IMG/VR virus record: IMGVR_UViG_2636415418_000002
Source: a virus
Lineage: Duplodnaviria; Heunggongvirae; Uroviricota; Caudoviricetes
Strand: one strand, 5' to 3'
Length of the DNA: 5,273 bases
Shown here: positions 1-5,273 of the stretch, piece after piece
Numbering within the stretch: position 1 is the first letter of the stretch
Layout of the letters: the number at the start of each line of letters is the position of its first letter
Program-made: the position numbers and the translations under genes
The notes under the pieces: model-generated
What the model was told of the DNA's origin: nothing
Database searches by the model: none
The model's input: only the letters and a program-made list of their open reading frames with translations

Positions 1-162
1 AAGTTGGAGTCATTACCAGAACTTTTCGATATGTCTGTGTTCCCGTCAAACCCTTTGAAAGATGGCATAACAGAAATGCTTTCTGGGATAAAAGAATTAG
101 CAGGCCGCAGTAGCACCGCATACGGAATGACTCCTCTTGTGATTTTCAGGAAAATTCAGTAA
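1..162 (+). CDS. 3' end of an upstream CDS (start lies outside the window); product unknown
   Basis: Frame 1 is open from position 1 to TAA at 160-162 (...AYGMTPLVIFRKIQ*), with typical enterobacterial codons, and is followed 7 nt later by a strong intrinsic terminator. It is absent from the ORF track because there is no start codon in the window. I do not recognise the peptide. Confidence 0.4.
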   Translation, partial: KLESLPELFDMSVFPSNPLKDGITEMLSGIKELAGRSSTAYGMTPLVIFRKIQ

Positions 163-168
163 GTTCAG

Positions 169-196
169 ACCCGGCCACCGTGCCGGGTTTTCTTTT
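169..196 (+). terminator. Rho-independent terminator (6-bp all-GC stem CCCGGC/GCCGGG, 6-nt loop, TTTTCTTTT tail)
   Basis: Seen directly: stem 170-175 pairs with 182-187, followed immediately by a T-tract at 188-196. It sits 7 nt after the stop of the upstream CDS. The reverse complement lacks a T-tract, so it is unidirectional. Confidence 0.75.
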
Positions 197-324
197 GCCC
201 CTCCCCTCATCACACACACCGTTCAAAAAACCACCACAACCTCGCTTCAGTTATCGCTATGCAATTCAAGTCACAAAATAAATCCATCCCAAATACAACC
301 AGTTATATCTAAAACAACCAATAA

Positions 325-367
325 AACAACTTATGTTGTTGACGATAATACAACTATAGTTTTAAAT
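325..367 (+). promoter_or_regulatory. Candidate operator/promoter: perfect palindrome AACAAC-TTAT-GTTGTT (325-340) overlapping a -35-like TTGACG (339-344), with a weak -10-like TTAAAT 17 nt downstream (362-367)
   Basis: Hexamers and palindrome read directly from the sequence. The -10 is a poor match (4/6), so this is weak; a 6-bp inverted repeat in an AT-rich region can arise by chance. Confidence 0.15.
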
Positions 368-644
368 AAGTTCATCGCAACAACACAATCATACGGCAAC
401 CACCGGATTCACCGTTGCGATGACCGCTTAGATCCGCAGCTTGAATTTCAGCAGGCTTTGGGGAGTGCGAGGGGTGAAACGGACGCGTGAACGTCGGTGT
501 GACCAGCTGAAATCAACACAACACTTTATACCTCAGTCGCTTCAACGAGGCGGCTTAGTTATGACAACCGGCGGCCATCCACCGCCTGAATACGCGCAGA
601 AGTCTCTATATGTTCAGCAGCCCAGCTTACGGGCAGGAGTTTTT

Positions 645-851
645 ATGGTTCATCAACATTACGGAACGCAGACCGTTAATCGCGGTGCGGTCATGCCAGG
701 AATGCTGGTCAAACACAAAGATGGTACCTGGACTGCATCAGCTAATTTACGCGGACGGCTTTATCTGCATCGCGGCATCGAGCGCACTTATACCCGTGAC
801 TTGCTCGTGGAAGTTTTTCTCGACGGACGCGGCAACGGCCTGAATCACTAA
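645..851 (+). CDS. Hypothetical small basic protein (69 aa), occupying the position that kil/cIII take in lambda
   Basis: ATG at 645 is preceded by AGGAG (635-639) with a 5-nt spacer. Codon choice in this frame (ctg, cgc, ggc, gac, aac) looks enterobacterial, whereas the overlapping 610-843 frame is rich in rare codons. The track start at 441 is a TTG and an in-frame ATG at 561 has only a weak SD, so the true start could be 561. Product not recognised. Confidence 0.4.
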
Positions 852-926
852 CCCCCTTTCCTGTTTTCCTAATCAGCCTGGCATTTCGCGGGCGATATTT
901 TCACAGCCATTTTCAGGAGTTCAGCC

Positions 927-1223
927 ATGAACGCTTATTACATTCAGGATCGTCTTGAGGCTCAGAGCTGGGCGCGTCACTACCAGCAGATCGCCCGTGA
1001 AGAGAAAGAGGCAGAACTGGCAGACGACATGGAAAAAGGCCTGCCCCAGCACCTGTTTGAATCGCTATGCATCGATCATTTGCAACGCCACGGGGTCAGC
1101 AAAAAAGCCATTACCCGCGCATTTGATGACGATGTTGAGTTTCAGGAGCGCATGGCGGAACACATCCGATACATGGTTGAAACCATTGCTCACCACCAGG
1201 TTGATATTGATTCAGAGGTATAA
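927..1223 (+). CDS. gam: Gam, RecBCD nuclease inhibitor (98-aa short form)
   Basis: The translation [21 protein letters not shown]...[10 protein letters not shown] matches, from memory, the C-terminal 98 residues (GamS) of phage lambda Gam. AGGAG at 915-919 lies 7 nt upstream of the ATG. Position immediately upstream of bet matches lambda synteny. Confidence 0.9.
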
Positions 1224-1228
1224 AACGA

Positions 1229-2014
1229 ATGAGTACTGCACTCGCAACGCTGGCAGGGAAGCTGGCTGAACGTGTCGGCATGGATTCTGTCGACCCACAG
1301 GAACTGATCACCACTCTTCGCCAGACGGCATTTAAAGGTGATGCCAGCGATGCGCAGTTCATCGCATTGTTGATCGTCGCCAACCAGTACGGCCTTAATC
1401 CGTGGACGAAAGAAATTTACGCCTTCCCTGATAAGCAGAACGGCATCGTTCCGGTGGTGGGCGTTGATGGCTGGTCCCGCATCATCAATGAAAACCAGCA
1501 GTTTGATGGCATGGACTTTGAGCAGGACAATGAATCCTGTACATGCCGGATTTACCGCAAGGACCGTAATCATCCGATCTGCGTTACCGAATGGATGGAT
1601 GAATGCCGCCGCGAACCATTCAAAACTCGCGAAGGCAGAGAAATCACGGGGCCGTGGCAGTCGCATCCCAAACGGATGTTACGGCATAAAGCCATGATTC
1701 AGTGTGCCCGTCTGGCCTTCGGATTTGCTGGTATCTATGACAAGGATGAAGCCGAGCGCATTGTCGAAAATACCGCATACACTGCAGAACGTCAGCCGGA
1801 ACGCGACATCACTCCGGTTAACGATGAAACCATGCAGGAGATTAACACTCTGCTGATTGCCCTGGATAAAACATGGGATGACGACTTATTGCCGCTCTGT
1901 TCCCAGATATTTCGCCGCGACATTCGAGCATCGTCAGAACTGACACAGGCCGAAGCAGTGAAAGCTCTTGGATTCCTGAAACAGAAAGCCACTGAGCAGA
2001 AGGTGGCAGCATGA
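1229..2014 (+). CDS. bet: Bet (Red-beta) single-strand annealing protein, 261 aa
   Basis: The translation [66 protein letters not shown]... matches lambda Bet as I recall it, with the same 261-aa length. The stop overlaps the exo start as ATGA, as in lambda. Confidence 0.95.
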
Positions 2015-2691
2015 CACCGGACATTATCCTGCAGCGTACCGGGATCGACGTGAGAGCTGTCGAACAGGGGGATGATGCGTGGCACAAATTACGGCTCGGC
2101 GTCATCACCGCTTCAGAGGTTCACAATGTGATAGCAAAACCCCGCTCCGGAAAGAAATGGCCTGACATGAAAATGTCCTACTTCCACACCCTGCTTGCCG
2201 AGGTTTGCACCGGTGTGGCTCCGGAAGTTAACGCTAAGGCGCTGGCCTGGGGAAAACAGTACGAGAACGACGCCAGAGCCCTCTTTGAGTTCACTTCCGG
2301 CGTGAATGTTATTGAATCCCCGATCATCTATCGCGACGAAAGTATGCGCACCGCCTGCTCTCCCGATGGTTTATGCAGTGACGGCAATGGCCTTGAGCTG
2401 AAATGCCCGTTTACCTCCCGGGATTTCATGAAGTTCCGGCTCGGTGGTTTCGAGGCCATAAAGTCGGCTTACATGGCCCAGGTGCAGTACAGCATGTGGG
2501 TGACGCGAAAAGATGCCTGGTACTTTGCCAACTATGACCCGCGTATGAAGCGTGAAGGCCTGCATTATGTCGTGGTTGAGCGGGATGAAAAGTACATGGC
2601 GAGTTTTGACGAGATGGTGCCGGAGTTCATCGAAAAAATGGACGAGGCACTGGCTGAAATTGGTTTTGTATTTGGGGAGCAATGGCGATGA
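2011..2691 (+). CDS. exo: Exo (Red-alpha) 5'-3' dsDNA exonuclease, 226 aa
   Basis: The translation [40 protein letters not shown]... matches lambda exonuclease as I recall it, with the same 226-aa length. The gam-bet-exo order is the lambda Red arrangement. Confidence 0.95.
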
Positions 2692-2846
2692 CGCATCCTC
2701 ACGATAATATCCGGGTAGGCGCGATCACTTTCATCTACTCCGTTACAAAGCGAGGCTGGGTATTTCCCGGCCTTTCTGTTATCAGAAATCCACTGAAAGC
2801 ACAGCGGCTGGCTGAGGAGATAAATAATAAACGGGGGGCTGTATGA
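2688..2846 (+). CDS. Small hypothetical protein (52 aa), positional equivalent of lambda orf60a
   Basis: Not in the ORF track. Hand translation gives [52 protein letters not shown]. Its ATG overlaps the exo stop (ATGA at 2688-2691) and its stop overlaps the next gene's ATG (ATGA at 2843-2846). Lambda likewise has a small ORF overlapping the exo stop. Confidence 0.5.
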
Positions 2847-3400
2847 CTGATTTCACCGGAAGCAATACTCCTGCCGAACATCGCGACAGCTGGCGCACAC
2901 CACCAGAGATTTTTGCTGCGCTTAATGCAGAGTTCGTTTTTCAACTTGATGCTGCAGCCAGCGAAAAAAACCGACTATGTCGGCTTTTTATCTCACAGGA
3001 GCAGAACACATTAACCACTTCATGGCCTGAAGCAATGGGATATGCCTCTGGTTATGTCTGGTTGAATCCACCATACAGCAATATTTCCCCTTTTGTGAAA
3101 AAGGCAGCCACTGAAAACAAATTCAGTAGTGTGGGATGTGTAATGTTATTGCCTGCTGACACATCTGTCGGATGGTTTCATGAAGCGATACAAACCGCCA
3201 GTGAGGTCAGATTCATCACGGCAGGACGACTGGCATTTATTAACCCACTCACCGGGAAACCCGTCAGTGGAAATAATAAAGGCTCGATGCTCATTATCTG
3301 GCACCCATACCCCCGTACACACTGCCACTTTACGACCGTTGATCGTGGAGAGTTGATGGCGTTCGGCTCAAGGATTCTTGCCCGTCGGGAGGCTGCATGA
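2843..3400 (+). CDS. Putative phage DNA N6-adenine methyltransferase (small Dam-like orphan MTase), 185 aa
   Basis: Contains the (D/N)PPY catalytic motif in WLNPPYSN, and an N-terminal WRTPPEIFAALNAEFVFQLDAAAS segment that resembles the WxTP...LDxAA signature I associate with the phage 'Dam' methyltransferase family (Pfam PF05869, from memory). No adjacent restriction endonuclease candidate is visible. Confidence 0.75.
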   Translation: MTDFTGSNTPAEHRDSWRTPPEIFAALNAEFVFQLDAAASEKNRLCRLFISQEQNTLTTSWPEAMGYASGYVWLNPPYSNISPFVKKAATENKFSSVGCVMLLPADTSVGWFHEAIQTASEVRFITAGRLAFINPLTGKPVSGNNKGSMLIIWHPYPRTHCHFTTVDRGELMAFGSRILARREAA

Positions 3401-3480
3401 CAACCACGGAATGCATTTTTCTGGCAGCGGGCTTCATATTCTGTGTGCTTATGCTTGCCGACATGGGACTTGTTCAATGA
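3397..3480 (+). CDS. 27-aa hydrophobic micro-protein (single predicted TM helix)
   Basis: Not in the ORF track. Hand translation gives MTTTECIFLAAGFIFCVLMLADMGLVQ*. A strong SD, GGGAGG (3386-3391), lies 5 nt before the ATG. The ATG overlaps the MTase stop and the stop overlaps the orf71 ATG, both as ATGA. Codons (ctg, gcg, ggc, gcc, gac) are better here than in the alternative long frame. Confidence 0.45.
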   Translation: MTTTECIFLAAGFIFCVLMLADMGLVQ

Positions 3481-3692
3481 CACCTCAGCAGGAAAACGCC
3501 CTTCGCAGCATTGCCCGTCAGGCTAATTCTGAAATCAAAAAAGCCAGACAGCAGTTTCCGGATAAAAACGTCGATGACATTTGCCGTAGCGTACTGAAGA
3601 AGCACCGCGAAACGGTAACGCTGATGGGATTCACACCGACTCATTTAAGCCTGGCGATCGGCATGTTAAACGGCGTCTTTAAGGAGCGATGA
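3477..3692 (+). CDS. Hypothetical protein, 71 aa
   Basis: ATG at 3477 overlaps the orf27 stop. Translation is MTPQQENALRSIARQANSEIKKARQQFPDKNVDDICRSVLKKHRETVTLMGFTPTHLSLAIGMLNGVFKER*. The track's 3378 start is a TTG and the in-frame ATG at 3411 lacks an SD and would overlap orf27. Product not recognised. Confidence 0.55.
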   Translation: MTPQQENALRSIARQANSEIKKARQQFPDKNVDDICRSVLKKHRETVTLMGFTPTHLSLAIGMLNGVFKER

Positions 3693-3784
3693 ACATGAAA
3701 AGCAAAATCATCAGGGAGCTACAGGCTCCTTTTTTATTATTCGCATTCACCCTCAAGCGTATTAACCAACAATTCAGGGATTAA
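3689..3784 (+). CDS. Possible 31-aa micro-ORF (uncertain: it contains a terminator-like hairpin)
   Basis: Not in the ORF track. Hand translation gives MNMKSKIIRELQAPFLLFAFTLKRINQQFRD*. Its ATG (3689-3691) overlaps the orf71 stop (3690-3692) as ATGA. A hairpin plus T-tract inside it is the competing explanation for this stretch. Confidence 0.3.
   Translation: MNMKSKIIRELQAPFLLFAFTLKRINQQFRD
3714..3741 (+). terminator. Terminator-like hairpin (GGAGC-tacag-GCTCC) followed by TTTTTTATTATT
   Basis: Seen directly: a 5-bp stem (3715-3719 pairing with 3725-3729), extendable by one G-U pair, then six T at 3730-3735. The stem is short, so this is a weak intrinsic terminator at best. It overlaps the orf31 candidate. 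Confidence 0.3.
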
Positions 3785-3790
3785 TGGAAG

Positions 3791-4009
3791 ATGGCAGACA
3801 TCATTGATTCAGCATCAGAAATCGAAGAATTACAGCGCAATACAGCAATAAAAATGCGTCGTCTGAACCACCAGGTTATATCTGCCACTCATTGTTGTGA
3901 GTGTGGCGATCCCATAGATGAACGAAGACGCCTGGCCGTTCAGGGTTGTCGGACTTGTGCAAGTTGCCAGGAGGAGATCGAACTTAAGAACAAACAATGG
4001 GGATTGTGA
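3791..4009 (+). CDS. TraR/DksA-family C4 zinc-finger protein (probable RNA-polymerase secondary-channel binder), 72 aa
   Basis: The segment CCECGDPIDERRRLAVQGCRTCASCQ shows the CxxC-G-x-P-I-x-E-x-R-R ... CxxC pattern characteristic of TraR/DksA. Its size matches TraR-like proteins of F plasmid and lambdoid phages. Only a weak SD (AGGGA) lies 10 nt upstream. Confidence 0.75.
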   Translation: MADIIDSASEIEELQRNTAIKMRRLNHQVISATHCCECGDPIDERRRLAVQGCRTCASCQEEIELKNKQWGL

Positions 4010-4056
4010 TGGCCTCAAAGCAGCAAATTTCAACATCGTCCAACTGAGGTGTAAAA

Positions 4057-4335
4057 ATGTTCAGAATCATTTTTCCTAACACCTGGTACGTCGACCACCA
4101 CGGCACTCCCTGCAAAATCCTGCGTTCTACCCACAACAAAGTTCACTACATCCGAAAAGGCAGAACATGTATCGCCAGCATGTTCCGCTTTAATCATGAC
4201 TTTGAACCTGTGAATAAAGCTGATGCAGATCGGATAGCAGAAGAGATCGAAACGGCAGAACACATTAAGAAGTTACGTGACATGCGTTCAAAAAGCAGAG
4301 GTAACCATGGAATCATACAGCCTCACACTCGATGA
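4057..4335 (+). CDS. Hypothetical protein, 92 aa
   Basis: ATG at 4057 is preceded by GAGG (4046-4049) with a 7-nt spacer. Translation begins MFRIIFPNTWYVDHHGTPCKILRSTHNKVHYIRKGRTCIASMFRFNHDFEPVNKADADRIAEEIETAEHIKKLRDMRSKSRG.... Its 3' end overlaps the xis start by 29 nt. Product not recognised. Confidence 0.5.
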   Translation: MFRIIFPNTWYVDHHGTPCKILRSTHNKVHYIRKGRTCIASMFRFNHDFEPVNKADADRIAEEIETAEHIKKLRDMRSKSRGNHGIIQPHTR

Positions 4336-4657
4336 GGCCTGTCAGTTTCTCAAGATATCCAGACCTACCGCTACCAACTGGATACGAACAGGCCGCCTAC
4401 AGGCAACACGCAAAGACCCCACTAAACTAAAATCTCCTTACCTCACAACACGACAAGCCTGCATTGCGGCTCTTCAGTCTCCGCTGCATACTGTCCAGGT
4501 GAGCGCGGGTGATGGCATAACAGAGGAAAGAAAATGTCACTCTTCCGCAGAGGTGAAATATGGTACGCCAGTTTCACATTGCCGAACGGTAAAAGATTTA
4601 AACAGTCTCTTGGAACAAAGGACAAAAGGCAGGCGACAGAACTCCATGACAAGCTAA
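4307..4657 (+). CDS. xis: Excisionase, P22-type (116 aa)
   Basis: The translation [38 protein letters not shown]... has an excisionase-type winged-helix/HTH N-terminus and resembles phage P22 Xis as I recall it. GAGGT (4298-4302) lies 4 nt before the ATG. It sits immediately upstream of, and overlapping, int. The track start at 4277 has no SD. Confidence 0.8.
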
Positions 4658-5273
4658 AGGCTGAAGCATGGCGGGTCAGCAAACTTGGTGAAATACCTGA
4701 TATAACGTTCGAGGAAGCGTGTGTCAGGTGGCTTGAAGAGAAAGCACATAAAAAATCACTGGACGATGACAAAAGCCGGATCGGATTCTGGCTTCAACAT
4801 TTCGCAGGAATGCAACTAAGAGACATTACTGAATCAAAAATTTATTCAGCAATGCAGAAAATGACGAACCGGCGTCATGAGGAAAACTGGAAACTCAGGG
4901 CAGAAGCATGCAGAAAAAAAGGGAAACCTGTTCCAGAATACACGCCAAAACCAGCGTCCGTTGCAACGAAGGCTACGCATCTTTCATTTATAAAGGCCCT
5001 ACTAAGAGCCGCAGAGCGTGAATGGAAAATGCTGGATAAGGCACCAATTATTAAAGTGCCTCAACCAAAGAATAAACGGATCCGCTGGCTGGAGCCCCAT
5101 GAAGCACAAAGGCTGATTGATGAATGTCCGGAGCCATTAAAGTCTGTTGTTGAATTTGCACTGGCAACAGGGTTAAGACGCTCGAACATCATCAACCTTG
5201 AATGGCAACAAATAGATATGCAGCGCCGGGTGGCATGGATAAACCCGGAAGAGAGTAAATCAAACCGCGCAAT
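4534..5273 (+). CDS. int: Tyrosine integrase, P22-type (5' portion; 3' end truncated by the window edge)
   Basis: ATG at 4534 is preceded by GAGGA (4523-4527). The frame stays open to the window end (~246 codons): [53 protein letters not shown]...[20 protein letters not shown].... This closely resembles P22 Int as I recall it, and the TGLRRSN segment carries the first catalytic Arg of tyrosine recombinases. It is absent from the ORF track because there is no stop in the window. Confidence 0.9.

Follow-up and report, generated by a model that had tools for sequence, protein, structure and literature searches.

The left boundary of the lambda immunity region lies in the rexB-N interval, where the terminator T_IMM is followed by a spacer, the oL operators and the early-left promoter pL. 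N and nutL define lambda proper rather than all lambdoid phages, and HK022 has no N gene. The operators of the 434 repressor have the form ACAA-N6-TTGT. In the Rac prophage a Rho-dependent terminator, trac (named 'timm' when it was cloned), is situated between PRM-racR and kilR, and its failure is lethal (PMC4150792, PMC4496710).

We describe here a noncoding tract within a 5,273-nucleotide stretch of viral DNA (IMG/VR record IMGVR_UViG_2636415418_000002), which we refer to throughout as the window. An earlier note had singled out the tract for its shortage of G residues and had suggested that it could be a Rho utilization (rut) site acting behind an intrinsic terminator. We now consider it highly probable, from comparison with related sequences, that this tract bounds an immunity region on its left side, in an Escherichia coli prophage similar to lambda, and that it is the counterpart of lambda T_IMM-spacer-oL-pL. 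The feature thus appears to be a control region of ordinary kind, belonging to a widespread family of lambdoid prophages, and not a stand-alone Rho site.

Genomic setting of the tract

The window covers the early-left arm of an E. coli prophage that resembles lambda, and includes the 3' end of a DUF6414 gene (up to position 162), and downstream of the tract is kil, the first gene of the operon, which codes for a cell-division inhibitor (645-851, + strand; RefSeq WP_000233576.1; phrog_294, E 1e-37). This is followed by gam (927-1223), bet (1229-2014) and exo (2011-2691), a group of small genes and a methyltransferase gene, and an integrase gene from 4534. The upstream genes are revealed by the best genomic matches, NZ_CP117717 and NZ_CP069571, in which the order is a cro-like gene (- strand), cI (+ strand, with HTH_3 and Peptidase_S24 domains), cargo, terminator, tract, kil, gam, bet and exo. 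Two complete genomes and eight records of phages or prophages show this arrangement, with cI on the same strand as kil and one or two cargo genes between cI and the terminator. Of 5426 complete E. coli genomes, 2225 (~40%) carry a prophage of this family. Comparison with these relatives, and with lambda as described below, firmly establishes the location of the tract and its homology to the lambda sequence.

The slot between cI and the terminator, which is equivalent to that of rexAB in lambda, has different cargo in almost every strain (L001-L004 and L007-L013). The cargo types include DUF6414, a HipA-like kinase with DUF3037, SIR2, a BamE-like lipoprotein and unnamed genes, and the slot looks like a hot spot for swapping accessory, possibly anti-phage, genes. 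A second small variable slot is at 2843-3400, occupied in the window by an N6-adenine methyltransferase gene that is also present in PhiR30_1 and is missing at that place from several otherwise collinear relatives. Further downstream, an intergenic gap inside the early-left operon contains an intrinsic-terminator-like hairpin of eight pairs followed by a T-run (3713-3741), upstream of a TraR-like gene, xis and int, in a phage that has no N.

Base composition is composite

Direct counting of the + strand between 201 and 400 gives 81 A, 56 C, 16 G and 47 T, so that the hand count of about 16 G in 200 nt proves to be exact, and the runs that had been quoted as typical are located at 211-220 (CACACACACC), 311-319 (AAAACAACC) and 378-390 (CAACAACACAATC). 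The longer interval 198-440 contains 89 A, 73 C, 26 G and 55 T. Windows of 200 nt outside the tract have a mean of 50 G (sd 6.1, minimum 32), and because + strand C is also at least 32 in these outside windows there is no comparable depletion elsewhere on either strand. The largest C-minus-G excess of the whole window, both strands included, is in the 78 nt starting at 198 (198-275; 32 C and 6 G). It equals the maximum over all the other loci compared, the individual maxima of which probably come from their own homologous regions.

The base bias of 198-440 is composite, with several parts rather than a single element. The G share is 7-8% in 198-374, 20% in 375-440 and 30% in 441-560, in agreement with the switch in composition that had been placed near 441. 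The first part is C-rich (198-282; C 38%, G 7%), the second is A/T-rich (283-374; A 43%, T 29%, G 8%), and the third (375-440) is again C-rich with a normal content of G. The depletion of G is the sum of three sources: a C-rich spacer, an A/T-rich block of proposed operators and promoter in which ACAAC half-sites are mostly oriented one way, and the CA-rich first 30 nt of a predicted transcript.

The tract was also correctly described as noncoding, and as following an intrinsic terminator and preceding kil and gam. The sole internal open reading frame (180-281), which has a GTG start within the terminator stem and is listed as a hypothetical gene in one phage, was considered and rejected, as indels of 1-2 nt in close relatives interrupt the frame.

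The terminator and the predicted early-left promoter

A terminator scan identifies a 9-bp stem with six G-C pairs followed by TCTTTTG at 167-197 on the + strand, which we interpret as the intrinsic terminator closing the cI-cargo operon. A near-identical hairpin and tail is present at lambda T_IMM, just after rexB, and also in the relatives of the second immunity type described below, so that the terminator is a T_IMM homologue. Whatever the cargo gene upstream, the prophages become homologous to one another again at precisely 169/170, at the base of the terminator.

The putative early-left promoter is on the + strand and consists of a -35 hexamer TTGACG (339-344) and, after a 17-nt spacer, a -10 hexamer TTAAAT (362-367). 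The combination TTGACG-17-TTAAAT aligns base for base with TTGACA-17-GATACT of lambda pL, and the -35 hexamer corresponds to TTGATA in the second immunity type. The predicted start of the early-left transcript is at 374, 7 nt after the -10 hexamer, a position that aligns with the known start of lambda pL (CACATCAGCAGG). In this alignment CATCGCA of the window is matched to CATCAGCA at the lambda start, with CATC(A)GCA common to both. The predicted start is also the point at which the immunity-specific segment ends and a conserved leader begins.

The -10 hexamer has T instead of the near-universal A at its second position, and TTGACG-17-TTAAAT is omitted by a promoter scan. In the second immunity type, TTGATA-17-TATTAT at the aligned position is the only promoter-like site that the scan reports in 700 nt. 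Moreover, TTAAAT is invariant in 36 distinct sequences of the window's own type, including the three bases that are outside the operator overlapping it, and the six bases immediately after it are the most variable of the region. A promoter-like TTGCGA-16-TATAGT is present on the - strand at 353-380 and is directed opposite to kil. It makes use of the TATA at the centre of oL1, is not preserved in the second immunity type, and is probably incidental. A search for an IHF site with WATCAANNNNTTR, allowing at most one mismatch, gave no match inside 198-440.

Putative operators and two immunity types

Two 16-bp palindromes, which we propose to be operators, overlap the promoter. The first, oL2 (AACAAC-TTAT-GTTGTT, 325-340), has no mismatches to the operator pattern and overlaps the -35 hexamer; the second, oL1 (TACAAC-TATA-GTTTTA, 349-364), extends across the spacer of the promoter into the -10 hexamer, and the two are 24 bp apart, centre to centre. 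Among the 36 distinct sequences of this type (type A) the half-sites of oL2 are invariant and the bases beside it vary, and those of oL1 are nearly invariant. The same pattern is seen within each type, in that half-sites and the -10 hexamer are invariant or nearly so and the bases between elements (319-324, 345-348 and 368-373) are the most variable. The additional ACAAC half-site-like repeats upstream of the full operators, TACAAC at 294-299 and AACAAC at 313-318 on the + strand, point the same way, and TACAAC is invariant in the 36 type-A sequences. A pattern search found no matching right half for either repeat and no match to the full operator pattern at 294-318, and these repeats could be a weak third operator or nothing.

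Between cro and cI, this prophage has related sites (TAAAAC-TATG-GTTGTT, TAAAAC-CTTG-GTTGTA and AACAAC-CTCC-GTAGTT). When the 10.3-kb context (L003) was searched with AMAACNNNNGTTKT, allowing at most one mismatch, six matches were found, all of them in the cro-cI intergenic region or at the equivalent of window positions 321-363. None of 200 shuffles reaches this count, and for a 9.5-kb context (L007) likewise none of 200 shuffles reaches the number observed there. Strong matches in contexts of 9-10 kb are confined to oR and the early-left site. In the 5.3-kb window alone the two matches to a degenerate pattern are not significant, since 36 of 200 shuffles reach two, and the case is thus built on oR and the second immunity type as points of comparison.

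The repressors of these prophages are of two types that have a common C-terminal domain and different helix-turn-helix domains. For the type-A domain the closest solved structures are 434 repressor (E 6e-10) and 434 Cro (E 3e-8). Phage Perceval and its relatives code for the alternative cI, designated type B (WP_000712399.1, compared to WP_000858975.1 for type A), and in these genomes a segment of ~90 bp equivalent to ~283-373 is replaced by unrelated sequence within conserved flanks. The replacement contains AATAGC-AATA-AGTATT and AATAGC-AATA-GCTATT, 25 bp apart, with AATAGC-N4-AGTATT as the counterpart of oL2, and this motif is otherwise found only in the cro-cI regions of the same phages. 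In a reciprocal test of 11 loci, type-A sites with no mismatches were found only at oR and oL of loci with a type-A cI, and type-B sites (AATASBNNNNVSTATT, no mismatches) only at oR and oL of loci with a type-B cI. The operator sequence therefore co-varies with the DNA-binding domain of the repressor at both oR and oL.

Viral contigs were scanned with the conserved flanks, yielding more than 120 loci and 70 distinct middle segments. These are of two versions only, 36 of type A and 34 of type B, each exactly 145 nt between the anchors, and the scan of viral contigs revealed no further immunity type. At the level of sequence, the co-occurrence of the motif at oR and oL, the co-variation of operator and repressor and the pattern of conservation are all established. 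We identify the site as oL/pL because its operator motif is found elsewhere only at the cro-cI region and because the swapping of the segment tracks the DNA-binding domain of cI. An earlier suggestion that the tract might be a protein-binding region has thus gained ground for ~283-374, which is predicted to be a repressor-controlled early-left promoter and operator.

Two relatives depart from this organization. In one prophage (L015, IMGVR_UViG_2778261278_000009, at 549-706) a natural 24-bp deletion between ACAACT repeats fuses the operators and removes the -35 hexamer, and this prophage is probably promoter-dead. In E. coli O157:H7 MB9-1 (L011, 4151-4500) the operators are of type B, and the terminator after the cargo, the spacer and the first 35 nt of the leader are unrelated to those of the window, homology to which returns only at 408.

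The spacer between terminator and putative operators

The operator model leaves two properties unexplained, the C-richness and G-poverty of 198-292 and the presence of the additional one-way ACAAC repeats at 294-318. The spacer at 198-292 (+ strand, ~95 nt) is rut-like in composition.

It is possible, though less likely than not, that the spacer has no sequence-specific function of its own, and is an inherited filler between T_IMM and oL that is kept because of its place beside the point of cargo exchange, its base bias coming from descent from a lambda-like ancestor together with A-tract or UP-like DNA upstream of the promoter. Consistent with this, it is partly alignable to the lambda T_IMM-oL3 spacer, including the block AAAATAAATCCAT at 275-287, which is common to lambda and at an equal distance from pL. 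Homology across different cargo begins at the terminator, such that terminator and spacer together are the backbone beside the swap point, and the O157:H7 relative works with an unrelated spacer. However, conservation of the spacer is good in the two immunity types alike, and G-poverty recurs in non-homologous versions, that of the O157:H7 relative having 12% G overall and 60-nt stretches at 3-10%, which hints at a constraint on composition.

More tentatively, the part of the spacer at 198-282 could be a rut site, where Rho would load on cI-operon RNA that reads through the intrinsic terminator. Release would then occur within the next 60-150 nt, possibly with CI at oL as a roadblock, and would keep the toxic kil gene silent in lysogens. 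A role of this kind would be additional to the promoter and operator function rather than a replacement for it, and would be restricted to read-through RNA over ~198-300. The original proposal of a single rut site of 240 nt is not sustained, because the predicted promoter sits in the middle of the tract: the core of the tract (~283-374) would be this promoter with its operators, and 374-440 the 5' end of a new transcript.

For the shorter interval the composition is suggestive, as 198-275 is the extreme of the window and has the C-rich, G-poor character looked for in ~70-80 nt of untranslated RNA. Little structure is predicted, with a mean unpaired probability of 0.67 for 198-282 and a centroid fold that leaves 198-366 open. 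In lambda too, the T_IMM-oL3 spacer has little G on this strand (10% G and 28% C over 173 nt), as has the non-homologous O157:H7 spacer. A fail-safe for kil would be biologically sensible because transcription of the cI operon is constitutive and kil is toxic, and there is a precedent in Rac, where trac is the Rho terminator that keeps kil off (PMC4150792, PMC4496710). Nonetheless, the intrinsic terminator upstream looks strong, with its 9-bp stem and T-run, and the lambda immunity-region terminator is described simply as intrinsic (bioRxiv 10.1101/2021.04.19.439022). Composition alone predicts Rho action weakly, substitutions in relatives bring in G (CACAACC to CACGACC), and the bias of the O157 variant is much weaker (C/G 1.9).

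It seems rather doubtful that the spacer after T_IMM is a selected Rho-loading site that, with the intrinsic hairpin and oL-bound CI, forms a layered insulator silencing kil. If this were true, inhibition of Rho would release a second, widespread kil toxin in addition to that of Rac, from an element present in ~40% of complete E. coli genomes.

The predicted leader and the start of kil

The region between the predicted start and kil (374-644, + strand) is predicted to be an untranslated leader of ~270 nt. At its 5' end is a putative hairpin (372-423) with a perfect 10-bp stem, TCATCGCAAC at 372-381 paired with GTTGCGATGA at 414-423, and with the CA-rich run in its loop. This hairpin is present in both the minimum free energy and centroid folds; it has no compensatory change, and its 5' arm is replaced in the O157 variant.

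It is very improbable that the CA-rich run at 378-390 is a regulatory RNA site, whether as a C/A-rich enhancer of translation or as an RNA that pairs with the GU-rich seed of the sRNA GcvB, as its target or as a sponge in the manner of the prophage anti-sRNA AgvB. CAACAACACAA is presumably complementary to the R1 region of GcvB and the run is conserved in both immunity types, but it is absent from the O157 variant. It is also within the predicted hairpin, ~260 nt before the first codon of kil, which leaves the enhancer proposed in the earlier note unsupported. When the whole window was scanned for duplexes with GcvB, the leader tile came about seventh (-29.9 vs -33.7 kcal/mol for the best, z ~ -2.3), with several coding tiles outscoring 378-388. 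The published consensus for GcvB R1 targets is CACAACA, and AgvB, an sRNA of 51-60 nt, differs both in its location, the PR' moron site, and in its family (PMC4104026).

Among 49 distinct sequences representing 121 loci, the GC-rich leader segment at 408-560 is almost without variation; it is more conserved than the surroundings of the operators, and ~430-505 is homologous to the lambda pL-N leader. Translational control of kil and some cis-acting RNA are both candidates for its role. A conserved RNA structure was considered, and was rejected when Alifold analysis of 37 distinct sequences revealed one-sided changes only, with no compensatory pair; the single-sequence fold of the leader has a z-score of -1.4. 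At the place equivalent to that in lambda no boxB hairpin was found and there is only a weak boxA-like CGCTTAGA, and the interval between promoter and kil contains no open reading frame with any match and no N gene. A put-like antiterminator was similarly rejected on comparison by eye with HK022 putL and putR, in that the common put blocks are absent and the predicted folds differ. Searching Rfam with the whole window (E<=1) gave no match, a result that is uninformative with regard to put because Rfam is also blank at HK022 putL and putR and thus has no put model.

In public records Kil is started at any of four codons, equivalent to ~441, 474, 561 and 645 (PP925829, OV696612, PV340555 and OM475427). 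The start at 645, giving a product of 68 amino acids, is the most likely of these from the sequences compared, and is favored because of a 2-nt indel between 561 and 645 in one relative (L012) and because of the PHROGs Kil profile, which spans residues 60-136 of the long open reading frame. The long frame from 441, which has an Arg-rich segment VKRTRERR, was also considered as an N-like protein. It was rejected because residues 1-59 have no family match, the DNA is homologous to the noncoding N leader of lambda, the L012 indel breaks the frame, and only 5 of 10 variable sites are at third codon positions.

A model for control of the early-left operon

By analogy with lambda and 434 we infer that CI binds these sites and represses the promoter, and we extend the same reasoning to cooperativity and to the position of the start. 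Transcripts of the cI operon, carrying cI and a variable cargo gene (here DUF6414), would end at the T_IMM-like hairpin at 167-197. In the lysogen, dimers of CI, with a 434-repressor-like helix-turn-helix and an S24 autopeptidase domain, would bind both operators cooperatively and block RNA polymerase, the bound CI covering both the -35 and -10 hexamers. Self-cleavage of CI upon SOS induction would lift this repression, and transcription would then start near 374, pass through the ~270-nt leader and continue into kil, gam, bet and exo and onward to xis and int.

This assignment does not change the general understanding of such regions, and its value is in annotation. The gap of ~450 nt is currently blank in public records, or is filled with spurious small open reading frames and over-long Kil calls. 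Assigning T_IMM, oL and pL places the predicted repressor-controlled start of the kil-gam-bet-exo operon, defines two immunity types together with their putative operator sequences, and identifies the terminator as the constant limit of the cargo slot on its right.

Comparison with known systems

The parallel with Rac is one of logic, in that a constitutive transcript of the immunity region must not reach a toxic kil gene downstream (PMC4150792, PMC4496710), and the spacer described here is rut-like in composition at the equivalent place. However, trac lies within racR and has no intrinsic terminator, whereas here a strong intrinsic terminator comes first and a role for Rho is conjecture; there is no sequence similarity. 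In HK022, a lambdoid phage that has no N, the pL transcript opens with the structured putL RNA, and the highly conserved leader here likewise begins with a predicted hairpin. The putL/putR motifs GAACGGC, GGAUGA and CAAUG are nevertheless absent, and the only resemblance of put to the leader is over 15 nt, GGGAG.GCG..GGGT.

The relationship to 434 is in the repressor and its sites. Of the solved structures, 434 repressor and Cro come closest to the type-A cI in its N-terminal domain, and the 14-bp core ACAAC-N4-GTTGT has the same outer ACAA...TTGT bases as the 434 operators. The recognition helix is SQAAIQK here and TQQSIEQ in 434, however, and the putative sites described here have a conserved C at half-site position 5.

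The tract as a whole has its parallel in lambda, although there are differences. The proposed operators are 16 bp (AACAAC-N4-GTTGTT) and those of lambda 17 bp, two full sites are detectable here and three in lambda, and the G-poor spacer is ~130 nt here compared to 173 nt in the rexB-N interval of lambda. There is no N gene or boxB, so that kil directly follows the leader, and DUF6414, HipA-like, SIR2 or other genes take the place of rexAB in the accessory slot. In other respects the two are alike. The order and strand are the same, with cI, accessory genes, an intrinsic terminator, a G-poor spacer, operators (putative here) over a sigma-70 promoter (predicted here) and the early-left transcript. 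The terminator hairpin and its tail are nearly identical, and the -35 hexamer, the start site, part of the leader and the upstream AAAATAAATNCAT block, which is at the same distance from the promoter, are all alignable. The two promoter-proximal operators are 24 bp apart, as are oL1 and oL2 in lambda.

Follow-up and report, generated by a model that had tools for sequence, protein, structure and literature searches.

KilR of the Rac prophage (Escherichia coli K-12, b1352, 73 aa) has a β-sheet core with unstructured ends of 7 and 12 residues, and its C-terminal tail is needed for toxicity in a manner dependent on tail length (PMC12482147). A low dose of KilR dissolves Z-rings and a high dose also mislocalises MreB (PMC12482147); filamentation or Z-ring loss upon expression, suppressed by extra FtsZ, is known within the family for Rac KilR only (PMC12482147; Conter 1996 as cited there and in PMC5793797). 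In Rac, kilR is silenced by Rho/NusG (PMC5793797). Bacteriophage lambda encodes a 47-aa Kil that inhibits FtsZ in a ZipA-dependent manner (PMC3961180), and the phi80 protein PHI80_42 is annotated as 'FtsZ inhibitor protein Kil'.

The put RNAs of HK022 and HK639, both N-less phages, consist of two adjacent stem-loops of ∼60–70 nt in the early-left transcript. Attenuation can be controlled by leader ORFs that contain consecutive Pro codons, as exemplified by mgtP of Salmonella mgtCBR, and attenuators of the mgtP type combine a short ORF, three Pro codons and hairpins upstream of the regulated gene.

Here, we analysed a stretch of viral DNA of 5,273 nt (Caudoviricetes; IMG/VR record IMGVR_UViG_2636415418_000002), hereafter the window, which represents the 5.3-kb early-left (pL) operon of a lambdoid prophage and reads along the direction of transcription.

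RESULTS

Layout of the operon and its promoter

The ORF at 645–851, hereafter kil, lies immediately 5′ of gam-bet-exo (Table 1), i.e. in the slot where lambda has kil/cIII, as a sequence-only reading of this DNA had placed it. An AT-rich operator/promoter region lies between the moron terminator and this ORF, and in close relatives cI and then defence-like morons are located directly 5′ of the pL/kil region. No N gene was found between cI and the kil ORF in the window or in close relatives, which makes kil the gene that pL transcribes first. The methyltransferase gene is followed by small ORFs, a TraR/DksA zinc-finger protein, DUF4222 and then xis and int, and a strong intrinsic terminator lies farther along the operon at 3713–3740. 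The DNA match to lambda-like and Stx phages starts at the end of kil, with the matches spanning window positions 845–930 only. At least 80% of the segment 150–930 was covered in 2019 of 5426 complete E. coli genomes (∼37%).

Table 1. Positions and strands of the features in the window
Feature	Position	Strand	Remarks
Moron gene tail	4–162		Left end of the window
Intrinsic terminator closing the upstream cI-moron operon	167–196	+	9-bp stem and T run
Probable pL	339–367	+	−35 TTGACG (339–344), 17-nt spacer, −10 TTAAAT (362–367); inferred from sequence
5′-terminal stem-loop of the leader	372–423	+	10-bp stem, 372–381 with 414–423; MFE and centroid folds
Probable untranslated leader, pL to kil	374–644	+	No conserved ORF; 96% identical across different immunity regions
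Hairpin 1	527–563	+	Long imperfect stem pairing SD-like GAGG (547–550) and ATG 561–563
Mini-ORF MTTGGHPPP...	561–644	+	In the window fused in frame to kil, stop lost; in most other variants a separate ORF of 15–22 codons
Hairpin 2	570–586	+	GGCGG-CCAUCCA-CCGCC, nearly invariant
Conserved motif GCGCAGAAGTCT / GCGCAGAAGUCU	594–605	+	3′ of hairpin 2
Small hairpin GCCC-AGCUUAC-GGGC	620–634	+	Directly 5′ of the Shine-Dalgarno sequence; predicted folds
Shine-Dalgarno (SD) AGGAG of kil	635–639	+	5-nt spacer to ATG; unpaired in predicted folds
kil CDS including stop	645–851	+	68-aa cell-division inhibitor of the KilR/phi80-Kil family, by homology
Mosaic joint	845–930	+	100% identical to the kil-gam junction of many lambda-like/Stx phages
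gam	927–1223		Next gene after kil
bet	1229–2014
exo	2011–2691
DUF1317 gene	Between exo and the methyltransferase gene
Dam-type methyltransferase	2843–3400

The probable pL is situated among operator-like palindromes (ACAAC..GTTGT, ∼313–365), and phages of the other immunity type have TATTAT at the same −10 position. A consensus promoter scan omitted this pL because position 2 of its −10 element is not A. Phages that differ in immunity become similar abruptly at position 375, close to +1, and the probable promoter together with this onset indicates that kil is preceded by a leader of ∼270 nt. The first part of the leader (374–520, ∼150 nt) occurs only in the group of N-less E. coli phages, and no informative covariation was detected for the 5′-terminal stem-loop in the available variants. 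Fold z-scores of the leader were unremarkable (−0.8 to −1.45). The leader of Rac kilR holds the sRNA KilS, whereas the window leader has no sequence similarity to it, the candidate homology being a chance 9-mer alone. An AgvB-like anti-sRNA role for the CA-rich runs (381–394 and 513–526) was likewise rejected, as those sRNAs lie downstream of PR′ and no Rfam match was obtained.

kil is a gene under purifying selection

The sequence-only reading had reported a 69-aa ORF with a strong SD at 645–851. Both the ORF and its SD are real, but the product, running from ATG 645 to the stop TAA at 849–851, has 68 aa, since the 207 nt make 69 codons with the stop counted. The description as a basic protein rich in Arg, His and Gly was borne out, with 7 Arg, 5 His and 2 Lys versus 5 acidic residues accounting for the basic character, together with 9 Gly. 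A search of viral contigs with the Kil protein returned 100%-identical copies only, hence no diversity, and relatives were taken from eight loci of Citrobacter, Silvania, Enterobacter, Kluyvera, Pseudocitrobacter and phage HK225. Among these, the protein is 79–87% identical but the DNA just 73–76%, and a dN/dS of 0.03–0.2 was determined across genera, with synonymous sites saturated. A purine-rich SD occurs at the equivalent position in all kil relatives, and GCC/GGC or GCGC/GCGC stems are found in relatives at the place of the small hairpin preceding it in the window. The ORF at 645–851 is a real gene under purifying selection, far beyond a chance frame.

Kil belongs by sequence to the KilR/phi80-Kil family

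Kil matched phrog_294, 'Kil protein for bacterial septation inhibition', over its full length (residues 1–68, E 1.3e-37), and the KilR model NF008465 of NCBIfam (PRK11354, 'FtsZ inhibitor protein') with 63.1 bits and E 1.8e-17. The latter score is below the curated cut-off of 92, which indicates a sister subfamily and not a KilR orthologue. In pairwise comparisons, Kil showed 36% identity over 61 aa to Rac KilR (BLASTP, E 9e-13), 40.9% to phi80 Kil (tblastn), 38% to an ORF of HK639 and 36% to kilR of Stx2a phages. Judged from these similarities, Kil is a true member of the KilR/phi80-Kil family in a sister subfamily to KilR. The suggestion that genes in this slot are host-directed and inhibit FtsZ agrees with the homology to Rac KilR and phi80 Kil.

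The label 'unrecognised' that the ORF had been given does not hold, as there is clear homology to a characterised protein and the exact protein already has a name. RefSeq WP_000233576.1, 'phage encoded cell division inhibitor protein', has exactly this amino-acid sequence, which is also present on at least 1000 public contigs and, as 'cell division inhibitor protein', in UniProt. Each of the 120 database homologues listed is assigned to Pfam PF27398 by precomputed annotation and is named 'cell division inhibitor protein'. The kil ORF is an ordinary, already annotated and common prophage gene with nothing new about it as a gene. Searching Pfam in a release without PF27398 matched no family to the 68-aa or the 136-aa translation at E ≤0.1, and so no match to the lambda Kil or CIII families, in line with the earlier statement that the protein resembles neither. 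Given this lack of similarity, Kil would be a functional analogue of lambda Kil in the same slot. A PDB sequence search with Kil gave no match.

An AlphaFold2 model of Kil predicts a small six-stranded β-barrel with strands over residues 7–59 (pLDDT 84.7) and low-confidence ends (pLDDT ∼65–67 in the first and last ∼10 residues). This is a generic SH3/KOW/Tudor-like barrel, pointing to no particular target. The modelled layout, a β core with floppy N- and C-terminal tails, matches the published description of KilR.

As a separate observation, the C-terminal tail of Kil, DGRGNGLNH, is unlike the KilR tail GRDGLPVKAESW.

Translation starts at ATG 645 in all probability

The GC-rich character of 441–644, noted earlier, was confirmed (0.50–0.63 in 60-nt windows), and the kil frame is indeed open upstream, up to TTG 441 (136 aa), although the form starting at ATG 561 has 96 aa and not the 97 that had been counted. 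This region had been left as either an N-terminal extension or a structured leader. The start ATG and the N-terminus MV/IHQHYGT are common to six genera, and the upstream frames are unrelated or stopped, e.g. by an in-frame stop 36 codons upstream of the kil ATG in IdasGreatGrand and by in-frame stops 4–5 codons upstream in HK225 and the Enterobacter prophage TMH.L2. The 136-aa version and Perceval's 139-aa version are thereby eliminated. An N-terminal extension is contradicted by these unrelated or stopped frames in other genera and by a sub-variant of the same leader that is out of frame, while a structured leader fits the folds, the covariation and the fixed hairpin shape described below. 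The segment 441–644 therefore appears, from sequence comparison, to belong to the ∼270-nt untranslated leader and not to the Kil protein.

A 96-aa Kil that starts at ATG 561 in this phage lineage and carries a 28-residue N-terminal extension, MTTGGHPPPEYAQKSLYVQQPSLRAGVF, was considered separately. Its frame is open in >100 loci, i.e. in most members of this phage group, a GAGG is located 10 nt 5′ of ATG 561, and the 96-aa sequence is found on at least 1000 contigs, having been called by several annotators, including in the IdasGreatGrand record, and named 'prophage Kil protein' in O157:H7 TW14359. However, ATG 561 and its GAGG are base-paired within hairpin 1 in every variant, and outside this group the equivalent ATG opens a separate ORF of 15–43 codons that ends before or overlaps the next gene start. 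In three loci with the same pL leader (L123, L131 and L056) the ATG 561 frame is out of register with kil, the 28-residue extension is not conserved as a protein, and kil retains its own strong SD and ATG; we thus regard the 96-aa form as very unlikely. Gene callers have assigned lengths of 68, 83, 95/96, 98, 102, 104, 114 and 116 aa to the Kil family, a spread that reflects the open leader frame and not biology.

Altogether, it is highly probable that the locus encodes a 68-aa Kil of the KilR/phi80-Kil family that starts at ATG 645, is the first pL gene, blocks division as its homologues do and is preceded by an untranslated leader. Upon loss of the repressor, Kil would be made from pL with Gam, Bet and Exo and would, by homology, block septation through interference with FtsZ ring assembly; MreB may also be affected, as it is by KilR at higher dose, and the expected outcome is filamentation of the host in lytic development. 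The FtsZ/MreB target and the physiological effect would be those of homologues (KilR and phi80 Kil) with 36–41% identity.

A two-hairpin element is widespread in early-left operons

The leader in front of kil contains two hairpins and a conserved motif (Table 1). Hairpin 1 always has the shape ((((.((.(8–9 bp, 3–4-nt loop).)).)))), in which CAUA at the base pairs with UAUG, containing the AUG at 561, and the SD-like GAG(G) lies inside the stem. This shape is preserved over at least eight unrelated upper-stem sequences, and with the AUG paired it was found in all 51 of 51 variants. A 6-nt linker connects hairpins 1 and 2, and a variable spacer of 5–29 nt precedes the motif at 594–605, which is kept in all four distant contexts despite differing frames relative to ATG 561.

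In BLASTN comparisons with distant phages, the element (525–612) was 80–95% identical in unrelated contexts, namely HK225, three Enterobacter phages and a Klebsiella phage, and the window and HK225 share 95% identity in the element but only 74% in the adjacent kil CDS. Pattern scans of IMG/VR yielded at least 120 loci with the element, and a scan by an independent downstream motif yielded 53 loci, further or overlapping ones; over the scans, the element was present in >170 phage and prophage loci (overlap possible), including phi80, HK639 and HK225. Hairpin 2 was exact in 50 of the 53 loci fetched without reference to it, the exceptions being single substitutions; phi80 has another single substitution, and HK225 and the Enterobacter and Klebsiella phages have hairpin 2 unchanged. 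A covariance model located the phi80 match directly after N-tL1A (L017:2492–2550, 63 bits) and a single copy in each of two complete genomes, HK225 and Perceval, and found the element absent from Rac, HK022 and eight kil loci of other genera.

The pL-sense strand carries the element in all cases, and 107 of the 129 loci have a kil homologue on that strand 50–950 nt farther downstream. Mostly, the element is preceded by an intrinsic terminator, whose place is taken in the window by the pL leader. A T-run is found 3′ of hairpin 2 in some variants but not in the window, and the HK639 record labels hairpin 2 'terminator'. A search of Rfam 15 with the whole window gave no match at E ≤1, and neither the hairpin-2 sequence nor the MTTGGHPPP peptide was found in the searchable literature; the two-hairpin element appears undescribed.

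Two other assignments were tried and rejected. Reading hairpin 1 as boxA/boxB (nut) failed because other variants do not keep the boxA-like CGCUUCAAC. As to an antisense promoter or sRNA across the element, no plausible −35/−10 was seen by eye and the consensus scan lists none on either strand; moreover, the variable spacer would break a promoter spanning the element, making it unlikely. The antisense covariance-model score was just ∼20 bits.

The genomic contexts bear on the idea that the leader is an HK022-type put-like antiterminator RNA replacing N. No N gene lies between pL and kil, the two stem-loops begin at ∼+1 as in putL, a strong intrinsic terminator is present downstream in the operon (3713–3740), and it has been speculated elsewhere that put operates in N-less lambdoid phages (PMC12315714). 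Against this, no similarity to HK022 putL/putR or HK639 putL was found in sequence or by covariance model, the whole window has no Rfam match (although Rfam may hold no put family), and neither the pR operon nor any other part of the Perceval and HK225 genomes carries a second copy. The element is found also in phi80, after N and tL1A, and in HK639, after its own putL and a terminator, and at these places, downstream of N or of putL plus a terminator, an antiterminator would be redundant and misplaced. With the unremarkable fold z-scores arguing in the same direction, we consider a put-like function very improbable.

Hairpin 1 is maintained by compensatory changes

Covariation was tested against 500 shuffles, with 51 distinct variants in a MAFFT alignment made unforgiving on purpose. 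In hairpin 1, 94.2% of cells were paired versus 86.6% in shuffles (0/500), and double compensatory changes were found in 69 cells versus 23 in shuffles (0/500), whereas slid controls gave only 32–51% pairing. RNAalifold independently predicted the same two hairpins. G-U pairs are frequent, which assigns the structure to RNA transcribed in the pL-sense direction.

These data weigh on a reading without any regulatory role, in which the block is a remnant of a compound tL1-type terminator and/or a 'linker' kept by homologous exchange. Consistent with it, the element stands directly after an intrinsic terminator in phi80, HK225, HK639 and the Enterobacter/Klebsiella phages, it lies at module boundaries ahead of different genes in different phages, and mosaic joints are abundant in the region. 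But the compensatory changes that keep hairpin 1 argue for selection on structure, as does a hairpin 2 that, just 10 nt away, is near-invariant in hosts from Escherichia to Klebsiella and Enterobacter; neither is explained by passive sharing, so that we hold this reading to be unlikely.

The mini-ORF keeps its nucleotides rather than its peptide

The ATG at 561 opens MTTGGHPPP in all variants. All substitutions in codons 1–9 of this mini-ORF are non-synonymous (T to I, G to S, P to S and P to T), and the wobble and loop positions never vary; with only non-synonymous changes in these codons, it is the nucleotide sequence that is conserved and not the peptide. In many variants the mini-ORF ends as ...(S)AEVLY-stop inside the conserved motif (594–605), and spacers of 5, 17, 20, 23 and 29 nt, all 2 mod 3, keep the AEVLY-stop frame, but three other spacer classes, including the 7-nt spacer of the window, shift the frame of the mini-ORF. 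PHROGs gave no match for the mini-ORF peptides.

A role for both hairpins and the mini-ORF is offered by a reading, compatible with the kil assignment, in which 527–612 is a cis-regulatory RNA gating kil and the downstream early-left genes. Hairpin 1 would hold the start of the Pro-Pro-Pro mini-ORF shut. Once this ORF is translated, the ribosome, delayed at Pro-Pro-Pro, would melt the terminator-like or pause hairpin 2 and cover the leader, and RNA polymerase could then escape premature termination, Rho-dependent or intrinsic. Such a gate accords with the compensatory covariation and the hairpin shape fixed over at least eight stem sequences, with the many G-U pairs that mark a sense-strand RNA, with the element being better conserved than the kil CDS between the window and HK225 (95% versus 74%), and with the constant pL-sense orientation and the kil homologues 50–950 nt downstream in 107 of 129 loci. 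The T-run after hairpin 2 in some variants, the 'terminator' annotation in HK639 and the five spacer lengths that preserve the mini-ORF ending also fit, and leader ORFs with consecutive Pro codons are known in attenuation. The homologous kilR of Rac is silenced by Rho/NusG (PMC5793797). On the other side, the leader is not markedly C-rich over G, the window lacks the T-run, three spacer classes shift the mini-ORF frame, the changes in codons 1–9 are all non-synonymous so that the peptide is not the conserved thing, the invariance of the hairpin-2 loop and of the wobble positions is unexplained by the model, and the element is absent from the eight kil loci of other genera. In this specific form, the gate is the role that we favour for 441–644, but we judge it somewhat unlikely. 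The invariance of the hairpin-2 loop suggests a sequence-specific partner.

DISCUSSION

The Kil of the window and Rac KilR are homologous and similar in size, with a β-rich core, as modelled for Kil, and short flexible tails, and both genes lie in an early-left operon upstream of recombination genes with a long non-coding leader 5′. They differ in the C-terminal tail, in that Kil scores below the cut-off of the KilR model, and in their neighbours, ydaE-racC-recE-recT for Rac kilR versus gam-bet-exo in the window. The phi80 Kil shares the PHROG and the operon position, and the two-hairpin element is upstream of it too; phi80 differs by having N, nutL and tL1A/B before the element and two extra ORFs between the element and kil, whereas kil of the window follows pL directly. 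Lambda Kil occupies the same slot 5′ of gam, with the same annotated or inferred block of the FtsZ ring and filamentation, but it is an analogue and not a homologue, and the window DNA is lambda-like only from the kil stop onward.

For the leader, we tentatively propose that 527–612 (∼60–90 nt) may represent an undescribed class of cis-regulatory leader RNA in early-left operons of lambdoid phages of Escherichia, Enterobacter and Klebsiella, in which hairpin 1 would act as a lid, conserved in structure, over the start of the Pro-Pro-Pro mini-ORF and hairpin 2 in sequence-specific recognition or in termination; we put this forward as a possibility at less than even confidence. The element resembles the put RNAs in its two adjacent stem-loops, but differs in being single-copy and in co-occurring with N in phi80 and with putL in HK639. 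With mgtP-type attenuators it shares the short ORF, the three Pro codons and the hairpins upstream of a gene, but no alternative pairing was identified and the mini-ORF peptide is not conserved past nine codons.

For the gene itself, the gain is a corrected annotation, i.e. a Kil of 68 aa starting at 645, with the 96-, 136- and 139-aa records read as gene-caller artefacts. A third of E. coli genomes carry the element ahead of kil, as do model phages. If the proposed class is real, hairpins 1 and 2 together would decide the entry of transcription or translation into the toxic kil region, and N-less phages such as this one would carry the element fused directly to pL. The leader element would then bear on how the early-left operon runs in N-less lambdoid phages, including how the terminator at 3713–3740 is passed, and it is a candidate for keeping toxic Kil-type genes quiet in lysogens and releasing them on induction.

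A two-hairpin RNA element in the kil leader

An RNA element composed of two adjacent hairpins was identified in the leader between pL and kil, and it is shared by over 170 loci of phages or prophages, including phi80, HK639 and HK225. Hairpin 1, inside which an AUG is buried, displays covariation, with one shape being kept over at least eight stem sequences, while hairpin 2 (GGCGGCCAUCCACCGCC) is nearly invariant among the loci carrying the element and is labelled 'terminator' in the HK639 record. No family for the element was found in Rfam, and no description of it in the literature searched.

A putative mini-ORF, MTTGGHPPP..., opens in the element and comprises 15-22 codons in most variants, often ending in AEVLY-stop, and its frame is often kept by the spacer lengths among the variants. 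The putative mini-ORF is joined in frame to kil in the window and continues into longer ORFs in CobraSix and in some of the IMG/VR loci. In phi80, a good SD (AAGAGG) and an ATG were also observed 3′ of the element, opening an unannotated putative ORF of ~70 codons (L017:2627-~2836), hydrophobic on reading (MSDLELGLKIYALWFVGTFLLD...), that overlaps the annotated feature 'rho-dependent terminator tL1B'.

In the K-12 Rac prophage (L315:4406-4503), kilR likewise has a long leader, which holds the documented sRNA KilS (b4833), and the intrinsic terminator in which KilS ends precedes kilR by ~175 nt. This leader and that of kil in the window are analogous in position but unrelated in sequence.

Features of the window and copies of the two-hairpin element
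Feature	Location	Remarks
C-terminal end of moron protein	window 4-162	weak PHROG 9699 match
Two-hairpin RNA element	window 527-612	model R1 (covariance model) match 527-586
Two-hairpin element, phi80 copy	L017:2492-2550	
Two-hairpin element, HK639 copy	L016:~2215-2267	
Two-hairpin element, HK225 copy	L004:3501-3580	
Putative mini-ORF MTTGGHPPP...	window 561-644	equivalents in HK225 (L004), phi80 (L017) and loci L018 and L019
Unannotated hydrophobic 27-codon ORF	window 3397-3480	MTTTECIFLAAGFIFCVLMLADMGLVQ
Strong intrinsic terminator	window 3713-3740	within pL operon; AGGGAGCUACAGGCUCCUU then U-run

Terminator and small ORF further down the pL operon

The strong intrinsic terminator of the pL operon follows the orf that ends at 3692 and precedes the TraR/DksA gene, in a phage from which the N gene is absent; transcription from pL may extend to xis and int, or these may use another promoter. 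Further upstream, the 27-codon ORF is flanked by two ATGA overlaps, one shared with the stop of dam and the other with the start of the following ORF (3477). It resembles a small membrane peptide made by translational coupling. In L001 this gap carries no RefSeq annotation, and a PHROG search with the peptide yielded no match.

Upstream region and mosaic joint

At the moron position, a DUF6414 family protein is annotated in one E. coli genome matching this far upstream; other relatives have a HipA-like kinase together with DUF3037 there, or different genes. The moron terminator and the operators are separated by a tract (190-330) that is extremely rich in C and poor in G (GC skew -0.5 to -0.8); it lies on the sense strand for any read-through out of the cI operon and is rut-like in composition.

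ACAAC..GTTGT palindromes are found in the operator/promoter region (300-375), and the immunity/leader joint lies at 375, or at 408 in two related loci (L175 and L178). A sharp mosaic joint is located at the kil stop codon (845-930). On its 3′ side, many lambda-like and Stx1a/Stx2 phages match the window at 100% DNA identity, and these phages have an unrelated, lambda-type kil 5′ of the joint. Among relatives, the same leader is joined to at least three different immunity regions.

Follow-up and report, generated by a model that had tools for sequence, protein, structure and literature searches.

Gene content of the exo-xis segment

The segment that holds the junctions comes from a lambda-like E. 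coli prophage and covers the exo-xis part of its early-left (pL) operon. The window, by which we mean the whole 5,273-nucleotide stretch of DNA analyzed, is 98 to 99% identical to E. coli prophages and to phage PhiR30_1, and it is collinear with lambda and the Stx phages. The genes follow the order gam, bet, exo, DUF1317, Dam-type methyltransferase (MTase), orf27, orf71, orf31, and traR (Table 1). The lambda synteny exo > orf60a > orf63 > orf61 > orf73 is retained at high nucleotide identity, the exception being the MTase cassette that occupies the place of orf63. Among these genes, bet, exo, DUF1317, the MTase gene, and orf71 are clearly coding. The next operon gene after orf31 is traR, and the two do not overlap. 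A search of Rfam returned no match.

Table 1. Features of the window from bet to traR
Feature	Position	Strand	Basis and remarks
bet (RecT-like annealase)	1229..2014	+	Named Bet in closest relatives; TGA stop at 2012-2014 forms junction J1
exo (lambda exonuclease)	2011..2691	+	Start overlaps bet stop (J1); relatives' annotation
orf52 (DUF1317, lambda orf60a family)	2688..2846	+	Pfam PF07026, E = 2e-34; residues 1-52 align to profile positions 1-52
Terminator-like hairpin t1	2752..2774	+	Inside orf52; matches predicted t1 of lambda/Phi24B
Poly-G tract (G6)	2833..2838	+	Length sets reading frame of orf52 C terminus
Phage N6-adenine DNA methyltransferase cassette, 185 aa, NPPY motif	2843..3400	+	PF05869, E = 1.8e-56, 190.9 bits (cutoff, 28.1); TIGR01712, 168 bits (cutoff, 97)
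orf27, candidate 27-aa single-pass membrane peptide (MTTTECIFLAAGFIFCVLMLADMGLVQ)	3397..3480	+	Overlaps at both ends
orf71 (lambda orf61 family, phrog_303)	3477..3692	+	PGAP 71-aa form
AAGGAG Shine-Dalgarno	3681..3686	+	8 nt before ATG 3695; 2 nt before ATG 3689
orf31 (31 aa from ATG 3689; 29 aa from ATG 3695)	3689..3784	+	J6 at start
t2 intrinsic-terminator-like hairpin and T-run	3713..3737	+	Inside orf31; pattern scan and fold
7-codon ORF MEDGRHH	3784..3807	+	Read from sequence
TraR/DksA-type zinc-finger protein (lambda orf73 family)	3791..4009	+	PF01258, E = 1.2e-8; relatives' annotation

The DUF1317 gene is cut to 52 aa by the downstream cassette. It has a second in-frame ATG at 2682; PGAP takes the one at 2688, and the Shine-Dalgarno (SD) sequence GGGGAG lies 8 nt before 2688 versus only 2 nt before 2682. 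The hairpin within this gene is presumably lambda tL3. Its sequence is identical to that of t1 of lambda and Phi24B (PMC4195576).

The profile scores of the cassette product, together with the LNPPYS stretch in its translation, identify it as an N6-adenine methyltransferase. Identity to lambda extends through the ATG at the left joint and restarts at the ATGA at the right joint. Judging from these joints, the cassette has replaced lambda orf63 (DUF1382) exactly from ATG to ATGA/stop. A homolog 70 to 71% identical is found in the Enterobacter phage vB_EclS_CobraSix (CobraSix); it has the same type of ending, cgggaggccgcATGA, so that it natively terminates in GGGAGG..ATGA serving the next gene. 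Cassettes here are swapped exactly at start and stop codons, which would preserve the ribosome hand-over.

Stop/start overlaps and their conservation

The initial annotation described six consecutive ATGA overlaps, at positions 2011, 2688, 2843, 3397, 3477, and 3689 (here J1 to J6). All six are exact: at each junction, the stop and start codons overlap on one strand, with TGA closing the upstream ORF in frame and ATG opening the next one. It had also been argued that chance would rarely place an in-frame ATG on each stop. The ATGA tetramer by itself is not rare, since the plus strand carries 38 copies versus about 24 expected from base composition; in lambda, A precedes 17 of 37 TGA stops. Likewise, an ATGA of the J6 type that merely opens a 31-codon ORF is not improbable. 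With random spacers, only 0.7% of trials produced an ORF that links two fixed genes through an ATGA on either side, rising to 2.1% for the true spacing of 76 nt; chance is therefore an unlikely origin for orf27.

The unbroken run, taken initially to imply tight translational coupling, is nothing special as such; lambdoid phages have ATGA as their default junction. In lambda, 4-nt overlaps occur at 15 of 63 same-strand junctions (24%), 14 of them ATGA and 1 GTGA, and the ATGA overlap is the commonest junction type. CobraSix has six successive ATGA junctions after exo, all between annotated genes. The chain of six is ordinary packing of early genes in lambda-like phages.

Conservation of the junctions in relatives is split. 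ATGA is kept at J1 (2011-2014) in 228/228 loci, at J2 (2688-2691) in 289/289, and at J4 (3397-3400) in all 124 distinct contexts; in 37 of the 289 J2 loci, exo stops one codon earlier at a TAA, giving a TAATG overlap. J5 (3477-3480) is ATGA in 115 of the 124 contexts and GTGA in the other 9. J1 and J2, between bet and exo and between exo and DUF1317, are already annotated in lambda. At J6 (3689-3692), ATGA (66 contexts), GTGA (52), and other tetramers (6) coexist. J3 (2843-2846) is also variable, and the length of the poly-G tract determines whether it is an ATGA or an 8-nt overlap. Among MTase-bearing loci, 10 have G5 and 4 have G6, most of the relatives that carry the MTase have the 8-nt overlap, and PGAP annotations include both layouts. 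As a link of the chain, J3 is an incidental outcome of the cassette swap and of poly-G length. Overall, the junctions are real gene boundaries in a tightly packed operon, four of the six being conserved, while J3 and J6 are haplotype specific and the literal run of six ATGAs is confined to this haplotype.

A candidate small membrane peptide gene between the methyltransferase gene and orf71

orf27 is preceded by the strongest SD in the window (GGGAGG, -10.3 kcal/mol; compare AAGGTGG, -7.3 kcal/mol, upstream of exo). It is intact at 27 codons in 203/203 copies of the locus, which encode 8 peptide variants. The best 19-residue segment has a mean Kyte-Doolittle value of 2.33, as expected for a single-pass hydrophobic segment (about 19 or more residues above threshold).

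Variation in the orf27 frame is skewed toward synonymous changes among the more common variants: those found in at least 3 haplotypes comprise 9 synonymous and 4 nonsynonymous changes, and the rarer ones 1 and 11. This frequency-spectrum signal (Fisher P = 0.0036; Mann-Whitney U P = 0.0003) is drawn from closely related, nonindependent haplotypes, all at least 95% identical, and the synonymous bias is seen in the orf27 frame only. A simple count gave 9 synonymous changes of 16 versus 4.4 expected in a first sample (P = 0.012) and 10 of 25 versus 6.7 expected in an enlarged one, which is not significant (P = 0.10). The coding inference hence leans on the frequency-spectrum test, not on the simple synonymous count.

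The exact orf27 sequence is called "hypothetical protein" on 981 contigs. It is unannotated in the curated lambda, Stx phage, and E. coli RefSeq/PGAP records examined, and it has no family in Pfam, PHROGs, or NCBIfam. A tblastn search with orf27 returned only matches at least 92% identical, with no divergent homologs, and a blastn search for distant relatives only matches at least 95% identical. Two proteins of 428 aa that fell into the orf27 cluster are glycosyltransferase-like and unrelated, an artifact of clustering. A contig scan yielded nothing but lambda DNA in assemblies of unrelated species, which looks like contamination, and so carries no taxonomic information. Prophages with a 250-aa cassette have no orf27, which is therefore dispensable. 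In a review of lambda ribosome profiling (PMC8614690), the extra peptides listed for this block are only one of 7 and one of 31 aa, with none of 27 aa.

The initial annotation held that the tiny ORFs are genuinely translated. For orf27, this is borne out to the extent that the ORF looks coding: its overlaps are kept, its length is constant, its variant spectrum is synonymous biased, its SD is the strongest in the window, and an SD-less orf71 follows it. These features support orf27 as a genuine small membrane peptide gene that would be coupled to orf71. A 27-residue gene left out of curated records thus looks genuine, which is mildly new.

The start and identity of orf71

The orf71 start is ATG or GTG in every context, and the GTG allele is synonymous in orf27. 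The C3475T variant turns J5 into TAATG, which still overlaps. The SD of orf71 itself reaches only -3.9 kcal/mol, a background level, and we found no significant RNA fold masking the start (z = +0.43), yet the protein is clearly under purifying selection. In prophages that carry the 250-aa cassette and lack orf27 (L094 type), orf71 begins from the same Met with a GAGG SD in front.

No divergent orf71 homologs suitable for a proper dN/dS analysis were found, and apparently distant proteins (51 to 73% identity) are products of indel-ridden assemblies or of an IS-disrupted copy. An identity as ZapA, the name that NCBI gives to orf71, or as a homeodomain protein is unsupported, with no ZapA match in Pfam or NCBIfam at an E value of ≤0.01 and no PDB match with an E value of <1 in a fold search with the orf71/93-aa model. 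In lambda, the equivalent of orf71 is truncated by an extra A (A7, versus A6 in the window).

orf31 and the t2 hairpin

J6 had been taken as a coupling start, and here the initial annotation is not supported. ATG 3689 is GTG in 72 of 127 haplotypes, and this A/G change is synonymous in orf71, whereas the ATGA at 3695 is kept in 120 of 124 contexts. The conserved start of orf31 is ATG 3695 with its own AAGGAG; in most relatives the SD reads AAGGAA, a change synonymous in orf71. The G3691T change removes the stop of orf71, and termination then moves to the following ATGA, at 3695-3698.

Genuine translation of orf31 receives a mixed answer. A record of phage 434 carries orf31 as a CDS of 29 aa, and that of mEp332 as one of 31 aa. 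The review reports, from lambda ribosome profiling, a 31-aa peptide named "orf2313" and a 7-aa peptide in this block (PMC8614690). No other ORF of 31 codons lies on that strand in the conserved block of lambda, so orf31 matches orf2313 by elimination. The ORF itself shows no amino acid constraint, with codon positions at 6:6:9 and no synonymous bias (Fisher P = 0.40). Starting at the final base of the orf31 stop (TAATG), the 7-codon ORF MEDGRHH extends over the start of traR; its lambda ortholog, MKDGRHH, shares its 7-codon length with two other ORFs of the conserved block and is a candidate for the reported 7-aa peptide.

The t2 element is a predicted Rho-independent terminator, a GC-containing hairpin followed by a U-run in a pattern scan and a minimum free energy (MFE) fold, with a fold z-score of -1.56. 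It is listed for both lambda and Phi24B (PMC4195576). The T3720C variant converts a U.G pair of the hairpin into C-G.

Probable translational coupling and alternative explanations

We regard the following account as likely. The exo-xis stretch would be transcribed from pL as one long mRNA in which neighboring frames abut via stop/start overlaps. SDs inside the 3' ends of upstream genes would help initiation at bet, exo, DUF1317, the MTase gene, and orf27, and terminating ribosomes could also reinitiate at the overlapping ATG. orf27 would be a real 27-residue single-pass membrane peptide. Because orf71 has no SD and its start is always ATG or GTG, most of its translation would come from ribosomes that have only just finished orf27 (termination-reinitiation); the N-terminal gene models of the 93-residue "ZapA" and of lambda orf61 would therefore be wrong. 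Finally, orf31 would be translated from ATG 3695 on its own AAGGAG, 2 to 6 nt after the orf71 stop, and ribosomes would cross the t2 hairpin while making a peptide whose sequence is free of selection. We infer coupling here only from junction geometry and SD strength. Programmed frameshifting that would fuse orf63 to orf27 or orf27 to orf71 was also considered and discarded, as inspection alone revealed no slippery heptamer at either junction.

Two other explanations were considered. According to one, orf27 is a chance out-of-frame ORF and the real gene is a 93-residue form beginning at ATG 3411, or at a site farther upstream like that of lambda orf61, the "cell division protein ZapA" of RefSeq. 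In RefSeq, Stx phages and lambda are annotated with this long form, phrog_303 is modeled on about 93 to 101 residues, the 93-aa sequence is called on about 1,000 contigs, and the review of lambda ribosome profiling has no 27-aa peptide. Yet in the 93-aa frame none of the 7 variants common to at least 5 haplotypes and only 1 of the 13 common to at least 3 are synonymous. A stop codon directly upstream of ATG 3411 in 78 of 127 haplotypes rules out the lambda-type start; ATG 3411 has no SD (-2.6 kcal/mol) and is AAG in strain FDAARGOS_1250. AlphaFold gives the extension low confidence (pLDDT 40 to 52 for residues 1 to 20 of the 93-aa form, 73 to 91 for residues 21 to 80), and the review excludes residues 1 to 23 from the fold (PMC8614690). 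In addition, PGAP picks the 71-aa form, the same Met, without the extension, is the start in the L094 prophage and in two variant proteins, P0061 and P0074, and searches gave neither a Pfam ZapA match nor a significant fold match. Taken together, the evidence argues against the 93-residue model, which we consider improbable. According to the other explanation, the genes are densely packed without coupling, each on its own SD, the ATGAs stem from TGA stops preceded by A, and orf31 is noncoding, open terminator sequence. The SDs before J1 to J4 and before ATG 3695, the free variation of J3 and J6 in near-identical relatives, and the frequency of A before TGA stops in lambda all agree with it, as do the features of orf31, namely its flat codon positions, frequent radical substitutions (L to P, R to M), and a conserved hairpin inside. 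It accounts poorly for an SD-less orf71 whose protein is under purifying selection, for J4 and J5 overlaps that were never lost in 124 contexts, where mutations keep the start or yield GTGA or TAATG, for the relocation of the G3691T stop onto the ATGA at 3695-3698, and for the 31-aa peptide reportedly seen in lambda. We judge it unlikely, somewhat less so than the 93-residue form.

A further possibility assigns orf31 a regulatory, leader-like role: by analogy with pyrBI, ribosomes coming from orf71 would cross t2 and suppress termination, linking upstream translation to transcription of traR/orf73 and beyond. orf31 covers both the t2 hairpin and the T-run, its peptide is unconstrained and yet the ORF remains open with a conserved SD and ATG, and in L094 the T-run carries a change that is silent in the orf31 frame. 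By reverse transcription-quantitative PCR, mRNA is lower downstream of t2 in lambda and shows no drop in Phi24B, with t2 identical in both (PMC4195576); in lambda, a frameshift makes orf61 end about 125 nt earlier, while in Phi24B an intact orf71 ends 2 nt ahead of the orf31 ATG. This association is purely correlative, however, and the authors of that study favor a promoter. Moreover, pL transcripts undergo N antitermination and would be expected to pass t2 unaffected, the fold z-score of t2 is only modest, the MFE fold revealed no alternative antiterminator structure, and we identified no pause signals. We give this role little credence.

Implications

The chain of overlaps alone teaches nothing new, being standard packing of a lambdoid early operon; what is of use is a corrected gene model for a phage region that is among the best studied. 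A broader reading is quite conceivable, though we lean slightly against it as a whole: orf27 would be a membrane peptide gene conserved in lambda and its E. coli relatives, missed by the curated annotations examined, between orf63 and orf61 and ATGA coupled at both ends; orf61/"ZapA" would be mis-started, its true 71-residue product being frameshifted in laboratory lambda; and ribosomes passing from orf71 to orf31 may melt t2. If so, translation of the block would adjust how far transcription proceeds into orf73, ea22, xis, and int. The exo-xis block has a part in the lysis-lysogeny decision and in Shiga toxin prophage induction. Published deletion and overexpression work on "orf61" used a frame whose first 22 codons overlap the probably real orf27; such constructs would therefore disrupt or coexpress a small membrane peptide and break the coupling relay, which could confound phenotypes assigned to orf61.

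Comparison with known systems

Lambda has the same gene order, its DNA is at least 95% identical in two stretches, bet to DUF1317 and orf27 to traR, and its bet/exo and exo/orf60a ATGA overlaps and its t1 and t2 hairpins are identical to those of the window. It differs in carrying orf63 (DUF1382) where the window has the Dam-type methyltransferase, in a DUF1317 protein of 60 rather than 52 aa, and in an annotated orf61 that is a frameshifted hybrid, whereas orf71 is intact in the window; ea22 of lambda is absent from the window, which has DUF4222 after traR instead. CobraSix resembles the window in its six-junction run after exo and in an MTase 3' end that encodes GGGAGG and ATGA for the next gene. 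Its remaining genes are unrelated, it has no orf27-orf71 module, and every ORF is annotated.

In attenuators of the pyrBI/pyrE type, a leader ORF is translated through a terminator. orf31 similarly spans a terminator, so that a closely following ribosome would block the hairpin; unlike those leaders, it has no UTP-sensitive pause sites, the operon is N-antiterminated, and regulation here is only proposed. Coupling by stop/start overlap (termination-reinitiation) is established for pairs such as trpE-trpD and trpB-trpA. In contrast to the trp pairs, coupling at our locus is proposed from sequence alone, and good SDs are present at most of the other junctions, where initiation may thus be predominantly de novo. 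The geometry is the same, ATGA, GTGA, or TAATG, and the SD-less orf71 sits directly on the upstream stop. Membrane peptides shorter than 50 aa are a class known from ribosome profiling studies of phages and bacteria. Although orf27 is a prediction from its DNA, with no Pfam, PHROGs, or NCBIfam family, it resembles them in its 27-aa length, its one hydrophobic helix, its overlapping operon neighbors, and its having been missed by curated pipelines.

Stop/start overlaps in the exo-xis stretch

The segment corresponds to the exo-xis part of the leftward early (pL) operon. Prophages in 228 complete E. coli genomes match it at 98-99% identity, as does phage PhiR30_1, and its gene order is collinear with that of lambda and the Stx phages. 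Copies of the region turned up in roughly 4,400 E. coli genomes. The six consecutive ATGA junctions described in the initial annotation are present: J1 (bet/exo, 2011-2014), J2 (exo/orf52, 2688-2691), J3 (orf52/methyltransferase, 2843-2846), J4 (methyltransferase/orf27, 3397-3400), J5 (orf27/orf71, 3477-3480), and J6 (orf71/orf31, 3689-3692). At each of them, TGA is the stop of the upstream ORF and ATG the start of the next. The gene after orf31 encodes a TraR/DksA zinc finger protein (lambda orf73). Family searches of Pfam, PHROGs, and NCBIfam returned no match for orf27 or orf31.

Genes and small ORFs of the overlapping series
Feature	Position	Strand	Remarks
bet	1229-2014	+	TGA stop in J1
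exo	2011-2691	+	J1 to J2
orf52	2688-2846	+	DUF1317 (lambda orf60a)
Methyltransferase	2843-3400	+	phage N6-adenine enzyme, PF05869, TIGR01712
orf27	3397-3480	+	J4 to J5
orf71	3477-3692	+	phrog_303 (lambda orf61 family)
orf31	3689-3784	+	opens at J6
7-codon ORF (MEDGRHH)	3784-3807	+	TAATG on last base of orf31 stop; overlaps traR start 3791

We compared these junctions across 333 homologous loci from IMG/VR, metagenomes, and phage records, which yielded 127 indel-free haplotypes of 3397-3810. Conservation in relatives held for J1, J2, J4, and J5 (the last as ATGA or GTGA), but J3 and J6 proved variable. ATGA occurs at J1 in 228/228 loci, and the J2 4-mer in 289/289; in 37 of the latter, exo stops one codon earlier at a TAA, giving a TAATG overlap. 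The spacing from the SD sequence GGGGAG is 8 nt to ATG 2688 and 2 nt to the alternative ATG 2682, and the DUF1317 Pfam model begins at the Met of ATG 2688.

Several features outside the junctions were recorded. A strong terminator-like hairpin (2752-2774) within the DUF1317 coding sequence has the same sequence as t1 predicted in lambda and Phi24B; it is probably the classical terminator tL3, which Red plasmids retain. Another strong hairpin of this type (167-190) follows the first partial ORF, and an AT-rich, ORF-poor stretch (240-400) lies upstream of the kil-like gene. With ATG 4534 as the int start, the integrase ORF would share >100 nt with an HTH (excisionase-like) ORF at 4307-4657; PGAP chose a later start for int. 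The lambda-family segment is also matched exactly in assemblies of Shewanella, Bradyrhizobium, Pseudomonas, Paenibacillus, Kitasatospora, and others (loci L216-L233). For several, the contig is about 48.4-48.5 kb long and has low coverage, and the matches look like contamination of public genomes with lambda control DNA.

Cassette exchange at J3 and J4

Cassette exchange produced J3 as a by-product. On the left, identity to lambda extends through the orf63 ATG, this codon included; from there the sequence is that of the methyltransferase, whose second codon happens to start with A. Most relatives carry orf63 in its place, with a 28-nt overlap. A poly-G tract just upstream of J3 (2833-2838) varies in length (G5, G6, and up to G9 in some loci), altering the C terminus of DUF1317 and the kind of overlap it makes with the gene that follows, and is a possible slippage-prone site. 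Among 14 methyltransferase-bearing loci, 10 have G5 and thus an 8-nt overlap, and only 4 have G6 and the ATGA seen here.

J4, where lambda homology restarts exactly at the ATGA, is invariant: ATGA is found in 124/124 distinct contexts, with either orf63 or the methyltransferase upstream. Since the methyltransferase homologue of Enterobacter phage CobraSix natively ends ...cgggaggccgcATGA, the SD-plus-ATGA tail belongs to the cassette. A prophage locus (L094, 2241-2993) and five others like it carry, in place of orf63, orf27, and the opening codons of orf71, an alternative cassette of 250 residues for which no Pfam match is recorded; it too opens with an ATGA on the DUF1317 stop.

Coding potential of orf27

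The initial annotation held that the tiny ORFs are genuinely translated. The 27 codons of orf27 are intact in 203/203 locus copies examined, with eight mostly conservative peptide variants. Its SD sequence, GGGAGG (-10.3 kcal/mol), is the strongest in the window, and a hydropathy of 2.33 is typical of a single transmembrane helix, as predicted for the peptide. The exact sequence is called a "hypothetical protein" on 981 contigs and is annotated in none of the curated E. coli prophage, lambda, Stx-phage, and other phage records examined.

Variants of the orf27 frame found in at least 3 haplotypes comprise 9 synonymous and 4 nonsynonymous changes, versus 1 and 11 among rarer ones (Fisher p=0.0036, Mann-Whitney p=0.0003; the haplotypes are mutually related). 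The other two frames over orf27 have no synonymous-biased spectrum. The bona fide gene orf71, used as a control, shows the same pattern strongly; 80 loci were picked for an identical orf71 protein, which biases this control but not the orf27 test. In a first, smaller sample, 9/16 orf27 changes were synonymous versus 4.4 expected (P=0.012), and once many metagenomic singletons had been added in an enlarged sample, the count was a nonsignificant 10/25 versus 6.7 expected (P=0.10). Because this raw count is nonsignificant, the evidence from sequence comparison that orf27 is a coding gene is moderate and not conclusive.

Start of orf71 and the lambda orf61 gene model

Of the contexts at J5, 115 have ATGA and 9 have GTGA, an A-to-G substitution that is synonymous in orf27; a rare C3475T turns the junction into TAATG, and the overlap is retained. 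RefSeq viral records instead carry a 93-residue "ZapA" that begins at the equivalent of ATG 3411, and lambda orf61 starts further upstream. This longer model is improbable. ATG 3411 has no SD sequence, is AAG in one strain, and directly follows a stop in 78/127 haplotypes. Variation in the long frame is synonymous in 0/7 cases among variants present in at least 5 haplotypes and in only 1/13 among those in at least 3. AlphaFold pLDDT for the long form is 40-52 over the first 20 residues versus 73-91 for residues 21-80, and a published modelling review left residues 1-23 out of the fold (PMC8614690). Moreover, prophages with the 250-residue cassette lack orf27, and their protein begins at the same Met as orf71, seven bases past the cassette stop and with GAGG upstream. 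The PGAP call is also 71 residues.

The start of orf71 at 3477 has only a background-level SD sequence (-3.9 kcal/mol); therefore, the simplest mechanism is re-initiation, in which ribosomes finishing orf27 would resume at 3477 and translate orf71. The A-run at 3537-3542 is A6 in the window and nearly all relatives versus A7 in reference lambda (L004, about 3365-3371), where it frameshifts orf71 into a 29-residue product. Because A7 truncates orf71, annotated lambda orf61 (61 aa) appears to be a hybrid that joins a spurious 5' extension to a frameshifted, truncated fragment. Neither profile nor fold searches matched orf71 (3477-3692) to ZapA, so the NCBI name "cell division protein ZapA" looks unsupported. 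In one E. coli genome (L093, about 2499-3017), an IS-type transposase ORF lies inside orf71 and creates a chimeric 66-residue product; a database search offered this locus as a distant homologue, which was ruled out, as it is an IS-disrupted copy.

orf31 and the 7-codon ORF

J6 reads ATGA in 66 contexts, GTGA in 52, and otherwise in 6, and the ATGA/GTGA change is synonymous in orf71 (CGA to CGG). A second ATGA (3695-3698) is kept in 120/124 contexts, and its TGA replaces the orf71 stop when G3691T removes the latter. The conserved orf31 start is ATG 3695, 8 nt past AAGGAG (AAGGAA in most relatives). The orf31 peptide shows no constraint (codon positions 6:6:9, Fisher p=0.40), and L to P, R to M, and T to I are among its common variants. 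A phage 434 record lists orf31 as a CDS of 29 aa, and mEp332 as one of 31 aa.

According to a review, lambda ribosome profiling revealed additional peptides in this conserved block, 7 and 31 residues long (PMC8614690). The lambda block holds exactly one 31-codon ORF, the orf31 orthologue, directly followed by a 7-codon ORF (MKDGRHH, MEDGRHH here) that is a candidate for the 7-aa peptide. Going by the review's account, orf31 is probably translated, incidentally or for a sequence-independent reason.

orf31 also encloses t2, a conserved terminator-like hairpin. By RT-qPCR, mRNA downstream of t2 was reduced in lambda and not in Phi24B, with t2 identical in both (PMC4195576). In Phi24B, orf71 is intact and stops 2 nt before the orf31 ATG; lambda has the frameshifted form. 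Since the two phages differ in orf71 and share t2, ribosome hand-over into orf31 might counteract t2; this idea is speculative and purely correlative, and N antitermination speaks against it.

Comparison with other lambdoid operons

The initial annotation read the run as tight translational coupling that chance would rarely produce. This reading is supported in part: it fits orf27/orf71, with moderate evidence for orf27, and was known before for bet/exo/orf60a, but J3 is incidental and J6 was misplaced. Random spacers seldom (0.7-2%) yield an ORF that, like orf27, connects two fixed genes through an ATGA at either end, but chance readily supplies an A before a TGA stop, as in 17/37 lambda cases. 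The modest novelty lies in the argument for orf27 and in the revised gene model for orf61/orf71.

The overlap architecture itself is ordinary for lambdoid phages. In the lambda RefSeq record, 15/63 same-strand junctions are 4-nt overlaps (14 ATGA, 1 GTGA), bet/exo and exo/orf60a among them. CobraSix, like the window, has six ATGA junctions in succession after exo, all between annotated genes. Given these frequencies in lambda and CobraSix, the unbroken run is the normal style of such operons and no anomaly.

Follow-up and report, generated by a model that had tools for sequence, protein, structure and literature searches.

The block at positions 2688–4335 of the analysed window (5,273 nt of a tailed virus of the Caudoviricetes, IMG/VR record IMGVR_UViG_2636415418_000002) is very probably the classical lambda exo–xis region, i.e., the accessory stretch at the distal end of the pL (early-left) operon in a lambdoid prophage of E. 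coli, with two module swaps relative to lambda. A gene for a Dam-family methyltransferase stands in for orf63, and a DUF4222 gene stands in for ea22/ea8.5. The block is already known and ordinary, and it yields one modest annotation lead, an open reading frame (ORF) of 27 codons between the methyltransferase gene and orf61. All seven plus-strand ORFs that the first-pass annotation had reported between exo and the xis-like gene were confirmed at the sizes given.

Gene layout and comparison with lambda

The upstream border of the block is formed by exo (lambda exonuclease; 2011..2691, plus strand), which is 98% identical to lambda Exo, is so annotated in locus L001, and overlaps the start of orf60a with its stop codon (ATGA). 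At the downstream border lies a gene for a 116-aa excisionase-like HTH protein (4307..4657, plus strand; HTH_17, E 8.7e-9; phrog_2907 excisionase, E 1.7e-51), followed by an integrase ORF on the same strand that opens at ~4579 and whose frame stays open until it runs off the window end. The genes from exo to the integrase are thus all encoded on the plus strand, the same strand as pL transcription, and an ATGA stop/start overlap was read directly from the sequence at each junction from bet through the 31-aa ORF.

The gene order of lambda is kept for the homologues of orf60a, orf61, and orf73. Between the first two, orf63 (DUF1382) is absent and the methyltransferase cassette is found instead; 3′ of orf73, ea22 is absent and the DUF4222 gene is found instead. 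Alignment against lambda, ev243, and PhiR30_1 gave near-identical DNA across orf60a, the 27-aa ORF, orf61, the 31-aa ORF, and orf73, with divergence confined to the two cassettes, and protein identity to lambda was 90–100% across the compared block proteins. The exo–xis regions of lambda, Phi24B, and 933W share with the block orf60a (98%), the 27-aa ORF (100%), orf61, the 31-aa ORF (100%), and orf73 (90%), and lambda additionally shares both predicted terminators and the predicted promoter described below. Near-identical annotated loci in E. coli and phages carry the same gene names. Apart from the two cassettes, lambda differs in its reference orf61, which is frameshifted whereas the 71-aa form is intact here, and in its xis/int module, which is of another type than the one in the window; the latter integrates at tRNA-Thr next to proA, and the prophage in L001 abuts this tRNA gene.

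Transcription from pL through gam–bet–exo under N antitermination is established lambda biology. Upon induction or infection, such transcripts would extend into the block, where the genes would be translated as a coupled chain via the ATGA overlaps (the overlaps are seen, the coupling we infer from them), and two predicted hairpins, one within orf60a (t1) and one in the orf61–orf73 interval (t2), would damp transcription that is not antiterminated.

Distribution and mosaicism

Part of the block was matched in 4314 of 5426 complete E. coli genomes (~80%), and the whole 2.1 kb, i.e., this exact arrangement, in 222 of the 5426. Five of the seven ORFs form a conserved backbone with at least 95% identity across ~180 phage records. 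In the 199 loci surveyed, the slot between orf60a and the 27-aa ORF held two alleles only, orf63 (~175 loci) or dam (24 loci). Both joints of the dam-for-orf63 swap fall exactly at gene boundaries, making it a clean case of gene-boundary mosaicism. The DUF4222 gene was also found 3′ of orf73 in phage ev243 and in 45 surveyed loci, and the two cassettes (dam/orf63 slot and DUF4222/ea22 slot) assort semi-independently. The earlier description of the exo-to-xis interval as variable and accessory holds.

The gene at the upstream joint, orf60a (DUF1317; 2688..2846, plus strand; 52 aa; PF07026, E 2e-34; phrog_1998), starts at the second ATG of the listed 54-aa ORF and shows its 98% identity to lambda orf60a over 52 aa. 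Its C-terminus is shorter than that of the 60-aa lambda protein because the downstream cassette differs: the length follows the cassette, with 60 aa next to orf63 and 52–53 aa next to dam. Hairpin t1 (2752..2774, plus strand), terminator-like with a 9-bp stem of which six pairs are G-C and a T-rich tail, is presumably lambda tL3. Its sequence is that of a predicted terminator entered as t1 in PMC4195576 (Table 4). Small DNA-binding folds have been suggested for orf60a and orf61 by published models, and both genes were shown genetically to bias the phage toward lytic growth (PMC6213356); here, they would push the phage in the same direction.

The two exchanged cassettes

The methyltransferase gene (2843..3400, plus strand; 185 aa) encodes a Dam-family N6-adenine DNA methyltransferase, with matches well above the curated cut-offs to PF05869 (190.9 bits, E 1.8e-56; cut-off 28.1) and TIGR01712 (168.2 bits; cut-off 97.05), as well as to phrog_111. 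The (D/N)PPY catalytic motif is present as NPPY at residues 75–78. The gene takes the lambda orf63 slot as a cassette, as seen in the alignment. Profile searches returned no nuclease domain in the block, and the gene is flanked by orf60a and by the 27-aa ORF and orf61. Since no restriction gene is adjacent, the enzyme is an orphan, as the first-pass annotation had proposed. It is 47% identical to the Dam encoded in the nin region of VT2-Sakai and 43–46% identical to T1-like phage enzymes. With M.EcoVT2Dam, T1 Dam, and HP1 Dam, it shares the HMM family, the size class, the NPPY motif, and its orphan and phage-borne nature, although it is encoded in the early-left operon and the VT2-Sakai enzyme in the nin region. 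The specificity of M.EcoVT2Dam is GATC (PMC6602927), and judging from these 43–47% identical relatives, GATC is most likely also the target here. The enzyme would place m6A on replicating phage DNA, and this methylation could forestall restriction or ensure that rapidly replicating DNA stays fully methylated.

The second cassette (4057..4335, plus strand) occupies the lambda ea22/ea8.5 slot, overlaps xis by 29 nt at its 3′ end, and encodes a 92-aa DUF4222 protein (PF13973, 69.4 bits; cut-off 27), which is modelled as a small barrel of the Tudor/SH3 type plus a helix. Its distant paralogue RgdR (ECs1581), a DUF4222 protein encoded by a prophage, regulates LEE/T3SS and motility in EHEC. Both proteins match PF13973 strongly (RgdR with 82 bits), are ~90–100 aa long and prophage-borne, and combine an N-terminal barrel with a C-terminal helical tail. 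By this loose analogy, the protein encoded here would probably serve as a transcription co-factor. RgdR is, however, only 24% identical to it and is encoded in a P4-like cryptic prophage beside a primase gene, not in an exo–xis region. The RGD motif of RgdR (residues 20–22), which is important for its activity, falls immediately before the N-terminal end of the aligned region, and no RGD tripeptide occurs anywhere in the DUF4222 protein of the window.

A TraR/DksA-like protein

The 72-aa product of orf73 (3791..4009, plus strand) is, by its sequence, a TraR/DksA-like binder of the RNA-polymerase secondary channel. It matches zf-dskA_traR (PF01258; E 1.2e-8, 35.2 bits, cut-off 24.9) and scores just below the cut-off of the narrower NCBIfam model TIGR02419 (54.6 against 59.7). 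With lambda Orf73 and F-plasmid TraR, it shares an N-terminal DxxDxA motif (residues 3–8; MADIIDSA gives D3, D6, and A8) and a four-cysteine (C4 zinc-finger) pattern, and its gene lies in the genomic slot of lambda orf73. The earlier assignment as a TraR-like RNA-polymerase binder was borne out by the domain match and by the 90% identity to lambda Orf73, from which the protein differs in its C-terminal 10 residues. Lambda Orf73 binds the secondary channel, inhibits rrnB P1, turns off the promoters of rRNA and ribosomal-protein genes, and increases the yield of phage 3–4 fold, and DxxDxA is required for the activity of both TraR and Orf73 (PMC9239242). Going by its 90%-identical lambda counterpart, Orf73 here would likewise bind the secondary channel, cut transcription from rRNA and ribosomal-protein promoters, and lift phage yield.

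Coding status of the 27-aa and 31-aa ORFs

The 27-aa ORF (3397..3480, plus strand; MTTTECIFLAAGFIFCVLMLADMGLVQ) is a candidate gene for a small hydrophobic protein. It is tied by ATGA overlaps to the stop of the upstream cassette and to the start of orf61, is preceded by GGAGG 4 nt upstream, and its product has a GRAVY of 1.62, with 2.44 in a 17-aa hydrophobic window. The orf27–orf61–orf31 module is at least 95% identical everywhere, and the test for constraint therefore rests on 11 recurrent variants. In 85 indel-free haplotypes, nine of these were synonymous and two non-synonymous in the 27-aa frame (p ~1e-4), the best of the six frames; the other five gave synonymous to non-synonymous ratios of 1:10, 2:9, 2:9, 2:9, and 7:4. 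The adjoining orf61 (3477..3692, plus strand; phrog_303, E 4.7e-36) is present as the 71-aa full-length form known from Stx phages, starting at an internal ATG of the listed 104-aa ORF, and is constrained as well (16 synonymous and 4 non-synonymous recurrent variants, p 3e-7). In the alignment, the lambda reference orf61 is frameshifted by an extra A in otherwise near-identical DNA. The annotated 93-aa orf61 results from an upstream extension, which is unconstrained in its frame, with 1 synonymous to 10 non-synonymous variants. Two genes, the constrained 27-aa ORF and the 71-aa orf61, appear to be merged in the 93-aa “Orf61” annotated in Stx phages and in the 61-aa “orf61” of lambda.

From these sequence comparisons, the 27-aa ORF most likely is a genuine, translated gene that would yield a small hydrophobic protein and that is missing from the standard annotations inspected (NC_001416, J02459, phage 434, mEp332, and E. 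coli records annotated by PGAP); its peptide sequence was not found in the literature searched. It is unlikely, though by no means far-fetched, that the ORF is no gene and that the 76-nt stretch is a spacer or the 5′ part of the longer 93-aa orf61. Many records of Stx phages and E. coli annotate that form, it is called on ~1000 contigs, and it was used for published modelling; the lack of a call for the 27-aa ORF in the lambda, 434, mEp332, and PGAP records points the same way, as does a review of lambda ribosome profiling (Donaldson) that gives only a 7-aa and a 31-aa ORF as extra ORFs in the block. The peptide also lacks basic residues, and this would be uncommon in a membrane peptide. Against this, the extension frame looks neutral where the 27-aa frame does not, and even the wobble-aligned antisense frame fares worse (7:4). 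Silent polymorphisms are common, yet 180 of 207 loci encode the peptide unchanged, and the folded part of the published model covers only residues 24–93 of the 93-aa form. The start of the 27-aa ORF further forms ATGA with the cassette stop in the orf63 and dam versions alike, the mosaic joint directly precedes its ATG, and the GGAGG is placed 4 nt 5′ of this ATG. Small hydrophobic peptides of ~20–50 aa include the type I toxins DinQ and TisB and the accessory subunit KdpF. The likeness of the 27-aa peptide to these is one of analogy only, i.e., similar size and a single hydrophobic segment of sufficient length to form a membrane helix. No sequence similarity to such peptides was found, its own sequence has no basic residues, and we know of no antisense RNA or toxin phenotype for this ORF.

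The 31-aa ORF (3689..3784, plus strand) is annotated in phages 434 and mEp332, and NCBI PGAP leaves it, like the 27-aa ORF, unannotated in a near-identical E. coli locus. Within it lies the intrinsic-terminator-like hairpin t2 (3713..3731, plus strand; terminator scan), followed by a T6 run (to ~3741) and overlapped by the predicted plus-strand promoter p1 (−35 TCATCA at 3708–3713; −10 TTTTATTAT at 3732–3740; PMC4195576). The t2 RNA folds with a centroid of −10.2 kcal/mol and a fold z-score of only −1.3, and its stem core is invariant in 207 loci except for two unlinked singletons, so that there is no variation to gauge covariation. In lambda, t2 and p1 were predicted and lower mRNA downstream was measured (PMC4195576). 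With respect to these two elements, the 31-aa ORF is most probably incidental, and its coding status is doubtful. That it encodes a functional small protein beyond this overlap we consider improbable. It is intact in nearly all loci and annotated in some phage records, and its stop lies 7 nt before the ATG of orf73, which would allow coupling. A 31-aa ORF (“orf2313”) in this conserved block, which according to the same review was flagged by lambda ribosome profiling, is by its size and position presumably the ORF described here. An alternative 29-aa form starts at the ATG at 3695, with a strong AAGGAG 8 nt upstream. This AAGGAG, however, reads AAGGAA in 157 of 207 loci, and the first ATG of the 31-aa ORF is GTG in 94 loci. 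Recurrent variants in the frame were not different from neutral (3 synonymous, 5 non-synonymous; p 0.31) and include the radical changes R7M, L20P, and T19I at appreciable frequency, and the hairpin with its U-tract and the predicted promoter already account for the sequence. The preferred reading remains a predicted terminator and promoter with an incidental ORF.

The counter-defence proposal

The first-pass annotation had regarded the block as the best candidate in the window for uncharacterised counter-defence or host-manipulation functions. We judge it very unlikely that the block represents a collection of uncharacterised genes for counter-defence, whether against restriction or against other defence systems, gathered in a variable hotspot. 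Phage orphan methyltransferases are a classical anti-restriction device, the interval is mosaic, and several products are still without a known mechanism (PMC8614690). The generic role of the methyltransferase is, however, the only link to counter-defence, the claim being otherwise without specific support: no block protein matched an anti-defence family, and the sole PADLOC-related NCBIfam hit (the xis HTH) was far below its cut-off. The five backbone ORFs are conserved and not variable, and what has been reported for the region are effects on the lysis–lysogeny decision, on prophage induction, and on host transcription rather than on the evasion of defence. Neither is the region uncharacterised, as a dedicated literature exists on its effects on lysis–lysogeny and host transcription (PMC6213356, PMC8614690, PMC4195576, PMC9239242). 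Among the five small proteins listed as unrecognised, orf60a/DUF1317, orf61, and the DUF4222 protein are recognised, and lambda contains the 27- and 31-aa ORFs with 100% identity. The proposal had itself named well-characterised phage proteins throughout, or small ORFs without coding constraint, as outcomes speaking against it; most ORFs do belong to known phage families and the 31-aa ORF is unconstrained, but the 27-aa ORF is constrained.

Implications

As filed, the finding matters little, since it rediscovers the lambda exo–xis region, which is already annotated and studied. The methyltransferase cassette sets a second, divergent Dam-like enzyme under early pL control. The 27-aa ORF bears on published genetics: the lambda delta-orf61 allele deletes its codons 13–27, and lambda orf61 carries a frameshift to begin with. 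The 27-aa peptide may therefore be responsible for some of what has been ascribed to orf61 (bias between lysis and lysogeny, induction of the prophage, and possibly the old “bin” block of host replication), a tentative reading to which we give slightly less than an even chance. Because both genes are hit by the published orf61 knock-outs of lambda and Phi24B, assignments of the Stx-prophage induction phenotype may need re-examination.

Organization and distribution of the exo-xis block

The + strand of the window was found to be a tightly packed operon running from gam (927–1223, +) through bet (1229–2014, +), exo (2011–2691, +), the seven ORFs of the first-pass annotation (2688–4335, +), whose sizes and coordinates all proved correct, and an excisionase-like HTH gene (4307–4657, +) to an integrase gene, which starts at about 4579 (+) and runs off the window. 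The last 79 nt or so of the xis-like gene (about 4579–4657) are shared with the start of the integrase gene. Upstream of gam lies a 68-aa ORF (645–851, +), the counterpart of which is annotated as "phage encoded cell division inhibitor protein" in L001, a near-identical E. coli locus. An Rfam scan of the window returned no match.

The window was aligned with lambda, phage ev243, and phage PhiR30_1. In this alignment, orf60a (2688–2846), the 27-aa ORF (3397–3480), orf61 (3477–3692), the 31-aa ORF (3689–3784), and orf73 (3791–4009) are nearly base-for-base as in lambda, with protein identities of 98% for orf60a, 100% for the 27-aa and 31-aa products, and 90% for orf73. The block is already known, and the "exo-xis region" has its own literature (PMC6213356, PMC8614690, PMC4195576, PMC4699033, PMC9239242). 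The 52-aa and 71-aa ORFs, previously listed as unrecognised, are orf60a (DUF1317, E 2e-34) and orf61 (phrog_303, E 4.7e-36), respectively, and the proposal that the ORFs encode unrecognised proteins and form a set of counter-defence candidates is largely unsupported.

Using megablast with a 2.1-kb query (2600–4700), part of the query was matched in 4314 of 5426 complete E. coli genomes, and the whole query was present at 99% identity or more in 222 of them. In AR_0061, the locus is a prophage at tRNA-Thr, adjoining proA. The best-matching E. coli genome (NZ_CM168008.1) carries an IS1 element inside an otherwise 99.8% identical copy of the locus.

Exchangeable cassettes and the remaining genes of the block

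Between shared sequence ending in GCTGTATG and shared sequence beginning with ATGACAACC, lambda carries orf63 and the window a gene for a 185-aa Dam-family methyltransferase (2843–3400); both joints of the exchanged cassette lie precisely at gene boundaries, and either version overlaps the following ORF through ATGA. Only these two alleles occupy the slot among 199 spanning loci (orf63 in about 175, dam in 24). A further slot downstream of orf73 holds a DUF4222 gene (4057–4335) in the window and ea22/ea8.5 in lambda; dam has DUF4222 as its downstream partner in 15 loci and another module in six, and orf63 was found together with every downstream module type. Such combinations are ordinary lambdoid mosaicism. 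The G+C content of the methyltransferase cassette (2851–3300) is 0.45, compared to 0.49–0.52 in its flanks, which is consistent with a foreign origin.

The methyltransferase scores 190.9 bits against PF05869 and 168 bits against TIGR01712 (cut-off 97), contains NPPY at residues 75–78, and is classed as an orphan because no nuclease gene adjoins it. Its closest characterised relative, at 47% identity, is the Dam of the VT2-Sakai nin region (M.EcoVT2Dam), which has been reported to methylate GATC (PMC6602927); identity to the Dams of T1-like phages is 43–46%, and we infer the target site of the window enzyme from such relatives. PhiR30_1 is the sole isolated phage with exactly this gene, and a PDB sequence search detected no solved structure. 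Two further enzymes were provisionally rejected as relatives: M.EcoGIX, from its description in the literature as plasmid-borne and single-stranded-DNA-specific, and M.EcoMIV (ST131), from its position, as its locus tag in JJ1886 is remote from where the 31-aa ORF lies in that strain.

Orf73 (72 aa) had been described as a TraR-like RNAP binder, rightly so: the DxxDxA motif (D3, D6, A8) and the C4 pattern are present, PF01258 scores above its cut-off, and the function has been characterised in lambda, where Orf73 inhibits rrnB P1 (IC50 about 50 nM), competes with DksA for RNA polymerase, and depends on D3 and D6 for its activity; it also slows the growth of the host and increases phage yield 3–4 fold (PMC9239242).

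The family of the 92-aa DUF4222 protein reaches prophages of Citrobacter, Enterobacter, and Salmonella, its homologues sharing a conserved core of 79 aa and a variable tail. An AlphaFold2 model based on 33 sequences (mean pLDDT 84) consists of a small beta-barrel (residues 10–52) followed by a long helix (54–82). Foldseek returned no match in the PDB at an E-value of 0.001 or below, and nothing but uncharacterised viral proteins in BFVD. The prophage-encoded RgdR (ECs1581), which activates LEE1/T3SS, represses motility, and binds DNA weakly and non-specifically (PMC3378721, PMC10877973), likewise matches PF13973 (E 2e-23), but identity is 24% and the RGD motif is missing from the window protein; a role as a transcription co-factor can reasonably but only tentatively be suggested. 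The final 29 nt of the DUF4222 gene (4307–4335) lie within the xis-like gene, and constraint on this stretch probably comes mainly from xis because the DUF4222 tail is not conserved past residue 79.

The 31-aa ORF and predicted terminator t2

The 31-aa ORF includes the hairpin AGGGAGCU-ACA-GGCUCCUU followed by U6 (3713–3741), which was predicted as terminator t2, with an overlapping predicted promoter p1, by Bloch et al., who measured lower mRNA downstream of t2 in lambda (PMC4195576). No compensatory change was found in the t2 stem, the variants at 3718 and 3726 occurring in different loci without covariation. For tL3, which is probably the hairpin inside orf60a (t1), the papers searched gave no coordinate. 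With 3 synonymous and 5 non-synonymous recurrent variants (p 0.31), among them R7M, T19I, and L20P, the 31-aa ORF gave no evidence of protein-level selection. Its first ATG is GTG in 94 loci, and the ATG at 3695 (29 aa) is the better-placed start. The orf73 ATG lies 7 nt past its stop, and, speculatively, translation over the t2 hairpin could bear on read-through or on coupling with orf73.

Coding constraint on the 27-aa ORF

A single "gap" is present in the operon, and the 27-aa ORF fills it exactly: ATGA overlaps join its ATG to the stop codon of the cassette before it and its stop codon to the orf61 ATG, and GGAGG is located 4 nt upstream. In lambda, the ORF lies at complement(30925..31008). 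The predicted peptide (MTTTECIFLAAGFIFCVLMLADMGLVQ) is strongly hydrophobic (GRAVY 1.62) and lacks Lys and Arg. The NC_001416, J02459, phage 434, mEp332, and PGAP E. coli records carry no annotation for the ORF, and automatic callers list it as a "hypothetical protein" on about 980 contigs. Literature searches with the 27-aa and 31-aa peptide sequences found neither, and a review of lambda ribosome profiling names only a 7-aa and a 31-aa ORF as extra ORFs in the block. The 90%-identity cluster with the 27-aa peptide also holds two unrelated 428-aa glycosyltransferase-like proteins (P0006, P0007), probably as a clustering artefact of very short sequences.

Identity across the module of the 27-aa ORF, orf61, and the 31-aa ORF is 95% or higher in all phage records, and protein searches found no orf61 homologues beyond Escherichia, to which the family is confined. 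Three candidate divergent homologues (P0167, P0170, P0171) were rejected as near-identical DNA carrying frameshifts, and a contig scan returned mostly lambda contamination of unrelated assemblies, with no real divergence outside Escherichia. The contigs with orf61 (L214–L227 and others) are labelled Shewanella, Pseudomonas, Kitasatospora, Paenibacillus, Oceanobacillus, a Segatella MAG, and others; the match length of 214 nt is that expected for the +1 A frameshift of the lambda laboratory strain, and four contigs measure about 48 kb. Contamination of public assemblies with lambda DNA, from spike-in or cloning, is the apparent source.

Since true divergent homologues were lacking, polymorphisms were counted among 207 full-length copies taken from IMG/VR and elsewhere instead of calculating dN/dS, with every distinct variant counted once. 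The test covered 85 indel-free haplotypes and variants in at least two haplotypes, leaving out overlaps with neighbouring genes; a filter of at least two loci could double-count one IMG/VR contig, and requiring at least two distinct haplotypes gave the same outcome. In the frame of the 27-aa ORF, 9 synonymous and 2 non-synonymous variants were counted (p 1e-4; expected 24% synonymous), and orf61 itself, as the positive control, gave 16:4 (p 3e-7). The peptide is identical in 180 of the 207 loci.

The same DNA also encodes the start of the annotated 93-aa form of orf61 in Stx phages, which begins upstream, at an ATG inside the 27-aa ORF (3411). The frame of this extension gave 1 synonymous to 10 non-synonymous variants (not significant), and it is this ratio that argues against the 93-aa form; a stop in the same frame (G11*, 64 loci) was rejected as an argument, as it lies upstream of that ATG. 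The wobble-aligned antisense frame gave 7:4 (p 0.0067), an echo of the sense signal, and the other three frames 2:9 each (not significant). The antisense excess on the - strand covers both genes, at 7:4 over the 27-aa ORF (3411–3476) and 13:7 over orf61 (3481–3688). As an antisense frame sharing wobble positions echoes the signal, a frame-specific constraint test must compare six frames.

Consequences for published orf61 knock-outs

An A-run in orf61 (3537–3542) is A6 in the window and nearly all other phages and A7 in the lambda reference, where the extra A (L004, the lambda locus, around 3140–3195, - strand) shifts the frame after codon 22; for this reason, lambda "Orf61" is cut short compared with its counterparts in Stx phages. 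The lambda-type extra A occurs in 16 of the 207 surveyed copies, and most of these 16 are probably lambda itself. An ATG-to-GTG variant of the orf61 start (3477), silent in the 27-aa ORF, occurs naturally. Published knock-out primers (PMC4699033, Table 2) were located in lambda and in the window. The delta-orf61 allele of lambda lacks 30889–30971 of the lambda sequence (window 3434–3517), and with it codons 13–27 of the 27-aa ORF as well as codons 1–13 of the 71-aa orf61. In the Phi24B knock-out (window 3469–3641), the 27-aa ORF loses its final three codons and its stop, and most of orf61 is gone. As the lambda deletion affects both the 27-aa ORF and an orf61 that is already frameshifted, the lambda delta-orf61 phenotypes (PMC6213356) are not assignable to Orf61 alone. 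Of this block, only the 27-aa ORF and the way in which it is intertwined with the orf61 annotation are worth passing on.

Follow-up and report, generated by a model that had tools for sequence, protein, structure and literature searches.

The phage-type Dam family of DNA N6-adenine methyltransferases (MTases) has been known since the Dam genes of phages T1, HP1 and VT-2 were cloned. M.HinHP1Dam, the founding member (orf13 of the P2-like Haemophilus phage HP1, 173 aa), is treated in the literature as GATC-specific and is encoded by the last gene of an early operon, downstream of rep and a MazG-like gene, away from recombination genes. The enzyme is cited as a Dam MTase of phage HP1 among the references of PMC7556043. 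GATC is also the known target of M.EcoVT2Dam (VT2-Sakai orf32, 175 aa; PMC6602927), which is found in many Stx phages and as ‘dam’ in SfI, and of the m6A enzyme M.EcoT1Dam (phage T1 gene ST20; PMC4996451). A fourth member, M.Btr190III, is only 35% identical to M.EcoT1Dam and methylated GATC when cloned, with substantial off-target activity (PMC4996451).

The other relevant system is the exo-xis region of phage lambda, which is transcribed from pL and is among the earliest regions expressed (PMC3824215, PMC8614690, PMC10869804). Its gene set is orf60a-orf63-orf61-orf73. Orf63 (DUF1382), a 63-aa helical protein, is reported to be a pro-lytic regulator, the deletion of which increases lysogenisation and decreases induction (PMC5575149).

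We find that a 5,273-nucleotide stretch of DNA from a tailed phage, a lambda-like E. coli prophage (IMG/VR record IMGVR_UViG_2636415418_000002; the whole stretch is called the window below) contains a variant of this region and not the canonical set, since orf63 is absent and an ORF for a Dam-family MTase occupies its slot, downstream of gam-bet-exo-orf60a (Table 1). Homology to lambda is 97.8% across positions 845-2845, ends at 2845 and resumes at 3397 (97.5%, locally 99%). The MTase ORF is thus an exact ORF-for-ORF swap for orf63: the two have the same position and start-codon context and meet the downstream DNA at the same ATGA stop/start junction, but encode unrelated proteins. The left junction trims 8 codons from the C-terminus of the upstream gene, based on alignment of its translation to that of lambda orf60a. 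The G-run ahead of the MTase ATG is a possible Shine-Dalgarno-like element, and a nearly identical sequence precedes lambda orf63. The initial annotation had named an orf52 and described the MTase as translationally coupled to it and exo; orf52 is indeed a real gene, for a DUF1317 protein homologous to lambda orf60a, and the exo/orf52 and orf52/MTase junctions both have the ATGA overlaps by which such coupling could occur.

Table 1. Features of the window (all on the strand as presented; start and end positions are those of the window)
Feature	Position	Strand	Evidence and remarks
gam, host RecBCD inhibitor	927..1223	+	PF06064, 214.8 bits
bet, Red-beta, RecT family	1229..2014	+	PF03837, 115.6 bits; 4-nt overlap with exo
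exo, lambda exonuclease, Red-alpha	2011..2691	+	PF09588 (YqaJ), 104 bits
ATGA overlap, exo stop/orf52 start	2688-2691	+	Sequence reading
orf52, DUF1317, lambda orf60a homologue	2688..2846	+	PF07026, 117 bits; RefSeq ‘DUF1317 family protein’; 54 aa if the start is taken at ATG 2682
Terminator-like hairpin within the DUF1317 gene, ahead of the MTase	2752..2774	+	9 pairs, 6 of them GC; T-rich tail
G-run GGGGGG, possible Shine-Dalgarno-like element	2833..2838	+	Ends 4 nt before the MTase ATG
ATGA overlap, DUF1317 stop/MTase start; left cassette boundary versus lambda	2843..2846	+	...GGGGGGCTGTATGACTG...
Phage Dam-family N6-adenine DNA MTase CDS	2843..3400	+	ATG to TGA, 185 aa; PF05869/TIGR01712
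Codons for D36-A-A-A-S, motif-I-like, presumed SAM-binding	2948..2962	+	End of first beta strand
Codons for catalytic motif IV, N75-P76-P77-Y78	3065..3076	+	Direct sequence reading
ATGA overlap, MTase stop/next ORF ATG; right cassette boundary versus lambda	3397..3400	+	
orf61 homologue, downstream of the MTase	3411..3692	+	phrog_303, 123.8 bits; 93 aa from ATG 3411, as VT2-Sakai orf10 (RefSeq: 71 aa from 3477)
Strong terminator-like hairpin with T-run, after the orf61 homologue	3713..3731	+	Conserved in lambda
TraR/DksA-type C4 zinc-finger protein	3791..4009	+	PF01258, 35.2 bits; phrog_54
Excisionase, 116 aa, HTH_17	4307..4657	+	PF12728; phrog_2907 ‘excisionase’, 174.5 bits, full length
Integrase 5' part, running off the window	4534..5273	+	PF00589, 52.4 bits; 124-nt overlap with xis; position agrees with the PhiR30_1 integrase

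The zinc-finger ORF is probably the orf73 homologue, based on its position and on the label ‘C4 zinc finger protein’ that PMC5575149 gives to the orf73 homologue.

The product of the swapped-in gene is a member of the phage Dam family by every family model that it matches. It aligns with Pfam PF05869 (Dam) nearly end to end, over profile positions 1-168 of 169 (190.9 bits against a cut-off of 28.1, E=1.8e-56), and with the NCBIfam equivalog TIGR01712, ‘phage N-6-adenine-methyltransferase’, over positions 3-165 of 165 (168.2 bits, cut-off 97.05, E=1.1e-49), both well outside what chance would give; phrog_111 is matched as well. Two family alignments were made, of 29 and of 34 sequences, and each contained T1 Dam together with the nin-region Dam of SfI, the latter 98% identical to VT2 Dam. 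The NPPYS at residues 75-79 is invariant in both alignments; D36, A38 and A39 are invariant in the 29-sequence alignment and D36-A39 in the 34-sequence alignment. In the 29-sequence alignment 34 columns show no variation, and the window MTase retains every one of them (D36, NPPYS 75-79, R129, G143, N144, K146 and G147 among them). These include the N-terminal W-x-T-P and L-D-x-A-A (W17, T19, P20, D36, A38, A39) and the C-terminal G-R-x-x-F ... G-N-x-K-G loop (G128, R129, F132, G143, N144, K146, G147). By analogy with the general architecture of class-I MTases, we infer that the D36-A-A-A-S segment binds SAM. Thus, the earlier description of a 185-aa NPPY-motif MTase with a phage Dam-like N-terminus holds, as does the family assignment to PF05869 that it pointed to. 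No other Pfam family was matched at E<=0.01, so by sequence the protein is not a member of MethyltransfD12 (PF02086). Membership in MT-A70 (PF05063) was considered and rejected, since the motif is NPPY and not DPPW and there is no MT-A70 Pfam match.

The MTase is an orphan, as had been proposed. No restriction enzyme adjoins it, and the neighbouring ORFs of the window all belong to other families, the ones that matched a family being gam, bet, exo, DUF1317, the TraR/DksA zinc finger, DUF4222, xis and int. A PADLOC scan returned ‘orphan methyltransferase’ (oMTase) as the top match for the MTase (112 bits) and no restriction-enzyme match other than one of noise-level score (15 bits) on the TraR-like ORF. 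Similarly, PhiR30_1, the sole complete phage genome with the MTase gene, has no annotated restriction enzyme.

Among the described enzymes, M.EcoVT2Dam is also a PF05869 orphan of an E. coli lambdoid phage, of similar size (175 aa versus 185) and with the NPPYS and D-x-A-A-S motifs. The two proteins differ in 53% of residues, and M.EcoVT2Dam is encoded in the nin region on the rightward pR transcript, directly after ninB/orf, whereas the window MTase belongs to the exo-xis region on the leftward pL side, in the slot that orf63 still occupies in VT2-Sakai. M.EcoT1Dam, likewise an orphan of the family, comes from a virulent siphovirus and is larger: its 237 aa include ∼45 extra residues at the N-terminus and 14 inserted residues ahead of the conserved GRLAF segment. 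Unlike the window gene, the T1 Dam gene follows a helicase gene and lies between terminators. A nearer relative in sequence is the Dam domain (74% identical) of a C5-cytosine MTase::Dam fusion in Klebsiella and Enterobacter lambdoid prophages (for example phage CobraSix gp41, 637 aa). This fusion has the same early-left position as the window MTase, between the recombination module and TraR/xis/int, but its Dam part is the C-terminal third and follows a PF00145 C5-MTase, whereas the window MTase stands alone and starts at ATGA.

A sequence search of PDB chains, including E. coli, T4 and DpnM Dam, returned nothing at E<=1, and we therefore assessed the fold by prediction. The AlphaFold (AF2) model (pLDDT 78.9, pTM 0.78) has the class-I (Rossmann-like) SAM-methyltransferase fold, with a strand at E33-36 leading into the D36 segment, and it matches N6-adenine methyltransferase folds, so the methyltransferase fold called for by the initial annotation is present in the model. 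The 185-aa protein lacks a separate target-recognition domain. Its putative DNA-contact loop, residues 133-144, has low model confidence because the alignment used for prediction was shallow (homologues 66-84% identical). The alpha-class Dam enzymes of E. coli and T4 and DpnM (PF02086, ∼240-280 aa) belong to another family, with 4-10% identity to the window MTase in structural alignments, and carry a separate DNA-recognition domain.

The nearest structural neighbour of the model is PCIF1, the mRNA cap m6Am enzyme, which acts on RNA and not DNA; KsgA, Erm, TrmM and METTL16 also score, and METTL4 is a weak Foldseek match (E 0.14). These neighbours would fit a protein that does not act on DNA in the cell but methylates RNA, such as 16S rRNA, together with a small phage partner, and so tunes induction. 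There is a precedent in M.EcoPA8orf6770P (gene gp5 of Stx prophage PA8), a small prophage ‘DNA adenine MTase’ that, with a second phage protein, prefers 16S rRNA and raises spontaneous induction (PMC10810198), and the window MTase is tightly coupled to three small ORFs of no assigned function (DUF1317, a 27-aa ORF and the orf61 homologue). We set this precedent aside, since M.EcoPA8orf6770P is a partner-dependent MT-A70 protein with DPPW that is not homologous at the family level, whereas the window MTase is a PF05869 protein with NPPY. Moreover, methylation of GATC in DNA is reported for the PF05869 members VT2, T1 and Btr190III, for Btr190III after cloning alone, and DUF1317 and orf61 are not dedicated partners, because lambda has both in the absence of any MTase. 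We therefore regard action on RNA as very improbable.

Experiments on this exact protein were not found in the literature, and the target is judged from relatives. The window MTase is 47% identical to VT2 Dam (over 178 aa), 45% to T1 Dam (164 aa) and 40% to HP1 Dam (154 aa), while these three are only 33-38% identical to one another. The initial annotation held that the target motif could not be read from the sequence; we find instead that identities of 40-47% to three enzymes treated as GATC-specific make GATC a strong default. Since the window MTase is closer to each of the three than they are to each other, its target is most likely the adenine of GATC, although 45-47% identity is no guarantee of shared specificity. 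Base composition was examined for hints of the target and rejected as uninformative. No 4-bp palindrome is more depleted than GATC in PhiR30_1, which has the MTase (observed/expected 0.59), but GATC is equally depleted in lambda, which does not (0.55), so composition lends no support to a GATC target; the window has 18 sites versus ∼20 expected.

If the enzyme were not strictly specific for GATC, and instead recognised another short motif or was relaxed or promiscuous, it might give phage DNA broad protection against many restriction systems, the kind of role that the initial annotation put forward. Its small size without a discrete target-recognition domain would allow this, as would identities of only 40-47% to characterised enzymes. 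Promiscuous prophage m6A enzymes exist in other families (M.EcoGII and Hia5-type; PMC4996451, PMC6602927), and the C5-cytosine MTase fusion in Klebsiella/Enterobacter resembles a multi-specificity anti-restriction armour. Nevertheless, four members are reported to target GATC despite identities down to 33-38%, the window MTase is closer to each of VT2, T1 and HP1 Dam than these are to one another, and the family-invariant loop residues R129, G143, N144, K146 and G147 are all kept. We consider such a departure from strict GATC specificity unlikely, while giving it some weight.

Early expression of the MTase had also been suggested, and this receives indirect support from its flanks, both of which are 97-98% identical to the pL-transcribed lambda exo-xis region. 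By analogy with lambda, expression would be early and dependent on pL and antitermination. The hairpin within the DUF1317 gene, which probably corresponds to lambda tL3, sits in a lambda-homologous segment, and the record of phage O276 has a terminator under the same match. Because this hairpin is upstream of the MTase, read-through (antiterminated) transcription from pL would be needed. The record of PhiR30_1 annotates no N gene, so the antitermination step is proposed by analogy only. A promoter of the gene's own is unsupported, since a scan of the window found 5 sigma-70-like sites in total, versus 5.6 expected from shuffled sequence, and none on the + strand.

Taken together, we think it highly probable that the gene encodes a functional orphan SAM-dependent DNA N6-adenine MTase of PF05869/TIGR01712, likely directed at GATC, that is expressed early from pL and tops up methylation. 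In a lysogen, pL would be repressed and the MTase gene silent. Upon infection or induction, an antiterminated pL transcript would cross gam-bet-exo-orf60a into the MTase gene, and ribosomes that end orf52 at the TGA of ATGA could reinitiate at the overlapping MTase ATG. The enzyme would hold SAM in its Rossmann-type fold at the D36-AAAS segment and methylate a flipped-out adenine in the N75-P-P-Y78 pocket. This would raise GATC methylation on fast-replicating phage DNA beyond what limited host Dam keeps fully methylated, and leave no hemi- or unmethylated GATC on replicating, recombining and packaged phage DNA. The effect is likely to be quantitative, because the host already has Dam. For the same reason, the self-protection against host restriction put forward in the initial annotation is unconvincing if the target is GATC, as E. 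coli Dam already marks those sites; in that case, topping up the methylation of phage DNA is more plausible than restriction defence. Any advantage that the phage would draw from a second Dam where the host has its own is hypothetical.

The gene itself is already known, as an ordinary gene of the phage-type Dam family named by the NCBI pipeline. It is no discovery, because the identical sequence already appears in RefSeq (WP_032255841.1) under the name ‘phage N-6-adenine-methyltransferase’. Carriers number 312 among 5,426 complete E. coli genomes (∼6%), and 307 of the 312 have the gene at ≥99% identity. Counted by slot, the MTase occupies 316 places in E. coli and orf63 3,957, such that ∼7% hold the MTase. 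Prophages and phages of Atlantibacter, Klebsiella and Enterobacter carry a related clade, at 66-84% protein identity, in the same early-left position.

This distribution bears on whether the MTase is merely a passenger, a mosaic leftover without activity or benefit in a dispensable region. Lytic growth in the laboratory does not require the exo-xis/b region (PMC3824215), the slot mostly holds orf63, and truncated copies exist, given that 68 of the 312 matching genomes show coverage <80% and that a 148-aa partial form is on record. Against this stand the intact ORF of the window with all family-invariant residues, the conservation of the clade across several genera in the same position and the exact gene-boundary junctions that keep ATGA coupling at both ends. 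We give the passenger explanation almost no credence.

A functional MTase might also act as a modulator of development or recombination, through hyper-methylation of GATC in the earliest minutes of pL expression; this we consider distinctly doubtful. Members of the family in lambdoid phages are placed after exo (the window), after RecT/ERF/YqaJ (its relatives) or after NinB/Orf (Stx, SfI and Erwinia phages), and adjacency to recombination genes holds in the clade of the window MTase and among the nin-region members. As a family-wide rule it was rejected: helicase precedes the gene in T1, and rep and MazG in HP1; in Klebsiella phage VLCpiS13e the gene lies between terminase and portal; and in Pectobacterium phage Ymer the gene follows primase. 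Because these four break the rule, adjacency is kept just as a reading of low probability.

Host Dam is reportedly required for stable lysogeny of phage 933W (Murphy et al. 2008). If the modulator reading is true, the set-point of lysis/lysogeny or of induction would be shifted; alternatively, Red recombination intermediates would be hidden from MutH-directed mismatch repair and SeqA, and diverged lambdoid genomes would recombine more readily. That family members recur beside recombination functions in lambdoid phages would then reflect function and would not be incidental. The reported tuning of induction by orf63 itself (PMC5575149) would likewise fit the set-point version.

Whichever role applies, the locus is a clean case of lambdoid gene-boundary mosaicism, an ORF-for-ORF swap in which ATGA coupling is kept on both sides. 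In ∼6% of complete E. coli genomes the exo-xis region occurs naturally in this form, without orf63 and with a Dam gene, and this variant could serve as a natural experiment, both on the function of orf63 and on what a phage gains from a second Dam in a Dam-positive host.

The window corresponds to the early leftward operon of a lambda-like prophage, in which a gene for a phage Dam-family protein (MTase) stands where lambda has orf63 (DUF1382). The initial annotation had placed an orphan NPPY-motif methyltransferase here; indeed, we find one exact ATG-to-TGA frame of 185 residues, with NPPY at residues 75–78 (nt 3065–3076).

Features of the early left operon (window coordinates)
Feature	Position	Strand	Family match
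gam	927–1223
bet	1229–2014
exo	2011–2691
orf60a homologue (orf52, DUF1317)	2688–2846		PF07026, 117 bits
MTase	2843–3400	+	PF05869, TIGR01712
orf61 homologue	3411 or 3477 to 3692
TraR/DksA zinc finger	3791–4009	+
DUF4222	4057–4335
xis, 116-aa excisionase	4307–4657
int, 5' start	from 4534, to 5273 within window

The MTase matches the whole of the PF05869 profile, ‘DNA N-6-adenine-methyltransferase (Dam)’ (190.9 bits, cut-off 28.1, E 1.8e-56), as well as the NCBIfam equivalog TIGR01712, ‘phage N-6-adenine-methyltransferase’ (168.2 bits, cut-off 97.05), PHROG 111 ‘DNA methyltransferase’ and the PADLOC ‘orphan methyltransferase’ model. All invariant residues in two alignments (with 28 and 33 relatives) are retained, including D36 (segment L-D-A-A-A-S), N75-P-P-Y-S79, R129 and the loop G143-N-x-K-G147. 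Because no solved structure has detectable sequence similarity to the MTase, its structure was predicted (pLDDT 78.9, pTM 0.78) and searched by fold with Foldseek; the predicted model agrees with a methyltransferase fold, so the Dam-like assignment survives the fold check that had been put forward at the outset as a possible refutation. That the gene is an inactive passenger is extremely improbable, as its conservation speaks against this. It is also very unlikely that the MTase acts on RNA with a partner: partner-dependent RNA methylation has been shown for a Stx-prophage enzyme (PMC10810198), but that enzyme is of another family (MT-A70/DPPW), and the substrate of PF05869 members is DNA.

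Residues 12–92 of the MTase also match weakly PHROG 33262 ‘phosphoadenosine phosphosulfate reductase’ (PAPS reductase; profile 302–383 of 495, E 5e-7), and its N-terminal half matches phage genes annotated as PAPS reductase in ST64B and Flotzy. The lambda slot after NinB (L018 41081–41953) holds NinC, annotated as PAPS reductase, and the same slot in other lambdoid phages holds a PF05869 Dam, which suggests that some NinC-like proteins may carry a Dam-like segment.

Identity to phage lambda is 97.8% across 845–2845 and 97.5% across 3397–3986; homology ends right after a shared ATG and restarts at a shared ATGA, and the exchange of orf63 for the MTase reads as a textbook mosaic junction at gene boundaries. 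The proposed linkage to exo and orf52 is borne out by 4-base ATGA start/stop overlaps between exo and orf52 (2688–2691) and between orf52 and the MTase (2843–2846), with translational coupling itself predicted; a third joins the MTase to the next reading frame (3397–3400), and bet and exo overlap by 4 nt. In the literature this stretch is the ‘exo-xis region’, in which high conservation of orf60a, orf63, orf61 and orf73 is the norm (PMC3824215, PMC5575149), and deletion of orf63 increases lysogenisation and reduces induction (PMC5575149).

A scan of the window found no promoter-like sites on the + strand. Two hairpins resembling terminators (+), each with a T-rich tail, flank the MTase-orf61 segment: one at 2752–2774 inside the orf60a homologue, in lambda-homologous DNA and probably lambda tL3, and a strong one at 3713–3731 after the orf61 homologue. 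Across the window, terminator-like sites number 13, versus 6.4 in shuffled sequence, roughly a twofold excess. Given the internal hairpin and the lack of promoter-like sites on the + strand, MTase expression, by analogy with lambda, probably depends on antiterminated read-through from pL. Published accounts describe the exo-xis region as pL-transcribed, under cI repression in lysogens and ‘among the earliest genes transcribed’ (PMC3824215; PMC8614690, PMC10869804), and by analogy with this lambda counterpart the early expression first proposed for the MTase is likely to hold.

Downstream, a hydrophobic 27-codon ORF at 3397–3480 (+) (MTTTECIFLAAGFIFCVLMLADMGLVQ), identical in lambda, has ATGA overlaps with both the MTase stop and the ATG at 3477, the RefSeq start of the orf61 homologue; Pfam and PHROG searches gave it no family match. 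Because it overlaps, in another frame, the 93-aa reading of the orf61 homologue, just one of the two is likely translated. The 93-aa ORF is intact in the window (3411–3692) and in VT2-Sakai orf10, and lambda ‘orf61’ (61 aa, L001 2916–3101) has 7 As in an A-run that has 6 in the window (3537–3542); the reference lambda orf61 appears to be a longer gene that has been frameshifted. The excisionase ORF and the start of the integrase gene share 124 nt, a long overlap also seen in Klebsiella loci L009 and L010. In the E. coli 2016C-3878 prophage, whose MTase gene is identical, the excisionase annotation is limited to a truncated pseudogene remnant.

Pfam and PADLOC profile searches found nothing resembling a restriction enzyme within the window. 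Among complete phage genomes the MTase gene is confined to that of PhiR30_1 (99% identical here), which has a standard lambdoid gene set, a single PF05869 copy and no annotated endonuclease partner. As far as testable, the MTase is an orphan, as had been claimed. The TraR/DksA-type ORF matches the PADLOC ‘Type II methyl-directed restriction enzyme’ marginally (15.3 bits, E 0.0024), and we rejected a nuclease reading of this match as most likely shared zinc-finger noise.

The identical MTase gene occurs in 312 of 5,426 complete E. coli genomes, always on the chromosome, under the RefSeq name ‘phage N-6-adenine-methyltransferase’ and adjoining a ‘DUF1317 family protein’; the complete window arrangement is present in 228 genomes (∼98.6% identity). 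Since the orf63 allele fills this slot at 3,957 places in 2,936 genomes, the MTase allele is a minority (∼7%), and only one of 187 phage records with this backbone has it. In Atlantibacter, Klebsiella, Enterobacter and further Enterobacteriaceae, a 66–84% identical clade holds this early-left position; more distant PF05869 members follow ninB in Stx, SfI and Erwinia phages, and others lie in unrelated places (T1, HP1, Ymer, VLCpiS13e). In a Klebsiella prophage (L009 4690–6603) and Enterobacter phage CobraSix gp41 (L014 2133–4046), a Dam domain 74% identical to the MTase forms the C-terminal ∼190 aa of an uninterrupted 637-aa ORF whose N-terminal part is a C5-cytosine methyltransferase (PF00145 125 bits; PF05869 194 bits), a combination that points to a putative bifunctional m5C+m6A enzyme. 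In several database entries, just the last 200 aa of this fusion are given as a protein of their own.

The target, which was initially held not to be readable from the sequence, is quite probably GATC by default, because the MTase is closer to M.EcoVT2Dam (47% identity), M.EcoT1Dam (45%) and M.HinHP1Dam (40%) than these are to one another (33–38%). The HP1 enzyme targets GATC. The VT2 and T1 enzymes are treated in the literature as GATC-specific m6A enzymes (PMC6602927, PMC4996451), HP1 Dam is cited as a phage Dam MTase in the references of PMC7556043, and M.Btr190III, 35% identical to T1 Dam, methylated GATC when cloned and had additional off-target activity (PMC4996451). This precedent, the lack of a discrete recognition domain in the MTase and the joining of near relatives to a C5-cytosine methyltransferase would fit a different or looser specificity that provides genuine anti-restriction, which we consider rather unlikely beside GATC.

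In the literature, the part played by Dam enzymes that phages encode ‘is still not well understood’ (PMC7556043). GATC is strongly under-represented in the whole genomes of PhiR30_1 and lambda (observed/expected 0.59 and 0.55, Markov expectation), the depletion being the same with or without a Dam-family enzyme of the phage's own. If the target is GATC, the suggested self-protection against restriction by the host is a weak rationale, since E. coli already methylates GATC itself. Host Dam is limiting during lytic growth, which leaves the lambda DNA made then only partly Dam-methylated; fully methylated GATC resists MutH and is left unbound by SeqA. The most plausible benefit is thus quantitative: the MTase would complete GATC methylation on phage DNA that is fast-replicating, recombining or packaged. 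The MTase is an already annotated member of a characterised family, a correct but ordinary finding, and its position reflects nothing more than a mosaic variant that is less common.

What the first reader, a model, noticed from the sequence alone, without database searches (positions are those of the whole stretch)
3397..3480. 27-aa hydrophobic micro-protein with a near-consensus SD, hidden between the MTase and orf71
MTTTECIFLAAGFIFCVLMLADMGLVQ is essentially one transmembrane helix. It has the best SD in this block (GGGAGG, 5-nt spacer) and ATGA overlaps on both sides. Phage-encoded single-helix peptides often act on membrane targets, for example in superinfection exclusion or as modulators of membrane proteases or transporters. 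It falls below standard ORF-calling thresholds.
Basis: partly seen in the sequence, partly recalled or inferred. Interest (0 to 1): 0.4.

Follow-up and report, generated by a model that had tools for sequence, protein, structure and literature searches.

The report
Unannotated 27-residue gene in lambda-like prophages
A 27-codon reading frame wedged between two early genes of lambda-type prophages looks like a real, conserved gene for a tiny greasy (probably membrane) peptide that standard annotation, including that of phage lambda itself, misses or reads in the wrong frame.

Summary
The ORF is there as described: ATG 3397 to TGA 3480, MTTTECIFLAAGFIFCVLMLADMGLVQ, with GGGAGG upstream (4-nt spacer, not 5) and ATGA overlaps at both ends. 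It is identical in phage lambda (31008..30925c) and 933W. The block is in 3317 of 5426 complete E. coli genomes. In 267 loci carrying it, the ATG and TGA are always kept. Recurrent polymorphisms are silent in this frame (10/12 in an unbiased sample, P≈4e-5). None are silent in the frame of the annotated 93-aa "Orf61" extension (0/12). The pattern switches to the downstream gene's frame exactly at the ATGA. Three unrelated upstream genes all end in ATGA on its start codon. Best reading: a real early-operon gene under purifying selection (ω≈0.2–0.3), encoding a hydrophobic single-helix peptide. It is translationally coupled to its upstream neighbour and feeds ribosomes to the weak start of the 71-aa orf61. 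Lambda's annotated orf61, and published Δorf61 mutants, span it. Translation, membrane location and target are untested. It has no homologues outside E. coli lambdoid phages, no family and no literature. It has only sporadic "hypothetical protein" calls.

The parts
3387..3392 (+). Shine-Dalgarno GGGAGG for the micro-ORF, embedded in the last codons of the MTase gene, 4 nt before the ATG
   Evidence: Sequence. Anti-SD duplex -10.3 kcal/mol, the strongest of the window start sites scored. A near-identical GGAGGCnGC precedes the ATG in L007. In orf63 contexts the SD is weaker (-3.1 to -5.6).
3397..3480 (+). 27-codon micro-ORF (MTTTECIFLAAGFIFCVLMLADMGLVQ) plus its TGA stop
   Evidence: Identical DNA in lambda. 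ATG and TGA kept in 267/267 loci that carry the block. Recurrent polymorphisms are 10/12 synonymous in the unbiased sample (P=3.8e-5) and 11/17 over all loci (P=6e-4). The antisense frame explains fewer events.
3397..3400 (+). ATGA overlap: the upstream gene's stop (TGA 3398-3400) on the micro-ORF start. It is also the left mosaic junction with lambda-type phages.
   Evidence: Homology to lambda starts exactly at 3397. Three unrelated upstream genes (orf63/DUF1382, N6-adenine MTase, DGQHR protein) all end ...ATGA.
3412..3459 (+). Hydrophobic core of the peptide (C6-A21), the predicted membrane-spanning helix
   Evidence: Kyte-Doolittle window mean 2.87 over CIFLAAGFIFCVLML. It is flanked by E5 and D22, with no K/R. 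Inference only: no dedicated TM predictor was available.
3477..3480 (+). ATGA overlap: micro-ORF stop on the start codon of the 71-aa orf61 homologue. It is GTGA in 20 of 267 loci.
   Evidence: The downstream start has a weak SD (-3.9 kcal/mol). The polymorphism periodicity changes frame here.
3477..3692 (+). orf61 homologue, 71-aa form (the downstream, translationally coupled gene)
   Evidence: PGAP calls this start. It starts at the same ATG with its own GAGG SD in the mosaic type that lacks the micro-ORF. Frame-B polymorphisms are 17/25 synonymous. AlphaFold confidence rises only from about residue 21-25 of the 93-aa form, as also reported in PMC8614690.
2843..3400 (+). Phage N6-adenine methyltransferase, the upstream gene in this window's mosaic type
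   Evidence: PHROG 111 at E=5e-78. RefSeq annotation of the identical locus.
3397..3494 (+). Exchangeable mosaic module: the micro-ORF plus the first six codons of orf61
   Evidence: In E. coli 24AR0357, phage PhiR5_1 and 6 further loci this stretch is replaced, and homology resumes at about 3495.

Best explanation
Window 3397-3480 is a genuine protein-coding gene of the early-left (pL, exo-xis) operon of lambda-type phages. Ribosomes start it in one of two ways. They can bind the strong SD that sits in the end of the upstream gene, as in this window. Or they can re-initiate at the ATGA where the upstream gene (orf63 in lambda and Stx phages, the MTase here) terminates. The 27-residue product is one hydrophobic helix that most likely partitions into the inner membrane. 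Its sequence is kept by purifying selection, so the peptide itself has a function, not only the act of translating it. When the ribosome terminates at the second ATGA (or GTGA), it is positioned on the poorly equipped start codon of the 71-aa orf61, so the micro-ORF also couples orf61 translation to the operon. Shown: ORF integrity, frame-specific constraint, conserved overlaps, a mosaic junction at the start codon, and hydrophobicity. Inferred: translation in vivo, membrane insertion, and coupling. Unknown: the molecular target.
For: (1) Substitution pattern in 267 loci: in 3400-3476, 13/24 events are synonymous in the micro-ORF frame (P=0.002). For events seen at least twice it is 11/17 (P=6e-4). 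In the sample anchored outside the ORF it is 10/12 (P=3.8e-5). The 3411/3477 frame scores 4/24, 1/17 and 0/12. This gives ω of about 0.2-0.3, similar to the neighbouring orf61 (17/25, P=7e-6). The adjacent 31-aa ORF region shows no frame signal, so the test discriminates. (2) The periodicity switches frame exactly at 3477. (3) ATG and TGA are kept in 267/267 loci, and the 27-aa peptide is identical in most. In the phage collection, of 176 records matched at E<=10 (one a chance <60% hit), 138 are at least 99% identical. (4) The left homology boundary with lambda is the ATG itself, and three unrelated upstream genes end in ATGA on it. (5) The SD is the strongest of the window start sites scored. 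ATG 3411 has none and ATG 3477 is weak and sometimes GTG. (6) The 71-aa orf61 is autonomous where the micro-ORF is absent. The 22-residue extension of the 93-aa form is low-confidence in AlphaFold (PMC8614690). (7) Four discriminating substitutions are silent here but change the antisense ORF, and one destroys its ATG in 10 loci. (8) No Rfam family and no unusual RNA folding.
Against: There is no direct evidence of translation. The lambda ribosome-profiling paper (Liu et al. 2013) could not be read. As summarised in PMC8614690, it lists new 7-aa and 31-aa ORFs in this region but not this one, possibly because it lies inside the annotated orf61. All copies are at least about 90-95% identical and confined to E. 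coli lambdoid phages, so the selection test rests on only 24 substitution events. The apparently diverged relatives turned out to be noisy assemblies. The hydrophobic core is short (about 16 residues), has no flanking positive charges, and D22 is not invariant. One lineage (L007) has lost the frame and eight loci lack the module, so it is dispensable. The region as a whole is non-essential for lambda growth (PMC10695390; PMC6213356).
Confidence: 0.78

Rival explanations
1. It is only a coupling device. The micro-ORF is translated so that terminating ribosomes re-initiate on the weak orf61 start, and the peptide is a functionless by-product that is quickly degraded.
For: ATGA/GTGA overlap with orf61 in 267/267 loci. 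The orf61 SD is weak (-3.9 kcal/mol) and the start is GTG in 20 loci. Where the micro-ORF is absent, orf61 has its own GAGG SD. The micro-ORF and the orf61 5' end travel as one mosaic module.
Against: A pure spacer ORF would tolerate amino-acid changes, yet recurrent changes are 10/12 to 11/17 synonymous (ω about 0.2-0.3), like a normal gene. Length and hydrophobic character are invariant. No mRNA structure hides the orf61 start in a way that translation would need to open (z = 0.4 and 1.2).
Confidence: 0.12
2. The stretch is the N-terminal 22 residues of a 93-aa Orf61 that starts at ATG 3411, as annotated in 933W (L0070), VT1-Sakai (H0064) and Phi24B. On this view the 27-aa frame is a chance overlapping ORF.
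For: Frame B is open from ATG 3411 in all 267 loci. Many records and PHROG 303 use this form. In L007 an SD-equipped ATG is in frame with orf61 and gives a 93-aa product.
Against: 0/12 (unbiased sample) and 1/17 (all loci) recurrent substitutions are synonymous in this frame, and the changes are radical: G>R, H>Y, H>Y, T>A, F>S. ATG 3411 has no SD (-2.6 kcal/mol with zero spacing), and it is conserved simply because it sits within codons E5-C6 of the micro-ORF. The mosaic type without this stretch starts orf61 at the 3477-equivalent ATG. AlphaFold pLDDT is 40-52 for residues 1-20 against 73-91 afterwards (the same is noted in PMC8614690). PGAP chooses the 71-aa start.
Confidence: 0.06
3. The constrained frame is the antisense one. 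That frame holds the minus-strand ORF 3464->3330 (44 aa here, 61 aa in lambda) and shares its wobble positions with the micro-ORF.
For: 9/17 recurrent events are also synonymous in that frame (P=0.005). A weak promoter-like match lies on the minus strand at 3403-3374.
Against: Its synonymous events are a strict subset of those of the sense frame. All four discriminating events (3414, 3417, 3435, 3462) are silent in the sense frame and change the antisense peptide, and 3462 C>T removes its ATG in 10 loci. The ORF runs across the mosaic junction into unrelated sequence, so its length and C-terminus differ between phages. The promoter-like count is at chance level (2 found against 0.8±0.9 expected).
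Confidence: 0.02
4. It is a non-coding spacer with a chance ORF. The conservation reflects only the recent common ancestry of these phages.
For: All copies are very similar (at least about 90-95%). The window has 90 ORFs of at least 20 aa. The ORF is absent from RefSeq annotation.
Against: Substitutions are not spread evenly: 14 of 24 events fall on one codon position, and by frequency almost all variation is at that position. The neighbouring 31-aa ORF region, equally recent, shows no such pattern. The start, stop and both overlaps are invariant.
Confidence: 0.02

Closest known systems
Small (<50 aa) single-helix inner-membrane proteins of E. coli found by RBS models, comparative genomics and ribosome profiling (Hemm/Storz-type; e.g. 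YohP, AcrZ, MgtS, KdpF, from my own knowledge)
   Same: Size, one hydrophobic helix, missed by standard gene callers, recognised by a good SD plus conservation of the reading frame. Several act by binding a larger membrane protein.
   Different: No sequence similarity to any of them or to any Pfam, NCBIfam or PHROG family. It has no Lys/Arg flanks and a net charge of -2. It is phage-borne, embedded in an operon with overlaps at both ends. Translation and membrane location are not shown.
Translationally coupled overlapping genes (AUGA/UGAUG termination-reinitiation, as in trpB-trpA or trpE-trpD; established knowledge)
   Same: Stop and start codons overlap at both ends. The downstream start has a weak SD or is GTG. 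The overlap is invariant across 267 loci.
   Different: Here the middle cistron is only 27 codons and is itself under amino-acid constraint. Dependence of orf61 translation on it has not been measured.
Lambda exo-xis region genes orf60a, orf63, orf61, orf73, ea22 (Wegrzyn and Donaldson laboratories; PMC6213356, PMC8614690, PMC10869804)
   Same: Same operon, same conservation across lambda and Stx phages, same class of small non-essential early genes that modulate the lysis-lysogeny timing.
   Different: It is not among the five recognised genes. It overlaps the annotated 'orf61' of lambda and the 93-aa form used for Phi24B, so published Δorf61 and frameshift phenotypes cannot be assigned between the two (PMC6213356, PMC4195576).
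Type I toxin peptides (Ibs, ShoB, TisB, DinQ, Hok/Ldr; from my own knowledge)
   Same: A hydrophobic peptide of 18-50 residues, often prophage-associated.
   Different: It has no own promoter or long leader, no antisense RNA family, sits in a coupled operon, and lacks basic residues. Toxicity is untested.

Membership tests
Bona fide protein-coding gene (general criteria) | Reading frame kept intact across relatives | tested here: met
   Of 277 loci, 265 keep the intact 27-codon ORF. Two have Q27stop (26 aa), 8 lack the whole module, 1 has a 14-nt gap (L007), and 1 is a low-coverage contig with a 1-nt deletion. ATG and TGA are kept in 267/267 loci that carry the block.
Bona fide protein-coding gene (general criteria) | Excess of synonymous over non-synonymous change in this frame and not in the other five | tested here: met
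   Sense micro-ORF frame: 11/17 recurrent events synonymous (P=6e-4). Other sense frames: 1/17 and 5/17. Antisense frames: 9/17 (a subset of the sense events), 5/17 and 5/17. Unbiased sample: 10/12, P=3.8e-5.
Bona fide protein-coding gene (general criteria) | Direct evidence of translation (ribosome footprints at the start codon, tagged product, peptide mass spectrum) | not testable with these tools
   Liu et al. 2013 is not held. The peptide is absent from the searchable literature and from the EHEC translatomics supplements.
Small single-pass inner-membrane proteins | Hydrophobic stretch long enough to span the bilayer | tested here: inconclusive
   The core C6-A21 is 16 residues (KD 2.87). 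A 19-20-residue span is possible only if D22 is included (KD 2.33). No TMHMM-type predictor was available.
Small single-pass inner-membrane proteins | Positively charged flank(s) that fix topology (positive-inside rule) | tested here: not met
   There is no Lys or Arg in the peptide. Its only charges are E5 and D22, and D22 is Gly in Lambda_ev110.
Small single-pass inner-membrane proteins | Membrane localisation of the product | not testable with these tools
   Needs fractionation of a tagged product.
Translationally coupled cistron (AUGA reinitiation) | Stop of the upstream cistron overlaps or abuts the start of the downstream one, and this is conserved | tested here: met
   ATGA at 3397-3400 with three different upstream genes. 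ATGA or GTGA at 3477-3480 in 267/267 loci.
Translationally coupled cistron (AUGA reinitiation) | Downstream translation depends on upstream translation | not testable with these tools
   Only indirect support: orf61 has a weak SD (-3.9 kcal/mol) and a GTG start in 20 loci. In lambda the micro-ORF's own SD is weak (-3.1).
N-terminal part of 93-aa Orf61 (933W L0070 / Phi24B vb_24B_7c form) | Amino-acid constraint in the 3411 frame upstream of 3477 | tested here: not met
   0/12 (unbiased sample) and 1/17 (all loci) recurrent events are synonymous. The replacements are radical.
N-terminal part of 93-aa Orf61 (933W L0070 / Phi24B vb_24B_7c form) | Usable initiation site at ATG 3411 | tested here: not met
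   Anti-SD pairing is -2.6 kcal/mol with zero spacing.
Type I toxin-antitoxin peptide | Dedicated antisense/regulatory RNA and own transcription unit | tested here: not met
   No Rfam match at E<=1. The antisense promoter-like match is at chance level. The ORF is overlapped at both ends by operon genes.
Known phage membrane or exclusion proteins, defence systems | Sequence membership in a described family | tested here: not met
   The PHROG best hit has E=0.68. Pfam gave none, NCBIfam E=0.034 below its cut-off, PADLOC none, PDB none.
Lipoprotein / secretory signal peptide | Basic n-region and a lipobox or signal-peptidase site | tested here: not met
   From the sequence: there is no basic residue and no L-[AS]-[GA]-C lipobox. 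The peptide ends 5 residues after the hydrophobic core.

The most novel reading that the evidence does not exclude
The conserved exo-xis block of lambda and Shiga-toxin phages contains a sixth, unrecognised gene for a 27-residue membrane peptide. In lambda the 71-aa orf61 is broken by a poly-A frameshift, so this peptide may be the only intact product of the interval called 'orf61'. It would then be responsible for at least part of the phenotypes published for Δorf61 and orf61 frameshift mutants (delayed development after induction, altered lysogenisation, reduced adsorption of Phi24B). It might act through a host membrane protein or through the helix-binding groove proposed for the Orf63 dimer.
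Probability: 0.25. Interest if true: 0.65.

Novelty: new member of a known kind. Interest (0 to 1): 0.5.

Why it matters
Phage lambda is the reference temperate phage, and this block sits in 61% of complete E. coli genomes, including the Stx phages of EHEC. If the micro-ORF is real, three things follow. First, lambda's 'orf61' annotation is a wrong-frame chimera, and the 93-aa Orf61 used for modelling carries 22 residues that are probably not part of the protein. Second, deletion and frameshift phenotypes assigned to orf61 need to be re-partitioned between two genes. Third, the early operon makes a hydrophobic peptide during the lysis-lysogeny decision whose target is unknown. It is also a clean example of how population-level polymorphism can validate a micro-gene that has no distant homologues.

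Tried and rejected
1. Distant homologues. DNA 'distant' search, tblastn of the peptide, protein search with orf61 and three collection scans found nothing outside E. coli lambdoid phages. The 51-73% 'relatives' (P0069, P0075, P0036) are indel-ridden assemblies or an IS-disrupted copy. Hits in Shewanella, Pseudomonas and similar genomes are lambda contamination.

2. Family and structure libraries for the peptide (PHROG, Pfam, NCBIfam, PADLOC, PDB sequences) gave no significant match. The search for homologous proteins refuses queries under 40 aa, and structure prediction needs at least 30 aa.

3. RNA explanations. There is no Rfam hit, and the folding energy is no better than shuffles.

4. Fold of the neighbour Orf61. 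Foldseek against the PDB gave no match with E<1. The 'ZapA' name is a sub-threshold Pfam hit.

5. Literature. Liu et al. 2013 and Casjens & Hendrix 2015 are not held. The peptide string appears in no paper and not in the EHEC translatomics supplements.

6. A -1 frameshift fusion of the helix to Orf61 was considered and rejected. There is no slippery heptamer near the 3' end, and frame B is unconstrained upstream of 3477.

7. My first positive control on orf61 was biased, because the loci had been selected for 100% Orf61 identity. I repeated it on a sample anchored on a 40-mer and excluded the anchor.

Full report
**What is in the window**

The window is the early-left arm of a lambda-type prophage. 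It carries, in order:
- bet (1229-2014)
- exo (2011-2691)
- a DUF1317/orf60a gene (2682-2846)
- a phage N6-adenine methyltransferase (2843-3400)
- the 27-codon ORF (3397-3480)
- a 71-aa orf61 homologue (3477-3692)
- a 31-aa ORF (3689-3784)
- a TraR/DksA zinc-finger gene (3791-4009)
- DUF4222 and an excisionase-like gene

It is 100% identical to prophages of E. coli strains DAM and ANT, and 99.6% identical to the prophage next to tRNA-Thr/proA in E. coli B, BL21, REL606 and C.

**Observation**

The only correction is that the SD spacer is 4 nt, not 5. The SD pairs with the 16S 3' end at -10.3 kcal/mol, the strongest of the 11 window start sites scored among 15 contexts. ATG 3411 scores -2.6 and ATG 3477 scores -3.9. 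The peptide has GRAVY 1.62 and is the most hydrophobic of the 27 ATG-ORFs of 20-40 aa in the window. An ORF of this size is not unusual on its own, since the window has 90 ORFs of at least 20 aa.

**The same ORF is in phage lambda**

Homology between the window and lambda begins exactly at the ATG (3397 = lambda 31008), and the 84 bases are identical. In lambda the upstream gene is orf63 (DUF1382), whose TGA also overlaps this ATG.

Lambda's annotated orf61 (31024..30839c) starts inside orf63 and reads the other frame through the micro-ORF. It is then cut short by an A7 run where this window and most relatives have A6 at 3537-3542. So lambda 'orf61' is a wrong-frame chimera of a broken gene. 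PMC8614690 also notes that lambda Orf61 looks truncated and unstructured.

None of the records inspected annotates the 27-aa ORF. These were lambda, lambda imm21, phage 434, VT1-Sakai, Lambda_ev110 and RefSeq E. coli. They use either the 71-aa start (PGAP, phage 434) or the 93-aa start at the 3411 equivalent (933W L0070, VT1-Sakai H0064). The exact peptide does exist as an unnamed 'hypothetical protein' in some GenBank records and in UniRef (A0A0A2SGE8_ECOLX).

**Distribution**

The block is in 3317 of 5426 complete E. coli genomes (4710 places). In the phage collection, 179 records carry the block by DNA and 175 carry the peptide itself, among them lambda, 434, HK630, 933W, VT2-Sakai and Min27. 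Nothing outside E. coli lambdoid phages was found. Apparent distant relatives were noisy assemblies, an IS-disrupted copy, or lambda contamination of unrelated genome assemblies.

**Is the frame under selection?**

Divergence is low, so I used polymorphism. I analysed 277 loci that span the region:
- 265 have the intact 27-codon ORF.
- 2 end one codon early.
- 8 lack the module entirely.
- 1 (L007) has a 14-nt gap.
- 1 low-coverage contig has a 1-nt deletion.

In all 267 loci that carry the block, the ATG and the TGA are kept.

There are 24 distinct substitution events in 3400-3476. The table gives the fraction that are synonymous in each sense frame.

| Events counted | Micro-ORF frame | 3411/3477 frame | Third frame |
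|---|---|---|---|
| All 24 events | 13/24 (P=0.002; expected fraction 0.25) | 4/24 | 6/24 |
| Seen at least twice | 11/17 (P=6e-4) | 1/17 | 5/17 |
| Seen at least twice, 40-mer anchor sample (unbiased for this ORF) | 10/12 (P=3.8e-5) | 0/12 | 2/12 |

The same test gives 17/25 (P=7e-6) for orf61 in its own frame. It gives no signal in any frame for the 31-aa ORF region. The periodicity of variation changes frame exactly at 3477. The implied ω is about 0.2-0.3, like orf61.

The antisense frame that shares wobble positions captures only a subset of the signal (9/17). All four discriminating events favour the sense frame, and one of them destroys the antisense ATG in 10 loci.

**Gene boundaries**

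Three unrelated upstream genes all terminate with TGA overlapping the micro-ORF ATG: orf63 in two or three allele groups, the MTase, and a DGQHR-domain gene in Escherichia sp. E1V33.

The downstream overlap is ATGA in 247 loci and GTGA in 20. In 8 loci, including E. coli 24AR0357 and phage PhiR5_1, positions 3397-3494 are replaced by the end of a 250-aa gene. In those loci orf61 starts at the same ATG with its own GAGG SD. This shows that the 71-aa form is the autonomous gene and that the micro-ORF plus the orf61 5' end is an exchangeable module.

AlphaFold on the 93-aa form gives pLDDT 40-52 for the first 20 residues and 73-91 afterwards, matching the remark in PMC8614690. In 95 of 267 loci a TGA in frame B at 3408-3410 excludes the lambda-type upstream start.

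**The exception**

L007 shares GGAGGCnGCATGACAA with the window and then lacks 3404-3417. This places the SD-equipped ATG in frame with orf61 and yields a 93-aa product. I read this as a deletion that inactivated the micro-ORF in one lineage. An alternative alignment makes it a junction at the 3411 ATG. Either way it is one locus in about 280.

**Mechanism**

The best-supported picture has three parts:
- The gene is translated from its SD or by reinitiation at the upstream ATGA.
- The product is a single hydrophobic helix whose sequence matters.
- Its termination hands ribosomes to the weak orf61 start.

No RNA family or unusual structure competes with this. The peptide is atypical for small membrane proteins. 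It has no basic residue, a core of about 16 residues between E5 and D22, and one lineage has A21S and D22G. Its target cannot be inferred. There is no family, defence-system or structure match, and the neighbour Orf61 has no informative fold match.

A speculative partner is Orf63, for which a helix-binding groove has been proposed (PMC10869804). However, the micro-ORF persists in this window without orf63.

**Consequences for the literature**

The exo-xis literature counts five conserved genes (PMC10869804, PMC8614690). The Δorf61 constructs replace the annotated orf61 of lambda and Phi24B (PMC6213356), and so remove most or all of the micro-ORF. The position of the 1-bp frameshift made in lambda orf61 (PMC4195576) is not stated in the passages I read, so its effect on the micro-ORF is unknown. 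The pro-lytic and adsorption phenotypes are therefore not assignable to Orf61 alone. As summarised in PMC8614690, the lambda ribosome-profiling study reported extra 7-aa and 31-aa ORFs in this region but not this one. I could not read the original paper.

**Verdict**

This is a conserved, selected, unannotated micro-gene of lambda-type phages. Its kind is familiar (a small hydrophobic phage protein, translationally coupled), so it is a new member of a known kind with unknown function. Its interest is raised by sitting inside a mis-annotated gene of phage lambda and the Stx phages.

Noticed in passing
window 3537-3542 (lambda J02459 about 30868-30862c; L001 941-947): Lambda has A7 where this window and most relatives have A6. 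This frameshifts the 71-aa orf61 after 22 codons. Lambda's annotated 61-aa 'orf61' is therefore a truncated gene read from an upstream start in orf63. All independent lambda records checked share the extra A.
   Followed up: partly
window 3689-3784: A 31-aa ORF (MNMKSKIIRELQAPFLLFAFTLKRINQQFRD) has an ATGA overlap on the orf61 stop and a strong SD (AAGGAG, -8.4 kcal/mol). It is probably the 'orf2313' reported as translated in lambda. Yet its polymorphisms show no frame-specific constraint (4/10 recurrent events synonymous), unlike the 27-aa ORF.
   Followed up: partly
window 3713-3741: A terminator-like hairpin (AGGGAGC-TAC-AGGCTCCTT followed by a T run) lies inside the 31-aa ORF, between orf61 and the TraR-like gene. 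It corresponds to the predicted 't2' of PMC4195576.
   Followed up: no
L008-L021 (GTDB genome contigs of Shewanella, Pseudomonas, Bradyrhizobium, Chromatium, Paenibacillus, Kitasatospora, Oceanobacillus and others): Contigs that carry the lambda A7 allele over the region compared appear in assemblies of unrelated bacteria, several of them about 48.4-48.5 kb long. This is almost certainly lambda DNA contamination of those assemblies.
   Followed up: no
L007 371-1438 (Escherichia sp. E1V33): A 355-aa DGQHR-motif (DndB-like) gene occupies the place of orf63/MTase directly upstream of the micro-ORF start. It ends ...TEAA* with the same GGAGGCnGCATGA as the MTase here. A 14-nt gap then fuses the micro-ORF start to orf61.
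   Followed up: partly
L192 123-875, L193 123-875: A 250-aa hypothetical gene replaces orf63 plus the micro-ORF in a minority mosaic type (8 of 277 loci). Its function was not examined.
   Followed up: no
window 3477-3692 and RefSeq homologues: RefSeq names many Orf61 homologues 'cell division protein ZapA'. The only support seen is a sub-threshold Pfam ZapA hit (16 bits against a cut-off of 23.8, E=0.014), and Foldseek against the PDB finds nothing significant.
   Followed up: partly
protein cluster of the 27-aa peptide (P0082, P0083): Two 428-aa glycosyltransferase-like proteins are listed as members of the same 90% cluster as the 27-aa peptide. This looks like a clustering artefact.
   Followed up: no
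window 3397-3400, 3477-3480, 3689-3692, 2843-2846, 2011-2014, 2688-2691: Most genes from bet to the 31-aa ORF are chained by 4-nt ATGA overlaps. The exo/DUF1317 junction is a 10-nt overlap or an ATGA at 2688, depending on the start chosen. This suggests that the whole block is translated as a coupled series.
   Followed up: no

Follow-up and report, generated by a model that had tools for sequence, protein, structure and literature searches.

The open reading frame at 3791–4009 of the window, by which we mean the whole stretch of 5273 nucleotides of viral DNA analysed here, very probably encodes an Orf73-type RNA polymerase regulator of the TraR/DksA family that is located in the exo–xis segment of a lambdoid phage or prophage. 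Sequence identity and gene order together identify the gene as the syntenic ortholog of orf73 of phage lambda, the two proteins being 90% identical. For this ortholog, published work already covers family, fold, mechanism and phage-level phenotype, as well as the experiments that were proposed in a preliminary description of this DNA.

The frame is intact from ATG to TGA and encodes a protein of 72 amino acids, MADIIDSASEIEELQRNTAIKMRRLNHQVISATHCCECGDPIDERRRLAVQGCRTCASCQEEIELKNKQWGL, which is identical at 71 of 72 positions to the RefSeq entry WP_000763364.1, annotated as 'TraR/DksA family transcriptional regulator'. The CxxC...CxxC pattern with a GxPIxExRR core that the preliminary description had pointed out is indeed present. 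The zinc-binding motif CxxC-N17-CxxC consists of C35-C-E-C38, 17 residues and C56-A-S-C59, and the core reads G39-D-P41-I42-D-E44-R-R46-R47. With all four ligand cysteines in place, the protein is predicted to bind one zinc. There are six cysteines in total, and C36 and C53 come in addition to the four ligands. In the alignment with TraR, residues C35, C38, C56 and C59 correspond to C37, C40, C58 and C61, and E44, R46 and R47 correspond to E46, R48 and R49. The equivalent of TraR K50 is L48, a non-basic residue. Neither the DxxDxA motif (D3, D6 and A8) nor the extra cysteines C36 and C53 were mentioned in the preliminary description. The features of the window are collected in Table 1.

Table 1. 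Features of the window, in order of position
Feature	Position	Strand	Basis or remark
Terminator-like hairpin, strong	167–190		Closes the preceding gene
Putative pL/oL: two operator-like palindromes and promoter hexamers	326–367	+	
Kil-family gene	645–851	+	
gam	927–1223	+	
bet	1229–2014	+	
exo	2011–2691	+	
DUF1317, orf60a-like gene	2682–2846	+	
Terminator-like hairpin 't1'	2752–2774	+	Terminator scan; same sequence predicted in lambda and Phi24B
Dam-family methyltransferase	2843–3400	+	
27-amino-acid hydrophobic ORF	3397–3480	+	
orf61-family gene	3477–3692	+	
Predicted sigma-70 promoter 'p1' (-35 TCATCA, 3708–3713; -10 TTTTATTAT, 3732–3740)	3708–3740	+	Overlaps t2
Terminator-like hairpin 't2', AGGGAGCTACAGGCTCCT, and T-run	3713–3741 (hairpin 3713–3731)	+	Terminator scan
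AGGGA, Shine-Dalgarno-like	3776–3780	+	10 nt 5' of the orf73-type ATG; same bases in lambda
orf73-type CDS, TraR/DksA-family C4 zinc-finger protein	3791–4009	+	ORF list, PF01258, phrog_54, lambda Orf73 identity
Codons 3–8, DxxDxA motif (D3-I-I-D6-S-A8)	3797–3814	+	Start of the N-terminal helix, read from the translation
Codons 35–59, C4 zinc finger with GDPIDERRR core, C36 and C53	3893–3967	+	Pfam match, TraR alignment
Codons 57–70, predicted C-terminal helix	3959–4000	+	AlphaFold model; the TraR equivalent is 58–73
DUF4222 gene	4057–4335	+	
HTH_17, excisionase-like ORF	4307–4657	+	
Tyrosine integrase	4534 to window end	+	

Membership of the TraR/DksA family is supported by sequence, profile and fold evidence. 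The Pfam family PF01258 (zf-dskA_traR) matches residues 33–64 with 35.2 bits (E = 1.2e-8), the gathering score being 24.9 bits, and no second domain was detected by Pfam within the 72 residues. The PHROGs family phrog_54, 'DksA-like zinc-finger protein', covers residues 1–70 (E = 2.8e-25). A sequence search of the PDB returned significant matches only to E. coli YbiI (PDB entry 2KGO) and to F-plasmid TraR (PDB entries 5W1S and 6N57). YbiI is the top match and covers residues 31–67 only (E = 1.3e-5, or 1.8e-8 with a family profile of 36 relatives), while the TraR chain 5w1s_M aligns to residues 1–69 (E = 6.5e-5, or 5.8e-7 with the same profile). With the NCBIfam model TIGR02419 (C4_traR_proteo) the protein scores 54.6 bits, below the cut-off of 59.7 bits. 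In the control runs lambda Orf73 scores 54.7 bits and F TraR 80.7 bits; since lambda Orf73 also stays below the cut-off, the shortfall is characteristic of the Orf73 group as a whole and not of this particular copy.

Closer identities within the family were rejected. For F-plasmid TraR itself the equivalog NF010268 gives 26.8 versus 108 bits, and the gene belongs to a phage region for recombination and integration, not to a tra operon. For YbiI the equivalog NF008243 gives 42.3 versus 96 bits. DksA proper was rejected on length (72 versus about 151 amino acids) and on the presence of a single N-terminal helix instead of a two-helix coiled coil; among the NCBIfam matches listed at E values up to 1 there is no DksA equivalog.

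An AlphaFold2 model was built on an alignment of 36 sequences and has a mean pLDDT of 74, which corresponds to moderate confidence. The model contains helices at residues 3–30, 44–49 and 57–70, to be compared with the layout of TraR, where an N-terminal helix (2–27) is followed by a globular domain (28–57) and a C-terminal helix (58–73). Foldseek ranks 6n57_M, which is TraR on RNA polymerase, first among the PDB entries (probability 1.00, E = 1.6e-3, TM-score 0.48), and matches 2–9 are DksA, YbiI, DksA2 and the Chlamydia DksA homolog. The TM-score of 0.48 is modest but expected given the large r.m.s.d. published for unbound lambda Orf73, as modelled by AlphaFold, versus polymerase-bound TraR. 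The preliminary description had called the product a TraR/DksA-like zinc-finger protein, which agrees with PF01258, phrog_54, the alignment with TraR and the Foldseek match to 6n57_M; the zinc finger (PF01258, 35.2 bits) and the TraR fold (AlphaFold model, with TraR first in Foldseek) that it suggested looking for are both predicted.

With F-plasmid TraR the protein shares its size (73 amino acids in TraR versus 72), the three-part architecture, a DxxDxA motif at residues 3–8 and the CxxC-N17-CxxC and GxPIxExRR motifs, and action in the secondary channel of RNA polymerase without ppGpp is predicted for the window protein as well. The two differ in most of their residues, 23 of 72 being identical, and in their setting, TraR being encoded in the tra operon and the window protein in a phage early region. 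The window protein furthermore has two extra cysteines and a leucine for K50 of TraR, and the promoters that TraR activates are activated weakly if at all by the lambda ortholog. The resemblance to E. coli DksA lies in a homologous C4 zinc-finger domain and in the acidic DxxDxA tip, which is the counterpart of the coiled-coil tip in DksA, and it is the DksA site on RNA polymerase that is contested by lambda Orf73. DksA is nevertheless a protein of 151 amino acids, and the window protein matches only its C-terminal half. Like TraR, the window protein has no counterparts of the ppGpp-binding residues, and the lambda ortholog works without ppGpp and at a lower concentration than DksA. YbiI has only the zinc-finger core in common with the window protein and is the product of a chromosomal host gene, not of a phage gene.

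The relationship with lambda is much closer. A tblastn search against the lambda genome gives 64 identical residues out of 71 (E = 9e-41) at about 30401–30613, in an unannotated frame between ea22 and orf61. This frame is lambda orf73. In both phages the gene follows an orf61-type gene and precedes xis and int, and the upstream hairpin and the ribosome-binding region are identical. The two proteins share the DxxDxA tip, the positions of all six cysteines, the ERRR core and the leucine at the TraR K50 position, and every residue that has been implicated in function (D3, D6, A8, C35, C38, C56, C59, E44, R46 and R47) is retained in the window protein. Lambda Orf73 has 73 amino acids instead of 72. 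Seven residues differ, comprising V29/A and A49/V as well as five residues in the C-terminal helix (E62, I63, K66, N67 and W70), so that the tail reads EEIELKNKQWGL in the window and EDLELISKQRGSK in lambda. At the nucleotide level there are seven differences in the 180 nucleotides of codons 1–60 and 11 in the 33 nucleotides of codons 61–71, a jump that points to a mosaic junction at about codon 61, in the 3' end of the gene. By codon position, two of the changes fall on position 1, four on position 2 and 12 on position 3. The wider surroundings are not the same: ea22 and ea8.5 follow in lambda, whereas the window has the DUF4222 gene there; lambda carries orf63 where the upstream block of the window has a Dam-type methyltransferase; and the immunity region and the integrase of lambda are of another type than those of the window phage.

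Lambda Orf73 was characterized by Gopalkrishnan et al. (2022) in mBio (PMC9239242). The purified protein competes with DksA for binding to RNA polymerase and inhibits rrnB P1 in a TraR-like manner with an IC50 of about 50 nM in the absence of ppGpp; rpsT P2 is also inhibited, again with no need for ppGpp (PMC9239242). The variants D3N and D6N are much poorer inhibitors in vitro (PMC9239242). In vivo, IPTG-induced lambda Orf73 complements a dksA-null strain on minimal medium and its expression slows the growth of the host, while lysogens with wild-type orf73 give a three- to fourfold higher phage yield than those with D3A/D6A or an in-frame deletion (PMC9239242). The thrABC, argI and rpoH P3 promoters are activated weakly if at all in vitro (PMC9239242). 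Lambda orf73 is expressed from pL at 5–20 min after induction; ribosome profiling together with genetics places it under pL, and the protein is translated and active. Older reports describe lambda orf73 as pro-lysogenic and as lowering the phage yield on infection.

By analogy, these activities are expected to carry over to the window allele. The suggestion in the preliminary description that the protein modulates the host RNA polymerase gains support in this way, through the published behaviour of a 90% identical protein. The ppGpp- and DksA-like effects that it anticipated need to be divided: on the side of the rRNA promoters they are in agreement with the inhibition of rrnB P1 by lambda Orf73, but on the side of the amino-acid promoters they find little support, given the weak activation, if any, of thrABC and argI.

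We next set the roles of individual TraR residues, as taken from the 2019 eLife and 2022 mBio (PMC9239242) papers, beside their conservation in 94 full-length relatives of the window protein. The DxxDxA motif of TraR reaches the region of the polymerase active site, and in the relatives D3 is conserved in 88, D6 in 91 and A8 in 92 of the 94 sequences. The zinc ligands are almost invariant (C35 94/94, C38 92/94, C56 89/94 and C59 86/94). E46, R48 and R49 of TraR contact the rim helices and Si3, and their counterparts E44, R46 and R47 are present in 80, 90 and 92 relatives, respectively. TraR's C-terminal helix contacts the beta lobe–Si1 insertion, and RNA polymerase without Si1 is not regulated by TraR. 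The signature of this helix (Q60, E64, L65, K68, Q69 and G71) is kept in full in the window protein. W70 in the same helix is a minority residue that is found in seven of the 94 relatives, 79 of which have an arginine at this position. K50 of TraR is part of the Si3 interface that is used in activation; across the 94 relatives the equivalent position is never basic and is occupied by Ala, Leu, Val or Gln. This is consistent with the weak activation by lambda Orf73, a link that we infer, and the Orf73 subfamily is probably biased towards inhibition.

The two additional cysteines behave differently in the same alignment. C53 is present in 86 of the 94 relatives while C36 is variable (33/94), and for this reason C53, the fifth cysteine, looks selected rather than accidental. 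For lambda Orf73, the authors speculate that the two extra cysteines (TraR positions 38 and 55) interfere with the globular domain (PMC9239242). C53 could in principle serve, within the run C53-x-x-C56-x-x-C59, as an alternative zinc ligand or as a redox switch by which binding to the polymerase is tuned during oxidative stress, and together with the non-basic K50 position this would set apart a branch of TraR-like regulators that is 'inhibition-only' and stress-gated. We consider this decidedly unlikely; if true, it would fit the hydrogen peroxide-specific overexpression of orf73 and the phenotypes seen in Stx phages.

The genes of the window are all on the + strand and are tightly packed, stop and start codons often overlapping. 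The orf73-type gene is situated between exo and the xis-like gene and directly 3' of the orf61-like gene, as on the lambda map. The neighbouring methyltransferase gene is frameshifted in the closest genome. Upstream of the Kil-family gene, two operator-like palindromes, ACAACTTATGTTGT (326–339) and ACAACTATAGTTTT (350–363), are spaced 24 nt apart and overlap a pair of promoter hexamers that were read by eye, TTGACG (339–344) and TTAAAT (362–367), separated by 17 nt. Over a 19-nt stretch, this operator region shows 95% complementarity to the sequence between cI and cro in a closely related prophage. In 23 kb of this prophage, exact matches to ACAACnnnnGTTKT are confined to the oR region and the putative oL region; the operator pattern with a 6-nt spacer gives no match, and it is the 4-nt spacer that fits. 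We take 339–367 to be the putative early leftward promoter of the window phage and, by likeness to lambda, the orf73-type gene would be expressed from this pL.

Two terminator-like hairpins (2752–2774 and 3713–3731) are located between the putative pL and the orf73-type gene. The second (3713–3741 with its T-run) is identical in lambda and is the 't2' that predictions for lambda and Phi24B place between orf61 and orf73. The p1 hexamers that overlap it are BPROM predictions made for lambda and Phi24B (Bloch et al., 2014), which we located in the window by reading. The scan of the window that gave the hairpins did not pick up p1, the -35 hexamer of which is poor. In lambda, mRNA is lower downstream of t2 (Bloch et al., 2014, Table 4), and in Phi24B the mRNA of orf73 and ea22 is above that of the upstream genes after induction with hydrogen peroxide (Bloch et al., 2014).

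Antitermination was considered as well. Neither the related prophage nor the related isolated phage has an annotated N-type antiterminator. Rfam, fold energy and a BLAST comparison with HK022 revealed no put-like RNA antiterminator in the leader that runs from the putative pL to kil (370–645). Rfam gives no match at E values up to 1 anywhere in the window, the fold energy of the leader is no better than that of shuffled sequences (z = -0.35) and a short-word BLAST against HK022 20000–30000, a stretch that may not include putL, gives chance-level matches only. Within the leader, the 62 nt at 525–586 are 95% identical to phage HK225, where they lie 5' of the kil gene, indicating that this stretch travels with the kil module. 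The placement in an early operon proposed in the preliminary description is in agreement with the shared strand of kil–gam–bet–exo, the orf73-type gene and xis–int and with the oL-like site at 326–367, but the t2 hairpin and the predicted promoter directly upstream of the gene indicate that pL is perhaps not its sole source of transcription.

The gene is widespread. At a nucleotide identity of at least 90% it occurs in 172 phage records, among them lambda-like, Stx-converting and SfI phages, and 3305 of the 5426 complete E. coli genomes (about 61%) carry it, with up to six copies per genome. Isolated, plaque-forming phages are among its carriers. DNA that is 100% identical to the window ORF is present in several unrelated E. 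coli strains, and the listed E. coli copies are all annotated as 'TraR/DksA family transcriptional regulator'. A prophage of E. coli B1S11 is 98.5% identical across the whole window and adjoins a tRNA-Thr gene and proA. The exact form of the W70 tail corresponds to a database cluster of 635 member sequences, and most of the aligned relatives from Enterobacter, Citrobacter and E. coli have an EEIELKNKQ-type tail.

From these data and the published work we propose the following mechanism. Upon inactivation of the repressor, the gene would be transcribed along with kil, gam, bet and exo of the leftward early region, and the predicted promoter just upstream may add to its transcription. The N-terminal helix would then enter E. 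coli RNA polymerase by way of its secondary channel and place the DxxDxA tip (D3, D6 and A8) near the active site, while the zinc-finger globule (C35, C38, C56 and C59, with R46 and R47) would dock against the rim helices of beta-prime and contact with the beta lobe–Si1 insertion would be made by the C-terminal helix. In this position the protein would, without ppGpp, destabilize the open complexes of promoters at which these are intrinsically short-lived, for example those for rRNA and ribosomal proteins. Host ribosome synthesis and growth would slow down, resources would become available for phage development and the burst size would increase. Like lambda Orf73, the window protein probably acts chiefly by inhibition and activates amino-acid promoters only weakly.

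Several other explanations were weighed against this mechanism, and one of them concerns expression rather than the protein. The gene could be transcribed largely from its own promoter p1 (3708–3740), beyond a working terminator (3713–3731), and would then be regulated separately, for example by oxidative stress. Lambda and Phi24B have the same hairpin and the same predicted promoter hexamers, the mRNA levels in lambda (a fall across the hairpin) and in Phi24B (the excess of orf73 and ea22 after hydrogen peroxide) follow the expected direction, and the annotations of the related prophage and phage list no N-type antiterminator. On the other hand, p1 was predicted by BPROM, has a poor -35 and was missed by the scan of the window, and lambda orf73 has been placed under pL. 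We therefore regard expression mainly from p1 as unlikely, although it keeps a real chance of being correct; it touches regulation only and leaves the mechanism of the protein unchanged. Little credence is given to the possibility that the window allele has diverged or weakened, with its recombinant tail (EEIELKNKQWGL for EDLELISKQRGSK of lambda) and W70 altering or losing the Si1 contact, such that another set of promoters is affected or the protein acts poorly. The abrupt rise in nucleotide differences from codon 61 onwards does suggest that the 3' end is of different origin, W70 is rare among the relatives and TraR requires Si1. The signature residues of the C-terminal helix are all retained, though, the EEIELKNKQ-type tail is the majority form and the W70 tail is that of a cluster of 635 members, and identical DNA occurs in several unrelated E. 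coli strains. In TraR the residue at the position aligning with W70 is presumably also aromatic (Y72).

Little credence is likewise given to a main function in deciding between lysis and lysogeny or in blocking the initiation of host replication (the 'bin' phenotype of the lambda orf73–ea22–ea8.5–orf55 block) through a target other than RNA polymerase. Deletion of orf73 in lambda and in Stx phages lowers host survival and lysogenization, which has been read as a pro-lysogenic function, and older work implicates orf73 and its neighbouring genes in inhibiting the initiation of host replication. These effects are phenotypes, however, and can be explained by the transcription mechanism. For the lambda protein, binding to the polymerase and promoter inhibition have been shown in vitro and the dependence on D3 and D6 ties this activity to the phage yield, whereas no alternative target was found and the 72 residues hold no other domain. 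That the frame is a chance ORF, or the decayed remnant of a defective prophage with no functional protein, has practically no likelihood. Prophage genes often decay, and the frameshift in the neighbouring methyltransferase of the closest genome is a case in point, but here the frame is intact, the family signature is complete and the changes relative to lambda fall mostly on the third codon position (12 versus two and four). The same gene is moreover carried by isolated, plaque-forming phages and its lambda ortholog is translated and active. A chance ORF was rejected on the conservation of the sequence and on this codon-position pattern. The interpretation as an Orf73-type regulator of RNA polymerase is thus the one that we retain.

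About 61% of complete E. coli genomes carry the gene, often in multiple copies, so that small prophage-encoded modulators of RNA polymerase of this kind very commonly exert a latent influence on the transcription of host rRNA. Such modulators are also carried by Shiga-toxin phages, the induction of which drives toxin production.

The nucleotide identity between orf73, the gene for the TraR/DksA-family zinc-finger protein, and its lambda counterpart is 96% over codons 1–60 and only 67% over codons 61–71, and the alignment places a mosaic junction inside the 3′ end of the gene (3971–4009). This junction coincides with a switch in the downstream module, which is DUF4222 in the window and ea22/ea8.5 in lambda. 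Two 'extra' cysteines have already been discussed for lambda Orf73. One of them, Cys53 (3947–3949), is kept in 86 of the 94 full-length relatives of the protein, where it forms a CxxCxxC run; the other, Cys36 (3896–3898), is variable and is present in 33 of the 94. Leu48 is the equivalent of Lys50 of F-plasmid TraR, and this position is never basic among the same 94 members of the orf73 subfamily.

Window 326–367 is probably the early leftward operator/promoter region (oL/pL) of the phage. Both operator-like palindromes found here (listed in the table) overlap a promoter-like TTGACG-N17-TTAAAT, and their motif recurs between cI and cro in the prophage of E. coli B1S11 (L001, positions 7233 and 7280), which is 98.5% identical to the window. 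On the way from the putative pL to orf73, xis and int there are two terminator-like hairpins, at 2752–2774 and 3713–3731. No N-type antiterminator is found among the annotated genes from the repressor gene to kil in L001 or in the related isolated phage L003. The 270-nt leader (370–645) gives no Rfam match, its folding energy is not unusual (z = −0.35) and a comparison with 10 kb of HK022 gave no match.

Positions of features in the window
Feature	Position	Remarks
DUF6414-family gene, 3′ end only	within 1–190	followed by a terminator-like hairpin
Operator-like palindromes ACAACnnnnGTTKT	326–339 and 350–363	24 nt apart
Kil-family protein gene, 68 aa	645–851	before gam; phrog_294, E 1.3e-37
Dam-family phage N6-adenine methyltransferase	2843–3400	Pfam PF05869, E 1.8e-56
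Hydrophobic 27-aa ORF, MTTTECIFLAAGFIFCVLMLADMGLVQ	3397–3480	ATGA stop/start overlap at each end
orf61-family gene, full length, 71 aa	3477–3692	ATG at 3477; covers phrog_303 positions 23–93 of 101
Excisionase-like HTH_17 ORF, 116 aa	4307–4657	

The Kil-family protein is longer than lambda Kil (47 aa), has no match in Pfam and is named 'phage encoded cell division inhibitor protein' in RefSeq. Upstream of its gene, a non-coding stretch of 62 nt (525–586) is 95% identical to the sequence preceding kil in HK225, although the neighbouring genes around kil differ in that phage. From this comparison, the stretch and the kil module appear to move together, and the stretch may be the regulatory or translation-initiation region of that module.

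The methyltransferase gene occupies the slot held by orf63 in lambda; it is intact in the window, whereas the annotation of E. coli B1S11, the closest genome match, marks it as frameshifted. The 27-aa ORF, the product of which could be a small membrane peptide, links it to the orf61-like gene. Lambda has this ORF sequence too, in a different frame of its annotated orf61. An A-run at 3537–3542 has six A's in the window and seven in lambda, and as a consequence of the seven A's lambda orf61 (L002, about 3340–3525) ends early. Lambda orf61 may therefore be a frameshift-truncated form of the phrog_303 family. Further downstream, the earliest ATG in the integrase frame (4534) is a putative start that would give an overlap of 124 nt with the excisionase-like ORF; RefSeq places the integrase start further in, at the equivalent of 4579, which would make the xis/int overlap shorter.

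At the other end of the window, the end of the DUF6414-family gene and the hairpin 3′ of it (167–190; strong and intrinsic-terminator-like, with nine pairs and a T-run) have the repressor gene on one side and the putative pL on the other. In lambda this position is taken by rexAB, and given this placement the DUF6414-family gene may be an accessory or defence gene that is expressed in the lysogen.
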